From contig ML978126.1 of assembly GCA_010015805.1 (NCBI GenBank), positions 186,001-250,000 of the forward strand: 64,000 bases of DNA, given 5' to 3'. Shown here piece after piece: positions 1-64,000 of this stretch. The DNA comes from Rhizodiscina lignyota. Taxonomy: Eukaryota. The notes beneath the pieces are model-generated. The model ran no database searches and was not told the DNA's origin. It saw only the letters and a program-made list of their open reading frames with translations. Position 1 is the first letter of the stretch. Every line of letters starts with the position of its first letter. A program made the position numbers and the translations under genes.

Positions 1-738
1 CTCAATTGGTGGCTATCCAAATAGCCCTCCACCAGAGAGTCAATGTACTTGCAGAATGGTTGTGCACGAGGCAGTTCTTGAAAAGCTGACTTAATAATGC
101 AGAGAGCAGGTAACCACAAATTATCCCTGAAATTATCGTGAAGGGCGTCCACCACGGCGTTTCTGAGCAGTGGGACATCGCACTTGTCTGCCAGAATGGC
201 AAGCTGTACCAATCTTAACTCGAATCTGTCCACCGGATGCGCTCGTAGACGCTTGATAGTTTGCGCACGAGAGTGATCGTCCATCAGTGATAAGGGCTTT
301 CCGTCGGCACCGACAAACTCGAAGTTGGGATCTTCACCCATATCATCTGTATCCGCACAATTGCACGCATTTTCCAAGGAACCGTCGATGTCCTTTTCTT
401 CTTTCCATGCCTCGATATCGAGTTTCTGTTTGTAGAGCCAAGCCACGAAAATCTCGAACGTCTCAGTCTCCACATCCGGCAGGTTGGACTTTTTCTCTTC
501 GGCTTCCTTGAAGTTACCTCCGAAGGCGGCCTTGAAATATTTCGAGTAGTGACAGATAAGGTCTTTGTGGACGACAAACGCTTTCTTCTCCGAGCCCACT
601 GTGATGGTAACCATAGTGGAAAAAAGAAGAGTTCTGCTCAGAGTGGTAGTTAGTATCAATAAAGGCTCAATTGGGCAAATGGTAGGCGTACATCGATGGC
701 CGTGGATGAGAGCCTTCGCCTTTCTTGGTTGGCACCAT
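1..738 (-). CDS. BTB/POZ-domain protein (3' end runs off the window)
   Basis: ATG at 738 and one intron (GTACGC..TACTAAC..CAG). The frame then stays open to base 1 and reads VTITVGSEKKAFVVHKDLICHYSKYFKAAFGGNFKEAEEKKSNLPDVETETFEIFVAWLY...LAILADKCDVPLLRNAVVD, a typical fungal BTB signature. It is absent from the ORF track because there is no stop in the window. Confidence 0.88.
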
Positions 739-1165
739 TGTGCTTTCACTCGAATGAGACAGTGAAGATCTGTTACTCGTCTGAAGAGTCCGGTCTCTGG
801 GTCCGGTCGTAGAATATTAGGTAGGCAGTGATAGAGTGACGAGTGAGGAAGAAAATGAGAGATGGAAAGGGAAATTGAGGAGAGGAGAGAAGTGATGCTC
901 TTATATATCCTCAGCTGAATACACCGAAGACTGCATTGCCGATCGAGCTCCATACTTATGCTTAGTTAGGAAACAATGAGATTAAAAAGTGAGCTGTCAC
1001 CGAATCGAGATGGTTAGATCAAGATCCGTAGAGATGCCGCTTTCACGACGCACACTCTCGCGGTTTCACACACATAAAAAATATAACTACACAAATGAAC
1101 GCCCAATTCGCTATGCAACCATGCAACCATGCCATTCATGCAAAACCCACTCCAAACTTCACCCA

Positions 1166-2712
1166 TCAATACACCGAGCACTCAACGCTGGCCCTCAAAA
1201 ACGCCTCAGAGAAGAAGCGCTGCATCGCGGCAAAGTGAAACAGGATGCCCCCGATGACCGCCAGATGCCACAGGTTGTGGCTGCTGCCCACAAAGTCCGT
1301 GATTCCGCCGGGACACCAGCGCTCGGGGATTTTCGCCGCGTAAATGCACGCACCGGAAACGTACACGACAAGGCTCATCGTGATGGGGGAGTAGAAGTGC
1401 CACGCCCACGTGATGCCCCGCGTGTGCACGAGCTGGGCGACTGGGAGGAAGCCGGTGCAGGCAAGAGTGACGTAGAAGCCTACTCTCGCCCAGCTCATGT
1501 CCGCACGGTTGAAAGTGGGGTTCCATGGTAATACACATCCGGCAACGGAGAAGAATCCAGTGGTCAGGAGGTATACCCACCGGCTGACTGGCTCGCAGTA
1601 AAACGCGCAGTATTCGGTCGTCATGATTGAAGCGCCGACAAGGAGCGAGATGCCAGTGTAGTCGACGCAGGCGAAGCGTTCCATGAGCGATTGCTCGGAT
1701 ATCGAGTTGAAGGTGTGCCACATGATGCTGCAGACGAGGCACTTGCAAGCTGCGAAGAAGAAGACAGCGGCGATGAAGACGTCGGAGCGCGTTGAGATGC
1801 TGAAGTTTGCGGAGGTGGGGTAGAAGTAGAAGGCCACGGCCAGGACGACGATAAGGCCAATCGCGTGAGTCCATATGTTGAGCAGTTCGTTGTGCACCCC
1901 AAACACGGACCAAAGGCACTCAACCTTTTTGGAGTGGAAGCGGTAGCCGCGCATGATGTGGGGATTGATTCTCCACGGGACGGGTATCTCGTCGAGGTTG
2001 AGAAGCCCACGCTCTCTAGCAAGCTGCAGTGCCCGCTCGATTCCATACTCAATTCCTCCGACCATGTGCTCCTTGGCCCTTCTTGCCTTCTCTATACCTC
2101 CATCGAACGCCTCTCGTGCTTTGTCCATACTCTTGTCCATGCGGCGCAATCCCTCATTCATGAAGCTCATGTGCGAGTCCCTGAGCGCGTATGCCCTGGT
2201 TTCGAAGTCTGCAAGCATGCCCTCCATGAGCCTCACGCCCTCTTGCACCTTATGCTCAAGCGTCTCCCTCCTCGCGACCGCATCGTTATATCGCTCCTCC
2301 AACGTCTCGACTAGGATGTTCGCTCGCCTCCGTCCAGCATCCCACACGCCATCCGAGACGCGGTTGCATGACTCTCGCACCGCATGCAGCGTCGAGTACG
2401 CGCGGTCAATACTCACGTCGAAGTTAAGGTGGCCGTAAGAATCGAGGAAGTCCAGTCGTCGTCCCAACTCCGCGAGGAATCGATCGACCTGCGCATTGTT
2501 AGCTGCTACGTCATTGCAACACAACGAGACGTTCTTACCAGCACTTGCACATTATCCGTCTCCAGATTCCACTGGCCGGCATGATAGCTGCTGTGTCGCC
2601 GTCTCCTCAACTCTGCCCTCTCCTTTTGCGCGGCACGCGAGCTGCTCGTGGTGCCCAGCGCAGGCTCCTCGTACGGCTCCATGAGCACGGAACCGACCGT
2701 GCACGACATCAT
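1166..2712 (-). CDS. IZH3: PAQR/HlyIII-family 7-TM protein, Izh3-like
   Basis: Motifs PWRINPHIMRGYR, HNELLNIWTH, VDYTGIS, PERWCPG and SSHNLWH. Exon 1 (MSCTVG..VQVL) is joined to VDRFLAEL by a GTAAGA..GCTAAC..CAG intron. Confidence 0.9.
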
Positions 2713-3437
2713 AGCTGTTCCCCTTCCTCAGATGGGCGAGCGGCCGCCGTTTAAGAGTCGACGGCGGAAGTCACGAGCCTGATGACGTTCTGAGGCAATT
2801 TGGGTTTTTGGAGAAAGGAAGGCGCTTTTTCGGAGCTGGGCGGAGGGAGGCGTGGGAACGAGCGAAGGTTAAGCTTAAACGCTGACAAGTCGCTGCCCAA
2901 TGCCGCCGATCGCTGCTCCCGGAAATTAGAGGCGGCGCGCCAAGGTGCGGCTGGATGGCTGGGAGGATGCTTGAGGTGAGGTCAATTGAGACAGCCAGGT
3001 CGGTAAGGACTGGATTTGAGGAGAAAGCAAAAGTAAAAGTACAGTGAGCGCCAGGGCTGTGGGTGGGCACGTTGAGAGAGCATGAGGCGAACACGTCGAC
3101 GATCATGCGTCTAGGCGCAGCATGGCCAAGAGCGGCGGCTCCAAGTGACCCTGAGCATCTGCCGCATGTGGCGGAGTGCTGCCTCTTATTGGTGGCATTC
3201 CATGTCTGTGGACGTCTGATCACTTCAAATACATACGGAGGCATGCTTTGTCTTGATTCTGAAGTCGAATGAAGGAGCTCATGCAACAATGCCGCAAAAC
3301 GGCCATTGAATGCTTCTGAAGGATACAGCCGTGTCCGCCCATTCGGTCTCACCTCATACTAATGTCACAATTGCCCTTGAAAAGAAAACGCCGCAGCCCA
3401 CGTAGAATACATCAGACAGCCCATTGAGTAGACACTA

Positions 3438-6400
3438 TCAAGCGTCACCCATAATCTCATCTTCATCAGAGCCATCAACGTCATCTAGCTCCTCATCAGC
3501 TTCATCCCCCTCCTCAGGCGGAAGACTACTCCTTCCCTCCAAATCCATCCCATCACCGTCTCTGTCGCCATCGCCATCCATATCTCTATCAGCCTCACTA
3601 TCGTCACCAGCGTCGTCGCCCTCCTCCACAGTGTCGACAACCCTGTCTTCAGGATCCGGCCTCTTCTTTCTTACAACCTCCAGTCCGTGCTCCCACCTGT
3701 CGAGCCTCCTGCGCATTCTCGAGAATGCCTGGCGATACGTGTGAACCTGCTCTCCACTATCGTCCACCTTGTCAAAGTCCTGATAGACCGGGATTCCCTC
3801 AACAAGTCTGAATCCAGCGAAGCCCCTGTACGGAATCGCGTTCGTCATGCCCTCCTGCCTCTGCACCAGACTGATATGCAATTCTTCCTCCGAGTCGAAT
3901 CCATCCGGCAGCATGCGAACCTGCTTCCACGTACGTGCCATTGCGCCCTCCCTAGTGCGACGAGACCTGGCAGACTTGTGTTTGCTCTCCAATTTTTTGT
4001 GAAGTAGGTACTCAACGCGCTTCTTGCGGAACTGCTCAACCGCAATCTGATGCGCAGTCAGAGGGCGGGTGCGCTTGTGCGACGGCTCAGAGCCATTAAG
4101 CGGTAGATAGAAGCCATGAGGCCCTGTTGCCGAGTTTGCCGCGGGTGCAGCGGGACCAGTACTTGCCGCCGGTGAGGCGACATCCATTCCGGCGGCCTGG
4201 CGCTGCTTCTGGAGGGTTGCATTCGCCGCAGCAGCCGCTTCGCGCTTGGCTTTGGACCAGTTGCCTCGTCCAAGTTTGATGGGTGCAAGGGGAGTGGATC
4301 CAGTCGCAGGTGGAGGTGGTGGCCCAGATGGTGTTTCGTCGTTGAGAAGCTTTTCGATACGCATGCCTCCAGGCGTGCTCTTGGGCACAAGCGTCGAACC
4401 ATGCGGCTGCGGGCTCATGGATCGTGTCTGGTCGCTGTCCGTGTGGTATTCCTCGCCTTTGATGTGAACATGCTGTCGTCGGCCGCGGTTGCTTACAGAT
4501 GTCGAGCCTATGGAAGAGATGTCAGCCTGGTTTCGTTACTCATCTCAACATGGTAATCTACCTGTCATAGAAGGGGCTGGGGATTGCCCTTGATCTGGAA
4601 TTGGCGATGCTGCCCCTTCACTTTCCACGACTGAGAAGACTGGGTTGTTAGTGAAGCCTGATGTGATGTCAGTTACGTCATGTTTTGCCTTGTCACTCTC
4701 GCAATGAAAGGCTGCTGCGGGCGCGGCTTGAGGTTCATCCATGGGTGAATGTTGTGGTAAGTCTCTGTTCAGCCGTCGCGTCTTCGATAGATATTGGCTT
4801 TTCCTAACTGGAAGTTTTGCAACACGTTCTTCTAGGTTGTCACTCTCGCAACGAGAGACTGGTGCGGGCGTGGCTTGAGGTTCGACCATGGCTAGGGGTT
4901 GTGTTAAATCTCTTTCCGGCCATCTCCGCTGCGGCGTATCTGGGCCTTTCGTAATGTGTTCATCCAGCCAGTGGTTACGCATGTCAAAGAATGTCTGATA
5001 GTGCCTCCCGCAAACGCAGCAGATAAGTCGTTGTTTGGTTTCTCCTGGTAGTGGAGGTTCAGCTTTATGGCCGTGGAACGCGATAAAATGATCCTCCAAT
5101 TCGAGTCTCCCAGAAAAATTCTGATATTGGGGGCATTGCCAGCAAATGTAGATCGGGAGGAAGGAGGTCCGGTGGATTGCGGCTAGGTTCACCCAATTTC
5201 GCGATTCCAGGACAGGAGGTGATATCCCATGATATCCACGGTAATGTCCAGCGAAGGTCGGTTGGGATTTATAGGTTCGTGGTGGGAGGCAATTCCGGCA
5301 AACATAAACCTCTTTGAGATTGTCCTTTTCATGCCGCGCCCATTAGCCCGAGTAACAGAAAATGCAACTTACCGCTTCGTTTGACTCCACGCTTTGGACC
5401 AGTGACAACTGGTGCCAGTGCGTCACTTGCCAGAATATCTGCAAATCAGAGTCACTATTGAGTCCCAAGAACAATATTATCGAAAACGTACTTATCCTCT
5501 CCTGCCTCTTAACCTCCCCAAACTGCTTCTCCTCTTCCGTGTCAACATTCTCTGCCGCGGCCTGCTCATCCGTCAAAATATCAAACTGCGGCGTCTTGAT
5601 CGACATATCTCCGGGGCCGGCGTTCTCGCCCTTTCTGCCTGGCCCGTAAGGGTTGTTGAGCGCGTCGTGCTCGCTAAAGTCGCTCTCGAGGTACCACCAC
5701 ATGAGCCACAAGAAGGCTGTCGCGCGGCTGCGGCTGCTCAGCCCGCTCTTCATCACCAGGTCGAAGAAGTCACGCGGCACGTCGAAGTGCATCTCGGAGA
5801 TCTTGGGAGCGTACTGCGACAGCACGAAGATGAGGTTTACGGGATTGGTGCGTGGGACGGGCGCGGTGCGGATGTCCTCTAGTGTCGAGGGCTGCTCCGA
5901 GTCTTCGGTGGCGCCCTTGAGGATGGATTTTAGGCGAGGAGCGTCTTGGAGCTGCTTGTATGCGTTGGGATCTTGCTGTGCTTGGAGGGAGGGAATGGAG
6001 TGGTACGTTCGAAGCTGGGCGCGCATCTCCGGGAAGACTGCGATGTGCTCAATTCCATGCCGATTCTTTGAGGAGGGTGATGCTTACAGTTGAGAGTGGT
6101 ATTCATCCTGCCCACGTTGACAAGCAGGCAGACCATCGCCATATTGATGGCGGCGGAGCGCTCCGTCAGCAGCTTGTCCTTCAGAATCTTGCTGCACTTG
6201 CTGCTCTTGGCCATGGCATCCAGATAGATGTCCGCAAAGGTATGTCCCTTGCTGCTATCTGAGACCTTGGTGAAGGCCTTCTTGTCATCCTCGAAGACAT
6301 ATTTCAGGAAGTCGTATTGAATATCCTTCCGCCAAAGTGGTACTCCATCTTCCTTCTTCAGATGCCTTATCTTGTTCCCCGAGTACACACTCGATACGCT

Positions 6401-6736
6401 CCCATTCGCATTGCGCCTCGTCGTGGTCGTCGTGCTCGTGTAGTGAGGTTGCTCCCCTCCGCTGCCCCCATCCCTGGGTGAGGGCGCATCGCTGGGAACG
6501 TCGTCGTAGAGATGCGAAAGATTGGGATTCGCCTTGCGCTTCGGCATTTCCAGCAGTGCAGCGACCGCCTCTTCTTCTTGTGAGATTTCCTGCGCCAAAT
6601 TTCGTTCTGGCGCTGGAGGAGTCTCTTGTTGCGGCGGTGAGGGCTCTGTTAGGACATGGCGGATGGAGTTTCGCGGGTCAGCCTCGCGTTGTGACAAAGG
6701 AGTATGAGACGTGTTCTGCTCCATTGTCTCAGCCAT
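3438..6736 (-). CDS. IES1: INO80 chromatin-remodelling complex subunit Ies1
   Basis: KIRHLKKEDGVPLWRKDIQYDFL, NVGRMNTTLNF, MRAQLRTYHSIPSLQ, FLWLMWWYLES and an acidic C-terminus. Multi-exon; the donor at 5372 joins the acceptor at 4508 in frame. Confidence 0.9.
4562..5311 (-). other. Putative cassette exon (250 codons) with three C2H2-like zinc fingers inside IES1
   Basis: Stop-free reading frame, same strand and frame as the last IES1 exon. Motifs CRNC-x14-H-x4-H, CWQC-x14-H-x4-H and CCVC-x12-H-x4-H. Flanked by intron-like segments 5312-5372 and 4508-4561. Confidence 0.6.
4690..4925 (-). repeat. Diverged tandem duplication with a 147-bp period
   Basis: RDLTQPLAMVEPQATPAPVSRCESD vs RDLPQHSPMDEPQAAPAAAFHCESD; matching nucleotides at 4879 and 4732. 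Confidence 0.75.
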
Positions 6737-7950
6737 AGCTTCCTAGCGCGGGCTCCCGCGCACGAATTGACGATATGTGAAATCAATGGCGATGGGGGAT
6801 GGATGCTCTCATGGGCTCTGCGAAGGAAGTTGGAAGCTGGCAAAATTGGCATCGCAAGATATCCGGATGCGCTTGCAGCGTAACTGCTAGTGCGCCGCCG
6901 ATTTCCATTTTCCATAGGGCTGAACGCGAAAGTGATCTCGGCTGTTCGATTGGCCCAGCTCAGCCTATTCTCCCCAGCGATATTTACAACTGGTCCATAG
7001 AAATTATAACGCTGGCACAGCGGTTAAGATAGGAATTCAAGCGTCTCACATGCAATTGGGAAATTCGATAAAGAGGCAATCAATTGGCCAAAGCAAAATT
7101 TTCTTGATTTCTATCAATCCCAGTGCCTAGAAAGGCAAAAGTTAACTTTTTTGGTGGATCCCTTCACCCAGATCAACAGTGCCACCAGCAAGCCAGACGC
7201 TCCTCATGCATGATATCCACTGAAGCCTCAGTTATGCACGGCACCTGCCGAATGCAGAGGCCGATTCTATAGCTGAAGCAGAATGAGGCTTTGTGAAGCC
7301 CATGATAGAACGCCACGAGTGCCAGAAAAAACATCTCCAGATGCAGCCCGCCATTCCCATAAATGCCGCGCTGCAAAGACTCCCAGTGCACGCTGCAAGC
7401 GCACCAGGAGACATGACCGAGATGAGAGGATCGCTTTTGTTGTGTCGTAACGAGTCGAATTTTGAAAAAACCCCCCAGCTGAGACAATTTGAGCAAAAAA
7501 AGCAGGAAGTAGAAGATCGTCGGCAGTCGAAAGCCGGTGAATCAAGTCTATGGTTTATGCAAGTCCCCCCAAGCAGCAATTCTTCGAGGCGCACGGGCGT
7601 ATACAGTCGTGAATTAGAGTCTTCCAGGCCATACGCGCTGATGGCCTTGGAAAACGCATTGTGTGCGCAGTCTAGGACTCGCCGGATAACTTTTCGTCAA
7701 GCCATCCGCGAGTGTGATGCCGAAGAACCCAGAGGAAATATCAACGCTATCTATATGCTGATCGGGGTATGAGAGCAAGTGCCGGACTTTCGAAAGACTG
7801 CCGAATCCAGATGTGAAACAGAGCAGAGCCAAACCGAACCGAACCGATGAAAGAAAAAGCATTCGAACGCAATCTATGAGTAGAAAGAAAATTAGCAGTA
7901 TGACGCTTGCCAGACGTGCCCAATACGAGCATTCCGAGAAGTAGGTGGAT

Positions 7951-10144
<2,194 letters not shown>

Positions 10145-11659
10145 GTTGAGGGTGCTTTTGTTCGAAATGGCGGTGTGAATGTTGATTGTCGAGGGTTAAG
10201 AGCGATTTGAAAATTCTCAAAACGATCTAAGTAGTATTAAGTAGTAAAGAAGTTTGGGATGAGCGTTGGAAGAAGACGCTCAGCGCTCAAGTGGCAAGTG
10301 GAGGTGTTGCTCGGTGGAGATTGCAGGCAGAAGCGCGCCTGGAGTCAACAAGCGGTCGTGAAGTGCCGTAAATATGCCTGTCTATCGCCGTAACGACCGA
10401 CAAAGCAAGAAAAGGAACTTTAAGGAAGGATCTCGCAAGAGCAGAGTGCGTTGTTTGTGCAGAATGTTGCTCCGTGAGGAGAATTGTTGTGAGAAGAGGA
10501 CTGGGAGGCGTGGTGGATCTTTTGAAAATCTTGAGTTAGGTAGCGCGCCAGCACGGGCCAATCACGCGGGCGACCGGGATGCTCCGTAATCCAGAACGTA
10601 ACACGGCGGCGAACCTCCAACAGCAGGCACTTCGCCTCACACTAACAAGCTTTCGGTCGAGCGCAAGATGCTCCTGACATCACTTGCTCCGCCGACCTCG
10701 AGAGTGACACAATAACTGACCCCGATGGCTGTTGAATGGGTACTCCTCGAACGACTTGTCTCTCCAGCTTAGGTGGGAGCTTCGATGAGCACGCCGTGTT
10801 CTATGTGATTCCACTCGTCTCCCGAGCATGTACCATGCAGATGCTGCTCTACTTGCTTTTTCACCTTCTTCGAGCAAGCCCACTATGTGCTGAAATTCAC
10901 CAAGTTGTCCATTAAACCTTTCTCAAGTGGGCTCGGACTGTGTGCTGAAATCTATGCTTGATGCGGTATACCTAAGTGCTATGAAGACTACACGGCTTGA
11001 GTGGACACCACTGCCTTTCCTGAACCCACTGGGCTTTCATAGCCGACGTTTTGTATCCACGGCTAAATCGTTATGTCTCTGTTCTGGCATCTTCTGCCTC
11101 GGATTTTTTTCGGAGCCTTCACAGATGCAATGAGCTACTAGAGAAGCGACTTGGGAAAGAAACCAGTTCATCATCCGTTAGGCGCCAATGTCGACAATCA
11201 TGCATTGCTCTCTAGACAAGAGAGTAGCAACTTCCTTGGTTCCTCCTGGAGCTTCGAACGCGCCATCGCTCTCTCGAGGCCGACAAAACAGTTACCCGCC
11301 GGGTAGGCTGGAAAGCCTACGGACGAGTAGCACTTGCAATTCGAGGTAAGCGAGACTATCCCTGAAAGCTTGGCTCTACTTTCTTCAGAGCATTTACTAT
11401 AACTTTGAAGACCACCACACTTTGTTGGTTGTGGAGACTATGCGGAGACACTGTAGCTGTTCAGCGCTGCAGGCAACCTTATTGTCACTCTCGAGTTTGT
11501 CTGCTTAGCCCATCATCCCAATTCAATCTTATACACGTCATGGCTTTCCACGTGGACTTTACCAAAGACAACAACATAGCGGTGGTTAAGCCAGGACATC
11601 TGTTTCCGACGTGTATCATGTCACATTGTACACGAGCTGTAACTAAATAGTCGTCTCTA

Positions 11660-12897
11660 TCATGCCATACTTTTCTCCCGCATTCTTTGCAAAGGGGTTT
11701 TACGGGTCCTCACAAATGCAATGCATACTCCAATGATAAGCCCAACGAGAAGCAACTTTTGAAATAGAGTGAATCCATCGTTCTTTACACTTGTAGGCTT
11801 AGTAGACACAGGCTGCTCATCTTGTTCTTCCTTCTCAGCTTCCTCCTTTCGATCGCTGGCCGGCTCGATGGGGGCTTTCAGGTTCGGGGTCTTGGGGGTA
11901 ACATCCAGATCATCGCCCTCGACTGCAGGAGCGGCTGATCCGACGAGATCTTGAGAGTAGAGAGAATAGATCAGCCGCTCCATTCGCCAAATGTCTATAG
12001 CTCCCCGCGAGTACCTTCTTCTGGGGCTTCGAGCTCGCCACTCTTTGCAATCTTCACCGTCTTAACCGGCTTATCTGCTGCACCCTTCTCTATGTTCTCA
12101 ATCTGCTCCACGACGTCGTAGCCCTCGAGAACTTCGCCAAAGACCACGTGGCGCCCGTCGAGCCAGGAGGTGATCGCAGTGGTAATGAAGAACTGGCTTC
12201 CGTTGGTGTCTTTGCCAGAGTTGGCCATGCCTGCATCAATTAGCCATTTACACGATACCAGAATCTGTCATTGTTGATAGACGTACTCAGAAGACCAGTC
12301 TTGCTGTGCTTGAGCTTGAAGTTCTCGTCAGGGAACTTGGTACCGTAGATGGATTTCCCACCAGTGCCTATAACCCATTAGCACCTCAGTTGTAGCAGAA
12401 ATCTTTCCGTGAACTAACCATCACCGTTTGTGAAGTCGCCTCCCTGAATCATGAACTGCTTGATAACACGGTGGAAGGCAGAGCCTTCGTATCCATAGCC
12501 CTTCTCGCCTGTTGCAAGGGCTCTATAGGCGCGTTAGACGGTATTAATTGCGCACAGCTGGGGTTGCAAAGTACCTGAAATTCTCTGCGGTCTGTAGAGG
12601 CGTTAGTGAGAGGCGATTTTGGATACATTGCTTGGGATCATACCTTGGGAACGGTCTTGCCATACAGGCCCATCACGATCCTCCCCAAGGGCTTGTCATC
12701 GTGTGTAATGTCGAAGTAGACCTGATTTCAGGTCAGCGCTGGCGCGAATACATATCAATAAAGTTTGGCCTGACCTTGCTGGTAATCTTGGGTCCCTTTG
12801 CAGCTTCTGACGTCTGTCCGAGAAACACGAAAATGATTGTGAAAATGAGGAGTAGAGAGACGACGACACGCTGTAGTGAAGCCATACTGAGTAGCAT
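11660..12897 (-). CDS. cypB: Secretory-pathway cyclophilin B (peptidyl-prolyl isomerase) with two possible C-termini
   Basis: Signal peptide [23 protein letters not shown], then [30 protein letters not shown] and [16 protein letters not shown]...[10 protein letters not shown] across many small exons. Stop at 11995 (..RGEL) or at 11660 after splicing. Confidence 0.93.
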
Positions 12898-13113
12898 GCA
12901 GGTCGTTAAAGGAGTTGTGTGGGAAGGAGGTGTCTTCGACAGTCGAGGACAAGTGGTTGAAACGAGCCAAATCGCCCTGGCGCGAATCTGCAGGAACCGA
13001 CAGGGGTAGCTAGCACGTGATCACGATTTTAGCACATCTTCCCATCTCGACCGAAGTCGCGCAGTCAAACAGGTCCGAAGAGACAGCCAATTGAGGGAAT
13101 ACAATTTAGCACA

Positions 13114-13627
13114 ATGGTGTGTGGGACCCAGAATCCTCCACGACATTCAGCTCATGTGCGCAGGTCTTCTTATTAGGCACAAACTTCGCCGAAGGCCATC
13201 TTCTTAAGGCACGACAATTGGACCTCATCGTCAATCTCAAGTCTATCTAACAGTCTCTGCAGAAAGCGCTGGAGTCCTTCTATGGCATCGGCCCAACGAT
13301 ATCCGCGAGAGTCATGGCGCACTTCCACCTCCACCCAACAGCGAAAATCGGCAGCCTCCGCAACCAGCAGCTCACCGACCTCACGCAACATCTTTCGGAC
13401 ATGAAGATTGAGAACGACTTGAGAAAGACTATGCAGGAGAACATAAGACGGCTGAGAGATATGGGGACATATAGAGGCAGAAGGCATTACGCGGGTTTGC
13501 CTGTGAGAGGGCAAAGGACAAGATCACAGGTCCGAGAAAGTATCATGTCAAAGTTGTAAAATTGCTGATGAATGTTGTCCAGATCCAAACCGCGAGGAAG
13601 CTCAATAGGATTGAACGTAGAGGATAG
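13114..13627 (+). CDS. SWS2: Mitochondrial ribosomal protein uS13m
   Basis: Spliced product MVFLLGTNFAEGHLLKKALESFYGIG...[37 protein letters not shown]. Introns 13117-13163, 13209-13262 (GC donor) and 13530-13582. Confidence 0.95.
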
Positions 13628-14474
13628 AGGTGGCTCGGAGTTATGGCCCGTTTCTTGATACGCATATTAGCATTGGGCGGCGTTGGATATGTGCTTCAAA
13701 AATCAACTCATGTGCACATTATGTATAGATAGGTGGATACACTGTTACACTGTACCAGACGTATAAGAAACGACTGCAAAAGAAGTCTATAGCCTGTATT
13801 TATTTTCCGCTCTGTCAACTTCGCGTTCTTCTTGCAAGTGTGACCGAGAGATGTTTGGACTTGAACGAATATTTCATCAAAAAGTTTCGCGGTTTGGTCC
13901 GATATATAGCAAGTTGTTTATGGGGTTGAACGAAGCTTTTAACTGTCGGGTCCAATTCTATGATGGAGTGCATTATCTTCTCATTACCTTAGCTAAGAGC
14001 AAACGCTTCGACGAGGATTTGGAATCATTTTACTATATAAATGCAAAGCGGATCGCATATTCGTTCAACTAGGGGAATGAGATGCATAGAAGGGCGTATT
14101 CAATGTGGAGAACGAGTTAGATCTTCAAATCGGGGTTAATCACGGTGCAGCTCGGTATTCAGCGATCTCCCAGATGGCTTCTTGTGCCCAGTCGCAGTTT
14201 CCGATATTGTAAATCATATTTGTCCGCCTAAGGGGTATGAACATTGAGTGAAGCAGCAAATCATGTTTCGTCTTAGCCAAATAAGCCACCATGTAAACGC
14301 CACTATCAGTGGATCAGCAGCCACCTGGCGGCTGCAATAACCTAGCAATCCCTGAGCCATGTTTTCCGATAAACGTAGCTGTAGAACCTTCCACTGCTGC
14401 CGCCAAACTCCACGCTTGCTATGCTTTTCCCAGCAAACAAAGGAAAACGCCACCTGTAAACTTGATGAGAAAAT

Positions 14475-17400
14475 TCAAGCACGCACTGTGCTAGCATTGT
14501 CAATAGCATTACCGCTACTTGGGCCGACAGTATTTAAGTGGTTCCGCACGCTAGGTGTGCGCGTGCTAATCTGACGTACAGGTGCAGCTTGAGCACTGGT
14601 CGCTGAAGGCCTAATCTCTGTACGTCGATTTGGTTGATGAGCAGATTGAGTGACAATGGGCGCGGACGCAACTGGGTTTGCCGAGGTAGGTGTCACTCGT
14701 GTAGATGGGCCTCCACGACCACCTAAACCTGCAGTAGAGTATCCTTGGGACACGCCCGGGTGAGCGGGTTGTGGTGCAGGTGTGGTACCAGGATTCGTAC
14801 CCGGTAAAAGCCCACTAGCCGCCGTGAAGCCATTCCGAGCGGTGGGCGTCTGAGAGCCGTTACCGGTGTTCCACGGACGCCGTTCTGTGTTGTTAGGTTG
14901 GCGCGAGATGTTACTTTGTGTCTGCTCGTTCTCGACGTTCGCTCTCGGAACAGACGGGTCAGCTGTGACGCTGTTGTCTTCCACGGCCGCTTGGCTAACC
15001 GCTGGCTGATTTAATCGACGAGCGGTGAACGGATTCGCACGAAGCTGCTGAGCTCTGCTCTGTACAAGCTCAGCAGCGCGTCTTTCCCGCTCTTCGGCTG
15101 TCATAACTGAGGGAGACCGGGACGCGGGCTGACTGAGGCCGTTCTCAATCTGCTGACGAAGCGCTGCCTGTAGAGGAACATTGTCGTTTCGCAGTGCCCG
15201 TACTGACGGCTGGGTCTGCAAGCGTTGACGAGAAGGCTGAGCCCTCAAATTCAGTCGAGAGGTTTGAGGCCTTGGGTTCTGCGGTACACTGTCCCTGGTA
15301 CTGGTTGGTGATTGTTGGCCTCGAAGACCGCGCTGCGATGGACGTGCACGGATAGTAGCTGTGGAAGGTTGTTCTCTCAAGCGTTGAGTGGATGGCCGGG
15401 GGCGAGCGTAAAGAGCCATGAACGGATTGCGATTTGGCCCTTGGAAAGTACGGGCAGCGACATTGAGCCCTGGGAAGCCACTTGGAACTTGCGGTCCTCT
15501 GTCGACAGTCTGCGCCCAGCGATTAGCAGTTGGAGCTCGAAATCCCATGACGCTTGGAGGGCGTGCCAGCGCATCATGTACCGAAGGGAGAAACGGCCGT
15601 TGGGTAGGTTCATCGACCAAGCCATCAAGATCATCGTCTATAGATGGCTCTAGAACTGGACCTCCACGCGCAGGGCCGGTGAATGTCTGTTCTACCGCGT
15701 TCGCAGTCAAAGGTACCCCATTATTAACTAACGAGCCTTGGTAGGCCAAGTCTGGCTGTGGTCGTCGGCGCTCGTTTCGGGACGGGTTTCGAGGTATACG
15801 AGAATTCGAGGCATTAAGTCCCGCTGGTGTTCGCACTCTTGCCATTTGTGGGCTCGATTCAGCAACAGGTGCAACGCCATTGCCCATTGCTTGGCCCGCA
15901 AGATCCATTCGAGAGGAACGACGATTCCTATTTGCAGTTCGAGGCCGTGCGACCGGCGTAGCAGATCTTGGATCGTCCAATTGATCGAAATCAAGCGGTT
16001 GTTCTGGATCCATTGCTCTCATGTTATATTGATGTTCCGCGAATATAGTGCTGATGATAGGGTTGTAGTCAGGGTGGCGGAAGCGCCGTCCACGGCGAAA
16101 AGCAAGGCGTGCCGATGCATCGGAACTGTCATCACTGTCAACAGTGCCGAGTGTAGCAGTGGAAGGCTGACGAGGTAAAATATTGCGAATGGAAGCAACG
16201 GGCCTCAGGGTTGAGCCAATGGCGACAAGTGGCGGTGGAATAGAGCGGATATGAGAATTGGTTGGTCCTTGCGGTTGGTCCATTTCGGAGTCGTCGTCGT
16301 CTGCTTCGCCATCTTCGTAATTGACGGTGGATGTCGAAAGGACCGAGCTACGGCGTCGCAGTCCTCGAGACCCATCGCGAAAGCGGGAGCGTCCAGTGCC
16401 TTGCGATAGGCTAGCCGGGACGTACGGTCTATCTGCAGTAGGCGTCAGACTTCCCCCGTTTCTCGTTCGCTCATTAGAAATTGTGACTGGCTCCCACCCG
16501 ACAGTCGTACTCGCTCCATCACTGTCCTCCTCATCCTCTTCGGCCCCATCATGGCCGTGCTGTAAGGGAGACCAGCCCTGATTCTCTATCGCATCATCGA
16601 CATCACCTTCCTCCGTATCATCGCGGATGCTGCCGATTGAACTGGACGGTGCTCGTCGGCTTTGTGGAGCTTGTCGCGATGCAAGGGGAGCTCCGGTCCG
16701 CTGACGTCTCCCGCTAGGCACAGGTCCATCATCATCGCTATCGTCATGTTCGTCGTCTTCCTCTAGTTCATTGCCTCCCCGAACAGAGCTAGAGGCAACT
16801 GACGAGACCTCCGAGTCAATGACTCGGCGGCCACCTCTACGATGCTGGCTGGTCACTGGTTGCGGTGTTTCGCTTGCTGTTGACCGACTGCGCTGGGAGC
16901 TCTCCTCGCTTTCATCATCGTCTACAACGAAGCCACTCATCGACGAGTCTTCCCCTGTGCCATCCTCCTCCTCGTCTTCCTCTTCAACCGGCATCATCTC
17001 TGTTTCGTCGCTGTACCTGCTAGAAGTAATACTTGGTGTATACCTCCGTCGACCCGCCGCAGCACTGTGCGCCGCACGACGCCGCGGTGAGAAGTACGGT
17101 CGTAATACTGGAATCGTGGGAATCAAATTAGGAGAGCGCTGTCCATCCCAGTCGTAGTAGTCATCTTCAGCATCCACCCATTCGGCGATATCTGCCGCCC
17201 CAAGGAATTCTGCCGCATGCAAATGGTGGTCCATATCGATGTCTACGCCTTCCTGATCCTCACTACGACCAGAGAACTCTGATGTTTCATCAACCTCACT
17301 GAAAGTTGTGAAGCTGTTCCCCCACTGTCCAATTTCAGCCTCGCTATACCCTTGGTCGCAATGATTACAAGCACCATCCTCGAGCTCCCAATGACAGAAG

Positions 17401-18289
17401 GGGCAACGATCAACACCGTCCTCTGGGTCACGGATTGGTCGAGGATGAAGCGCTCGTCGGATCAGGAAGACCCCTCTGAACAGACCTCCCTTGCGAGCAT
17501 CTTTATTATCCTTATCTTTTTGAACAATGTCGGCTTCTTCTTGTCGTGCCTTTTCAAGGGTCTCGGCGGTCTCATTGGGTGGGAAAAGGTCGGAACGGCT
17601 CATGAATACGGCAACCAAATCTTTGATCTGTTTGCGATGAGCCATAAATCAAGTTCCATCTTGATAGGAGGAACTTACAATGTATGCTGGTGCGGGCGAG
17701 TGTAAGATCACAGCGCGACAGTCTGGGCAGGTCTTCCTGCCAGTGGTGCTGAGGAACCAGGTACATAGACACTTTCAGACATTAGCAAGCAAGAAACAAC
17801 ATCGCTGGGATTCTCTCCTACGCTGTAGCAGTATGTGTGGCCGCACGAGGTCGTATATGGTTCGAATAGAAGCCGGGTGCAAATCTTGCATTGCAGAGTG
17901 GAGCGCACATTCCCCAGGTCTGCCTTCAAACCTTCGACAACCTGGGCGGGCTGTAAGTGCTTCTGATCCTCTCTGAAATGTAAGCAACCGACCTCATTGT
18001 TCTTTTGCACGGTAGCATCATTTTCACGCGGCTCAACGCGCAGGGATGCGGGGCTGTCTTTTGACAGCGGCCTTGAAGTTTTTGGCTTTGCAATATGTTT
18101 ATGGGTAGCTTGAAGCCTGCTCACGGTGGACGCTGAAGTACTGCTCGAGGAAGATGATGTTTGCTGCTGCATGGATGGTTGCGGTGATCGCGACAAGCTC
18201 TCATCAGCCTGGATGTTGGACGAGCTGCTGTGGGCGCGTTTCTGCCGAACGTTTCGGCCGCTGCTCGAGTGCGTCGACGATGGATCCAT
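14475..18289 (-). CDS. RING-finger E3 ubiquitin ligase, Psh1-like, with long disordered C-terminus
   Basis: Spliced C3HC4 RING CKICTRLLFEPYTTSCGHTYCYSCLCTWF...KTCPDCR, plus a second Cys motif DGVDRCPFCHWELEDGACNHC followed by acidic and R/S/P-rich regions. Confidence 0.8.
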
Positions 18290-19349
18290 GGCGAAAAGAC
18301 GCCTCAGCAGCCCCAGCTACTCAAGCTCGCCGGCAATGGAGAGGCACAGGCAAACGAAGGGTTCATGCAAGAATTGAAGGTGAAGCGTAAGGTTGCAGGT
18401 TGCAGGTGCAGGGTGGAGAATGATGTGTAGGCAAACGCGGAGCCAGAGCCTTACCCTAAACGCTCGTGCGCCTGCCGCGCGAAAACGGCTTGGCGGTCGT
18501 CGGGCCGACTATTCTTACGCGCGACGCGCTAGCCGAAACAGAACAGCCTTGCAGAGAAAAGTGGGAGCGCGTGGGAGCTTGCCCTCGTCTCGCTCCAAAC
18601 AAGGCCTTCATGCTCTCATCTCTCTTCCTTTCCTCACGTTCGCCCTTCTCTCAACCTACTGGCGGGGACTCAAGCCTATCCATTCAGTCGTTTGTGGCCT
18701 TGACCCCCATTTTCCTCGACTGGTCAGCTTTACCTCTTCAGGTTCAGTATTCTGCTTACGGGGACGACATCCGAGCACGCAACAGTCTCCACTTTCTGTC
18801 CTGTTGACTGGGTGGGCTATTTCACTGCGATGATCGATCCCGTCACTACTTTTCCAAAATTTCTTCCTGTCCTCGACACTCTGAAGCACATGAACCGATT
18901 CAAAGCCTCAAGTTAAACAGTCAACCTATTTCGATGTTCGCAACGAATCAGACATGTGTGGCTCAGTCGACACTCTTTCGGCCTTTCGGCGAGATTGGGC
19001 GACTGCTAATCGAGGTTTGTATCTCGTAAGTTGGAGTGGTTGTCAATACGCAGCCCTTCAGAGCTTCTTCCTTTTCGTTCTACAAAACCTTTGAAGGAAA
19101 TATTTGCAGCAGTACTAGCCCGCTTTCGTAGCTGAAAACGAATTCGTCTCATCAATACTCTCATGTGTCTGTTTCGCGAACGCAAAGCAAACCCAAGGTG
19201 AAGCAGATTCGCTAGTAACTCAAGTGTAGCAAAAAACAAAGCTGGCATGTCAATCAACTTAACCTCAATGGAATCCCGCATCGCTATGAGATGAAACCCC
19301 GGAAATCAACGCCGAAAGAACCGTGCTGTCGAGCCCAGCGCAACAATCA

Positions 19350-20634
19350 TCAAGTCTTGACACGCTTGACGGGATGGCTATTGCCATTTGCGACACTGCC
19401 ATTTGCAGCATCATCCCCAACAACAGCGTTAGGCAGATCAAGCCATGCGATATGCCCGGGGACGACATTTTCGTACTCCACGACCTCCTTGTCCGTGGCC
19501 TGCAAGAACTTCTCTTGCTCTTGGAGGAAAGCCTTGAATGAGCGCTCGTCGAACTTCCTACCAGCCGCATGCTGTCTCCGAATAGCCTTGAGCTTCGCCC
19601 GAATGCGCTCCTCAAGGATCTCCAAACGATATTCGCCGTACTGGTAGTACACTTCCGCAACGTCAGAGATGCCACGGATAGTACTGAGGACCGCATCATC
19701 CGCGAGCGTAGGATCCTTTGGACGGAACGAAGTGACGCTGGTGATGCGTTCTTTTGCGCCTAAGGCTCGAAGTGCCTGATGTGCGATATAACGGCCTTGC
19801 ATCACGACAGCGCAACCCTACGCGACATGTCAGCCCATACGAGACTGCTTAAGGAGTGTGAAATCAACTTACCATTTGTGGGCCGCGGACCTTGAGGATA
19901 TTCTTCCTATCGCCAGTGTACAGTGCTGTCTCTCCGCCAACCATGTTCGTGCAGTCACTCAGCATCAAGACGCAGACGAATGGATAGCTATCTTCATGCC
20001 ATCCAACGACAGGCTTGTCATCTTCCCAAGGGCAGCCAGCGATGCCTTCATCCTCAGCGAAGTAGCGCTTTTGCCGGGAAATCGCAGCCAGTTCCTCCTG
20101 AGTCTCTTTATCTGACTTGACGGATAAGTTGATGTGACCGATCTCGTAGTCGATAACTGGCGTCAACTCAACACCGGCAATCTTGGAGACGATCTCAAGT
20201 GTTGCGGGATGATTCCACGCATCATACGCGAATGGGGCGTACCTACACCATCAATCAACACCAATCCGCAAAACATTGGAGAAGAAGACTTACTTGCTGG
20301 CATAACCACGGATCTGGCACGCCGCAATATTACTCTGGACACCATGCTCCTCCATAACCTTGGGATTGAGGATCTCGGCACGCATTTGCTCGACCGCTTC
20401 TTTGGTGAAGAGTGGGAAAGGCTGAGAAACAGCGACTGGAGAAATGCCAATATGCTCTCCGTATCCGATATCCTTCATCTGGATGATTTCTGAAGGTGGC
20501 GTGAATGCAAGATGCTTCTCCGGATCGAACTTGACTGGCGTGACCGTGCTCTCAGCCTTCAACCCCTCAATAATCGGGTTGAAAGACTGCTGAGCTGGTG
20601 CTGTTGTCACCTTAACGATCGATGTCTGCGCCAT
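19350..20634 (-). CDS. Uncharacterised Fe(II)/2-oxoglutarate dioxygenase-fold protein
   Basis: Three exons. HxD (WHEDSYPFVCV), GGET, distal His (YIAHQA) and ERITSVTSFR. Confidence 0.8.
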
Positions 20635-23600
20635 TGTGTTCCAGGAGTTAGGTATAAGCTAAAATGGAAGATACTATCAGTGGAATGCTATCAGCACAAA
20701 GGGTTCAGCAAACAAAAGTTGGAGTGTGCAAGTTTGGAGCAAGATATAGAGAGAGAAGAGGAGGGTGACATCATGCTGCTGCGATAACGGGGCTGTATGT
20801 GTTAAGAGCGCTTAGTCTACGGTGTGACGTCGATGACGCTTGAATGTTGAGGTTGAGGAATACGGTGTAACTGTGACGAAGATGCAGCGGCAAGCAGCAG
20901 TGAAGCATCTCCGTGGATTTGAATGAATACCACACACAAGAGCAAAGGAAAAGCTGCAACTGCACTCGCACAAACGACTCACCTAAATTGACGACGGTCA
21001 AGGAAGATCCTCGATAAGTTTCGAAATGGAAGCAGTATGTGTATATCAAGTCGATCAGATAGGGGCATGAAGAGGAGGCGAGTCGACCCTTTATATTCAA
21101 GCCAGCAGCAAGCGGACCGGCGAAGGCGCGCAATTTCACATGAATTGGTGACAGACTACTAAGCGCTGATCTGGGGCTGCGACATGCTGATGTGTCTTCT
21201 TTACAGCATTACCGAACGAAAATGCCAAAGGCGAGAACAGGTAGTCGTGGCAGGTTGGTGCTTGCAGGACCCTTGTAACGTCCCCTCCACACCTCAGACT
21301 CAACGTTTGACTGGCTCACTTTTAGATTTTTCTCTTATTGTTCTTTCTAAGTTTTACGTTCCATACACTATGCTCAAGAGAGCCGCATGGACGGAATCAG
21401 TCCAAACCTTATCTTATCATTCCCGTCGCCAGCGACCAGCGTTGAGAAAGGGCCGTGTTCGAGCATACTGTGCTGTAGCAAATCGGCGGTCAACAGCACG
21501 GCAGCATTTCTCGTACCATGTATTGCTAAGGAGCCAAGCTTTTCAAGCTAGTATGGATCCGTTATCTGTTTCAAGAAAGGACCGCCGTCATTGGACCCGT
21601 CTTCGCTATGGTTCCAAACGCTTATTCTGGTCCTCGCAACCATATATGGCAGATTCCAATCGTGGACCTGAAGATACCGATATGGCAATGATGCAGTGTT
21701 ATACTGCGATTGTCCAGTTCATGTTTCCACTCCGTTTCGCTATTCTTTAGATGCCGCTTACCTGGGTCAGCCACTTGGCACAGCTGCGCGAGAGCAGCAT
21801 CGGGCGGGAGAAATATTGACCACTCGATTATCAAAAGTGGAGGCATTTTCATCAAATGCGGCGGGGTATATGGGTTTTAGTAACGGCATTTCCGGGGATG
21901 GGCAACAATCAAGTTTGTTCAGGAATCAGATACCCTTTTTGGCATAATCGCAGACCTACTAGCCTTTCAAAGGCCGGGACAGCTACCGTACACTTGTATC
22001 TCCTTGCGGACGCCGTTAGAGTCCGGATTAGTAGCAGGTGCACGTCGAGGCCTTGATATGCTGCCACCAGGGATGAGCTCACTATGTAGTCAGACAGTTC
22101 ATCTGTAGATGAAAGCCCAACATCTTAATGGGACGGAGCAACAAAGTCATCAGCCAGAGAATTCTCGTTCAATGCCCGGTACAGAGTGCTCGTGTGCCCT
22201 CATTTGCAGTGTCTTAGACGGAAGAGGTTTGCCATGCTGCCGGATCACAGCGATATCGCTCAGCAGTGCGTTGATAAGAATCGATGGTCGTCGAGTGTCC
22301 ACCTGCCGCGACCTCTGTAACAATATTTTTCCGCGCGGATGCTAACGCCAAGCTTTTGAGCGGCGCAGATCGTCTAACTTCCCTTGTGCTCGTGCTCATG
22401 CGAGCGACAACCTCCCTCCAATCCTCTCTTCCTGCGTCGAACGGGTGAAGACTTGTATCTCCGCCGCACCCTTGGCGAGGTAATGGCAGATAAAGGCGAG
22501 ACGCAGGCGTGGACGCCCGAGACCGCTGCGAAGTTTAATAGGTGCGTATGTTTTCGGCTCGATCCCCCAGTCCGTGGCCTTAGACATCTACCCTTTAGTT
22601 GCTGCGACTAGTAGCCACTGACAACATGAAGCAAAGTCAAATCGGAATATTTCGATCCATGCCAAGAGGCAGCATCACGCAGTATCAAGTGCCTACATCG
22701 GAACGGTGGTGATAGAGATATGTGCCAGGACTACTTCCAGTAAGACGTGCCGATATGCCTAGACCATTCCTAAGCATCCTCTAGTGCAGTTTCGCACTGC
22801 TGCCTTGATTTTGCCATTCTTAGTCGGCCGCTGTAGTCATCTCAACACCATGCTGACCTTCACTTCTCCACAGAGCGTATCGCGACTGCAAGAAACAATG
22901 GGTACGTCTATATACGCCATGATCGACACCGTAGCCTATCACCACTCGTACCGAAGATTGACGATGAACATCAGATCGAGGCCCGGAGAAAGACAAAGTA
23001 GGCGAACGTTAGTCGCTTGCCACGACGTTCACAACACTTTGCGGATCATCGAAGATAACACGTTAGCTCGATGTAGAATCATGCGGTATTCCGCAGGAAT
23101 GTGGGCGCGCAGAGTTCGCCGACAAGATGTGGTGTGCTCTGGATAAGACGATTATACCCCGAACATGTAAATGGTGATCGAGCCCCTGCTTCCAAGCGAG
23201 AGTGATATCAACTCTTGGGCATCACTGCGGAACGTCCTTGGTCAGATAATACAGCTCTTGGTTTTCTGTACACCACCGGACCGAAAGTCATTATTATTCA
23301 TTATGATGTCTAAACAATCGCCACTCCAACTCGATGTCCTTGAATATGTTGCTGATGTGATCACGCGATCACCTGCTATCAGCATGCGAACTTGGAGAGC
23401 CCATAAGAAACTGTTAGCGGGCCTGTTAGATGTGAATCGCATCGTACGTGATAAGGAATCGAAGAACCTTAGGCGTACACATTATTCAATGAGGCTGCTT
23501 CGTTAGTTTTTGAGTAATTCCAGAAGTCGCTGATGCGCTCCCGCCGAATTCAAGGCGGTAGTTGGCGATCGTAGGAAATTAAATTAATTTTGTGATGCAT

Positions 23601-23723
23601 TGCAATAGGCTATTCACTGATCTCTATGCTTCATTGTGTATTCTCATTCAAGGACACTCGTGAAGCGGAGGAATGTTAAGACGCTGCAGTTGAGCTCAAA
23701 ATTCTGCCGAAGCTCCGAAAATT

Positions 23724-23882
23724 TCAAGCTTCTCTCTCGTGATGTATGTAACAGATGCGCCATATCTTGCAAAGCGGACAGCGCAACTGGCCAAAAGAAG
23801 ATTTCGGTGGATGCCTTTCTTCTTCGCCCACATGCACCTTGTGAGGACATGACATGCATGGAAAGTGTGTCGTTCTTGCCAT
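23724..23882 (-). CDS. Candidate 52-aa zinc-ribbon microprotein
   Basis: MARTTHFPCMSCPHKVHVGEEERHPPKSSFGQLRCPLCKIWRICYIHHEREA has two CxxC pairs. The ATG lies head-to-head with MDM20, 152 bp away. Confidence 0.4.
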   Translation of the reverse strand: MARTTHFPCMSCPHKVHVGEEERHPPKSSFGQLRCPLCKIWRICYIHHEREA

Positions 23883-24033
23883 GGGTTCAAGTTGTGCATT
23901 GCAACCACCACGCAAATTTTTTTGTAACTGCACGCAAGTCACTGACTTCAAGCATTCATGACACCGTCATCGCGGTAACATCCTCTACTTGTCATTCTTT
24001 AGGGCACATCAATTTTCATGCTTTCCATGAAAT

Positions 24034-27000
24034 ATGATGGCTTTCTCCTCCAAGTACGAAGACCTCGTCGGCGGCGCTGGCCGGGATTACAAACAGGCGA
24101 TGAAGGAATGTGAGAGGAAACTCAAGAAAACGCCGAAAGAGCCATCTTTACTAGTTAGTCAATCCCTCCAAGCTTTTGAATCTTGTTAACAATCGATTTA
24201 GCTATTCAAGGCGTTCATATTCCTTAAGCAGCGGCAGTACGAGCATGCGGAAGAGCAATGTGCCCAATTCAGCAAGTTGGACCCTCCAATCACTGAACAA
24301 CGGTTCATCGACGAGATTCATGATGTCTATGCCAAAGTTACTCTCGCCCAAGGGAAGAGCCTGCTGTCCTCTGACAAGTCGATATATGCCCTCTGGGAGA
24401 ATCTTCTCAAAGCAGCTGGCCCGAGCCGAAAGAGGGAACTCCAGGAGCATATTTTCAGCACGTCGGCAGCTTTGGGTTTTTGGGAGACCGCTCAAAAGGT
24501 TTACTTTTCTTTAATGAACTAACCAGAAGTGATTTCTAATATATCACAGGCACTCATCGCTCTTAAGAAGGACAGCCCAAACGATTCAAGAATCTTCTTT
24601 ACCCACATCCTTATCACACAACTTCTCTCACGCATCTATGGACTTCGCGGTGATTCAATGCGTAAGCAATTGTTTCAAAGCATGGCCTTCAAAACGCTTG
24701 CTGGCGCTGTCCAGACTACTTTGAAAGAGTCAAATCCAAACGGGTTGATTAACAACACACAGCACCTACGATTCATCACGCAAGTCTACAGGGAGCAAGA
24801 AAAATACATGGAGCTCCTCGAAGTACTCGACAATCCTCAAATAGGCTTATTATCCCCACTTGGAAAGGCCGACATTGAGTTCCTGCACGCCCGCTTAGAA
24901 TGTTTATTTGCCCTCGAGATGTGGGAAGAGCTTGCCGGTGCAAGTGTACTAAGTGTTACTTCCGGTGTTGCTTTCCCTGGTATGGCAGGAAGATGGAGGT
25001 ATGACTGGAAGATTTGGGAATACATTGCGCTCGCGCATGTCAAGTTCGACTCGGAGAAGTGAGCATCTTATCGGATTGGAGAGGGCGAGAACACTGATAC
25101 ATGATCTTACAGATCGCAACCCGTGTTTCACTCCTTCTTCACCGAATTTGAGAAGGTAGTCGATTATTCGTCATCGAAGTCCCGACCAGTATGGCTTTCC
25201 GCGTTGACTTATACTCTACGTATCCCAGACAACGCGAAATATGAAAGACACACACTATTTCACTACTGCTTGGAGTATCTCAGACGTCATCACTTTCAGC
25301 GCTACTGTTTCAACGACCTGCGCAGCTTTGTGGAGAGGCTTGATGAAAAAGAAATGAGAAGATTTCAGAACCAGTGTCGCAAATTGGCATCCTCTTGCCA
25401 ACCCGGCCAGTCTGGGCAAGACACGGCAGATATGTGGGCAGTTTCTGAGCTCAACTCTCTGAAGTTTGATTACTTGCTCAGTGTAGTGTGCATTAAGCAC
25501 CCTGAGCAGTCCGTGGTTGAAGCTTTCATTCTCAATACGCTTCGCTTCTGCAAAGTCCAGCAAAAGCTCGACGGCGACTCTTACGTCCTGGATGAAGCGT
25601 GCCTCCTCGCGGCATCTGCGCTTGAGTTCCTGGCGGCTGGTGCCGACGAAGATGTACAGTCTGCAGCCCCTCAAATCCGAACAGTACAAGCGTTTTACCT
25701 TGTTCACGATATGCTTTATTTCAACCCTCGGAATTACAATGCGCGAGTCTTGCTGATAAAGCTTGCCCGCACGCTTGGGCTTGTCTCGGTTGCAATGGAG
25801 AATTATCAGGAACTGGGTATTCGGGAGATACAGAACGAGACTCTTTCACATCTTCTCTTCAATCGAATATCGTGGATACATCCTTTCGAGGTGTCCGGTC
25901 CGGAACGTCGGAAACTCGACGGCATGATTGCAGATCCGTACAAAGGACTCGGCAAGGTTCTCACCTGGTACGATGTAGCTTGTGAGAAGATCAATGGATT
26001 TCTGGGGGCAGATATCGACAACTATCGTTACGATAAGGCAGTAGAGTTCTACAACTTGAAATCTGGACTACAAAATAGTCTATGGAAACAAATGGCTGCC
26101 ATAGAAAGGCGGAGAATTGCCCGTCTGACGGATAGGCCTTATGACGAAGCCGACAGTATTGATTCACTACTAGGTAAGCATCGTTCCAGCGCCATATATT
26201 GGTTTTAATTCATGAAAGCGACATTAATTAATTGCTTTCTAGATTCCTGGATTGGTGGAGCAGTGGATCTCAGGGACCATGTCCAGACTTCATTCTCCGC
26301 GTCCGGTCAAGCACACGACTTGCGCGGGGAATACGAAGGGGTAACTATGTCCTTTCCCCATTGTGAATCATACTAATGGCGCTCTAGCGCATGTGGGTTA
26401 GCCTAATGAGCCACTCAGATATTGCCGAATCAATGCTGGTAGCTCGGGATCCAGTCGCGGAATGGAAGACTGTGCAGATTCAGACGAGAGCTATTGACGC
26501 CTTCAATTCAGGGAAAGCATTGGAGTTGTTGGCATTTTTGTCGGAATTCCTGGGATTCGAGCAAGCGACAATTCAATTCTGGACCGGTCTCGCGGGACCA
26601 TGCGTCGTGGTCGCGAAGGGCGACCCCGAAGGCATGAGCGAGTCGCAGCGTACGACAAAAGCGAGGACAGTAGTCTCGGCTTTTGGCGAGGTTGAGAAGA
26701 TGATCCAGGGTATGGGCCTTCCAGATGCATCTGAATATGTGACCTTGCCCGACGAGTACTTGCTGGAGAGCCTCATTCAAGTGCTCGAAATCCAAAAGTT
26801 CTCTCATAAGTTTCTCGATGCAGCTATTATGCAGTCGAAAAACAAGAATCATCTTCTCTACCGAAAGGTCCCGGTCGAGCGCGCCGAAAAGATCAAGTTA
26901 TTGATCAAGACGAGGGCTGAAGGCTTGCGGAGATTTGTACAGGGATGGAAAGATTACCTTGTGAGGAACGAGCGGGAAGTCTTTTCGGACAGGATCTTCA

Positions 27001-27125
27001 AGGATAAGATTGGAATGGAACTCAAGAAGCTAATCGGCAAGAACAGCATAGAGGGACATATTCTGGTGTTTCGGAATAGTGCGCTGGATTCACTCGATGG
27101 CTTGTTGAAGATCAAGGTGCCTTGA
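24034..27125 (+). CDS. MDM20: NatB N-terminal acetyltransferase auxiliary subunit Mdm20/Naa25
   Basis: Six exons joined by canonical introns. N-terminal TPR-like YKQAMKECERKLKKTP; CFNDLRSFVE; NYNARVLLIKLARTLG; LGIREIQNETLSH. Confidence 0.85.
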
Positions 27126-27680
27126 GGGACGTCGTCTCACATCATATGGTGCATGGAACTTAGCGGCGCATGATCAGTATCAAAGACGGTCGCGACTTGT
27201 CCTTTTTGGGATACCATAACGTAGAAATTACATTTTACTGGACTCCGATGTCAAAGAACTCGAAGCGAGGGAAATTGTCTTCAAAAGCTTGAATTCGTAT
27301 TCTCGGATAGCTCCCATGAAGAGTGCACAGCGTCGACGTTTATGCAGTTCGCATTGAATGAGGATACAACTTGTCCGTTCGATATTCTGCTCTTTTGGCA
27401 TAGCCATCTTCGTCACGGTTGAGCCCACTTCGTGACTCCAACGTCAGAAATAAAACCTGTTCAGCTTGTTCTCGTGGCTGCGTAATAAGCAAATCCATTG
27501 CGTAGGACAAGAGAAGCATCCCTCCTTTCCAAATCCCAGCCTTAGCTGCGCCCTTTCAAGCATTACTCACGTCTAAAACTGGCCTGACGTGATCGAGGCT
27601 CGTCATCATAATCACTCCCTTGCAGTTGCATCAATCTCCCCGAACCATAAAGGTGGATGGCAAACGAGAAAAATCTTCTC

Positions 27681-28194
27681 TCAAGAGGCAGAAGCGACAG
27701 GTCCTTCGCCGCCTGGAATTAACTGAATATTAAGTGAGCGAAAATTGGAAGCCGACATTGTAAATTTGTGAGATCTTACCATGCAGATGTTGTTGCCATT
27801 CAATAGGATCTTCGATAGCTTCATCTGAGAGCCGGTATAGTCGCTAAGGAACAGTCAGAAACATAGTGAGTGGCATGAAGGTGTTCAACGCACAACTCCG
27901 TTACGTCTTCGAGGACCATATCTTGTTCACGTCAGTGAGGCCTTCCACTCTAAGGGAACGAGGAGAATACATACTGACATAGTCATCGAATCCCAGCAGT
28001 GTGCCGCTGAATTCTAGAGAGGTGTCAGAGAAATGATATTCCGATGACTGCCACGAGCTTGTTACCTTTGTCGCCTTTCATGATGACCCATATTCTCGAA
28101 CCAACGCATTTATCGATCAGCTCTTATGCAAGGTCAGTATTGCCAGATTTATATTATTCAGTCACTAACCTAATGGCAAAAGTTGTGAAGCCAT
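27681..28194 (-). CDS. LSM5: U6 snRNA-associated Sm-like protein Lsm5
   Basis: Six small exons splice to [84 protein letters not shown]. Missing from the ORF track. Confidence 0.97.
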
Positions 28195-28411
28195 TTTGTA
28201 GACGGTTGTGGAGATGTGGAAAGAGTTGAACGAGGGCGAAGTGTATTTATGCACTAGCGCGAGAGTAATTTTAGACTAAAGCGGCTAAAGCATCTCAGGT
28301 TTTAAATTTTGAAGACCCCCATCTGCCTTTGTGAAGGGTAGGACGCGACGCCTCTGGATTATATCCTTCGGGCTATTACACGATAGACTCAGAGGACTGA
28401 GATGGAGGGGA

Positions 28412-31400
28412 ATGCTGCACTGCTCACTCAAGGCCAGCTCTCAGCTTCGGCGATCCAACTCGCGCATTTGCATATTCCCATGGCGATGGCACCGTTTCAT
28501 AGTGCAACAAGGGCTCGGTGTACATCCTTCAACTCCTCAATTGGCCAGTGATAATTGCTACAAGTATGCCATAGGACATGTAGAGTTATATCAGAGCTAA
28601 TTAGAACAGTCTTCAAAAGCGATGCAGACACCAGCGGCCTTTTCTGCCTCATCCATCCACACCTTCGTCGCTCCTTACCGACGGCTGTTCCAATTTCGAG
28701 ACGTTCAGGCCAACCAATGGGCCATATGGAGGCCAGGGCAACAGCTATGCCTGGAGAGTCCGCAGGATGGGACTACTGGAGGGGCAAGCACCGATACGAT
28801 TTAAGACACTCCCATGCGCGCGTCCTACCCGCGTGCGGCTTTTTAGCAGTTCAACACGATGCCTGGAACGCCGATTCGGACCTGCTCGGGCTGTCAGGCG
28901 TTCTGTAGGCCCCATAAATCCCGCTGCAATTGTGAAGGCTCAGGTGAATGCAGCACACGCAGAAAAGAAAGCAGTGGAATACAATCAATGGAGAGAGAGG
29001 GCAAAGCAGGTGCTGGCAGCACACTCCAATCAAAGAGCGCTGGCGGAAGCCCGATTGTTACGGCAGAGACGCGAGAAGGCAATGGCCGCAGATAACGCCA
29101 GGACGCTAGCAGAAGCGGCGCTCCAGACGCAGTGGAAGCTGAACAGTGCACGTCAGTTGGCAGCAAATGATGCCGTAGGAGAGAGGCGACTTCGACAGGA
29201 AGAGGACGAGAAGCGGCGGAGACGGGAAGTCGATCAGTTGACTATCCAAAGAGCCTTAGACTCGATCAGGGCGCTAGACACGAAAAGAGAGTTACGGTTG
29301 AAAGACCAGCGGGGCAGAATTCGCCTTATCAGCACAAGCGACGAGGTTGCTGAGAGAGCAAAGGCTCGCAGTAGCTATGAGAGTTTACACGATCTTTTCG
29401 ATCCTGCCGTGAAAGATGCGGCTGCTATCCGAACGTTGCTGGGCAAACTGGTGTTGCCTTTCGAGCATCGAGAGCGCAGTTTGAAGCAATTAACCGATCT
29501 TATGGCTCGAGCACGAGAGTCTGTGACGGGTTTGTTGCAGATGATCCTCACCAAGCCTTCTGATTCGGCCACAGCGCCCGCACGGGCTGCGAATTCCGTC
29601 CTGCAAGGAGCTTCTCACATTCTTGAGAAGATCTATCTCCACAGCCGTTACGAGACCCGCTATATGAAGTATAAATTGGTCGAGTATCGGCGACAATGCA
29701 ATGATGTCCTGAGCGCTTCACACCAAGCCAGAGACTTGATCAGATTCAAACGCTTTGTCTATAAAAACTCCGCCAGTATTTCGCCCGAGCATTATCTGGA
29801 CACCCTAGACTTTCAATTCAGATATCTCTCCAATCAATACCTGCATGCCGCAGAATCATTAGAGGACGAGGCTCATCGGCTCGTGGAAGTAAGCCCTCTC
29901 AACTCAACCTACGAAGATTTCGCTCAAACCGACTTTCGGACCGGAACCTATGGTCCAACTGGATACCTTATAAAAATCACACCGACAGACTCGGGATGCT
30001 TACAGCAGACTGGGGGTGCCAAATTCACTAGGATCCTACGAAAGATAACTGAACGTGCCCGAGTATCAAAGTCAATCGTCGACAATCAGATTTCTGGCCA
30101 GTATGGCCTATCCAGACGACTGGCTGTAAGGCGGTTACTCGACGCATCTCTGCTGGAGCAAGCGCGGTTCCGCTGGTCGACTTCCATTAACGATCACGTA
30201 AGAGCTTTGAACCGCTTGACAGGCGGCCTCCGGGCTATTCGGGCCAACGACTTGGGTGAACTGCCACCAACGATCGTGCGTGAGCGGCTTATGATTTTCG
30301 ATACAATTGTATCGGAATTGCTGCATGTCATCTGGGAAGTGGGAGACGCAGTCCGTGATTACAACAGGGCCCTGAACGAAAGACTGGGCATCGATGATCA
30401 GAAAGGCTTACTTCAAGACCAAGCAGCTTCGTTACGGACATTCATCTTGACAAGACTGGAACAGATGGAGGTACAAAATGTGGCTTCAAGGCGAAATTCA
30501 ATTGCCACAGCGGCAAGCATTCGTCGCATTTCGAGTTCCGCTAAGAGGGAAACTGGTCCTGCGTTGCGGGAGAAAGCTGCTATAAAACTACTTTCTAGAA
30601 GGAGAAGGCGTCGAGGTTCCACTAGCATGAGTGGTGACCGTCCGGACGTCAAATCTAAAAAGGCGTCCGAACCTCATTCTTTCGATGAAGGCAAACTACA
30701 CGCCTTTACAGAAGAGACTCGGAAATGGCGCGCCGTCAAAATTGACGCGGCAACTGGCGCTGGAGGGAAGCAAACAGACGTCAACCAAGGAGGAAATGAT
30801 GCAGCTGCAGGATCATCTTCATCGACCATCAAATTTAAGTCCTTTAGATCTATAAAGCTCTCATCGCAGCCGAAGGATAACGCGACCATTCAATTGAACC
30901 ACGCTAAAGAAGAAAAGCCGCGCTCCGTTTTGAGATTACGAGAGACCAGATCGGCAAAAAGAAAAGCGGCCAGAAGGAAGCAGCGAGAAGACAACGTACG
31001 ACATGAACTTGGCGCCGCAGCTCAAAGGAACAAAATAGTGCAAGAAGAAGATCGATGGGGTGTACCAACTGGAGATGCTGATACTGTCGGTTTCGGTGGA
31101 TTTCGCCCAAGTACACCCTGGCAGTTACCAGTTGGTGTACTAGGAAAGGAACATGCCCTCATGGAGGCAGAAGACATGAGCCCATCCGAGGATTCTGAAA
31201 TTTGCAAGGACCGAATGGAGCGCGCCCCTCTTTCATTCCAAATCCCCGAGGAAGTTCTAAGCCGAGCTCTACACGCGCCTCCAGGAGCGCAAATTGCATA
31301 CTGGAGCCATGATATATACCGAGGGCCAAATGGGGAGAAAGTGCTCGTTCACTACTGCAAATCAAAAGCAACTGTTGAGCAAGTCGCACAGCTCTTCCTC

Positions 31401-32696
31401 GCAGAACCAGTCGTCGGTTTCGACATTGAGTGGGCCCCATATGCGAAACCAAATATGGGGCCCAAGGCTAACACGTCTCTCATTCAGTTGGCCTGTGAGA
31501 ACCGTATTGCTCTCCTCCACATCGCGCTTCACAAGGGCGAGGGGGTCGAGAATTTGGTCGCACCGTCGTTGAAGCAAATTCTTGAATCTCCGGACATAGT
31601 GAAGACTGGGGTGTCGATTGGTTCCGATTGCACGCGCCTGGAAGAATCGCTCAAGATTAAGGTCAAAGGGAGACTGGAACTGAGCCATTTGCATAAGCTT
31701 GTCAAGTACCGTGACACAGAGCCACATCTGGTTAACAAACAACTCGTTTCCCTTGCAAGACAAGTGGAAGAACATCTGGCACTACCGCTGCTCAAAGGCG
31801 GCGTGAGGACAAGTGACTGGAGCAGGGAGTTGACGCACGAGCAGGTGAGGTACGCCGCGACCGATGCATATGCTGGGTACCGGTTGTTTGATGTGTTGGA
31901 GAGGAAGCGGCTGTCCATGACACCGGTTCCGCCAAAGCCGCACTTCGTCGAGCTTGGATTACCCATTGACCTGGGCAAGACGGTCCCGCCGCGAGAGACG
32001 AAGAAGAGCGATCGCAGTGTCGGAGGAGTGGATTCTTCCGATATGACAAGTTCCGATAAAACACCAAACGATGCGGCAACCACATGCTCGAGCAATCGTC
32101 CGGACATTGAGGTTCCTATCCCAGATGAATTCAATCAAAATGTCGACAAAGTGCAACCTACCAAGGCGTCTCCTGATGCGGGTGGGAGCATGCCAACGCT
32201 TGTCGGACGTCTCCTCGATCGATTCTGGCGGAGGGGGGATAAGAAACAAGCCTCGGACAATGGATCTGCAGACCGGACAAGAACAGTTGATCAGCGAGAA
32301 GCACAGGTACAACCCGAATCTGGACCGGTATCCTCGAAGGTCGACCGCGCTGCGATGAAAAAGCACCAGTCTCCCATCAAAGCTCCCGAAGTAGAGCAAG
32401 CGGAGGCTTGGATTGCTGAGTATGAGGCAAGCCTTTCACCTCCGCGCACTCTCAGAGCCTCTCGTACCCAACTGAGGGCGTATGCTCTGTGGCAGTTTCA
32501 CGGGTTATCCGTGAGAGAGGCGGCAGCGGTACTTCGTGATCCACCCTTGAAAGAATCGACAGTAGCTTCGTACATTATGGAAGCCATTCGCGTAGAGCAA
32601 CTCGATTTCAAGAAAGAGCGTTTGTTAGAGGTTTATGCAATGGTCCCATGGCAGGCTCTGGGAATGTACCGAACTCTTATGAGTCGCCTGAAATAG
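28412..32696 (+). CDS. WRN/EXD2-type DEDDy 3'-5' exonuclease with very long N-terminal extension
   Basis: ExoI GFDIEW, SLIQLA, SDW and ExoIII YAATDAY; C-terminal HTH-like LRAYALW..LSVREAAAVLRDPPLKESTVASY. Proposed exon 1 starts at 28412 and joins the large ORF in frame via intron 28564-28609; the start is uncertain. Confidence 0.85.
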
Positions 32697-33829
32697 AGCG
32701 ACGATAGTCTTCGGTTTGTATATATACGAGACAGCAATGGCCGATACCCTTGCCTTTCTATAGATGTTATAGAACCGTTCAAGAAGAGCCAGATCTCATC
32801 TACTTCGGGTCGCTCGGGAGGAACCGATAGTGACCCGCTGTGCAGCGGCATCTAGCGCGCCTCAACGCTTTCCCCAGACTTTCGTGCATGTCAAGCCTCG
32901 TTATGACTGATGTCATTATGAAATTTCATGTTTCACAGTTTGACTACGTCGTAAGATACATGCAAATCGCAATTTTGGTGATTTATACGTCAGGTGACTT
33001 GATCGTCAACACCTTGCAGCTTGGCCGTCTCCACTTTGCCAAATCCACGACAGCCGTTCCAAAGCTGTGGTCGAAAATGTCATGCTCACTGTTCCAGAAC
33101 ATTGGTTTATGACTGCAGTGGAACATTTCTGCACACCAGGCGTATGGACATTCGATGCATCGCCCTATCTACGTCGTACCTGACCCGAGTGACTAACCCT
33201 GCCTTTTTGCTGATGGGAAGCTATCTCCAGCCAAGTTTCCTATCTATCTCTGCTCCACGATCAGCCCCACCAGCCGCAGCGGGCTTTCTGCCGCCCAGAT
33301 CATTAGAGAATGGTTTCCGCCCAGTTGAGTAAAAGAACCCATTATCTATACGCTAACAGCGGTTCCAGAAGACATTCCTGGGGAGGGCAGGGTTCAATCT
33401 CTCGGATGCTGAGACGCGAGCGGCAACCCTTATCGCGACCTCCAAACAACCCTGCTTTATGCCGTGTGAACGGTTGTGCATGGTCAGGCATATTCCAGAT
33501 ACAGTTGCAGTGGATATGCCCCCGTAACGACCGCTTTTCCATGATCCATTACGCCCAGCTTGCCAAGGGACTGGGGACGTATCCTGGGTGCTGCTACCGG
33601 TAAATCAAGCGAAGCATGAGACAGCCCGCTTCGTTCGATGGCTGGAACGAATGGGAGAGCTGATGTCTGATTTGTAGTTTCGTTCTGGTAAGTCGATGCG
33701 TGAGCATGGATCGAGTGTCAGAGGGATTGACGTCTGACGGTTCATATTTGGATTTCTCGCACCTTTTCTCAGTCCGTTTCTTCTCCTCCCTTCCCTTCTC
33801 CATTGCCTTCAGTCCTGTTGAGAGCAAAG

Positions 33830-35786
33830 ATGGGCAATCCGACGGAAGAAGATGTATATGGAGGGAGCAACGAGAATGGCAATGACAACGGCATCGAGAA
33901 GGACGTTGGGAAAGAGACGCCAGTGTACGAACGAAGAGCTTCGATCACGTCTCAACGAAAAGGCTCTGTCACTGAGACGCTTGGCCATGACCTTTTCGAC
34001 GAGCGATATGAGCGCACGCAGCGTGGTCTCAAGTCGCGCCATGCGCAAATGTAAGTTCGGAATTTCCGAGACAGCGCATGTTGATCTTGGCTGACCCCAC
34101 GTGAATAGGATTGCACTTGGTGGAACGATTGGTACAGGTCTATTCGTCGGGAGTGGTCAGACATTAGCAAGAGGCGGACCGGCCTTCATTCTCAGCGCAT
34201 ACATTTTCATGTCTTTCCTCATCTTCTGCGTTGTTACCGGGATAACTGAAGTCGCCGCGTACCTGCCGACTCCCGGAAGCTCCATGAACCTCTTCGGATA
34301 CCGATACGTTTCACGATCAATGGGATTCTCACTTGGATGGCTATATTTCTATTCGTTGGGTATCCTGGTACCCTACGAGATCACTGCTGCTGGGCTGGTC
34401 ATCGACTATTGGAATCCTCCGGTTAACATTGCGGTTTGGGTGACGATCATGCTTGTCGTGATCGTAGGTCTAAATACCCTTCCCGTGCGGTTCTACGGCG
34501 AAACGGAATTCTGGTTCGCGGGCACAAAGGTGGATAATATCTGAAATGTCATTTGAGAAAAGCGCAGTGCTGACGGACTTTCTCCAGATCATCATGATGA
34601 TTGGCCTCTTGCTCGTGTCGATTGTCATCTTCTTCGGTGGTGAGTTCGGTGTCGCTGGAACTTGGCATGCTGACTCCAGCTGATATGAGTGCACAGGTGG
34701 ACCATCGCACGACCGACTTGGCTTCCGCTATTGGAATCACCCCGGAGCGGCTAATACTTACCTTGCGTCCGGAAACACTGGGCGTTTCCTAGCGTTGCTC
34801 TCTACAGTCGTCTTGTCTGCATTCCCGTTCACCTTTGCTCCAGAGTTGATGGTAGTCACGGGTGGTGAGATGAAAAATCCACGGCGGAACCTCCCAACCG
34901 CTGCTCGCCGTTACATCTATCGCCTTCTGTTCTTCTATATATTCTCTGTTCTCGCAATCGGCGTCATCTGCCCATCGAATGATCCCGCCATAACCGACGG
35001 CGGTGCCGGCGCCGGAAGTTCTGCTTTCGTTATCGGCATCAGGAACGCAGGGATCAATGTCCTCCCCTCGATCATCAATGCCGGCATCATCATCTCCGCC
35101 TGGAGCTCTGGAAACTCCTTCCTGTATCTATCCAGCCGTTCGCTGTACTCGCTCGCTCTGTCGGGGAATGCTCCGTCATTCTTCAAGGCGTGCACCAAGA
35201 GCGGCGTGCCATACCGAGCTGTAGCATGCTCGAGTCTCTTTACAGCCCTCGCATACCTCAATTGCGGAACCTCGGGCGCCATCGTGTTCAATTGGTTCGT
35301 CAACCTGACCAATACTTCAGGCTTCATCTCGTGGATCTGCTGCGGAATCATCCTTCTGAGGTTCCGCAAAGCGGTCAACGCCCAGGGTGTAACGGACTTG
35401 CCATATCGCAGCTGGATGCAGCCGTGGGGTTCTTGGTGTTCAATCGTCGGATTCACATTTCTCTGCCTGATCAACGGGTTCAACGTGTTTTGGCCGCAGT
35501 AAGTGCCCGATCTCTCGAGTGCCGCACGGTCGTGGCAGCCTACTGACATATGCACGACAGGAACTGGAGCGCATCCTCGTTCCTGACCGCTTACATTGGA
35601 ATTCCAATTTTCCTGGTCATCTACTTTGGCCACCGCATTTACACGTGGTCCGATCCGTGGGCGCATGATCCAACAGTGGTGGATCTCCAGACCGGCATGG
35701 CGGAGGTGCTGGCAGAAGAGAAACCGCCGAAGCCGAAAGACCCCAACCAGAAGATATGGGGCTTTATTAAAGGGATCTGGGAGTGA
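33830..35786 (+). CDS. Amino acid permease (APC/YAT family, proline-permease-like)
   Basis: TQRGLKSRHAQMIALGGTIGTGLFVGSG, YGETEFWFA, GEMKNPRRNLP and SSRSLYSLA; four introns. Confidence 0.93.
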
Positions 35787-36460
35787 GTTTAATCTAATGA
35801 GTATGTAATTCTGCGAGCGTATGCCGGTCCAATACCAGGAAGTATACTGTACACCAGGGTGATACATATTCCCATGTAATGATCAATAATCAAACCAGCC
35901 TATGGGACTCTCGCCAAGACAGCCCATTCCTTATATGTTTCTCATGTTGGGAATCTTGTGCACGTCAGCGAAACGATCTTATAGCTGTTATACCAATGAA
36001 GTCCGCGTATGCACACGGCCATTGGTGGGGCTCACGCATTATATCCGAATAGTTACGCTTACATGTGGGGTATCTTTGTCTTCATCCAACATCACCTTTC
36101 CAAGTTCGCTCCATCTAAAGTAATATAAAAGCTCTCGTGTAGCCTCTTGGCGCAGAATATTTGTCAATGTCTCGGGCGAGCTCTGCACGTTTACTGTCAA
36201 GGAGAACGATAAGTCGCGTTATGGAGCTTCCTACAATCGTTGGTGTACACTCCATTCTGTTCCTGGTTTATTTTCGTTGGGAATATAAAAGCATGCAAAT
36301 GGAGGTGAGCTAAAGTCCCATCAGCGTCTCCGCGTACACATCTTGCAAGGACGACAAAGTCTTCCCTTCTCCACGCTCGAGCATCGATATCTCCGCAATC
36401 ATCTGGTTGTCTTTCTCATCTTCTCTTCTCTTCCTGACGCCCCGCGAATCACCACGCACC

Positions 36461-36808
36461 ATGCGCTTCACCCACATTCTAGCGTTCTGGGCGACGTCTG
36501 CACTGTCCGCCCACGCCTGGACACTGTCCCAATTCTTCGACCAAGGCTGCAATCCAAGCAACCAAGACACCGATCCCATCTCCGGCAGCGGGACGATGGG
36601 GTGCCAGAACTTCGGCACCACGCCGGGCTCCTTCGACTGGGAAGGCCAGGATGGCTTCGAGCTGGTCATCTTCTTCGAGCCGGGCTGCGGGCAGAGCAAC
36701 TTCCCGGCGCAGGGCTTCATCAAGAGTGGGTGCGAAAATCAGTTGGGGCAATTCGGGGCGGGGAGCTGGGAGGTGATAACGTGCGCTGGGCCTGGGTGTA
36801 CGGCATAG
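36461..36808 (+). CDS. Small secreted cysteine-rich protein (115 aa)
   Basis: Signal peptide MRFTHILAFWATSALSAHA; 6 Cys; intronless; GC-rich third positions; TATAAAA near 36283. Confidence 0.82.
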   Translation: MRFTHILAFWATSALSAHAWTLSQFFDQGCNPSNQDTDPISGSGTMGCQNFGTTPGSFDWEGQDGFELVIFFEPGCGQSNFPAQGFIKSGCENQLGQFGAGSWEVITCAGPGCTA

Positions 36809-39258
36809 AGAGGGGGCCGGGAAGTTCGTGAGCTGTAAGCTTGTCAGTTCTCGCGCGAAAAAGTGAATGGTCGAGACAGACCTGTATCTTCTCCGAGTGT
36901 TTTGTCTGTTCGCCGTGACATAATGTGTTTCCAAATTCAGAGTGGAGAAGAAATTCCTTCTAAGATTGACATGATGATAAATATGAAAAGGAAGCTGTTG
37001 CAAATAGCGCAGTTAATGGTGCTAACCAGCGCTTTGCTCGCCGACTATCTCTGGTCTTAGGAATATAGATCATGTAGCATCAAGGAGATTTGTGCAAATA
37101 AAGCAATAGAGCTTGAGAGTGTCTGTACTACTCACTCCATACCTCTGGTGAACACCGTTCACATTACCGTACCTGTTGGTTCCATTGGCACTCTGCACTA
37201 AATGCAGCGGCTTCGGAATTGCTTTTGATGTGACCCATACATCAAAACAGCGCAGCGCCTCAATCTGGCTGTCTTTGTGAAGAGGTGGTCCACTCTCTGC
37301 CTCGGACGGGAGTTACGAGGCCGAGTTTACATAGGGGACATCGCAGTTCCAATAACGTAAACCAGTACAGTACTCGGAAGTTGGTACTTCGGTTGAACGA
37401 AGAACATCAAATAATTAGAGTAACGGTAGGAGGAACTGAAATGATGGAGAGGTAGCAAAAGGGGCAACGGCTCAAACATGATTTTCTTCCTCTACCAAAT
37501 GCTCTGGGTATGGGATAGGCTAATAGCGCTTGAAAAGGCAAGAAGATGCCGGAATCTCTTCGGTACGACTACCGGCAATGGAAGTCTTCTAGAAAAGGAC
37601 AGCACGGCAAGTTCCTTTCGGATGGCGGAACATGGCCATTCCTCTCCCAATACGGAGATACCTCAGGCTGCCAGGCTGCCAGGACTGACGCGGTCAGACG
37701 TGCAGTGTATGTCCAAGTTTTCGTTTGCCTACTCGGATATGTGCCGCCTCATGCTCGTTTACGTTTGATTCCAACAGTTCTAGTGTCTTCCGTAGGCGAT
37801 CGAAAATGAGCTTGACGGCCGCACGAAAAGGAACCGGCGATGGCAAAAGGCTTCAGAAAATTTCTTCCATCTATGACGAATGTCCTGGTAGCCTGTCATT
37901 TGAGGCTGAAATCCTCGTAGGCCAATTCGATTGATTTTTGGATGTCACACACAATAAACGCTTCTTCGGCATGCCGAGGAGAGGCTCCGTGGGCCTGACC
38001 GTGGTAGATAATGGCGGGCCGGCGGCCGACGCTGTCAGCATAAGATCCTGGCTTTAAGCTCTATCTCGACATCATGCTAAACATCTGTCGGTTGATCTTT
38101 AAGCGAATAGCAGCTCCATGCCCCTCAGGATCTACGCAGCAATATAAAATTTCAGGATTGCGTCTGCATGAATCGTGCGCTCGCAACATGTACCAACTTG
38201 CGGCTCGGTCGAAGCACCAAGCACGTACGGCAACTCCGACAGGGCCATAGGGCCAGGGCCAGACCTAAAGGCATTCCGAGCACCCTCGTGTCTTCTGGGT
38301 TCCAAGTCGGGGCAATTCGGTAGGAAAATGTCAAAGGTCATGAGAGATGTGGCAGCATTGGCAATGCAAGCAGAAAGAATCCTGTTGGATTTGCCCTCTT
38401 GGCTTGGACTCGTATAAGGAAGATTTAGGGCCGCCTTCGGTATTCAAGCCTCACATCGGCGTTCAGGCCTGGGGTGACTCACGAGGTTAACGAATTCCGA
38501 TTCATTTTCTGTGCCACGCTAAGTCGTATTACGAGGCTGGACTCGCACTAGTAACGTAAGGAATACACCAAGGCCAGTAGCTGTTCATAGTCGGAGAGTA
38601 AAGGAGTAGTTCCACAGGTCTCGCGGCCGATGCTTTGATAGGAGGCCCGGGCTCGACCTTCAATCGGACTTTATATTGGACCGTCTGGGTAGCTGATTGG
38701 CTGGACGGTCGATGGACAGCTTGCACTCTGCACCTCTGTGGCTGCAGGAGGAGGGGTGCACAGCGAAAGGAGGTCGACGGTAGATTGAGCGACCAGTGAT
38801 AGTGCGCACGTTAATGATGCGTCATGCATACTTGCGAGGAAAGCGATTTGGGCGCGGCGAGTGAAGGCGCAAGCGATTCTGTGGAGGTTGAGGACGATTC
38901 ACGGGGCAGTGAGGCGCACATGGGCTGGCGAAGTCTGGCACGCGCCGGCGGCACGCTAGCGACACCTGCCGAGTGTAGGCGAATCACCGAATGCGCCTCC
39001 CTTCTGCTCGCATCCTCGCTGCTGGTGCGTCGCCGGAACGGGCACTCGACGAGCCGTAGGCATCAAGAGAGCACATCACCACTTCTTGAAAGCAATGCCG
39101 TCCCGACCCATCTTTCGCCCTGCCGACTGCTGCTTTCATCCACCGTGAATGCTCCCATTCATCAGTGCCGGCCTTTGTTAACATTCTCGCGAGCGACCAA
39201 TTGCCCCACCATTTTTTGTTTGCGACTTCCAAACAAAACGTCCTGACGCAATTTTTCA

Positions 39259-41492
39259 ATGGGTGCCACCGACGCCAAAGATTCATCCCTCCGGCCTCCC
39301 AGCAACGGCTCCTTGAAAGATTCGACCACGACAATTGCGAGGAGCGGCTCGCCTTCCCTCATGGACGTGGAGAAGGAAAAGATGGAGGGCCCCGCCACCG
39401 AACAGCCTCGAACGAGTTTGGAGAAGGAAACCGCCGTGGAAAAAGAGGCAGAAGTGCACCACCCTGCAGTTCCTGATCCCCATTCGCTCAAGGACGAGGT
39501 TCAGAATGCGGTAGAAGAAGCGAAGGAACAAGACAGCGGCGACAATCAAGAGGAGGATACCTACGACTATCCGAAAAGCTGGAAGTTGGGTCTCATCACG
39601 ATTGCGCTATGTCTCTCGGTTTTCTGCATGGCCCTCGTACGACATCCGCAATGCAAACGGCTCTCAGCTCGGCAGCCATTGGCTAATGTTGGCGTAGGAC
39701 AATACCATCATCGCAGTAGCAATTCCCAAAATCACCGACCAATTCCACGCCTTGGACGACGTTGGCTGGTATGGCAGTGCCTATCTTCTCACCACCTGCG
39801 CGTTTCAGTTGATGTACGGTAAATTGTACACCTTCTACTCGATCAAGTGGATATACCTGGTCGCACTGTTCGTCTTCGAGCTCGGCTCTTTCATCTGCGG
39901 CATTGCACCCACCTCAGAAGCCTTGATCGTCGGTAGAGCGATTGCTGGTCTCGGCTCCGCGGGAATTTTCTCAGGTGCTATCCTCATCGTCGCACACACC
40001 GTTCCATTGGTACAACGTCCGTCATACACTGGCCTGATTGGTGCGATGTACGGCATCGCCAGTGTTGCGGGTCCATTGTGAGTGCATCTTTCCTATTCTG
40101 CATCGATATGCCGCTCAACTAACCGTTGCTGAAGGATGGGAGGCGCTTTCACTGACCGATTGACCTGGCGGTGGTGTTTCTGTAAGTTCATGAGGCTCTC
40201 GAAAATGAAATTGCCACGTCCAGATTGCTAATGCGCCGCAGACATCAACCTACCGTTCGGTCTTGTCACTGGCATTTTCATCATCTTCTTCTTCACTGCT
40301 CCCAAGCACGAGAAGGCCGCGAAGATGAGCTGGAGGGAGAAGCTTAGCCAGATGGACTTTCTTGGCACGGTCATGTTCATGCCTGGGGTCATCTGTCTCT
40401 TGCTCGCTCTTCAATGGGGAGGGTCAAAATACCCGTGGGGAAATGCTCGTATCATTGTCCTCTTCGTCCTCTTTGGCCTCCTCATGATGGCATTTATCGG
40501 AATCCAGATCTGGAAGCAAGAGGGGGCAACCGTGCCTCCTCGCGTTTTCAAGAACCGCAATGTGTGGGCTTCTGCATTGTTTGGTGCTTGCTTGGGAGCC
40601 GCCTTCTTCATTCTCGTCTTCTACGTACGCATGCCCCCAGCAACATACAATGGTTTTATTCATGCTAACGAACTCACAGCTACCAATTTGGTTCCAGGTA
40701 TGATATTACAACTATGGAAAGAAGACTAGATTGCTCTATCTAGTACGTCTGGTATTATTTACTAACTTCTCTACTTAGGCGATCAAAGGCGTTTCTGCCG
40801 TCAAATCGGGCATCATGTCGCTACCCATGATTCTGGGCCTCGTCGTTGTTTCCCTCATCGCTGGCGGCACCGTCACTCTGCTGGGCTACTACACGCCCTT
40901 CATGCTGGCATCTTCGGTCCTCATGGCCATCGGTGCGGGCCTCCTTTCCACATTCAAGCCGGACACTGGACATGCCAAATGGATTGGATACCAATTCATC
41001 TTTGGTGCTGGCGTCGGCTGCGGAATGCAGCAGACTCTGATTGCCATTCAGACCGCTCTTCCCTTGGCCGATGTTCCCGTGGGCACGGCCGTCATGATGA
41101 TGGCTCAGACGCTAGGCGGTAAGTCTTATATCCACAGCTTCATGAGATTCATGGAATGGGCTCTGATCATCTCTATAGGCGCCCTCTTCATCTCCGTCGG
41201 CCAGAACGTCTTCGCGAACCAGCTCATCAAGAACCTCGCCACGCAGATCCCCAACTTCCCCGGCATAACCGGCATCGTCCAGAGCACCGGCGCGACGGAG
41301 CTTAACGGCGCTATCACGAAACAATTCCCTCAGTACCTCAGCCGCGTGCTGCTAGCGTACAACGATGCGGTCGCCCAGACGTTCTACGTGTCCGTCGCCA
41401 TGTCCGCGCTCAGCATCTTCGGTGCCGTAATGGTCGAATGGAAGAGCGTGAAGGGCGACAAAAAAGCCAGTCCCGCCGTTGCTGTTGCATAA
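39259..41492 (+). CDS. MFS drug:H+ antiporter (DHA2, 14-TM) efflux pump
   Basis: [57 protein letters not shown] and [11 protein letters not shown]; many introns including an 18-nt microexon at 40680-40697. Confidence 0.95.
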
Positions 41493-42369
41493 TTTCCCCG
41501 CATCGTTCTCGGCTTGGGTTTCGTTCGTGGCGTCTGGCTTAGAAGCATCCGCACGCACGTGCTGCGTGCATCATGACTTTTTAGATGTTTTAGTACAAGA
41601 TACTCCACTTCGTTCGTGTCGATATTAGCAACATACCCGCTCTGGTAATGCATCGGGTTCTCGTCTGGTTGGGTCTGCGGAGGATCGCTTGTGGTTGGCT
41701 GGCCGCCTGCAGCGCTGTTGCTCACCTCGAAGCGCCCTGGGGGTAAGATATCCAGCAGTATAGCGCTAGAACTGTATGAATAGGACGGTAATCCATAGAG
41801 TATACCAGAACTAGAGACCAAATATTCAGCACGGCAGTGAGAAAGCTCAGCCTTTCTACGTATTCGTCAATAGGATACCGAGGACACCGAGGAGCCATCG
41901 AATCTTAAATCCCAACAGGGGCGGCGATCAGTTTGAGTGGGCGTGGATGAACAAATTAAACGTCTAGTTGACTGCTCTGCGCCACGGACGCCGCTAAATT
42001 AAAAGGCTTTTTGAAAGTGTATGACCCGCACGCTGAGGGAGACGACCGTATGTACACGACACGCCGTGCTCACTGGTAAACCCAACCCGCCCATTAGATT
42101 CCCCTCGTATCGTATCGAGAACTGAAGCAACCGTCGCCCAAATGCCGTACACGAACGATATCATGTACTCCGCTTTGCCATCGCCAGGATTTTTCGCGTC
42201 TCCGCCGTAGTAGCCGCTCGTGATACAGACCTCAGAAATCACCCGCCGCGAATGTTGACCCGCATGCCGCTCGCCGCGACTAGTGTCGCGTGCCAAAAAC
42301 GAGACCTAAAAGAGAGAAAAAGAAAAGTCTCAGCCCCCGAAGGTAAACCAGAAAAAGCCCACAACAGCA

Positions 42370-43560
42370 TTATTTGTTGCGGAGACCGAAATACAGACCC
42401 AATACGAGCGCGAGGATGCAGATGATGAGCACGCAGATGCCCAGGCACCACCACTTGAGCTTGCGCGCGTTGCGCGCGCTCTTGATGCCCTTTGTCAGCT
42501 GCACGTTCGCCGCCTCCGTGTCGCCCTTGACTTGCGCCGTCTGCTCCTCCGCGGCCTGCACCGCCGGCTCCTGGATCACGACCGCCTCGGCGAGGTCGCT
42601 GAAGAGCTGGTTCAGCTCGATGAGCGTCTTCTCGATCTGCTGGATGTCTCGGTGGCGCGCGCGGACGGCGCCGAGCACCGACGAGGCGTGGCCGGAGCGG
42701 TTCGATTTGAGCTGTAATCGAGTTGTTAGCTGCTGTTCTCAATTCTCGAGTGGTGTGCTTGGGGCTTGATAGAATCAAGTGCTCACCGCGGTCTGGAAAA
42801 CGCCCTCGTTGCCCCAGTCCGCATCTGCTGCCTCGTCCACCTCGTCGTCGGTCGCCTCCGGGTTGACAATCTTGTACTGGCGCTTGATCTGGTCGCGGTA
42901 CCGCTGGCCGTACTCCTGCTCCTCCTTGCGGAACTGCTCGAGCTGGTTCTTGAAGCTGTTCTTCAGGCTGCGCACCTGGCTGTCCTTGGTCGAGTTGCCG
43001 GGCGAGCGCTTCGAGTCGACCTCGAGCGCGCGGATCTCGTCTTTTATGCGCGTGTTCAGGATCTGCGTGTTCGTCGTCACGCTCTCCAGCTGGCCCGACG
43101 CGCCGCTGTCCGGCGAGCTGAAGACGCGCTGGTGGATCGTCGCGATCGACGACACCTGCGACGAGAGGTTGTTGATCTCCTGCCGGACCGCTTCGACGCG
43201 CGCGAGGAAGTCCTGGTTGCTCATGGGCGCGCCGCGTGGTGCCTGGACGACGGCCGTGTTCTGGTGGGTGACGGGGGCGGAGTAGTTGGATTGCGAGTAG
43301 GCGGAGGTCTGCTGGGAGAGGCCGCCCTGCGGCTCTGGCGCACCTAATGTTTGTCCCTGAAGCTCTAATTAGAGATCGATCGAGTCCCTGTGCAGTCCAG
43401 CTGCTCCGCTGTGAGTTTCAGGCGGACATACTTGACCTCCATATGGATTCTCGCTGGCATAGGGATTGCCGCCGTACTGGCCGTACGACTCTTGCCGCGA
43501 CTGTCCGTACTGCGCCTGAGGTGGCTGGTCGCCATATGGATTTTGTTGACCGTAAGACAT
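42370..43560 (-). CDS. SSO1: Plasma-membrane syntaxin (Qa-SNARE) Sso1/2
   Basis: Habc helices, RQYKIVNPEAT, SNARE motif RARHRDIQQIEKTLIELNQLF, KSARNARKLKWWC and a C-terminal TM; two introns. Confidence 0.93.
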
Positions 43561-44576
43561 GTTGCTTTGTCGTTCAATTCGGCGTCTGTGCCAAGGTGTT
43601 CGAGGGAGCGCAATGCGCAAAGCGGACGACGCGGGAAGCTCGAACGCGGCAGCGATGTAGTTAAGGAGAGGGCAAAGGGGTTGAAGCTTCGTTTGTAGCG
43701 CCTTCGGTGAATGGGAGCTGTCAGTTGATGGGTAGAGGCGTAGTGAGTTGAAAGACTTACTGATCGTGTTCGGGAGCGGTCACAAGTGTCAGCAAGGCTC
43801 GAGTTGGTTATATCACGGGCCCGGCTCGGCGGCGGGACTCGCACGTCAACCCACAGAGGCGCAGACGTTTAAACGTACTCGAGAGACAGGATACAGTATG
43901 CAGCCGCCTCAGAATAGCCTAGTGGCGTGTGTCATCAAGCCACGAGGCAGCAGTAGGTATTTATCTCTCTCCTAAAGGCCGCCTCTCCAGAAATCGTATG
44001 TTTTGTCTCAGAATATGTAGCTTCTTCGTCGTCAAAGTCAAGCTTTCCGAGGACATGGTAGGAATTCTTTAGCTCCATGATCTTGGTTCTTAATCTAGAA
44101 TTCGAGATCTGTCACACTGTTGGTCGTTCAAATGTACGAACGCGTCTGCGTCTCTGTACTGCTCTACATTCCAAAGTTGCCAGACAAGCACATTCCTTAC
44201 ACCCATCTTACGACATGGCGGAAGCCATGGAAGGAATGCTTGCAGTTCGAAAGATTAGTTTAGGCGATTGCGGCTCAGAGAAGCTTCACAGAACAAAGAA
44301 GATCCGCAACACAAAGAAGACTCGGCGCTAGTTATATGCATGTGTACTTCCTGCCTATCGAGCCCTATTTTAACAAATTGATCCAGGCTCATTGGCCTTG
44401 TGAAAACCCATCGTATCCATTACCTCATTTACAGTTCGCCATACGCCTTGCACAAGCTATTGTCGTGTCGAATGGCGACAAGAGCGACTAGTCCATTGAA
44501 AGCGTGGCGTATCGTATTCGAGTCTTTGCAACGCTGGCCATGAAACGCGCTCCCTCATCGAATACACCCTATCTTC

Positions 44577-46828
44577 TCACTCGCGCTTCATCGTCTCAAC
44601 TTTCAAGGCCGTCTCTTCGCTGACATAGTTGCTGCCTTGGTCGTTCCCAAATAGTGGCTCATCGCCCTTTCCACCAAGCTGCACAAACTCCTCGGGGTTC
44701 CTCTTCGCCGCCGGCGTCTGCTCTTTGCCTTTCTTGCCGCCATTCTCCTTGCCACTGCCGGTCTTCATTTGCGCAGCCGCGGTGGCTTGGTGGCTCGCCT
44801 TGCCCTGATTCTTCTCGAAGATCTTGACTGGAGACATATCCTCGCCAAGCTCCACGACCTGGGTGATCTTGACGTCGTTGATGGCGCTGAGCAGCGTGCG
44901 CTCCCGAACCGCCTTGCGGCGCGAGAAGTCGAGGTGCGACATCGCGCCAGTTAGACCGTCAGTCGAGTCAACGCTCCTGCCGACAAGGCTACTCGGATCA
45001 GAATTGGTGAGCCACGGATGCATCAGGCACTCGTCAATGGTGATGCGTTCATCGACGTCGACGGTGAGCATGCGGTCGATGAGATCTAGAGCCGGGTCGC
45101 CAACACTATCCCAGTACGGAGAGGGATAGTCGAAGCGGCCGGCAAGGATTTGTTGGGCCAAAGTGTACGGGTTCTCAGCAGTGTAGAGCTCGTCGCTGAA
45201 TGGCGGGAAGCCACAAAGACAGATGTAGAGCACAACTCCTAGAGACCAAACGTCAACGGCACGAGTGTAGCGGCGGTGGTTCGAAGTCTTGAGGATCTCT
45301 GGAGCGACGTAGGATGGCGTGCCGCACAAGGTAGTTGTGAACGACTCCTCGCCGATGATCTTAGCGAGACCAAAATCGGCAAGTTTAACCGTCAGGTTCT
45401 TGTCGACGAGCAGGATGTTCTCGGGCTTGATATCACGATGCACGATATTGCGCTCGTGCTTTTTCCCTTTTAGTTAGTAACTCAGAGTTCAACACGTTGT
45501 GGAAGGCGCTGCTCACAAGATACTTGACGGCTTGAAACAGCTGCACAAACACCCTCCTCGTCTCCTCCTCGGTTAACTTCTGCTTCATGACGATCCAGTT
45601 GAACAGCTCGCCCTCGGGTGCCAACTCCAACACTAAGTATACACCGTCATCCTCGTCAAAGGTGTCCTTCAGGCACAGAAGGCTCGGATGACTGACACCC
45701 ATGAGCACCGCAATCTCCTGCTGCAGTCCATCTACTTGACTGCGGGCCTTATCTCCCGATCTCTTCTCGAACTTCTTGACCGCGTATCTCATTCCAGTGC
45801 ACTTCTCAATGCACAGATACACGCTGGCAAAATGACCCTTGCCAAGCTGCTCCTGGATACTGTACTGCTGCGCGAAAGCGGAGGTATTACGGGTACGAGG
45901 GTATCGGAAGTAGCAGCGCGCCTGGTCGACAATGCTTATCTCGTCACCATCCTCAAGTTCTCGACGCTTGTTACGGCCAACGATGGCATTGTTGACGAAG
46001 GTACCATTGGTGGAGAGATCCTCGAGCACGGCTACCGAGTCTCCTCCCTTATTCTCAGGAAACAAGAGGCAATGACGATTCGAGATGGTAGGAAGATCAA
46101 GGATTCGGTCTGTTGCCAACAAGCATTAGCCGGTATTCCCGAACATTGATTTACTCAATCCAGACTCAATTATAACTTACCACATTCAGGATGTCGGCCG
46201 ATAAGATATCCTCCTGAAGCAATTCCCTTGATCTTCTCCTTCTCATACTCGTCCTCTTCACGCTCGTACGTCTTCTTCGAGACCTTCTGCCGACCATCCT
46301 TCTTCTGCGACTTGGTGTTTGGAACGGGGCAGGCGGACCTCCGCTTCAAGACCATTGTCTCGCCGAACTTGCGATCTGCGGCCACGAGGTAGCCCCAGAC
46401 ACCCTCACTCTCTTCATCTTCAACCTCGTAGAGTCCCTGCGGCGGATACACGAACTGCGAGAATGGCTGCGTGTCGGACAGCGAGGGTGAGAGGTTCTGG
46501 GAAGGCTCAATCTGACTGGGAGGAGTACGAGTGCCACCTTGCGAGTCTTTGAGGTCTTCGGTAGCAGTGGAATCGCGATGGGTCACAGGTGACGGAAGTT
46601 GTGTGTTTTCTTGAAGACGCGCCGATCGTCGAGGCTTTTTCACTTCGCTCTCCTCATCACCGTACGAGCCCTACATTTCAGGCACCGAATCAGCCACGTC
46701 TCCATAGGAGGATGGAAGCAGCATTTGGGTATAGAAGCACGCGGCCAGGTAAGTGTTGAGGTTCGCAGCTCTTCCCAAAAAATTCGAACACTTACCAGAG
46801 GGCGCTTGGAACGACTCGGTTGTACCAT
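44577..46828 (-). CDS. CHK2: FHA-domain checkpoint kinase Chk2/Cds1
   Basis: N-terminal TQ/SQ sites, FHA (GYLIGRHPECD..ISNRH..DLSTNGTFVN), kinase LGKGHFASV, HRDIKPEN, DFG and CGTPSYVAPE; three introns. Confidence 0.92.
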
Positions 46829-47063
46829 CTTGGCCGAGGTCTCTTGAGGGATTCGAGTATTCCAGTAGGTTGCAGGAGAACAAGAGTAGGTAGGAGGAAG
46901 TTAAAAGGACATGATGCGTAATACGCGTGCAATTGAGTGTTAAAAGAAAGTTTCGGATGACGTGGTGGGGGCTTGCAGCGTGCTCTGAGCTTCGAACACT
47001 GGCCAAAGTCACGACTTTGCATCTCGCGCGCTGATGCCTTGCCATCCGCGCTCTAGTCGCCCT

Positions 47064-47077
47064 TAACCCTAACCCTA
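47064..47077 (+). promoter_or_regulatory. Telomere-repeat-like motif TAACCCTAACCCTA upstream of CHK2
   Basis: 2.3 copies of the TTAGGG complement about 240 bp from the CHK2 ATG. Confidence 0.35.
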
Positions 47078-48982
47078 TCGGCGGAGTCTCCTCCACATGC
47101 ACGCCCCAACCACCAAACCCCTCATCGGTCAGTCTGCGGCCAAATATATCCAATAATCCCTTCCATCCCCTGTGACTAGCGAATCTAGTGCCCTTTCTTG
47201 TATGTTCAAGGCGGAGAAGCGTAGCTTGAGATCAGATCGATTGAGTAACGAGTTCGCCCGGGAGCTCGGCTGCAGCTCGGAATGCTCACCTACTTATACA
47301 CCTACTTATACACCCACAATTCCACTCACACCAACTCTTACTTCCTTTTCGAAGCCCTCACAGCAAATTGAGCACAACTTCACGCTTCCAACTTGCCAAG
47401 ACGAAGCACCTTGGTACAGCCGCGGCTTGATAGAGGTCGTTCGTTCCTTCGAGTGTGGGGTTGAGGGATCACTCCACGTCGCGGAGGAAGAGGCCATCAG
47501 CCTTAATCACGGGTTCCCGTCCCAAGACCTCACTCGTTCACGATTTGGTCACATCAGTCCAATTGACGCCTCTCGAACAACATAAGACTTTGGAAGGCCA
47601 GATGATATGAACGTTCAGCCGAGTAGTGACGGCTCAAGCTTCCTTCCGGACGATTGACTGTAATACGTTCGGCATTGACGTCCAGCTGCATGGGCCTTTT
47701 TCTAATAGCTCATGACTGTACAGATGACGCTCCTGATGGATGCACTGACCCGTACTTACCAGATCTTCCATTTCTAATACATTTCGGTGCCATGCTTCGT
47801 TTTGTACATGCTTCCCTGCTTATGATCATCGTCGGTGCACTTTCTTTTTCGGCTCTGCGGCTCCTAACTCCCCGCCATTGTGCGGCGTTTTACATCTCTG
47901 TCCACAATATCTATCCAATTGCTGTGAGCATTCGTGTCTTCCCGCAATTGCGGCTGCGAAGGAATATTGGTATGGTAATCTGCATATTCTCCAAAGATGC
48001 AAGGCGTTCATAGGGCATGCAGGACCGTATCGCCTCACACATGGACGCGGACATCGGTGACCGGTGCTTTTCCGTGAGCACACCACTGTCGGAAAACCAG
48101 CAAGCTCGACCACACTGCAGCCACGAAGGGAGACCAACCCTCGTTGAGTGTCATGCGTCGAGCGTCCAGGCCCAGATCTGAGACATGGTTCGGCAATTGA
48201 CTGCCCACGTGGTACCCTTCCAAGCACTGAATCATCTCACCGTTGTCGCTAGCAAGAGACCACGATGAGAGAGAGCAGAGCCTCCCCTCGGCACACCGAC
48301 ATTCTGGCAACCATCGTCATCATACCAGGACCTGGGAGTAGTTCGAGGCAATGCAAAACCGAATTACTGAGTCTCGGTATGTCTTCCCCTGAGAGATATG
48401 CCACGGACTTCGAAGTCCGATTATCTAAGCCGGCAACGTACCCATTCGGACTTTCCCCCGCAGAAGCTCTGTTCCACAGTGGATACTCCTTCAACTCTTT
48501 GCGTCCCCACACCCCAGAAACTGGGGTATCTGCATACGTCGTTGGAAACATTCGCTCGGGCCTTGATTTGCTGCGATAGCCTCAGGAGACCATCGAAGCG
48601 GATTTGATATTTTACCCGGTCGTAGAGCAGCTCATAGCCTAACTATTCCATGCCTGGCGATAACACCCTGTCGGCCAAGACATCAGTGGAATCCCCGGTT
48701 ATCACCACTCCACCGCATGCCCAAGCCGGCTTGGATACGCTCGAAATTGTAAGACTTCTGGCATCAAAAAAGGTGGATACCTCCTTACCAGCCCCCCGCG
48801 CACTCTGGCATGCGGCCATCTCCCCGTTCGCTGGGAGTATATGAAGTATCATGTCCCAGCCAAGAGTTTGTAGTTGAGCCGACGACTGCCGTTTGTCTGC
48901 CGTCCGTCTTCCCAGCTCTCTGCGCTCTGTCTGATCCCCTCCCACGTTTGGGCACCCCCGAGCAAAATACCGCTTAGCCACA

Positions 48983-50959
48983 ATGGCTGAGAAGGAATAC
49001 CTCACAGACACGCCGCCGCTGAAGGGGGAAGAGAGTAAGGTTGAATATGCTGCTGCACAGTACGATGGCGAGCCGACCAACGGAGAGCTGAAGACTTTGG
49101 ATCATGGCTTTACCGATGTCTACGACCATGCTACACCGGAGGAGGAGCTGAGAGTTCTACGAAAAATCGACTACAGACTTGTTCCCTTGCTTGCTTTATT
49201 GTATCTGGTCGCTTTCGTTGATCGATCGAACAGTACGTCTTTTCCTTGTTCTTGAGTTCAACGCACAGAAGATGAAATAAGGACTTCTCGAGAACGCCAC
49301 ATCTTGGCTTCCGGAAGCTTGTTAAGACAAGTCCAGTTCTCATCGTTTCCCTTGTTCCATCGCATCTTCACTCTTCCCATACCGAGAGAGCTTGACTAAC
49401 TCTAATTTTAGTCGGAAATGCCAAAATCGCTGGACTTTCCGATGATTTGAAGCTCGTGGGCATGGACTACAATGTGGCCCTGACCGTCTTTTTCGTCCCG
49501 TATGCTCTCTTCGAAATTCCCAGCAACATTGTTCTCAAGATCCTCCGTCCGTCCATATGGATCTCCATCCTCCTATTCTGCTGGGGTAAGTCTCTCTAAA
49601 ACTACCATGGCGTATTGAACTAACTTTAACGGCACACAGGTCTCGTCATGACGCTTATGGGCATTGTTAACTCCTATGGTGGCCTTATCGCATGCCGCTT
49701 CTTCCTCGGTGTTGCAGAATCAGGATTCTTCCCAGGAGCTACCTTTCTGTTGACTCTCTGGTACAAACGCTACGAAGTCCAGCGCCGCATGGCGGTCTTT
49801 TACGCCGCTGCTTCGCTGTCTGGCGCTTTCTCCGGCTTGCTGGCTTTTGCTATCGAGAGTATGAAGGGCGATGATGGACTTGACGGATGGCAATGGTACG
49901 AGACACCACAAAGCTGACGAGATGGCCACCATTTGCTTACCGAATATTAGGATTTTCATCATTGAAGGCCTGGTTCCAGTAGCTCTGGCGTTTGTGATCT
50001 GGTGGCTCCTCCCAGACAACCCGGAGACCGCAAAATTCCTCACAAAGGACGAGAAGGAGCTGATCATCAACCGTCTTGCTCTCGAAACAGGTTCCGGCAA
50101 GGGCAAGGTCACAAACTCGGATAAGATCCAGATGAAATACATTATCGCGGCGCTGAAGGAGTGGAAGACGTGGGCCGCCGTTGTCATGTTCTGGGGCAAT
50201 ACCATCGGTGTCTACGGGTATGTCTCTGGCTTCCGACGATACCACAAATCAGTACAGGCAGCTAATCAGGTCCAGTTTCACCTCGACTGTCCCCACCGTC
50301 ATCGAGCAGCTCGGCTACTCCTCCGCAAACGCCCAGCTCATGACCATCCCGATCTACGTCTTCGCTATGATCATGACGCTCATTTTCGCCTGGTGGGGCG
50401 ACTATGTGCAGCAACGCTCTCCCTTCATCATGGCAGGCTTCGGTATCGCTGCCGTCGGCTTCATCGCAGAGCTCGCCATCCCGCACCCGCGCCTTCCTGG
50501 CGTGACCTACGGCTTCCTATTCCCCGTTGCTGCGGGCTTGTACTGCCCATTCATCAGCATCGTGACCTGGACGGGTGAGTCTCACCAACAGAAAATTCCC
50601 TTGGAGAACACCGATATGCTAACCTTGCGCAAAAAGCCAACAACGCCGCACCCTCCTCCAAGCGAGCCATCGCCATGGCACTGCTCATCTCCGCCGGCAA
50701 CCTGGGCGGCATTGCGGGCTCGAACGTCTTCATCGCCGCCCAGGCGCCCGTGTACCACGTCGGCTTCGGCACGTGCCTCGCCAGCAGCGTCTGCGCCATG
50801 ATCACCGCGTTCGTGCTGCGCATCGCGTACGCACGGGAGAACAGGCAGCGCAAGGCGCTGCTCGACGAGATGGGCGAGGAGGCGATCCGCGCGCGATACA
50901 CCGACCAGGAGCTGTTGGACCTGGGCGACAAGGCCCCGTTTTTCATTTACACGCTGTAG
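48983..50959 (+). CDS. MFS anion:cation symporter (allantoate/nicotinate permease family)
   Basis: LRKIDYRLVP, FVDRSNIGNAKIAG, FEIPSN, RFFLGVAESGFFPG, WYKR and GWQWIFIIEG; terminal F.YTL. Confidence 0.94.
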
Positions 50960-51413
50960 AGGCACGGAATGTTTTACGAAGTAATGAGATGTATCTGTAC
51001 TGGTGCACTAGATGGTATGCGCAGCGTGGGGGCATTAGACATGTACCGTAGCATTCTCGACAGTCGCGGATAGCGGCGAGATAGATGATGATGCAGAATC
51101 ACAACATGTTCAGCGGATGAGAGTCATCAAGTTTCAATTGAGTTTCATAGCCAGATTATGTATGCTCCTATCAGAAGCAGAGCCGCACCTTGATTTAAGC
51201 CCCATCCAGAGGCCCCTAACAGCAAATCGTCCTCCCGAACTAATGCAAAACCCAGAAACCGAAGATTGTCAGAACCCATCGTATCGTATCTAGCGTGTAA
51301 GAACGCCCCATGACCGAGATTATTATGCTGCGCCCGTACCTTTTTAAACACCTGCACCTGCACCCCTGCGACAGCTAAACTAAACTATGCTTGGCGTAAG
51401 CAATTCTTTGACT

Positions 51414-54374
51414 TTAGCGAAGCCGCCTACGCTTGCGACCATTCTCAACCCCACCGTTCTCGCCCTCCTCGCTCTCCTTCGTCTTCAACTCAGCGGGAGA
51501 CTTGATAGCAATCGACTGCTCTTCCTGCTCCCTCTCCGGCGTCTGCGCCTTGGCAGTAACCTTGGCCTGAGCTTCCGCACGTCTGACGCAGTTCTTCAGC
51601 CCAGCCTCAAGTCTCGGCACCAGGTTGACCAGCGGCGTCTTGCCCCAGCCCTGCGCCACCGGGATATCAAAGTTGTTGTTGTTCTTCTTCTTGGCCTGCT
51701 GCTCGTTCCTCTTCTTCACAGTCTCCTCAACCTCTTCGTTCCACTGCTTGACCATGCTGAGAATCTCATCGGCGTTCTGGCTGAAGTGGTGAGAAAGAAT
51801 GCCGTCCCACACATTGTCTGCGCTCCGAGCACCTGGGGCGTCCTTCTCATCGCCCGATTTTTTCGCCTTCGACGCTTTCTGTGCCTTCTCTGCCTCCTTG
51901 GCACGCTTCTCCATGCCCTCGAGCCACTCCACCATGCCGACGTCCGTAGTGGCGCGGTAAAGGTTCTGGTTGTACGCACGGCTGCTAGCATCATTCTTGT
52001 TACTGCTCCAGCCCGGCTCGTTGTAATACGGCTCCGCACAGAACACCATTGCCTGCAAGCTCAGTAGAACCTGTAGAAGAGTGCTCTGGCCCGAGATCCA
52101 CGGCTGTCCCGACCAAGTGCCAAGCAGGGAGAGACACACTTTGCCATCATTGTAGAGGTTCGGATTCATGTTCTCCCGGCCATTGCCAGTAGTCTTGAAC
52201 TGCACGAGCGGAGGTGAACTGGGATAGGAGTGCGGGCAGAAGATGTCGAACTCGAACGCACCATGATGGTATGGTGTATCAGCAGGGCCTAGGATGAGAG
52301 CTTTGAGTACGTCCGGGCGCGATTCTTCGTGCCGAACGAAGATTCCAGGAGGAAGGGAAGTAGCAAGAGAGACACGCTCGACGAGAAGGCGCTTCATGCG
52401 GCCCGCAGGCGGATTATGGATGCCCTTGGCCCTCTCGCTGAAGTGATAGTTGAGGGAGTTGACCAGAGAGTCGTCTGGAATCTCCGCAAAGCAGTTTGCG
52501 CGATGCCAGGATTCTTCCTTCGATGCTGTAGTGGAGGTAGTCCGGGACATGGCTTCAGAAGTCGAGGTTTCCTCAACTTCGGTCTTGACCTTAAGCAACT
52601 TGGCAAGGTCTATGACGCCTTCACACAGAGTGAGCATTTCTTGGAATTCTTTCGTCTTGGACTTCTTGCTGCTATTCTTTGGATTAGCAGTGCGCTGGAA
52701 GGCCTCGCATTGCACGAGAAGCTGTTGCATATGACCCTCGAGAGGTGGTGACATCTCCTGCTCCGAGGCTTTAGCCTTGCCTTTGGACTTGTTCCCCCAG
52801 CGCGTTGGAGGTATCGATATATGTAGAAGGTCTTGATCTTTGCCAGGAATTGGCTGCTCTTCCAAGCAGAGCTTCGAAGTCTGTGGCGCTTTTGCAAGGA
52901 CGTTGAGGAGCTGCAGAAGAGGATCGAACGTCTCTCTAAGGCTGATCACCTCCTGCAGAGAATCGTTGCGCAAGCTTTCGGCCGCGAAATGGATGAGTCT
53001 GCTCTTCGCGATCATAGTGGGAATAACAGCGTGTTGATGCTTGGCGTTCTCGGGAAACATGTTATTCGTAATAATCGAAGGAATTAAGCGACCGAGAAAG
53101 GTAATTACTCGTTGGAGATGAGTCTCGTCGTACTTGTTGCAGGGGTTGACACCCGGGCTCCCATTTTCGATCTCTTCTGGAAATCCACTGTCGTCGCTCC
53201 AGCTACCCGAGCCATAGCTTCCGCTGCCACCATAGCCTGTTCCTTTCGGGTTGGGGAGGTTGTCGTATTTCTTCGATTTCGTTTGCTTGCGTGGGCTAGG
53301 AGTGGATGCCGCTTCCTCACGAAGGATCTCATCCAAACCACACAGGAGAATCCAAACGGTTAGAGCAGCGCCGGTAGCAGTAGATGGAGCTGTATCTTTG
53401 CACGAATGATTCTTCTTCACACCCGTCGCGGAGCACCAAAGGCAGAAGTGAGCAGAGCAATCAGCACACTCTATCGGGGTTAAAGTAGCCTTCTTGCCTA
53501 GGTATGGGTCAGTGTCACTGTTGTTGTGAGAATAACGCTTGAACTTACCCTCCGTGATCCACTTCCTCGCTTGCTTCATAACGTCCAGGCCAGTGCGAAA
53601 CAGCGGCGCATCTCTAGAGTTGACTTCTTTGGCCTTGCTGGACTTGGTGGGGCCATTCTTTGCGGCGCATTCTGGGCACTGCTGTTCTCTGAGAGCCTTG
53701 AGTACAAAGGTTTGCAAGACACCCTCCTCGGAATCAGAATCTACGGGAGACCGGCCGGATATGCGCAATGTCGATAGATTGTCGTCATCGTCCCGGACCA
53801 GAAGGTTAGCCACTACTTTCGTGACCTTGGACTTGACTTTGCTGGCAGTCTTCTTGCTAAAGGCAAATGGCTCGGCGAAGTCGAACTCCGGCGTGAACAG
53901 CGGGTGTGGTACGTTCTGATCGAAGAAGCCAGGCGGTGGTATTGGGGGTCCTCCTGTAAGCGGCGGGAAGCCTGCGGGCGGAGGAAAAGCGAAAATCGGA
54001 GCTTGAGGCGGTGGAGGCGGAGGAATCAACGACTGAGGTAGAGCCTGGGTGTTCTTCTTAGCATGGCGCGTGCGAGAAGATACAGGACCATCATCAGCTG
54101 ATGGCTGCGCAAGCTGTTGGATTGTCGGAAGTGGAAGTGGAGGTGGAGGTGGAGTTGGAGATGGGTCGAGATTGGCGTTCCTCGGCTTGAGCTTCCCCTT
54201 CACCTTTAACTTCATCTTGTGGAAGAGCGTTGATTTGGAAGCAATCAGAGTGGTGTTTTTCGCGGGTTGTTGATGGGTGGAAGTTGGCGAGGCTGAAGGA
54301 GCAGAAGAACTTCGCGGCGCTTCAGTTCGCCGAGAGAAGCAGTTCAGGGTCAGTTTGCTAGGAGTAGCTCCCAT
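51414..54374 (-). CDS. Large ubiquitin-conjugating enzyme (UBE2O/UBE2Z/BIRC6-like UBC domain) with N-terminal Cys-rich module
   Basis: ILGPADTPYHHGAFEFD, YPSSPP, NPNLYNDGKVCLSLLGTW and EPYYNEPG. Probable in-frame intron 53498-53548; alternative start ATG at 54215; basic C-terminal NLS-like RKRRRLR. Confidence 0.88.
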   Translation of the reverse strand: MGATPSKLTLNCFSRRTEAPRSSSAPSASPTSTHQQPAKNTTLIASKSTLFHKMKLKVKGKLKPRNANLDPSPTPPPPPLPLPTIQQLAQPSADDGPVSSRTRHAKKNTQALPQSLIPPPPPPQAPIFAFPPPAGFPPLTGGPPIPPPGFFDQNVPHPLFTPEFDFAEPFAFSKKTASKVKSKVTKVVANLLVRDDDDNLSTLRISGRSPVDSDSEEGVLQTFVLKALREQQCPECAAKNGPTKSSKAKEVNSRDAPLFRTGLDVMKQARKWITEGKFKRYSHNNSDTDPYLGKKATLTPIECADCSAHFCLWCSATGVKKNHSCKDTAPSTATGAALTVWILLCGLDEILREEAASTPSPRKQTKSKKYDNLPNPKGTGYGGSGSYGSGSWSDDSGFPEEIENGSPGVNPCNKYDETHLQRVITFLGRLIPSIITNNMFPENAKHQHAVIPTMIAKSRLIHFAAESLRNDSLQEVISLRETFDPLLQLLNVLAKAPQTSKLCLEEQPIPGKDQDLLHISIPPTRWGNKSKGKAKASEQEMSPPLEGHMQQLLVQCEAFQRTANPKNSSKKSKTKEFQEMLTLCEGVIDLAKLLKVKTEVEETSTSEAMSRTTSTTASKEESWHRANCFAEIPDDSLVNSLNYHFSERAKGIHNPPAGRMKRLLVERVSLATSLPPGIFVRHEESRPDVLKALILGPADTPYHHGAFEFDIFCPHSYPSSPPLVQFKTTGNGRENMNPNLYNDGKVCLSLLGTWSGQPWISGQSTLLQVLLSLQAMVFCAEPYYNEPGWSSNKNDASSRAYNQNLYRATTDVGMVEWLEGMEKRAKEAEKAQKASKAKKSGDEKDAPGARSADNVWDGILSHHFSQNADEILSMVKQWNEEVEETVKKRNEQQAKKKNNNNFDIPVAQGWGKTPLVNLVPRLEAGLKNCVRRAEAQAKVTAKAQTPEREQEEQSIAIKSPAELKTKESEEGENGGVENGRKRRRLR

Positions 54375-55289
54375 TCGATAGAGTTCCAGCCATTAATGAA
54401 AGGAAATGGTGATGTGTTGGAAAAGAGTGAAAGTGTCTTGACGCTGAGCACGAGGCTAGGCGCTGATAACGATGTGGTGAGCGTGACAGCGCGGAGAGCA
54501 GCGAAGGTGGGCGAGAAGCTTAAGAGCAAGCGGACGGAAGTGGTGTTGATGCGCGCACGTGCAGCGGGTTCACAAACGAGGTGGAAGGCGTGTTGGAGAG
54601 GAAGTTTGTGGATACTTTAATACCTATGCGGCTGCGTCACCGAGAGGGTTGGTGGAGGTGGGATGCGCTTGGCGTCTGGCACACAGTTGACCGGAACCTA
54701 AGGTACAGGCAGCCGCGGAAAGCCTCTCTCCCCCGCTGACTCAACTCGCGCGGCCAGAGAGGCCATTCTATCTATCTCGTTGGTGGCCGCGAGCGAGCTG
54801 GTCGCGTCTGGCTCCAGGCAGCCCTTCGGCGGAGCGCAGGCTGGCTATTTATGTTCTCCTCGCCTTGATCGACGCCATTTCCGTTATCTTATCGAATCGT
54901 CTGACGCGTGAGCACGTGCTGGCTGGCGGCCGCAAATCCCGCTGCCGGCTACCTATGCGTCTTGCTTCATGCGGAATCCGTTATTCCAGCGCGGTCGGTC
55001 CATTACATCGTTGAAACGCTATTCATTATCATGCCATGCCCGACACGCATCCACGCCAGGTTGATTGGGTTCTCACCCGAGTGGGACCTTCCTTTTTTCG
55101 TGATATAACTTTTCAAGCACGCCATTCAGAGCCCAGCGATCAGCAGAAGGCCAATTGACAATCCGGTAAATTTCCGCAATTGATAGTCTGGGTATAACTT
55201 TTTCTTCGCTCGCTCTTCTACGTGTAACTCACACTCTCCGCTCGAGTACATCTCCCCCATATCTCCATATCTCTATCCCATCCATCGCA

Positions 55290-56614
55290 ATGGCGCCAGC
55301 AGTAGCTGCCGAGACACCCGTAGCCCCTCATCTTCTCTCCAAGACTATCGTAAAGGACAACAATAATGCGCCAAGAGACATCTTTCCGGACGGCATTCGA
55401 ACCTCAGGCCAACACAACCCTCTGTACGACCAATTGAAACCGTACGAAGCCTTTCCGAAAGAAATAACGGGCCCAACTGTCTGGAAGAAGGAGGACTACA
55501 CCAATAACCCGGAGCGATGGACCCATCCATTCGGCGAAGACGAGATTGCAGAAATTGGAAAGGCTGCGGATGATTTCATTGCCAGTGGAACGCCATTGAC
55601 TGGCATCTCAAAAGTATACTTCAACAAGGGACTTGGTCGGCTCGACACACTCATATTTACACTTTTTTTTAGGGGCTCTTCCCATTACCTAATCTTGCTG
55701 GTTTTTTGACGTCCATCAAGAACGAGCTTCTCAACGGCAAAGGCTTCATCCTGTTCAAGAATTTCCCCGTTAATGAATGGGGCTTGCACAAGTCGGCCGT
55801 TGCCTACATGGGTATCGGCGCGTATCTAGGTTATTTTGTCTCACAGAATGGAAAGGGACATGTGCTTGGCCACGTAAAAGATCTGGGTGAGGATTCCAAA
55901 GCAATCGACAAGGTCCGAATCTACAGGACAAACGCGCGGTATGTGATTCCACCCATCCTATGCAAGCTCAAGGCTGATCTTGTCAACAGCCAATTCTTTC
56001 ATTCTGATGACGGTGACATTGTCGGCCTTCTTTGTATCGCCCGTGCTCTTGAAGGCGGCGAATCCGATATCTGCTCCACGCATCATGTCTTCAACATACT
56101 CCAGCGGGAACGTCCGGACGTGATCGACCTGCTTACGCAGCCGATCTGGTACTTCGACCGCAAAGGCGAAACTTCGCAGGGACAAGAGGAGTACCTGCGC
56201 AACTGCGTCATGTATATGGAGACCGGTGAAGACGGTCGCGTGTACACAAAGTGGGACCCGTACTTTGTTCGCTCTTTGACTCGCTTCTCAGACAAAGGGA
56301 TCGTTCCGCCACTAAGCGAGAAGCAAAAGGAAGCGATGCAGGTGTTGGAGGACACTTGCAATAGGCTAGCATTGCACATGATTCTTGAGGTTGGGGACAT
56401 CCAGTTCTTGAGCAATAATCACGTGCTCCACGCACGCACTGCCTATGTGGACCATCCGCCGCCGCACCCAAGAAGGCACCTCATGAGGCTGTGGCTCGCA
56501 GTACCAGATACAGAAGGAGGATGGAAACTGCCGATGCCGGACACTCATGAGAAGAAGAGGGGTGGCATCCAGGTCGACGACGTAGCACCCGTTTGCCCGC
56601 TGGACGCCGAGTGA
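55290..56614 (+). CDS. TauD/clavaminate-synthase-like Fe(II)/2OG dioxygenase
   Basis: QFFHSD (HxD), VGLLCIARALEGGES, GDIQFLSNNHVLHART and RHLMRLWL; two introns. Confidence 0.92.
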
Positions 56615-56687
56615 AATCCCGCAATAGAATCTTGCTCTATTTCTACATGTGTATTTTGAACAATGTGCAGATATTTATAAAGCAGGG

Positions 56688-58183
56688 CTATAGTCGAGCA
56701 GTTCCACTCTCGGCCTTGAATTTTTGCAGCAATTCAGAAGCTAGTCGTGCTTCTGCGGGAAGATCTTCATCCCATATCCAGCTCATGCGCGTCCTCATTA
56801 TCGCCGCCACACTCTCCTTGTCCTCTCCAATCTCTGGTACTTCAAACTCATATATCTCCGCCTGCCGCTTACTCTCTACCACCAGTTTCTGGCTGCGCTC
56901 CCTCCTTACTGCATCATATGCCTTGAATGCGGCCTCCAGATCCCCGTCAATTGTCTCCTGACCGATCAGCCCACTCAATACATACGAGTCTTCAATCGCC
57001 ATCCCTGCTCCAGCGCCACAGTGTGGCGTGGACGCGTGTGCTGCGTCACCCAAGATGCATACGCGACCTTTGTAATAGTATGGCGCGGGTGGATGCATAA
57101 AGAGGGCCCAGATGTTCGGCTTCTCCACGTTTGCTATTATATTTTGCACGTGCTGGCTCCACCCCTTGAAGTCGTTTTGCATTGTTTGCTTGTCGACTGT
57201 GATAACCCACTCGGGATTTTCCCATTTCTCTCTGCTGCGGAAAGCAACGACTTGTAAAAATGTAAGTTATTGTCTCGGTCGAGGGGGAATGGAACCAAGC
57301 TGGGTCAACTCACCGTTCATCGTTTTCCCCCTCTCGATCGGAAAAGTGAGGACATGCCCATGATTGCCAAAGTACATCTGGCTGTTGTTCGCCAGTTCCT
57401 CTCCCAGCAATTCTGAGGCCTTCTGCATAGGTATCAATGCTCGGTACGCGTACCTATTTGCGAGCGACAGACATCAGCGGCTCAGAATATTTCAGACACG
57501 GCCCACATGTAAACATACTTCCCGCTGAAGAAAGCTTTCGCTGCGGGGTGTCCCTCGCCCAGTAACAATTCCCTTGTTCTGCTCTTGATGCCATCAGTGC
57601 CGATGACTGCTATATGCCTAGCTTCCGTCCCGTCCGCGAATCTCAGCACAACACCTTTCTCCGGCCCCTCATCCGTCAAATCAACCAGCCTCTTTCCAAA
57701 CCTCGAGATCCCGTCCGGCAGCAACGCGACCATCTCGTCCAGAAAGTGCGCTCTGTGTACCGTGCCACGTCCTGGCGGCGTGTCCAAGCTCACAATCAGC
57801 TCGCCCACCCGCTGATTATCCCACTTCGTGCCGTCTTCATCAACCTGTATCTCGCTCTCTGGAACATCCTCCAGCCTCACCTCCTCCGGCCCCTCGCCAA
57901 TCTTCTTCCCAACTCCGTACCGGAAGTCAAACCACCTGCTCTTCTTGCTCTCCCACAAGTTCTGCGTCTTGCGGTTCTCGAACCCCTGCCGTATCTTTGG
58001 GTCGATGAGCTCCATGGCGCGCGACGCATTGGGCCCAAAGGCAACGCCTGCGCCGATCTCGCCAAAGCTGGAGGCGGATTCGTATAGCGTAACAGGTACT
58101 TTCTGATGGAGGAGGCCGAGGGTGAGGGTCAAGCCGGCGATGCCGCCGCCTACGACGGCAATCGTGTGAGTTTTCTCTGCCAT
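56688..58183 (-). CDS. Class A FAD-dependent monooxygenase, salicylate hydroxylase-like
   Basis: GGGIAG, EIGAGV, GTDGIKSRTR and LGDAAHASTPHCGAGAGMAIED; two introns; ends in ARL. Confidence 0.92.
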
Positions 58184-59292
58184 CGTCAATGGAGGAGGCT
58201 TGCTTAGGCGCCGTTCGTCCAATAGATTCGTCTGCGCTGAGTGAGGCACTTCGGCTCGAAACAAGAGGTGGTGACGTAGAGCTTATGAGAGATTCGACAG
58301 CAGAAAGAATGGCTTCAAGAACGCAATTGGCTCTACTTATCCTTTGTCGCGGCGACAAGCCATATACGAGCCCCCGACGCCGCATACAAAATATCTGAAT
58401 ACATCTTTCGCGAAGTCGGCAGGTCTACTCAGCGAGCGGAAGTCTGCCGCTTTCCGAATAGAGTGCCGTTGGAGGGGTATCGCGGGGATGAAGAAGCGCG
58501 AAGCGCGATTCGCGAACGGAGTCGGAGTGGAGGTGTTACCAGGCCTTGGCGGTGGTAGGTACGATACGTGATCAATGCATGTGAGAAGTTCTAATAAAGT
58601 AGGGAGTCGACGATCCACTCTCGAGCAGGTCGAGTTGGATCTTGTACCTGAGAGGGTCTTCAATCAATTGGGTTTCCTCTAACTGTCTGATGAGCAGGAC
58701 TTCGCGAACACCTGTTTCTACGCAATGGCTAACACACAATCCAGGAGGTTCGCGGCCAGCCATGTCCCCTCTCCCAAGTCCCATCCAACGGCGCTACGAC
58801 GACGAGTACTGTCAATGGAGCTACAGACGATACCCGCATGCCATCCCAACAATGTCTCTGTTACCGTTACTCAAAGAAAAAGTGACACTCACATCACATT
58901 TTTTAACATTTCTGCGAACAAAGAACGGCTACAACAATTCACCAAGACACCAAGACAATGACATTGTGAGTCTAGGAAAACAGAACATGTTGCTTTGGAG
59001 ATATGCTCAACTCCTTTGTGCTTACATCTCGATCTTTGTCCATTGTGAAGGCTTCCATCTCGCTCGAGGCGCATATAAGATGGAAGACTGGCGACATCTG
59101 AAGGCTCCTCCCCAACACACTCCTCTGCACCATCGTCGGCCTGGGAAGATTGTCAAGTCCCCTTCTGCAGCGCAGAAGGTCTCATCTCAAGCTTCTACGG
59201 CCGGCTCTGGTGCACTCTCCACTCACTTTATCTCCTTCGCAGACCCCTTCACCCACCCTCACTTCTTGGCACCCCACAATTTCTCAAATCAA

Positions 59293-60723
59293 ATGGATCA
59301 GAACGCGTCTTCTTCGTCTTCTTTTCAGACGACACCACCAGATATGTTCGGTCCATCTCGCGCTCGGAGAGCGGATTCTTTCCAAGCAACGCCACCAGAA
59401 TCAGATGGTTCATCTGACGCTATAGAATTCAAGGAGGTGATCCCCGGTGACTACGTATCTCTTCCCAGTTATGAGTACTATAATCCTTCGACTCCTGTCC
59501 CATTTCCTCCTCCGGAAACCAAGGTAGACTCGTTTGACCTCCACTGGGTCGTGCACCAGCGCCTCGGGGCTGGGGCAAACGGAGAGGTCTTCCTCTGCCA
59601 GCGGAGTCGTACTTCTCCGCACTGGCTCGAGAGTGACGCTGGACTTTTTTATGCTGTAAAAAGGTCTACAAATGGTTGGAGCAGCGGTCCTAACTCCCTC
59701 TTCCAGGAGTTTATAAACCACAAGTTTCTTCTACTCGAACGCGGCTCGAACTGTCCAGAACTGAAGTGCGTTCTGATGAACGGACACGACTCAGCGCCGG
59801 AAAATGTCAGACCGACCTGGATATCTTTCCCTTGGGTTAAAGGCCCAAGTTTGGATCGTCTCATTCTTAAACGTCTGAGTTTAGATACACCGAAACCGCT
59901 CCCAGGGGCTTTCATCTTCCAGATCATGGAGGATTTACTGGAGTTCCTAATGTGGCTCCACAAGCCGGGACAAAATGGTAGGCCCTCGGGTGCGCACTGC
60001 GATCTGCACATCGGCAACATCAACGTTGATATCACCAAAGCTGTACCGCGTGGTCGTTACCCTTCTGTACTTGTCCTGGATTTTGGTATGTCCGAGTTCT
60101 CAGATCCCACGATACGTGGCCAAGATGACAAAGTCTGGGAAAGGCAACAAGAAGATCTGGAGATGTTTGGTGACATCGTACACTGCGCAGCTCACTGCTG
60201 TCTAAGGTATGAGCGCGACCCGGCTTTCCACACAATGGCAATCGGATGCCATCATCCTCGGAGATGCGAGGGAAAATGTGCCTTGGTGGTTGATGACAAG
60301 TCAGAAGACCTCTTCAGCCCAACGAGCGAGATATGGCACTTCCTCATGAGCACCACCGTAAACCGAAGCCGTTATCTCGGGACTGACGCTGAGCGTGTTC
60401 AGAAACTCTATGCGCTTCTCATGCCATGGATTGAGAAGCAGAAGGCCTTGACGTTTGACCAGAAGGAATGCGATGAGTTCGTTGACTATTTACACTCCAT
60501 TTCTGCCCAAGAACCGATCCCTCGTACGGACGTCAACCCTCGTCCGGCAAAGCACGTCTCCAAGTGCAAAGAGCCGAAAACTAATAAGAGCGGTAAGGCT
60601 CCGTACAAGTCCAAGATCCCGCTCAGGCCTCGTCAGGGCGTCAAGAAGGCAAAGAAAACGCCACCTAAACGGCGCAGCGACTCCGAGCTTGATCAACTCG
60701 AGCGCCTCTTCAACCAGAAATAG
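59293..60723 (+). CDS. Divergent protein-kinase-like protein
   Basis: LGAGANGEV, YAVK, helix-C Glu, HCDLHIGN and LDFG. The frame is open upstream to 58642, so the start is uncertain. Confidence 0.8.
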   Translation: MDQNASSSSSFQTTPPDMFGPSRARRADSFQATPPESDGSSDAIEFKEVIPGDYVSLPSYEYYNPSTPVPFPPPETKVDSFDLHWVVHQRLGAGANGEVFLCQRSRTSPHWLESDAGLFYAVKRSTNGWSSGPNSLFQEFINHKFLLLERGSNCPELKCVLMNGHDSAPENVRPTWISFPWVKGPSLDRLILKRLSLDTPKPLPGAFIFQIMEDLLEFLMWLHKPGQNGRPSGAHCDLHIGNINVDITKAVPRGRYPSVLVLDFGMSEFSDPTIRGQDDKVWERQQEDLEMFGDIVHCAAHCCLRYERDPAFHTMAIGCHHPRRCEGKCALVVDDKSEDLFSPTSEIWHFLMSTTVNRSRYLGTDAERVQKLYALLMPWIEKQKALTFDQKECDEFVDYLHSISAQEPIPRTDVNPRPAKHVSKCKEPKTNKSGKAPYKSKIPLRPRQGVKKAKKTPPKRRSDSELDQLERLFNQK

Positions 60724-61004
60724 GTAAAGTACTGTGTGTCCCCTGTTCAGGTAAGGTCACAACCTGAATCTTCCTTTCCCCCCCTTTATTTTAGTTTCAC
60801 TTTCGGTTTATTGTTAGGTAAGTTTGGCTCCGGACGTCGTAATGTTTAATTGCATGTTCGGCTGGTCCGACAACGTATGCTTGACGCATACTCGCTACAG
60901 GTAAGTTGGCAAAATCTAATATGAAACTCTTCTGGGAAAATTCTTCTCCTTCGTGTGCTTTCTTTGCGTGATACCGCGATATGACAAAGCTTAAAAGATT
61001 GTAA

Positions 61005-63015
61005 TAATGTCTGTCCCTATATAACGAGAATCCCTATATAGCGAGAAAATTAACAGGTACCTCGATTTTAAACAGTCTAAAATTTGACTATACGATAAGA
61101 TTTTTTATACCTTTATATTAGTCGTATACTACTACTATCCTAGAATACTTAGACTCTTCTACTATTAAAAATTATAGTTATATTATTATCTTCTTACTAG
61201 TTTAGTAGAGAGTTTCTTTTTATAGTAAAATAGAAACTATACTACCCGTATCTAATTCCGGGCTATCAATTGCGGAGACTGGCATGAAGGGAAACTGGAC
61301 TCTAGACAATCCTCCCATTGCTTTGTTCCCCCGCGCTCTTGAGGCGTCTTAGGGATGATTTCGCTTTACATAATGTAGAAGCTATGTGAGTAATACCGTC
61401 TCGAACATGTCCGAAATCTACTACTACCTAACTTGTCAGATTTTGTTACAGGGCCTTTGTTTTTCTAATCTGATCGTTTGATCACCATTCGTTTATTTTA
61501 TCAACACATTGTACAAAGTTTTCCAATTCTTATAATTTTGACAGCGCATTATTCTTACCCTCACAATGGCATTGTTCTCTTTGAGACTTACGAGATCAAA
61601 ACCCGCTACTCGAATATAAGAGTGCTTGGGTCTTACCCACACTTATTCCGTTTCCACCGCAACTATACTGCTCGCAAGTGGACTACGTCTTTCATCAACA
61701 GAAGTGCTCTGCACATCCCTTGGCTTCCATTGTATGCCCAATCGTCTTGTCAATTATGTACTCCGTGTTTACTCGAGAGTTTCTCACCTACCAGCTTGGT
61801 GACCCTATTGACAACTCTGAGAGGACCTCACAACCCTCCTTCATAATCGACAACGTTCTTGTTCTTGAACAATTGGACATGCGCATCAGCGCAATGGCTC
61901 GAGGTCGAGGTGTCTCCGCCAGCCGTGCAAAGGAATATTCTTTTCAGATGGAGGCTTCCGACGAGGACGATGAGACCGTTACCGTCAAGCTACCTTTGAC
62001 AATGGTTGAAGAAGAGAAGTGTCCCGAAGTCGACAGTCTAGACGAGGAAGGGAAATACGCCAAGTCTGTCATTGACAAAATGAAACTTCGTTGTGCTGAC
62101 CTAGAAGCACAGAATCTGGCCCAAACTTTGTGGATAGACGAACTCGAACAGCGTTGCAACAATCTTGAGATTGCTTATCTTGAGAGCCTACCCAAGAAGT
62201 ACGAGGAGAAGTCAAGCATACTCGAAAGCGCACTGCAGAATGCTCACGAAAACTCCATCCAGCATGCCGCCGAGGTCAGGGAGTACAAAGAGAAGGCGGC
62301 CACGCTCGAGCGAGCCCTCCAAGACGCACAAGAGTATTCCAGCAAGTATGCTGCCGAGCTCAAGGACAAATGCAATTCAGCGGTCGCTCGACTCAATGCT
62401 CAGGTGGAAGAGGCCGTGCGGAAGGCGTCAATCTTTCGCGAGGTGCTGCAAGGTGAACGGGAGAAGTCCAACCAACAAGCGGCAGAGATCAGCGAGCTTC
62501 GGCAGCAGAATGAGGAACTCAGGGATATTTTGTGCTTTTGACAGGACCTGCTTCTCGGTGTTTTGGCGCATTCGCATAGAACTTCTTTCGTATTGAAGAT
62601 CTCGCACGAACGGTAGTGAAACGTTCCTGCCAAAGAGAAACGATTGACAATGAAAAAGGAAGAGATAACTAGATCTAATTAGTTGGACTCATGTCTTTGT
62701 AGCATTTCCGGCGTACTTGTCCTGTAGGCCGGCAAATTGAGGCTGCCTTTCGGGTATTCCTCTGCTCACTGTGCCTAACGCATTATTATGCCGTCCCATA
62801 CTTGTGCCCGCTATAAAATCAGATATAAAGGCGGTAACACACACGTAATTTTCGTAGTAGCTGGATTCGGGAGTATCTAGGGTAGCTATAGCAAATAATT
62901 TATATTAAGCTACGACAAATATCGACGTATTGTTAGGTACTGAGCTACTTGAAATTAAAGTACCCCTTGATTTTCTCGGCCAGGGGGGCTTCTCGCGACG
63001 TAGGGATAGACATTG
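61005..63015. mobile_element. Degenerate inverted-repeat-bounded element (probable non-autonomous DNA transposon relic)
   Basis: 61006-61144 aligns ungapped to the reverse complement of 62876-63014 at 89/139 identities by hand count; 33 of the 50 mismatches are transitions. The arms are AT/TpA-rich and a TA follows the right end. Confidence 0.65.
61678..62541 (+). CDS. Hypothetical coiled-coil protein inside the inverted-repeat element
   Basis: 288-codon open frame with a heptad-rich C-terminal half and a 28-aa tandem repeat (YEEKSSILESALQNAHENSIQHAAE / YKEKAATLERALQDAQEYSSKYAAE). The start codon is unclear. Confidence 0.6.
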   Translation: MDYVFHQQKCSAHPLASIVCPIVLSIMYSVFTREFLTYQLGDPIDNSERTSQPSFIIDNVLVLEQLDMRISAMARGRGVSASRAKEYSFQMEASDEDDETVTVKLPLTMVEEEKCPEVDSLDEEGKYAKSVIDKMKLRCADLEAQNLAQTLWIDELEQRCNNLEIAYLESLPKKYEEKSSILESALQNAHENSIQHAAEVREYKEKAATLERALQDAQEYSSKYAAELKDKCNSAVARLNAQVEEAVRKASIFREVLQGEREKSNQQAAEISELRQQNEELRDILCF

Positions 63016-63051
63016 TACAGTTCAACTTACTCTGTTTCATGGTCATATGCC

Positions 63052-64000
63052 TCACAGATATGCTTTCGTCTCCCTTTCACACCAGTCCCAGAATTTCTCG
63101 GCGATACCCCCGCTCTTTCCCATCTCCTCTTCGAGATCCTTCCTGTTTCCTCCAAGTCTGCCCCATGGTAAGACATAGCCGCCATCATTATCTTTTGTTA
63201 TATCCTCGCTCCACCCGGACCACAGCTCTGTATAAGCTCCAAACACGGCATCGTACAGGAGAAGGCGATTTACGATGACCAGCGCGATTGCAGAATTATG
63301 CCGCTGCAGCTCCGTTTTGAGGTTTCCGGGGTTGAAGCAGATACTGATGACTTTGCTGCCTTTGCCGAGTCGCCGCGCGTACTCGTACGCGAGATATCGA
63401 TCGCCAACTTTTGAGTAACCGTATGACGAGCCCTTAGGATAGTCAGGAGCATTAGTCTTGTTGTCCCAGAGCATTCCGCCTTTCGGCGTCCGTAGATCCA
63501 TTTCAAGGCTTCCGGCCCACGTTATGCGTACGGAGTTCACGGGAGCGGTGGCAGCAGTCTGTTCGAGAATCGGGCGCAGCAGGATCGCAAGGAGGTAATG
63601 GCCGAGGCAGTTTGTGCCGACTTGCATGTCGTGCCCTTGCGCGGTCTTGCTTCCGGCTGGCGGATGCATCACTCCAGCGTTGAGAGTCAAGACGTCAAGT
63701 CGGCGCTCCTTCTGTTGGAAAGCTTGTACAGCTGGCTTTATAGTCGGAAGATCCGCAAGATCAAGCTGGAGGAACTCAACACGGCCGCCGGACCTGGGAA
63801 AATCGTTTTTCAGCTTCGTGATTGCCGCGTTGGCTTTGGACTGCGAACGGCCCGCTACGTAAACGGTGGCATTGTGCTGATAGAGGATTTCAACGAGCTT
63901 CAGGCCGACGCCAGTATCTTCAAAGGTCAGCTTTAGCCTTTTATTTCTAGGATACCAGAAAGGGAGCTTTACAGCCACCGGTTACCAGGTGAACCTTTCC
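63052..64000 (-). CDS. Short-chain dehydrogenase/reductase (retinol-dehydrogenase/WWOX-like), 5' end outside the window
   Basis: Spliced GKVHLVTGGYTGVG, LDLADL, LNAGVM, TNCLGHY, YGYSK and NPGNLKTEL. Confidence 0.93.

Follow-up and report, generated by a model that had tools for sequence, protein, structure and literature searches.

The window, by which we mean the whole stretch of 64,000 nucleotides that was analysed, carries on its minus strand the gene for Ies1 (Ino eighty subunit 1) of the wood-dwelling fungus Rhizodiscina lignyota (Table 1). The encoded protein was identical over the shared exons to the annotated R. lignyota protein P0001 ("Ino eighty subunit 1"). A similarity search with P0001 returned 1246 homologues at E<=1e-3, the top non-self homologue matching at 61% identity across 88% of the query (E 2.5e-244), and the similarity extended over the full length of proteins that bear the name Ino eighty subunit 1. 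Direct Pfam searches of P0001 and of the exons returned no family, and precomputed assignments of the protein collection place P0001 and every listed orthologue in PF27809.1. These results bear out the gene name given in an earlier note on this DNA and indicate that the product is Ies1, a putative subunit of the INO80 complex. The public annotation, which joins 5391 to 4657 and 4550 to 4456, does not include the zinc finger segment described below, and the genome paper names the JGI pipeline (PMC7082219). Judged by alignment, the five-exon model used here, which matches the orthologues, corrects the public Ies1 gene model.

Table 1. Features of the Ies1 locus of R. lignyota (window positions; all on the minus strand).
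Feature	Position	Strand	Description
Ies1 coding region	3438..6736	(-)	ATG at 6736, stop TGA at 3440-3438
Ies1 exons, orthologue-matching model	6736-6088, 6037-5492, 5438-5373, 4657-4562, 4507-3438	(-)	product 809 aa
Exon 3	5373..5438	(-)	66 nt; ends ...TGPKRGVKRS plus first base of split codon (phase 1)
Intron 3, orthologue-matching model	4658..5372	(-)	715 nt; donor GTAAGT 5372-5367
Intron 3, distal 3' end	branch CTGAC 4672-4668, acceptor CAG 4660-4658	(-)	branch motif 11 nt upstream of acceptor
Proximal mini-intron	5312..5372	(-)	61 nt; shares donor; branch-like CTAAT 5346-5342; acceptor AAG 5314-5312
Putatively species-specific segment	4658..5311	(-)	654 nt, 218 codons; stop-free in Ies1 frame, in frame at both ends
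Inverted repeat, 5' arm	5329..5341	(-)	13 nt, GC-rich; 12/13 bases pair with 4731-4719
Inverted repeat, 3' arm	4719..4731	(-)	59-73 nt upstream of distal acceptor
Finger pattern 1	5229..5300	(-)	C-x2-C-x14-H-x4-H, CRNCLPPRTYKSQPTFAGHYRGYH; regex match; no Pfam match
Finger pattern 2	5073..5144	(-)	C-x2-C-x14-H-x4-H, CWQCPQYQNFSGRLELEDHFIAFH; regex match; no Pfam match
Finger pattern 3	4956..5021	(-)	C-x2-C-x12-H-x4-H, CCVCGRHYQTFFDMRNHWLDEH; regex match; Pfam zf-C2H2_4 below cut-off
Tandem duplication, tail of orphan frame	4690..4954	(-)	copy A 4954-4837, copy B 4807-4690
Mini-exon 4	4562..4657	(-)	conserved; 96 nt, flanked by phase-1 junctions; G-FTNNPVFSVVESEGAASPIPDQGQSPAPSMT-G
Intron 4	4508..4561	(-)	54 nt; donor GTAGAT, branch CTGAC 4525-4521, acceptor TAG 4510-4508

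The GPKRxxKK block at the end of exon 3 is conserved among Ies1 orthologues, and joining 5373>4657 gives KRS-G-FTNNP, which matches KKG-FTNNP of the orthologues. The 809-aa model aligns with them across this junction. The Ies1 orthologues of the Dothideomycetes share a GPKRxxKK / FxxNPVFSV junction with the R. lignyota protein, and with the 715-nt intron taken out they align with it from end to end, the nearest being that of Aulographum hederae (P0002, 61% identity). At its distal end this intron has a CTGAC branch motif 11 nt upstream of the CAG acceptor. A phase-1 GT...YAG intron of 46-210 nt was present at the same site in the 10 related loci that were read, and HSP spacing indicated an interval of at least 49 nt at this site in 15 of 22 related loci, with none of the 22 loci that had both flanks exceeding approximately 210 nt. 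This indicates that intron 3 occupies an ancestral phase-1 site after GPKRxxKK, enlarged in R. lignyota. Exon 4, which follows, sits between two intron positions that are common to many related loci, and its block of 32 codons (FTNNPVFSV...QSPAPS) is carried by 28/28 aligned orthologues. Reading through intron 4 leads to a stop codon, and the sequence past 4507 (GSTSVSNRGRR) aligns with GTSVRSARGGK of the nearest orthologue. The equivalent of intron 4 was seen as about 50 extra nt in 14 related loci (interval 179-213 nt), and the interval is 132-144 nt in the four related loci that run straight through. The short introns inside the Ies1 gene measure 50-54 nt. Introns of R. lignyota are mostly about 50 nt long.

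The long interval after exon 3 had been read in the earlier note as hiding a cassette exon with its own short introns. The donor G/GTAAGT at 5372 and the acceptor ATAG/GC at 4508 are both as it described, the 865-nt interval between them does contain a same-strand stop-free frame (5342-4545, 265 codons), the inner piece 5311-4562 is 750 nt long and in phase 1 at both ends, and the motifs ascribed to the flanking introns 5312-5372 and 4508-4561 are present. The idea of an optional in-frame unit also holds insofar as neither inclusion nor omission of the finger frame would shift the reading frame, but the unit is 654 nt long (5311-4658), not 750 nt. Its 3' limit is set by the CAG acceptor with the CTGAC branch motif, a site that the note overlooked and that gives the orthologue-matching protein of 809 aa.

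We searched for relatives of the 654-nt segment at several levels. Among 1.84 billion protein representatives it had 4 matches at E<=1e-3, of which two were generic C2H2 proteins, one was an LPXTG cell-wall anchor protein without a finger family, and the fourth corresponded to the conserved Ies1 tail just past the segment. As judged by this search, the segment is without a real homologue in that collection. Of the 15746 contigs in the DNA run (34.2 Mb), only 1 matched it at 80% likeness or more, which makes it single-copy at that level, and no second copy was found within the 64-kb window. The contigs of this run span the region unbroken, without joints. A tblastn search against 80 related loci detected no homologue (best E 0.87), and the finger pattern occurred in 0/120 of the Ies1 proteins listed, named relatives being compared by their annotated proteins. 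The region spans 108-153 residues in 59/59 orthologues, versus 350 in the model that includes the segment. Among the relatives compared, the segment thus appears as specific to the R. lignyota lineage, in agreement with the earlier note. Neither a terminal repeat nor a target-site duplication was among the repeats found in the region, the opposite strand holds frames of 76 codons at most, and the multiple copies of a mobile element or introner were absent at 80% likeness or more. In the segment frame no ATG precedes the fingers, and the first Met follows finger 3.

The three C2H2-like fingers announced in the earlier note exist as ligand patterns, but only finger 3 obtained a Pfam score, and that one is below threshold (zf-C2H2_4, 18.3 bits, E 0.0037; cut-off 27). 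Fingers 1 and 2 had no Pfam match at E<=10, and the gathering threshold for classical C2H2 fingers (PF00096 / PF13894) was reached by none of the three. Finger 3 fits the classical spacing C-x2-4-C-x12-H-x3-5-H and resembles the fingers of a C2H2 protein from a fly at 37-43% identity, whereas fingers 1 and 2 have x14 in place of x12. In 20000 shuffles of the 217 aa, two or more finger patterns were never obtained and one was obtained 147 times. A sequence search of the PDB gave one weak match to a generic C2H2 protein (E 0.094), the ESM Atlas returned generic C2H2 clusters only, recognized at less than the usual level, and the single-sequence AlphaFold2 model (mean pLDDT 35) placed a strand-strand-helix arrangement at fingers 2 and 3 without confidence.

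The tail of the segment contains the 49-aa duplication that the earlier note had reported. It is real (147 nt spacing, z 24.6 against 500 shuffles): the two copies align over 118 nt with 30 differences and no indel, repeating every 147 nt (49 codons), and Tandem Repeats Finder reported nothing in the region at a score of at least 30. The differences comprise 16 transitions and 14 transversions and are distributed 14/11/5 over the codon positions, the third position being the least changed, with a dN/dS of 1.32. The duplicated tail thus shows no purifying selection. With this ratio of transitions to transversions, RIP was rejected as the source of the divergence. The two ends of the intron have CTGACATC in common at 147-nt spacing, and exon 4 plus intron 4 was therefore considered as a third copy of the repeat; this was rejected (alignment z 0.1 and 0.8 in comparison with shuffles). 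As a decayed distal branch site and acceptor, the final 30 nt of copy A were likewise not significant, with 165 of 2000 shuffles scoring equally.

The coding character of the segment was assessed from its composition and by simulation. When the same bases were shuffled 20000 times, an open frame this long appeared once. Among the six reading frames, the Ies1 frame of the segment ranked first in codon score (0.019; the others ranged from -0.19 to -0.47), which is below the scores of real exons (0.12-0.25), and its third-position GC of 0.47 is also below that of Ies1 exons 1, 2, and 5 (0.59-0.78). When neutral decay was simulated at a divergence of 0.155 per lineage, a value derived from the 30/118 differences between the internal duplicate copies, the frame stayed open in 2.5% of the runs, all 12 ligands were kept in 1.1%, and both together in 0.03%. 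At 5% neutral divergence the open frame and all 12 ligands were kept in 6% of the simulated copies. The neutral-decay simulations favour selection on the open frame. This argument presupposes that the duplication diverged in place; had it diverged in a donor gene, the insert could be recent and free of selection.

Inclusion of the finger segment requires splicing of the 61-nt proximal mini-intron. From the upstream stop (TAA 5345-5343) to finger 1, no in-frame AG other than that at 5312 occurs, and its AAG has a competitor, AAG at 5327-5325, which is out of frame and nearer the proximal branch motif. Splicing to the acceptor at 5325 would shift the frame and lead to an early stop, as the earlier note had worked out, and this stop comes after 18 codons. 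All four remaining Ies1 acceptors in this gene are YAG, versus AAG at the proximal site, and the acceptors read at intron 3 in relatives are YAG in 10/10. The arrangement is that of a putative alternative 3' splice site, in which one donor (5372) faces two in-frame acceptors (5312 and 4658) separated by 654 nt. As this optional stretch is divisible by three, the frame is kept with either acceptor: use of the proximal acceptor gives a model of 1027 aa and use of the distal one the 809-aa model, each with a terminal stop only. An inverted repeat would connect the ends of the long intron in a predicted stem. Its 5' arm lies directly after the proximal branch motif, and pairing of the two arms would loop out 597 nt, with all three fingers included. 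The stem occurs in both the MFE and the centroid folds of the intron, and such a pair was found in 0/300 shuffles of the two intron ends, a post-hoc test designed after the stem had been seen; folding of the whole intron was no better than that of shuffles (z -0.71).

The explanation that we prefer, at a probability of roughly 0.45, is that the fingers are optionally included in Ies1 through alternative 3' splice-site choice and that their frame is under selection. The segment would have entered the old intron 3, or its edge, in the R. lignyota lineage, and selection would maintain its open frame. The fingers would reach the protein only when the weak proximal AAG at 5312 is used with the 61-nt intron instead of the distal CAG, a choice that would add 218 residues, three fingers among them, to an Ies1 linker of low conservation. 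The 13-nt stem between the intron ends, with the finger frame looped out, would tip the choice towards the distal site, and use of the AAG at 5325 would yield a frameshifted transcript with a premature stop. The fuller proposal, that an INO80 subunit gained an optional three-finger module from an insertion into an ancestral intron, with acceptor choice biased by the stem, is more tentative.

The most probable alternative, which we consider less likely, is that a fragment of a zinc-finger gene arrived recently in the intron and is always spliced out, so that the open frame is a leftover and its fit to the Ies1 frame a coincidence. Such a passenger would be consistent with the strong distal branch site and CAG, whose product matches the orthologues, and with the weakness of the proximal acceptor and its out-of-frame competitor. 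It would also agree with a duplicated tail that evolves as if neutral, with a codon score that is barely positive, with the lack of the segment in all orthologues compared, and with a public annotation that omits the fingers. However, no donor copy at least 80% alike was found in the 34.2 Mb of contigs and no homologue among the 1.84 billion representative proteins, and the donor would therefore have to be lost or foreign. In addition, already at 5% neutral divergence few copies would retain the frame with its 12 ligands, and several coincidences would be needed at once: the strand, the frame at both ends, and the single in-frame AG before finger 1.

We regard it as still less probable that the 61-nt intron (5372-5312) is the only one used, the 218-residue finger insert being always present and the distal sites being relics. 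An intron of 61 nt agrees with the short introns of the gene and lies within the range found in relatives, a 715-nt intron would be exceptional, and the open frame, the intact ligands, and the missing start codon also speak for a constitutive insertion. Against it, the AAG acceptor faces a nearer AAG that shifts the frame, the CTGAC stands before its CAG exactly at the orthologous exon start, the predicted stem links both ends of the 715-nt intron, and the codon usage of the segment is poorer than that of the rest of Ies1. The 750-nt cassette exon of the earlier note, included with two short introns or skipped by 5373>4507, is very improbable. Its sites are as described and both forms keep the frame, the skip form being continuous over 777 aa, but the conserved block of exon 4 lies inside the cassette and skipping would therefore remove conserved protein. 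The skip product would be an incomplete Ies1 from which the 32 codons are gone, and the proposed sites enclose an in-frame CAG, at 4658, that has a branch site. Within the 750-nt exon, the match to an Ies1 orthologue (P0026) is limited to the exon 4 part. An independently expressed unit, be it a nested separate gene, a mobile element, or an introner, might be suggested by a long open frame that lies within an intron and has finger patterns. It is hardly credible with no in-frame ATG ahead of the fingers, a first Met after finger 3, opposite-strand frames of 76 codons or fewer, a single copy at 80% likeness or more, and no terminal repeat or target-site duplication among the repeats found.

If the optional segment is translated, a conserved chromatin-remodeller subunit would have gained a nucleic-acid- or protein-binding module in one step via an intron, with the old Ies1 protein left undisturbed. 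Optional inclusion, if true, would mean that a fungus with introns mostly of ~50 nt regulates the choice between 3' splice sites separated by 654 nt, and would be a rare case, confined to one lineage, of domain gain by the intron route in a filamentous fungus. If the segment is untranslated, the locus presents a long, intact, coding-looking frame inside a fungal intron, which is relevant to gene prediction.

The locus can be compared with several known systems. Exitrons are internal, protein-coding introns with a length that is a multiple of three, a concept that comes from work in plants and humans. The R. lignyota arrangement resembles both an exitron and an alternative 3' splice site in having one donor, two in-frame acceptors, and an optional part that is coding. 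Unlike the ancestral exon piece that forms an exitron, the optional part here is a foreign-looking insertion in an old intron. No fungal exitron case was named among the titles listed in a literature search. Introner-like elements of Dothideomycetes are multi-copy and non-coding; the likeness to them lies in the unusual length of an intron from a gene of a Dothideomycete, and the difference is that the R. lignyota segment is single-copy at 80% likeness or more and has a 218-codon frame. In Saccharomyces, self-complementarity within introns aids the splicing of long yeast introns. The predicted GC-rich stem of R. lignyota is similar in that it links a point some 30 nt past the donor with one some 60 nt ahead of the acceptor, and it would shorten the effective intron to roughly 100 nt.

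Among the titles and abstract beginnings searched for Ies1, INO80, and zinc finger, no work on fingers in Ies1 was found, and passages of PMC13623949 agree with this. C2H2 fingers thought to direct INO80 to DNA are attached to the complex through subunits of the Iec1, IEC-1, and YY1 type, among them IEC-1 of Neurospora (PMC5406019). The library-wide protein search with the segment gave generic finger matches only. Fingers of the Iec1 type belong to separate polypeptides, whereas those of R. lignyota would be part of Ies1.

The Ies1 gene, which encodes a component of the chromatin-remodelling complex INO80, is identical across shared exons to the R. lignyota protein P0001 (726 aa, UniRef name 'Ino eighty subunit 1'), for which 1246 homologues were found at E<=1e-3 among 8000 candidates scored (top non-self E 2.5e-244). 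The earlier note had proposed that a cassette exon with three C2H2-like fingers, phase 1 at both ends, can be skipped from this gene through a 5373>4507 junction, leaving a continuous Ies1. The splice sites of this junction, the length and phase of the segment, the lack of internal stops in both products (skip, 777 aa; include, 1027 aa), the frameshift produced by the nearer AAG and the same-strand open frame with its three finger patterns were all confirmed. Intron 4 is supported as well: its read-through meets a stop, and after it GSTSVSNRGRR aligns with GTSVRSARGGK of the nearest orthologue. The cassette boundaries did not hold. Alignment of the gene models, first with 28 orthologues and then with 13, identified the final 32 codons, G-FTNNPVFSVVESEGAASPIPDQGQSPAPSMT-G, as ordinary conserved Ies1 (orthologues have GPKRGIKKG-FTNNPVFSVASDDGS...QSPAP at the same place), and in a library-wide search this tail was the sole Ies1 orthologue match to the proposed exon (P0026, query 217-248). 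The 5373>4507 junction would therefore delete conserved protein, and the cassette model is very improbable. A distal CAG acceptor that had been overlooked lies 11 nt past the branch-point A in a CTGAC sequence; the resulting 5373>4657 join stays in frame (KRS-G-FTNNP), and its 809-aa product aligns with the orthologues through the junction with one extra residue. As the ortholog-matching junction, 5373>4657 is well supported.

Features of the Ies1 locus and of one further frame (window coordinates, all minus strand)
Feature	Position	Length	Remark
Ies1 gene	6736 to 3438		in-frame ATG at 6736
Public-model donor	5390		GTGGAG
Intron 3	5372-4658	715 nt	donor G|GTAAGT at 5372
Upstream stop	5345-5343		TAA, within CTAAT branch-like motif
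Inner frame	5342-4545	265 codons	open
Inverted repeat	5341-5329 with 4731-4719	13 nt	GC-rich, 12/13 bases paired
Rival acceptor	5325		AAG; stop 18 codons on
Proximal acceptor	5312		AAG
Orphan segment	5311-4658	654 nt	three finger patterns
Proposed cassette	5311-4562	750 nt	phase 1 at both ends
Distal branch motif	4672-4668		CTGAC
Distal acceptor	4660-4658		CAG
Exon 4	4657-4562	96 nt
Intron 4	4561-4508		acceptor ATAG|GC at 4508
Public-model donor	4549		GTTGAG
Public-model acceptor	4457		AAG
Stop-free frame	42242-43417	392 codons	GC 0.85, 0.60, 0.43 at codon positions 1, 2, 3

A metagenome contig scan yielded 80 loci encoding Ies1 relatives. Both flanks of the intron-3 site were present in 22, with an interval of at least 49 nt in 15 and contiguous flanks (0-18 nt) in 7; two of these 7 (L001 and L005) are intron-free throughout and may be cDNA, and three (L069, L070 and L071) keep intron 1. 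Where the interval was read, 10/12 loci contained a phase-1 G|GT...YAG intron (46, 46, 51, 51, 52, 56, 123, 142, 209 and 210 nt) and 2/12 contained none, several loci being near-duplicates from different samples so that fewer species are represented. At the intron-4 site, 14 loci carry about 50 extra nt (179-213 nt vs 132-144 nt in four contiguous loci). Because relatives have introns at both flanking positions, a 96-nt exon between two introns is the ancestral arrangement; both the ancestral intron-3 position and the status of exon 4 as a conserved mini-exon are well supported. Ies1 genes are polymorphic for an intron at the GPKRxxKK/F site: compared with L006-L015, L050-L064 and L075, the site is contiguous in L018, L021, L069, L070 and L071 (the last three still with the intron-1 gap), and in L021 and L070 the intron-4 site is uninterrupted too, which suggests that some lineages have lost neighbouring introns.

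The interval at the intron-3 site in the window includes the extra orphan segment. Its frame carries two C-x2-C-x14-H-x4-H patterns and one C-x2-C-x12-H-x4-H pattern; two or more such patterns occurred in 0/20000 peptide shuffles, and 1/20000 DNA shuffles stayed open. Pfam scored finger 3 only, under threshold, and a single-sequence fold of the segment gave no usable structure. The finger pattern was found in 0/120 orthologue proteins among the matches listed, and orthologues cover the region in 108-153 residues (59/59) vs 350 in the include model; annotated proteins could conceal a spliced-out insert, so protein counts alone are weak and DNA loci are the better test. When the segment was compared by tblastn with each of the 80 loci, the lowest E was 0.87. 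Among 1.84 billion representative proteins, HMMER retrieved four at E<=1e-3: a fly C2H2 protein (P0122), an unnamed finger protein (P0123), a protein named LPXTG cell wall anchor that matched the proline-rich tail only (P0121) and the Ies1 orthologue P0026, whose match was confined to the conserved tail. Among the contigs of the sole public run with the window (DNA, 34.2 Mb, 15746 records), a single record covers 2000-8000 at >=80% likeness; at this threshold, therefore, both a recent donor copy and a repeat family are absent. A single-copy finger frame without a real homologue, in frame between an ancestral intron position and exon 4, is well supported.

We tentatively favour, at a probability of about 0.45, that the fingers would form an optional isoform entered through the proximal acceptor. 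That the segment is instead an untranslated passenger is somewhat less likely. The evidence on selection points both ways. The segment's tail holds a tandem duplication of 118 nt with 30 differences and no indel, or ~0.155 changes per site per copy if the divergence arose in place, a timing that is unproven since the duplication could be older than the insertion. In neutral simulations at ~0.155 per site, 2.5% of runs retained an entirely open frame, 1.1% retained the full set of 12 zinc ligands and 0.03% retained both, which argues for selection; at 0.05 per site both persisted in 6%. Also in favour, the Ies1 frame has the best host codon usage of six (0.019 vs -0.19 to -0.47), and no ATG precedes the fingers, so translation of the frame is possible solely within Ies1. 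Pointing the other way, the duplicate copies have a dN/dS of 1.32, the third codon position is the least changed (14/11/5), and the codon score of 0.019 is far under the 0.12-0.25 of real exons.

The proximal acceptor is the sole in-frame AG from the upstream stop to finger 1 and therefore the one possible acceptor for including all three fingers. It is non-YAG, and the rival AAG is nearer the branch A (18 nt away) and frameshifting; YAG is found at 10/10 acceptors read in relatives' intron 3 and at the four other Ies1 acceptors in the window, and the distal site combines a consensus branch motif with CAG. Constitutive inclusion, with the fingers in every product, is unlikely. A nested gene or mobile element is scarcely credible, terminal repeats or a target-site duplication being absent among the repeats detected. 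The inverted repeat pairs a stretch immediately downstream of the proximal branch motif with one ~60 nt ahead of the distal acceptor. The predicted stem is present in the MFE and centroid folds of the intron, and a comparable pair arose in 0/300 shuffles of the two intron ends, a test devised after the stem was seen; folding of the entire intron did not surpass that of shuffled sequences (z -0.71). A real stem would place 597 nt in a loop, so that the long intron would act as a short one; such stems assist splicing of long yeast introns. The 3' ends of intron 3 (distal site, 4660-4672) and intron 4 (4513-4525) share CTGACATC...AG|GC at a spacing of 147 nt, that of the tandem duplication, but a search for a third unit of a 147-nt repeat was negative (z 0.1), and the resemblance therefore looks like chance between two branch-site regions.

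Fingers on the INO80 complex would be plausible by analogy, since the complex of other fungi already has a C2H2 subunit, as in Neurospora, where IEC-1 is a separate subunit (PMC5406019); the analogy is not evidence for this locus.

Compared with the window, the public Ies1 model P0001 looks wrong at three points. Its start is set at Met64 (MPKRKANPNL), although the upstream in-frame ATG would add 63 residues that fit the orthologue consensus (R..EPD.R.SLRH.LA..P); it takes the weak donor GTGGAG, losing GVKRS; and it pairs the GTTGAG donor with an AAG acceptor, losing the STSVSNRGRRQHVHIKG stretch, which aligns with Aulographum hederae. P0010, the Lophiotrema nucula Ies1, has a 23-residue insertion, GECALPATRSCEPKWPSNKPTV, after GPKRTNKK, precisely where the shared intron would lie; the insertion opens G-E-C, as expected from a translated G|GTGAGTGC donor, and, from the protein alone, is probably an intron read through by annotation. 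Elsewhere in the window, two frames of the stop-free stretch at 42242-43417 tie on codon score (0.16), unlike the other long frames, and this stretch may be low-complexity sequence or a wrong frame.
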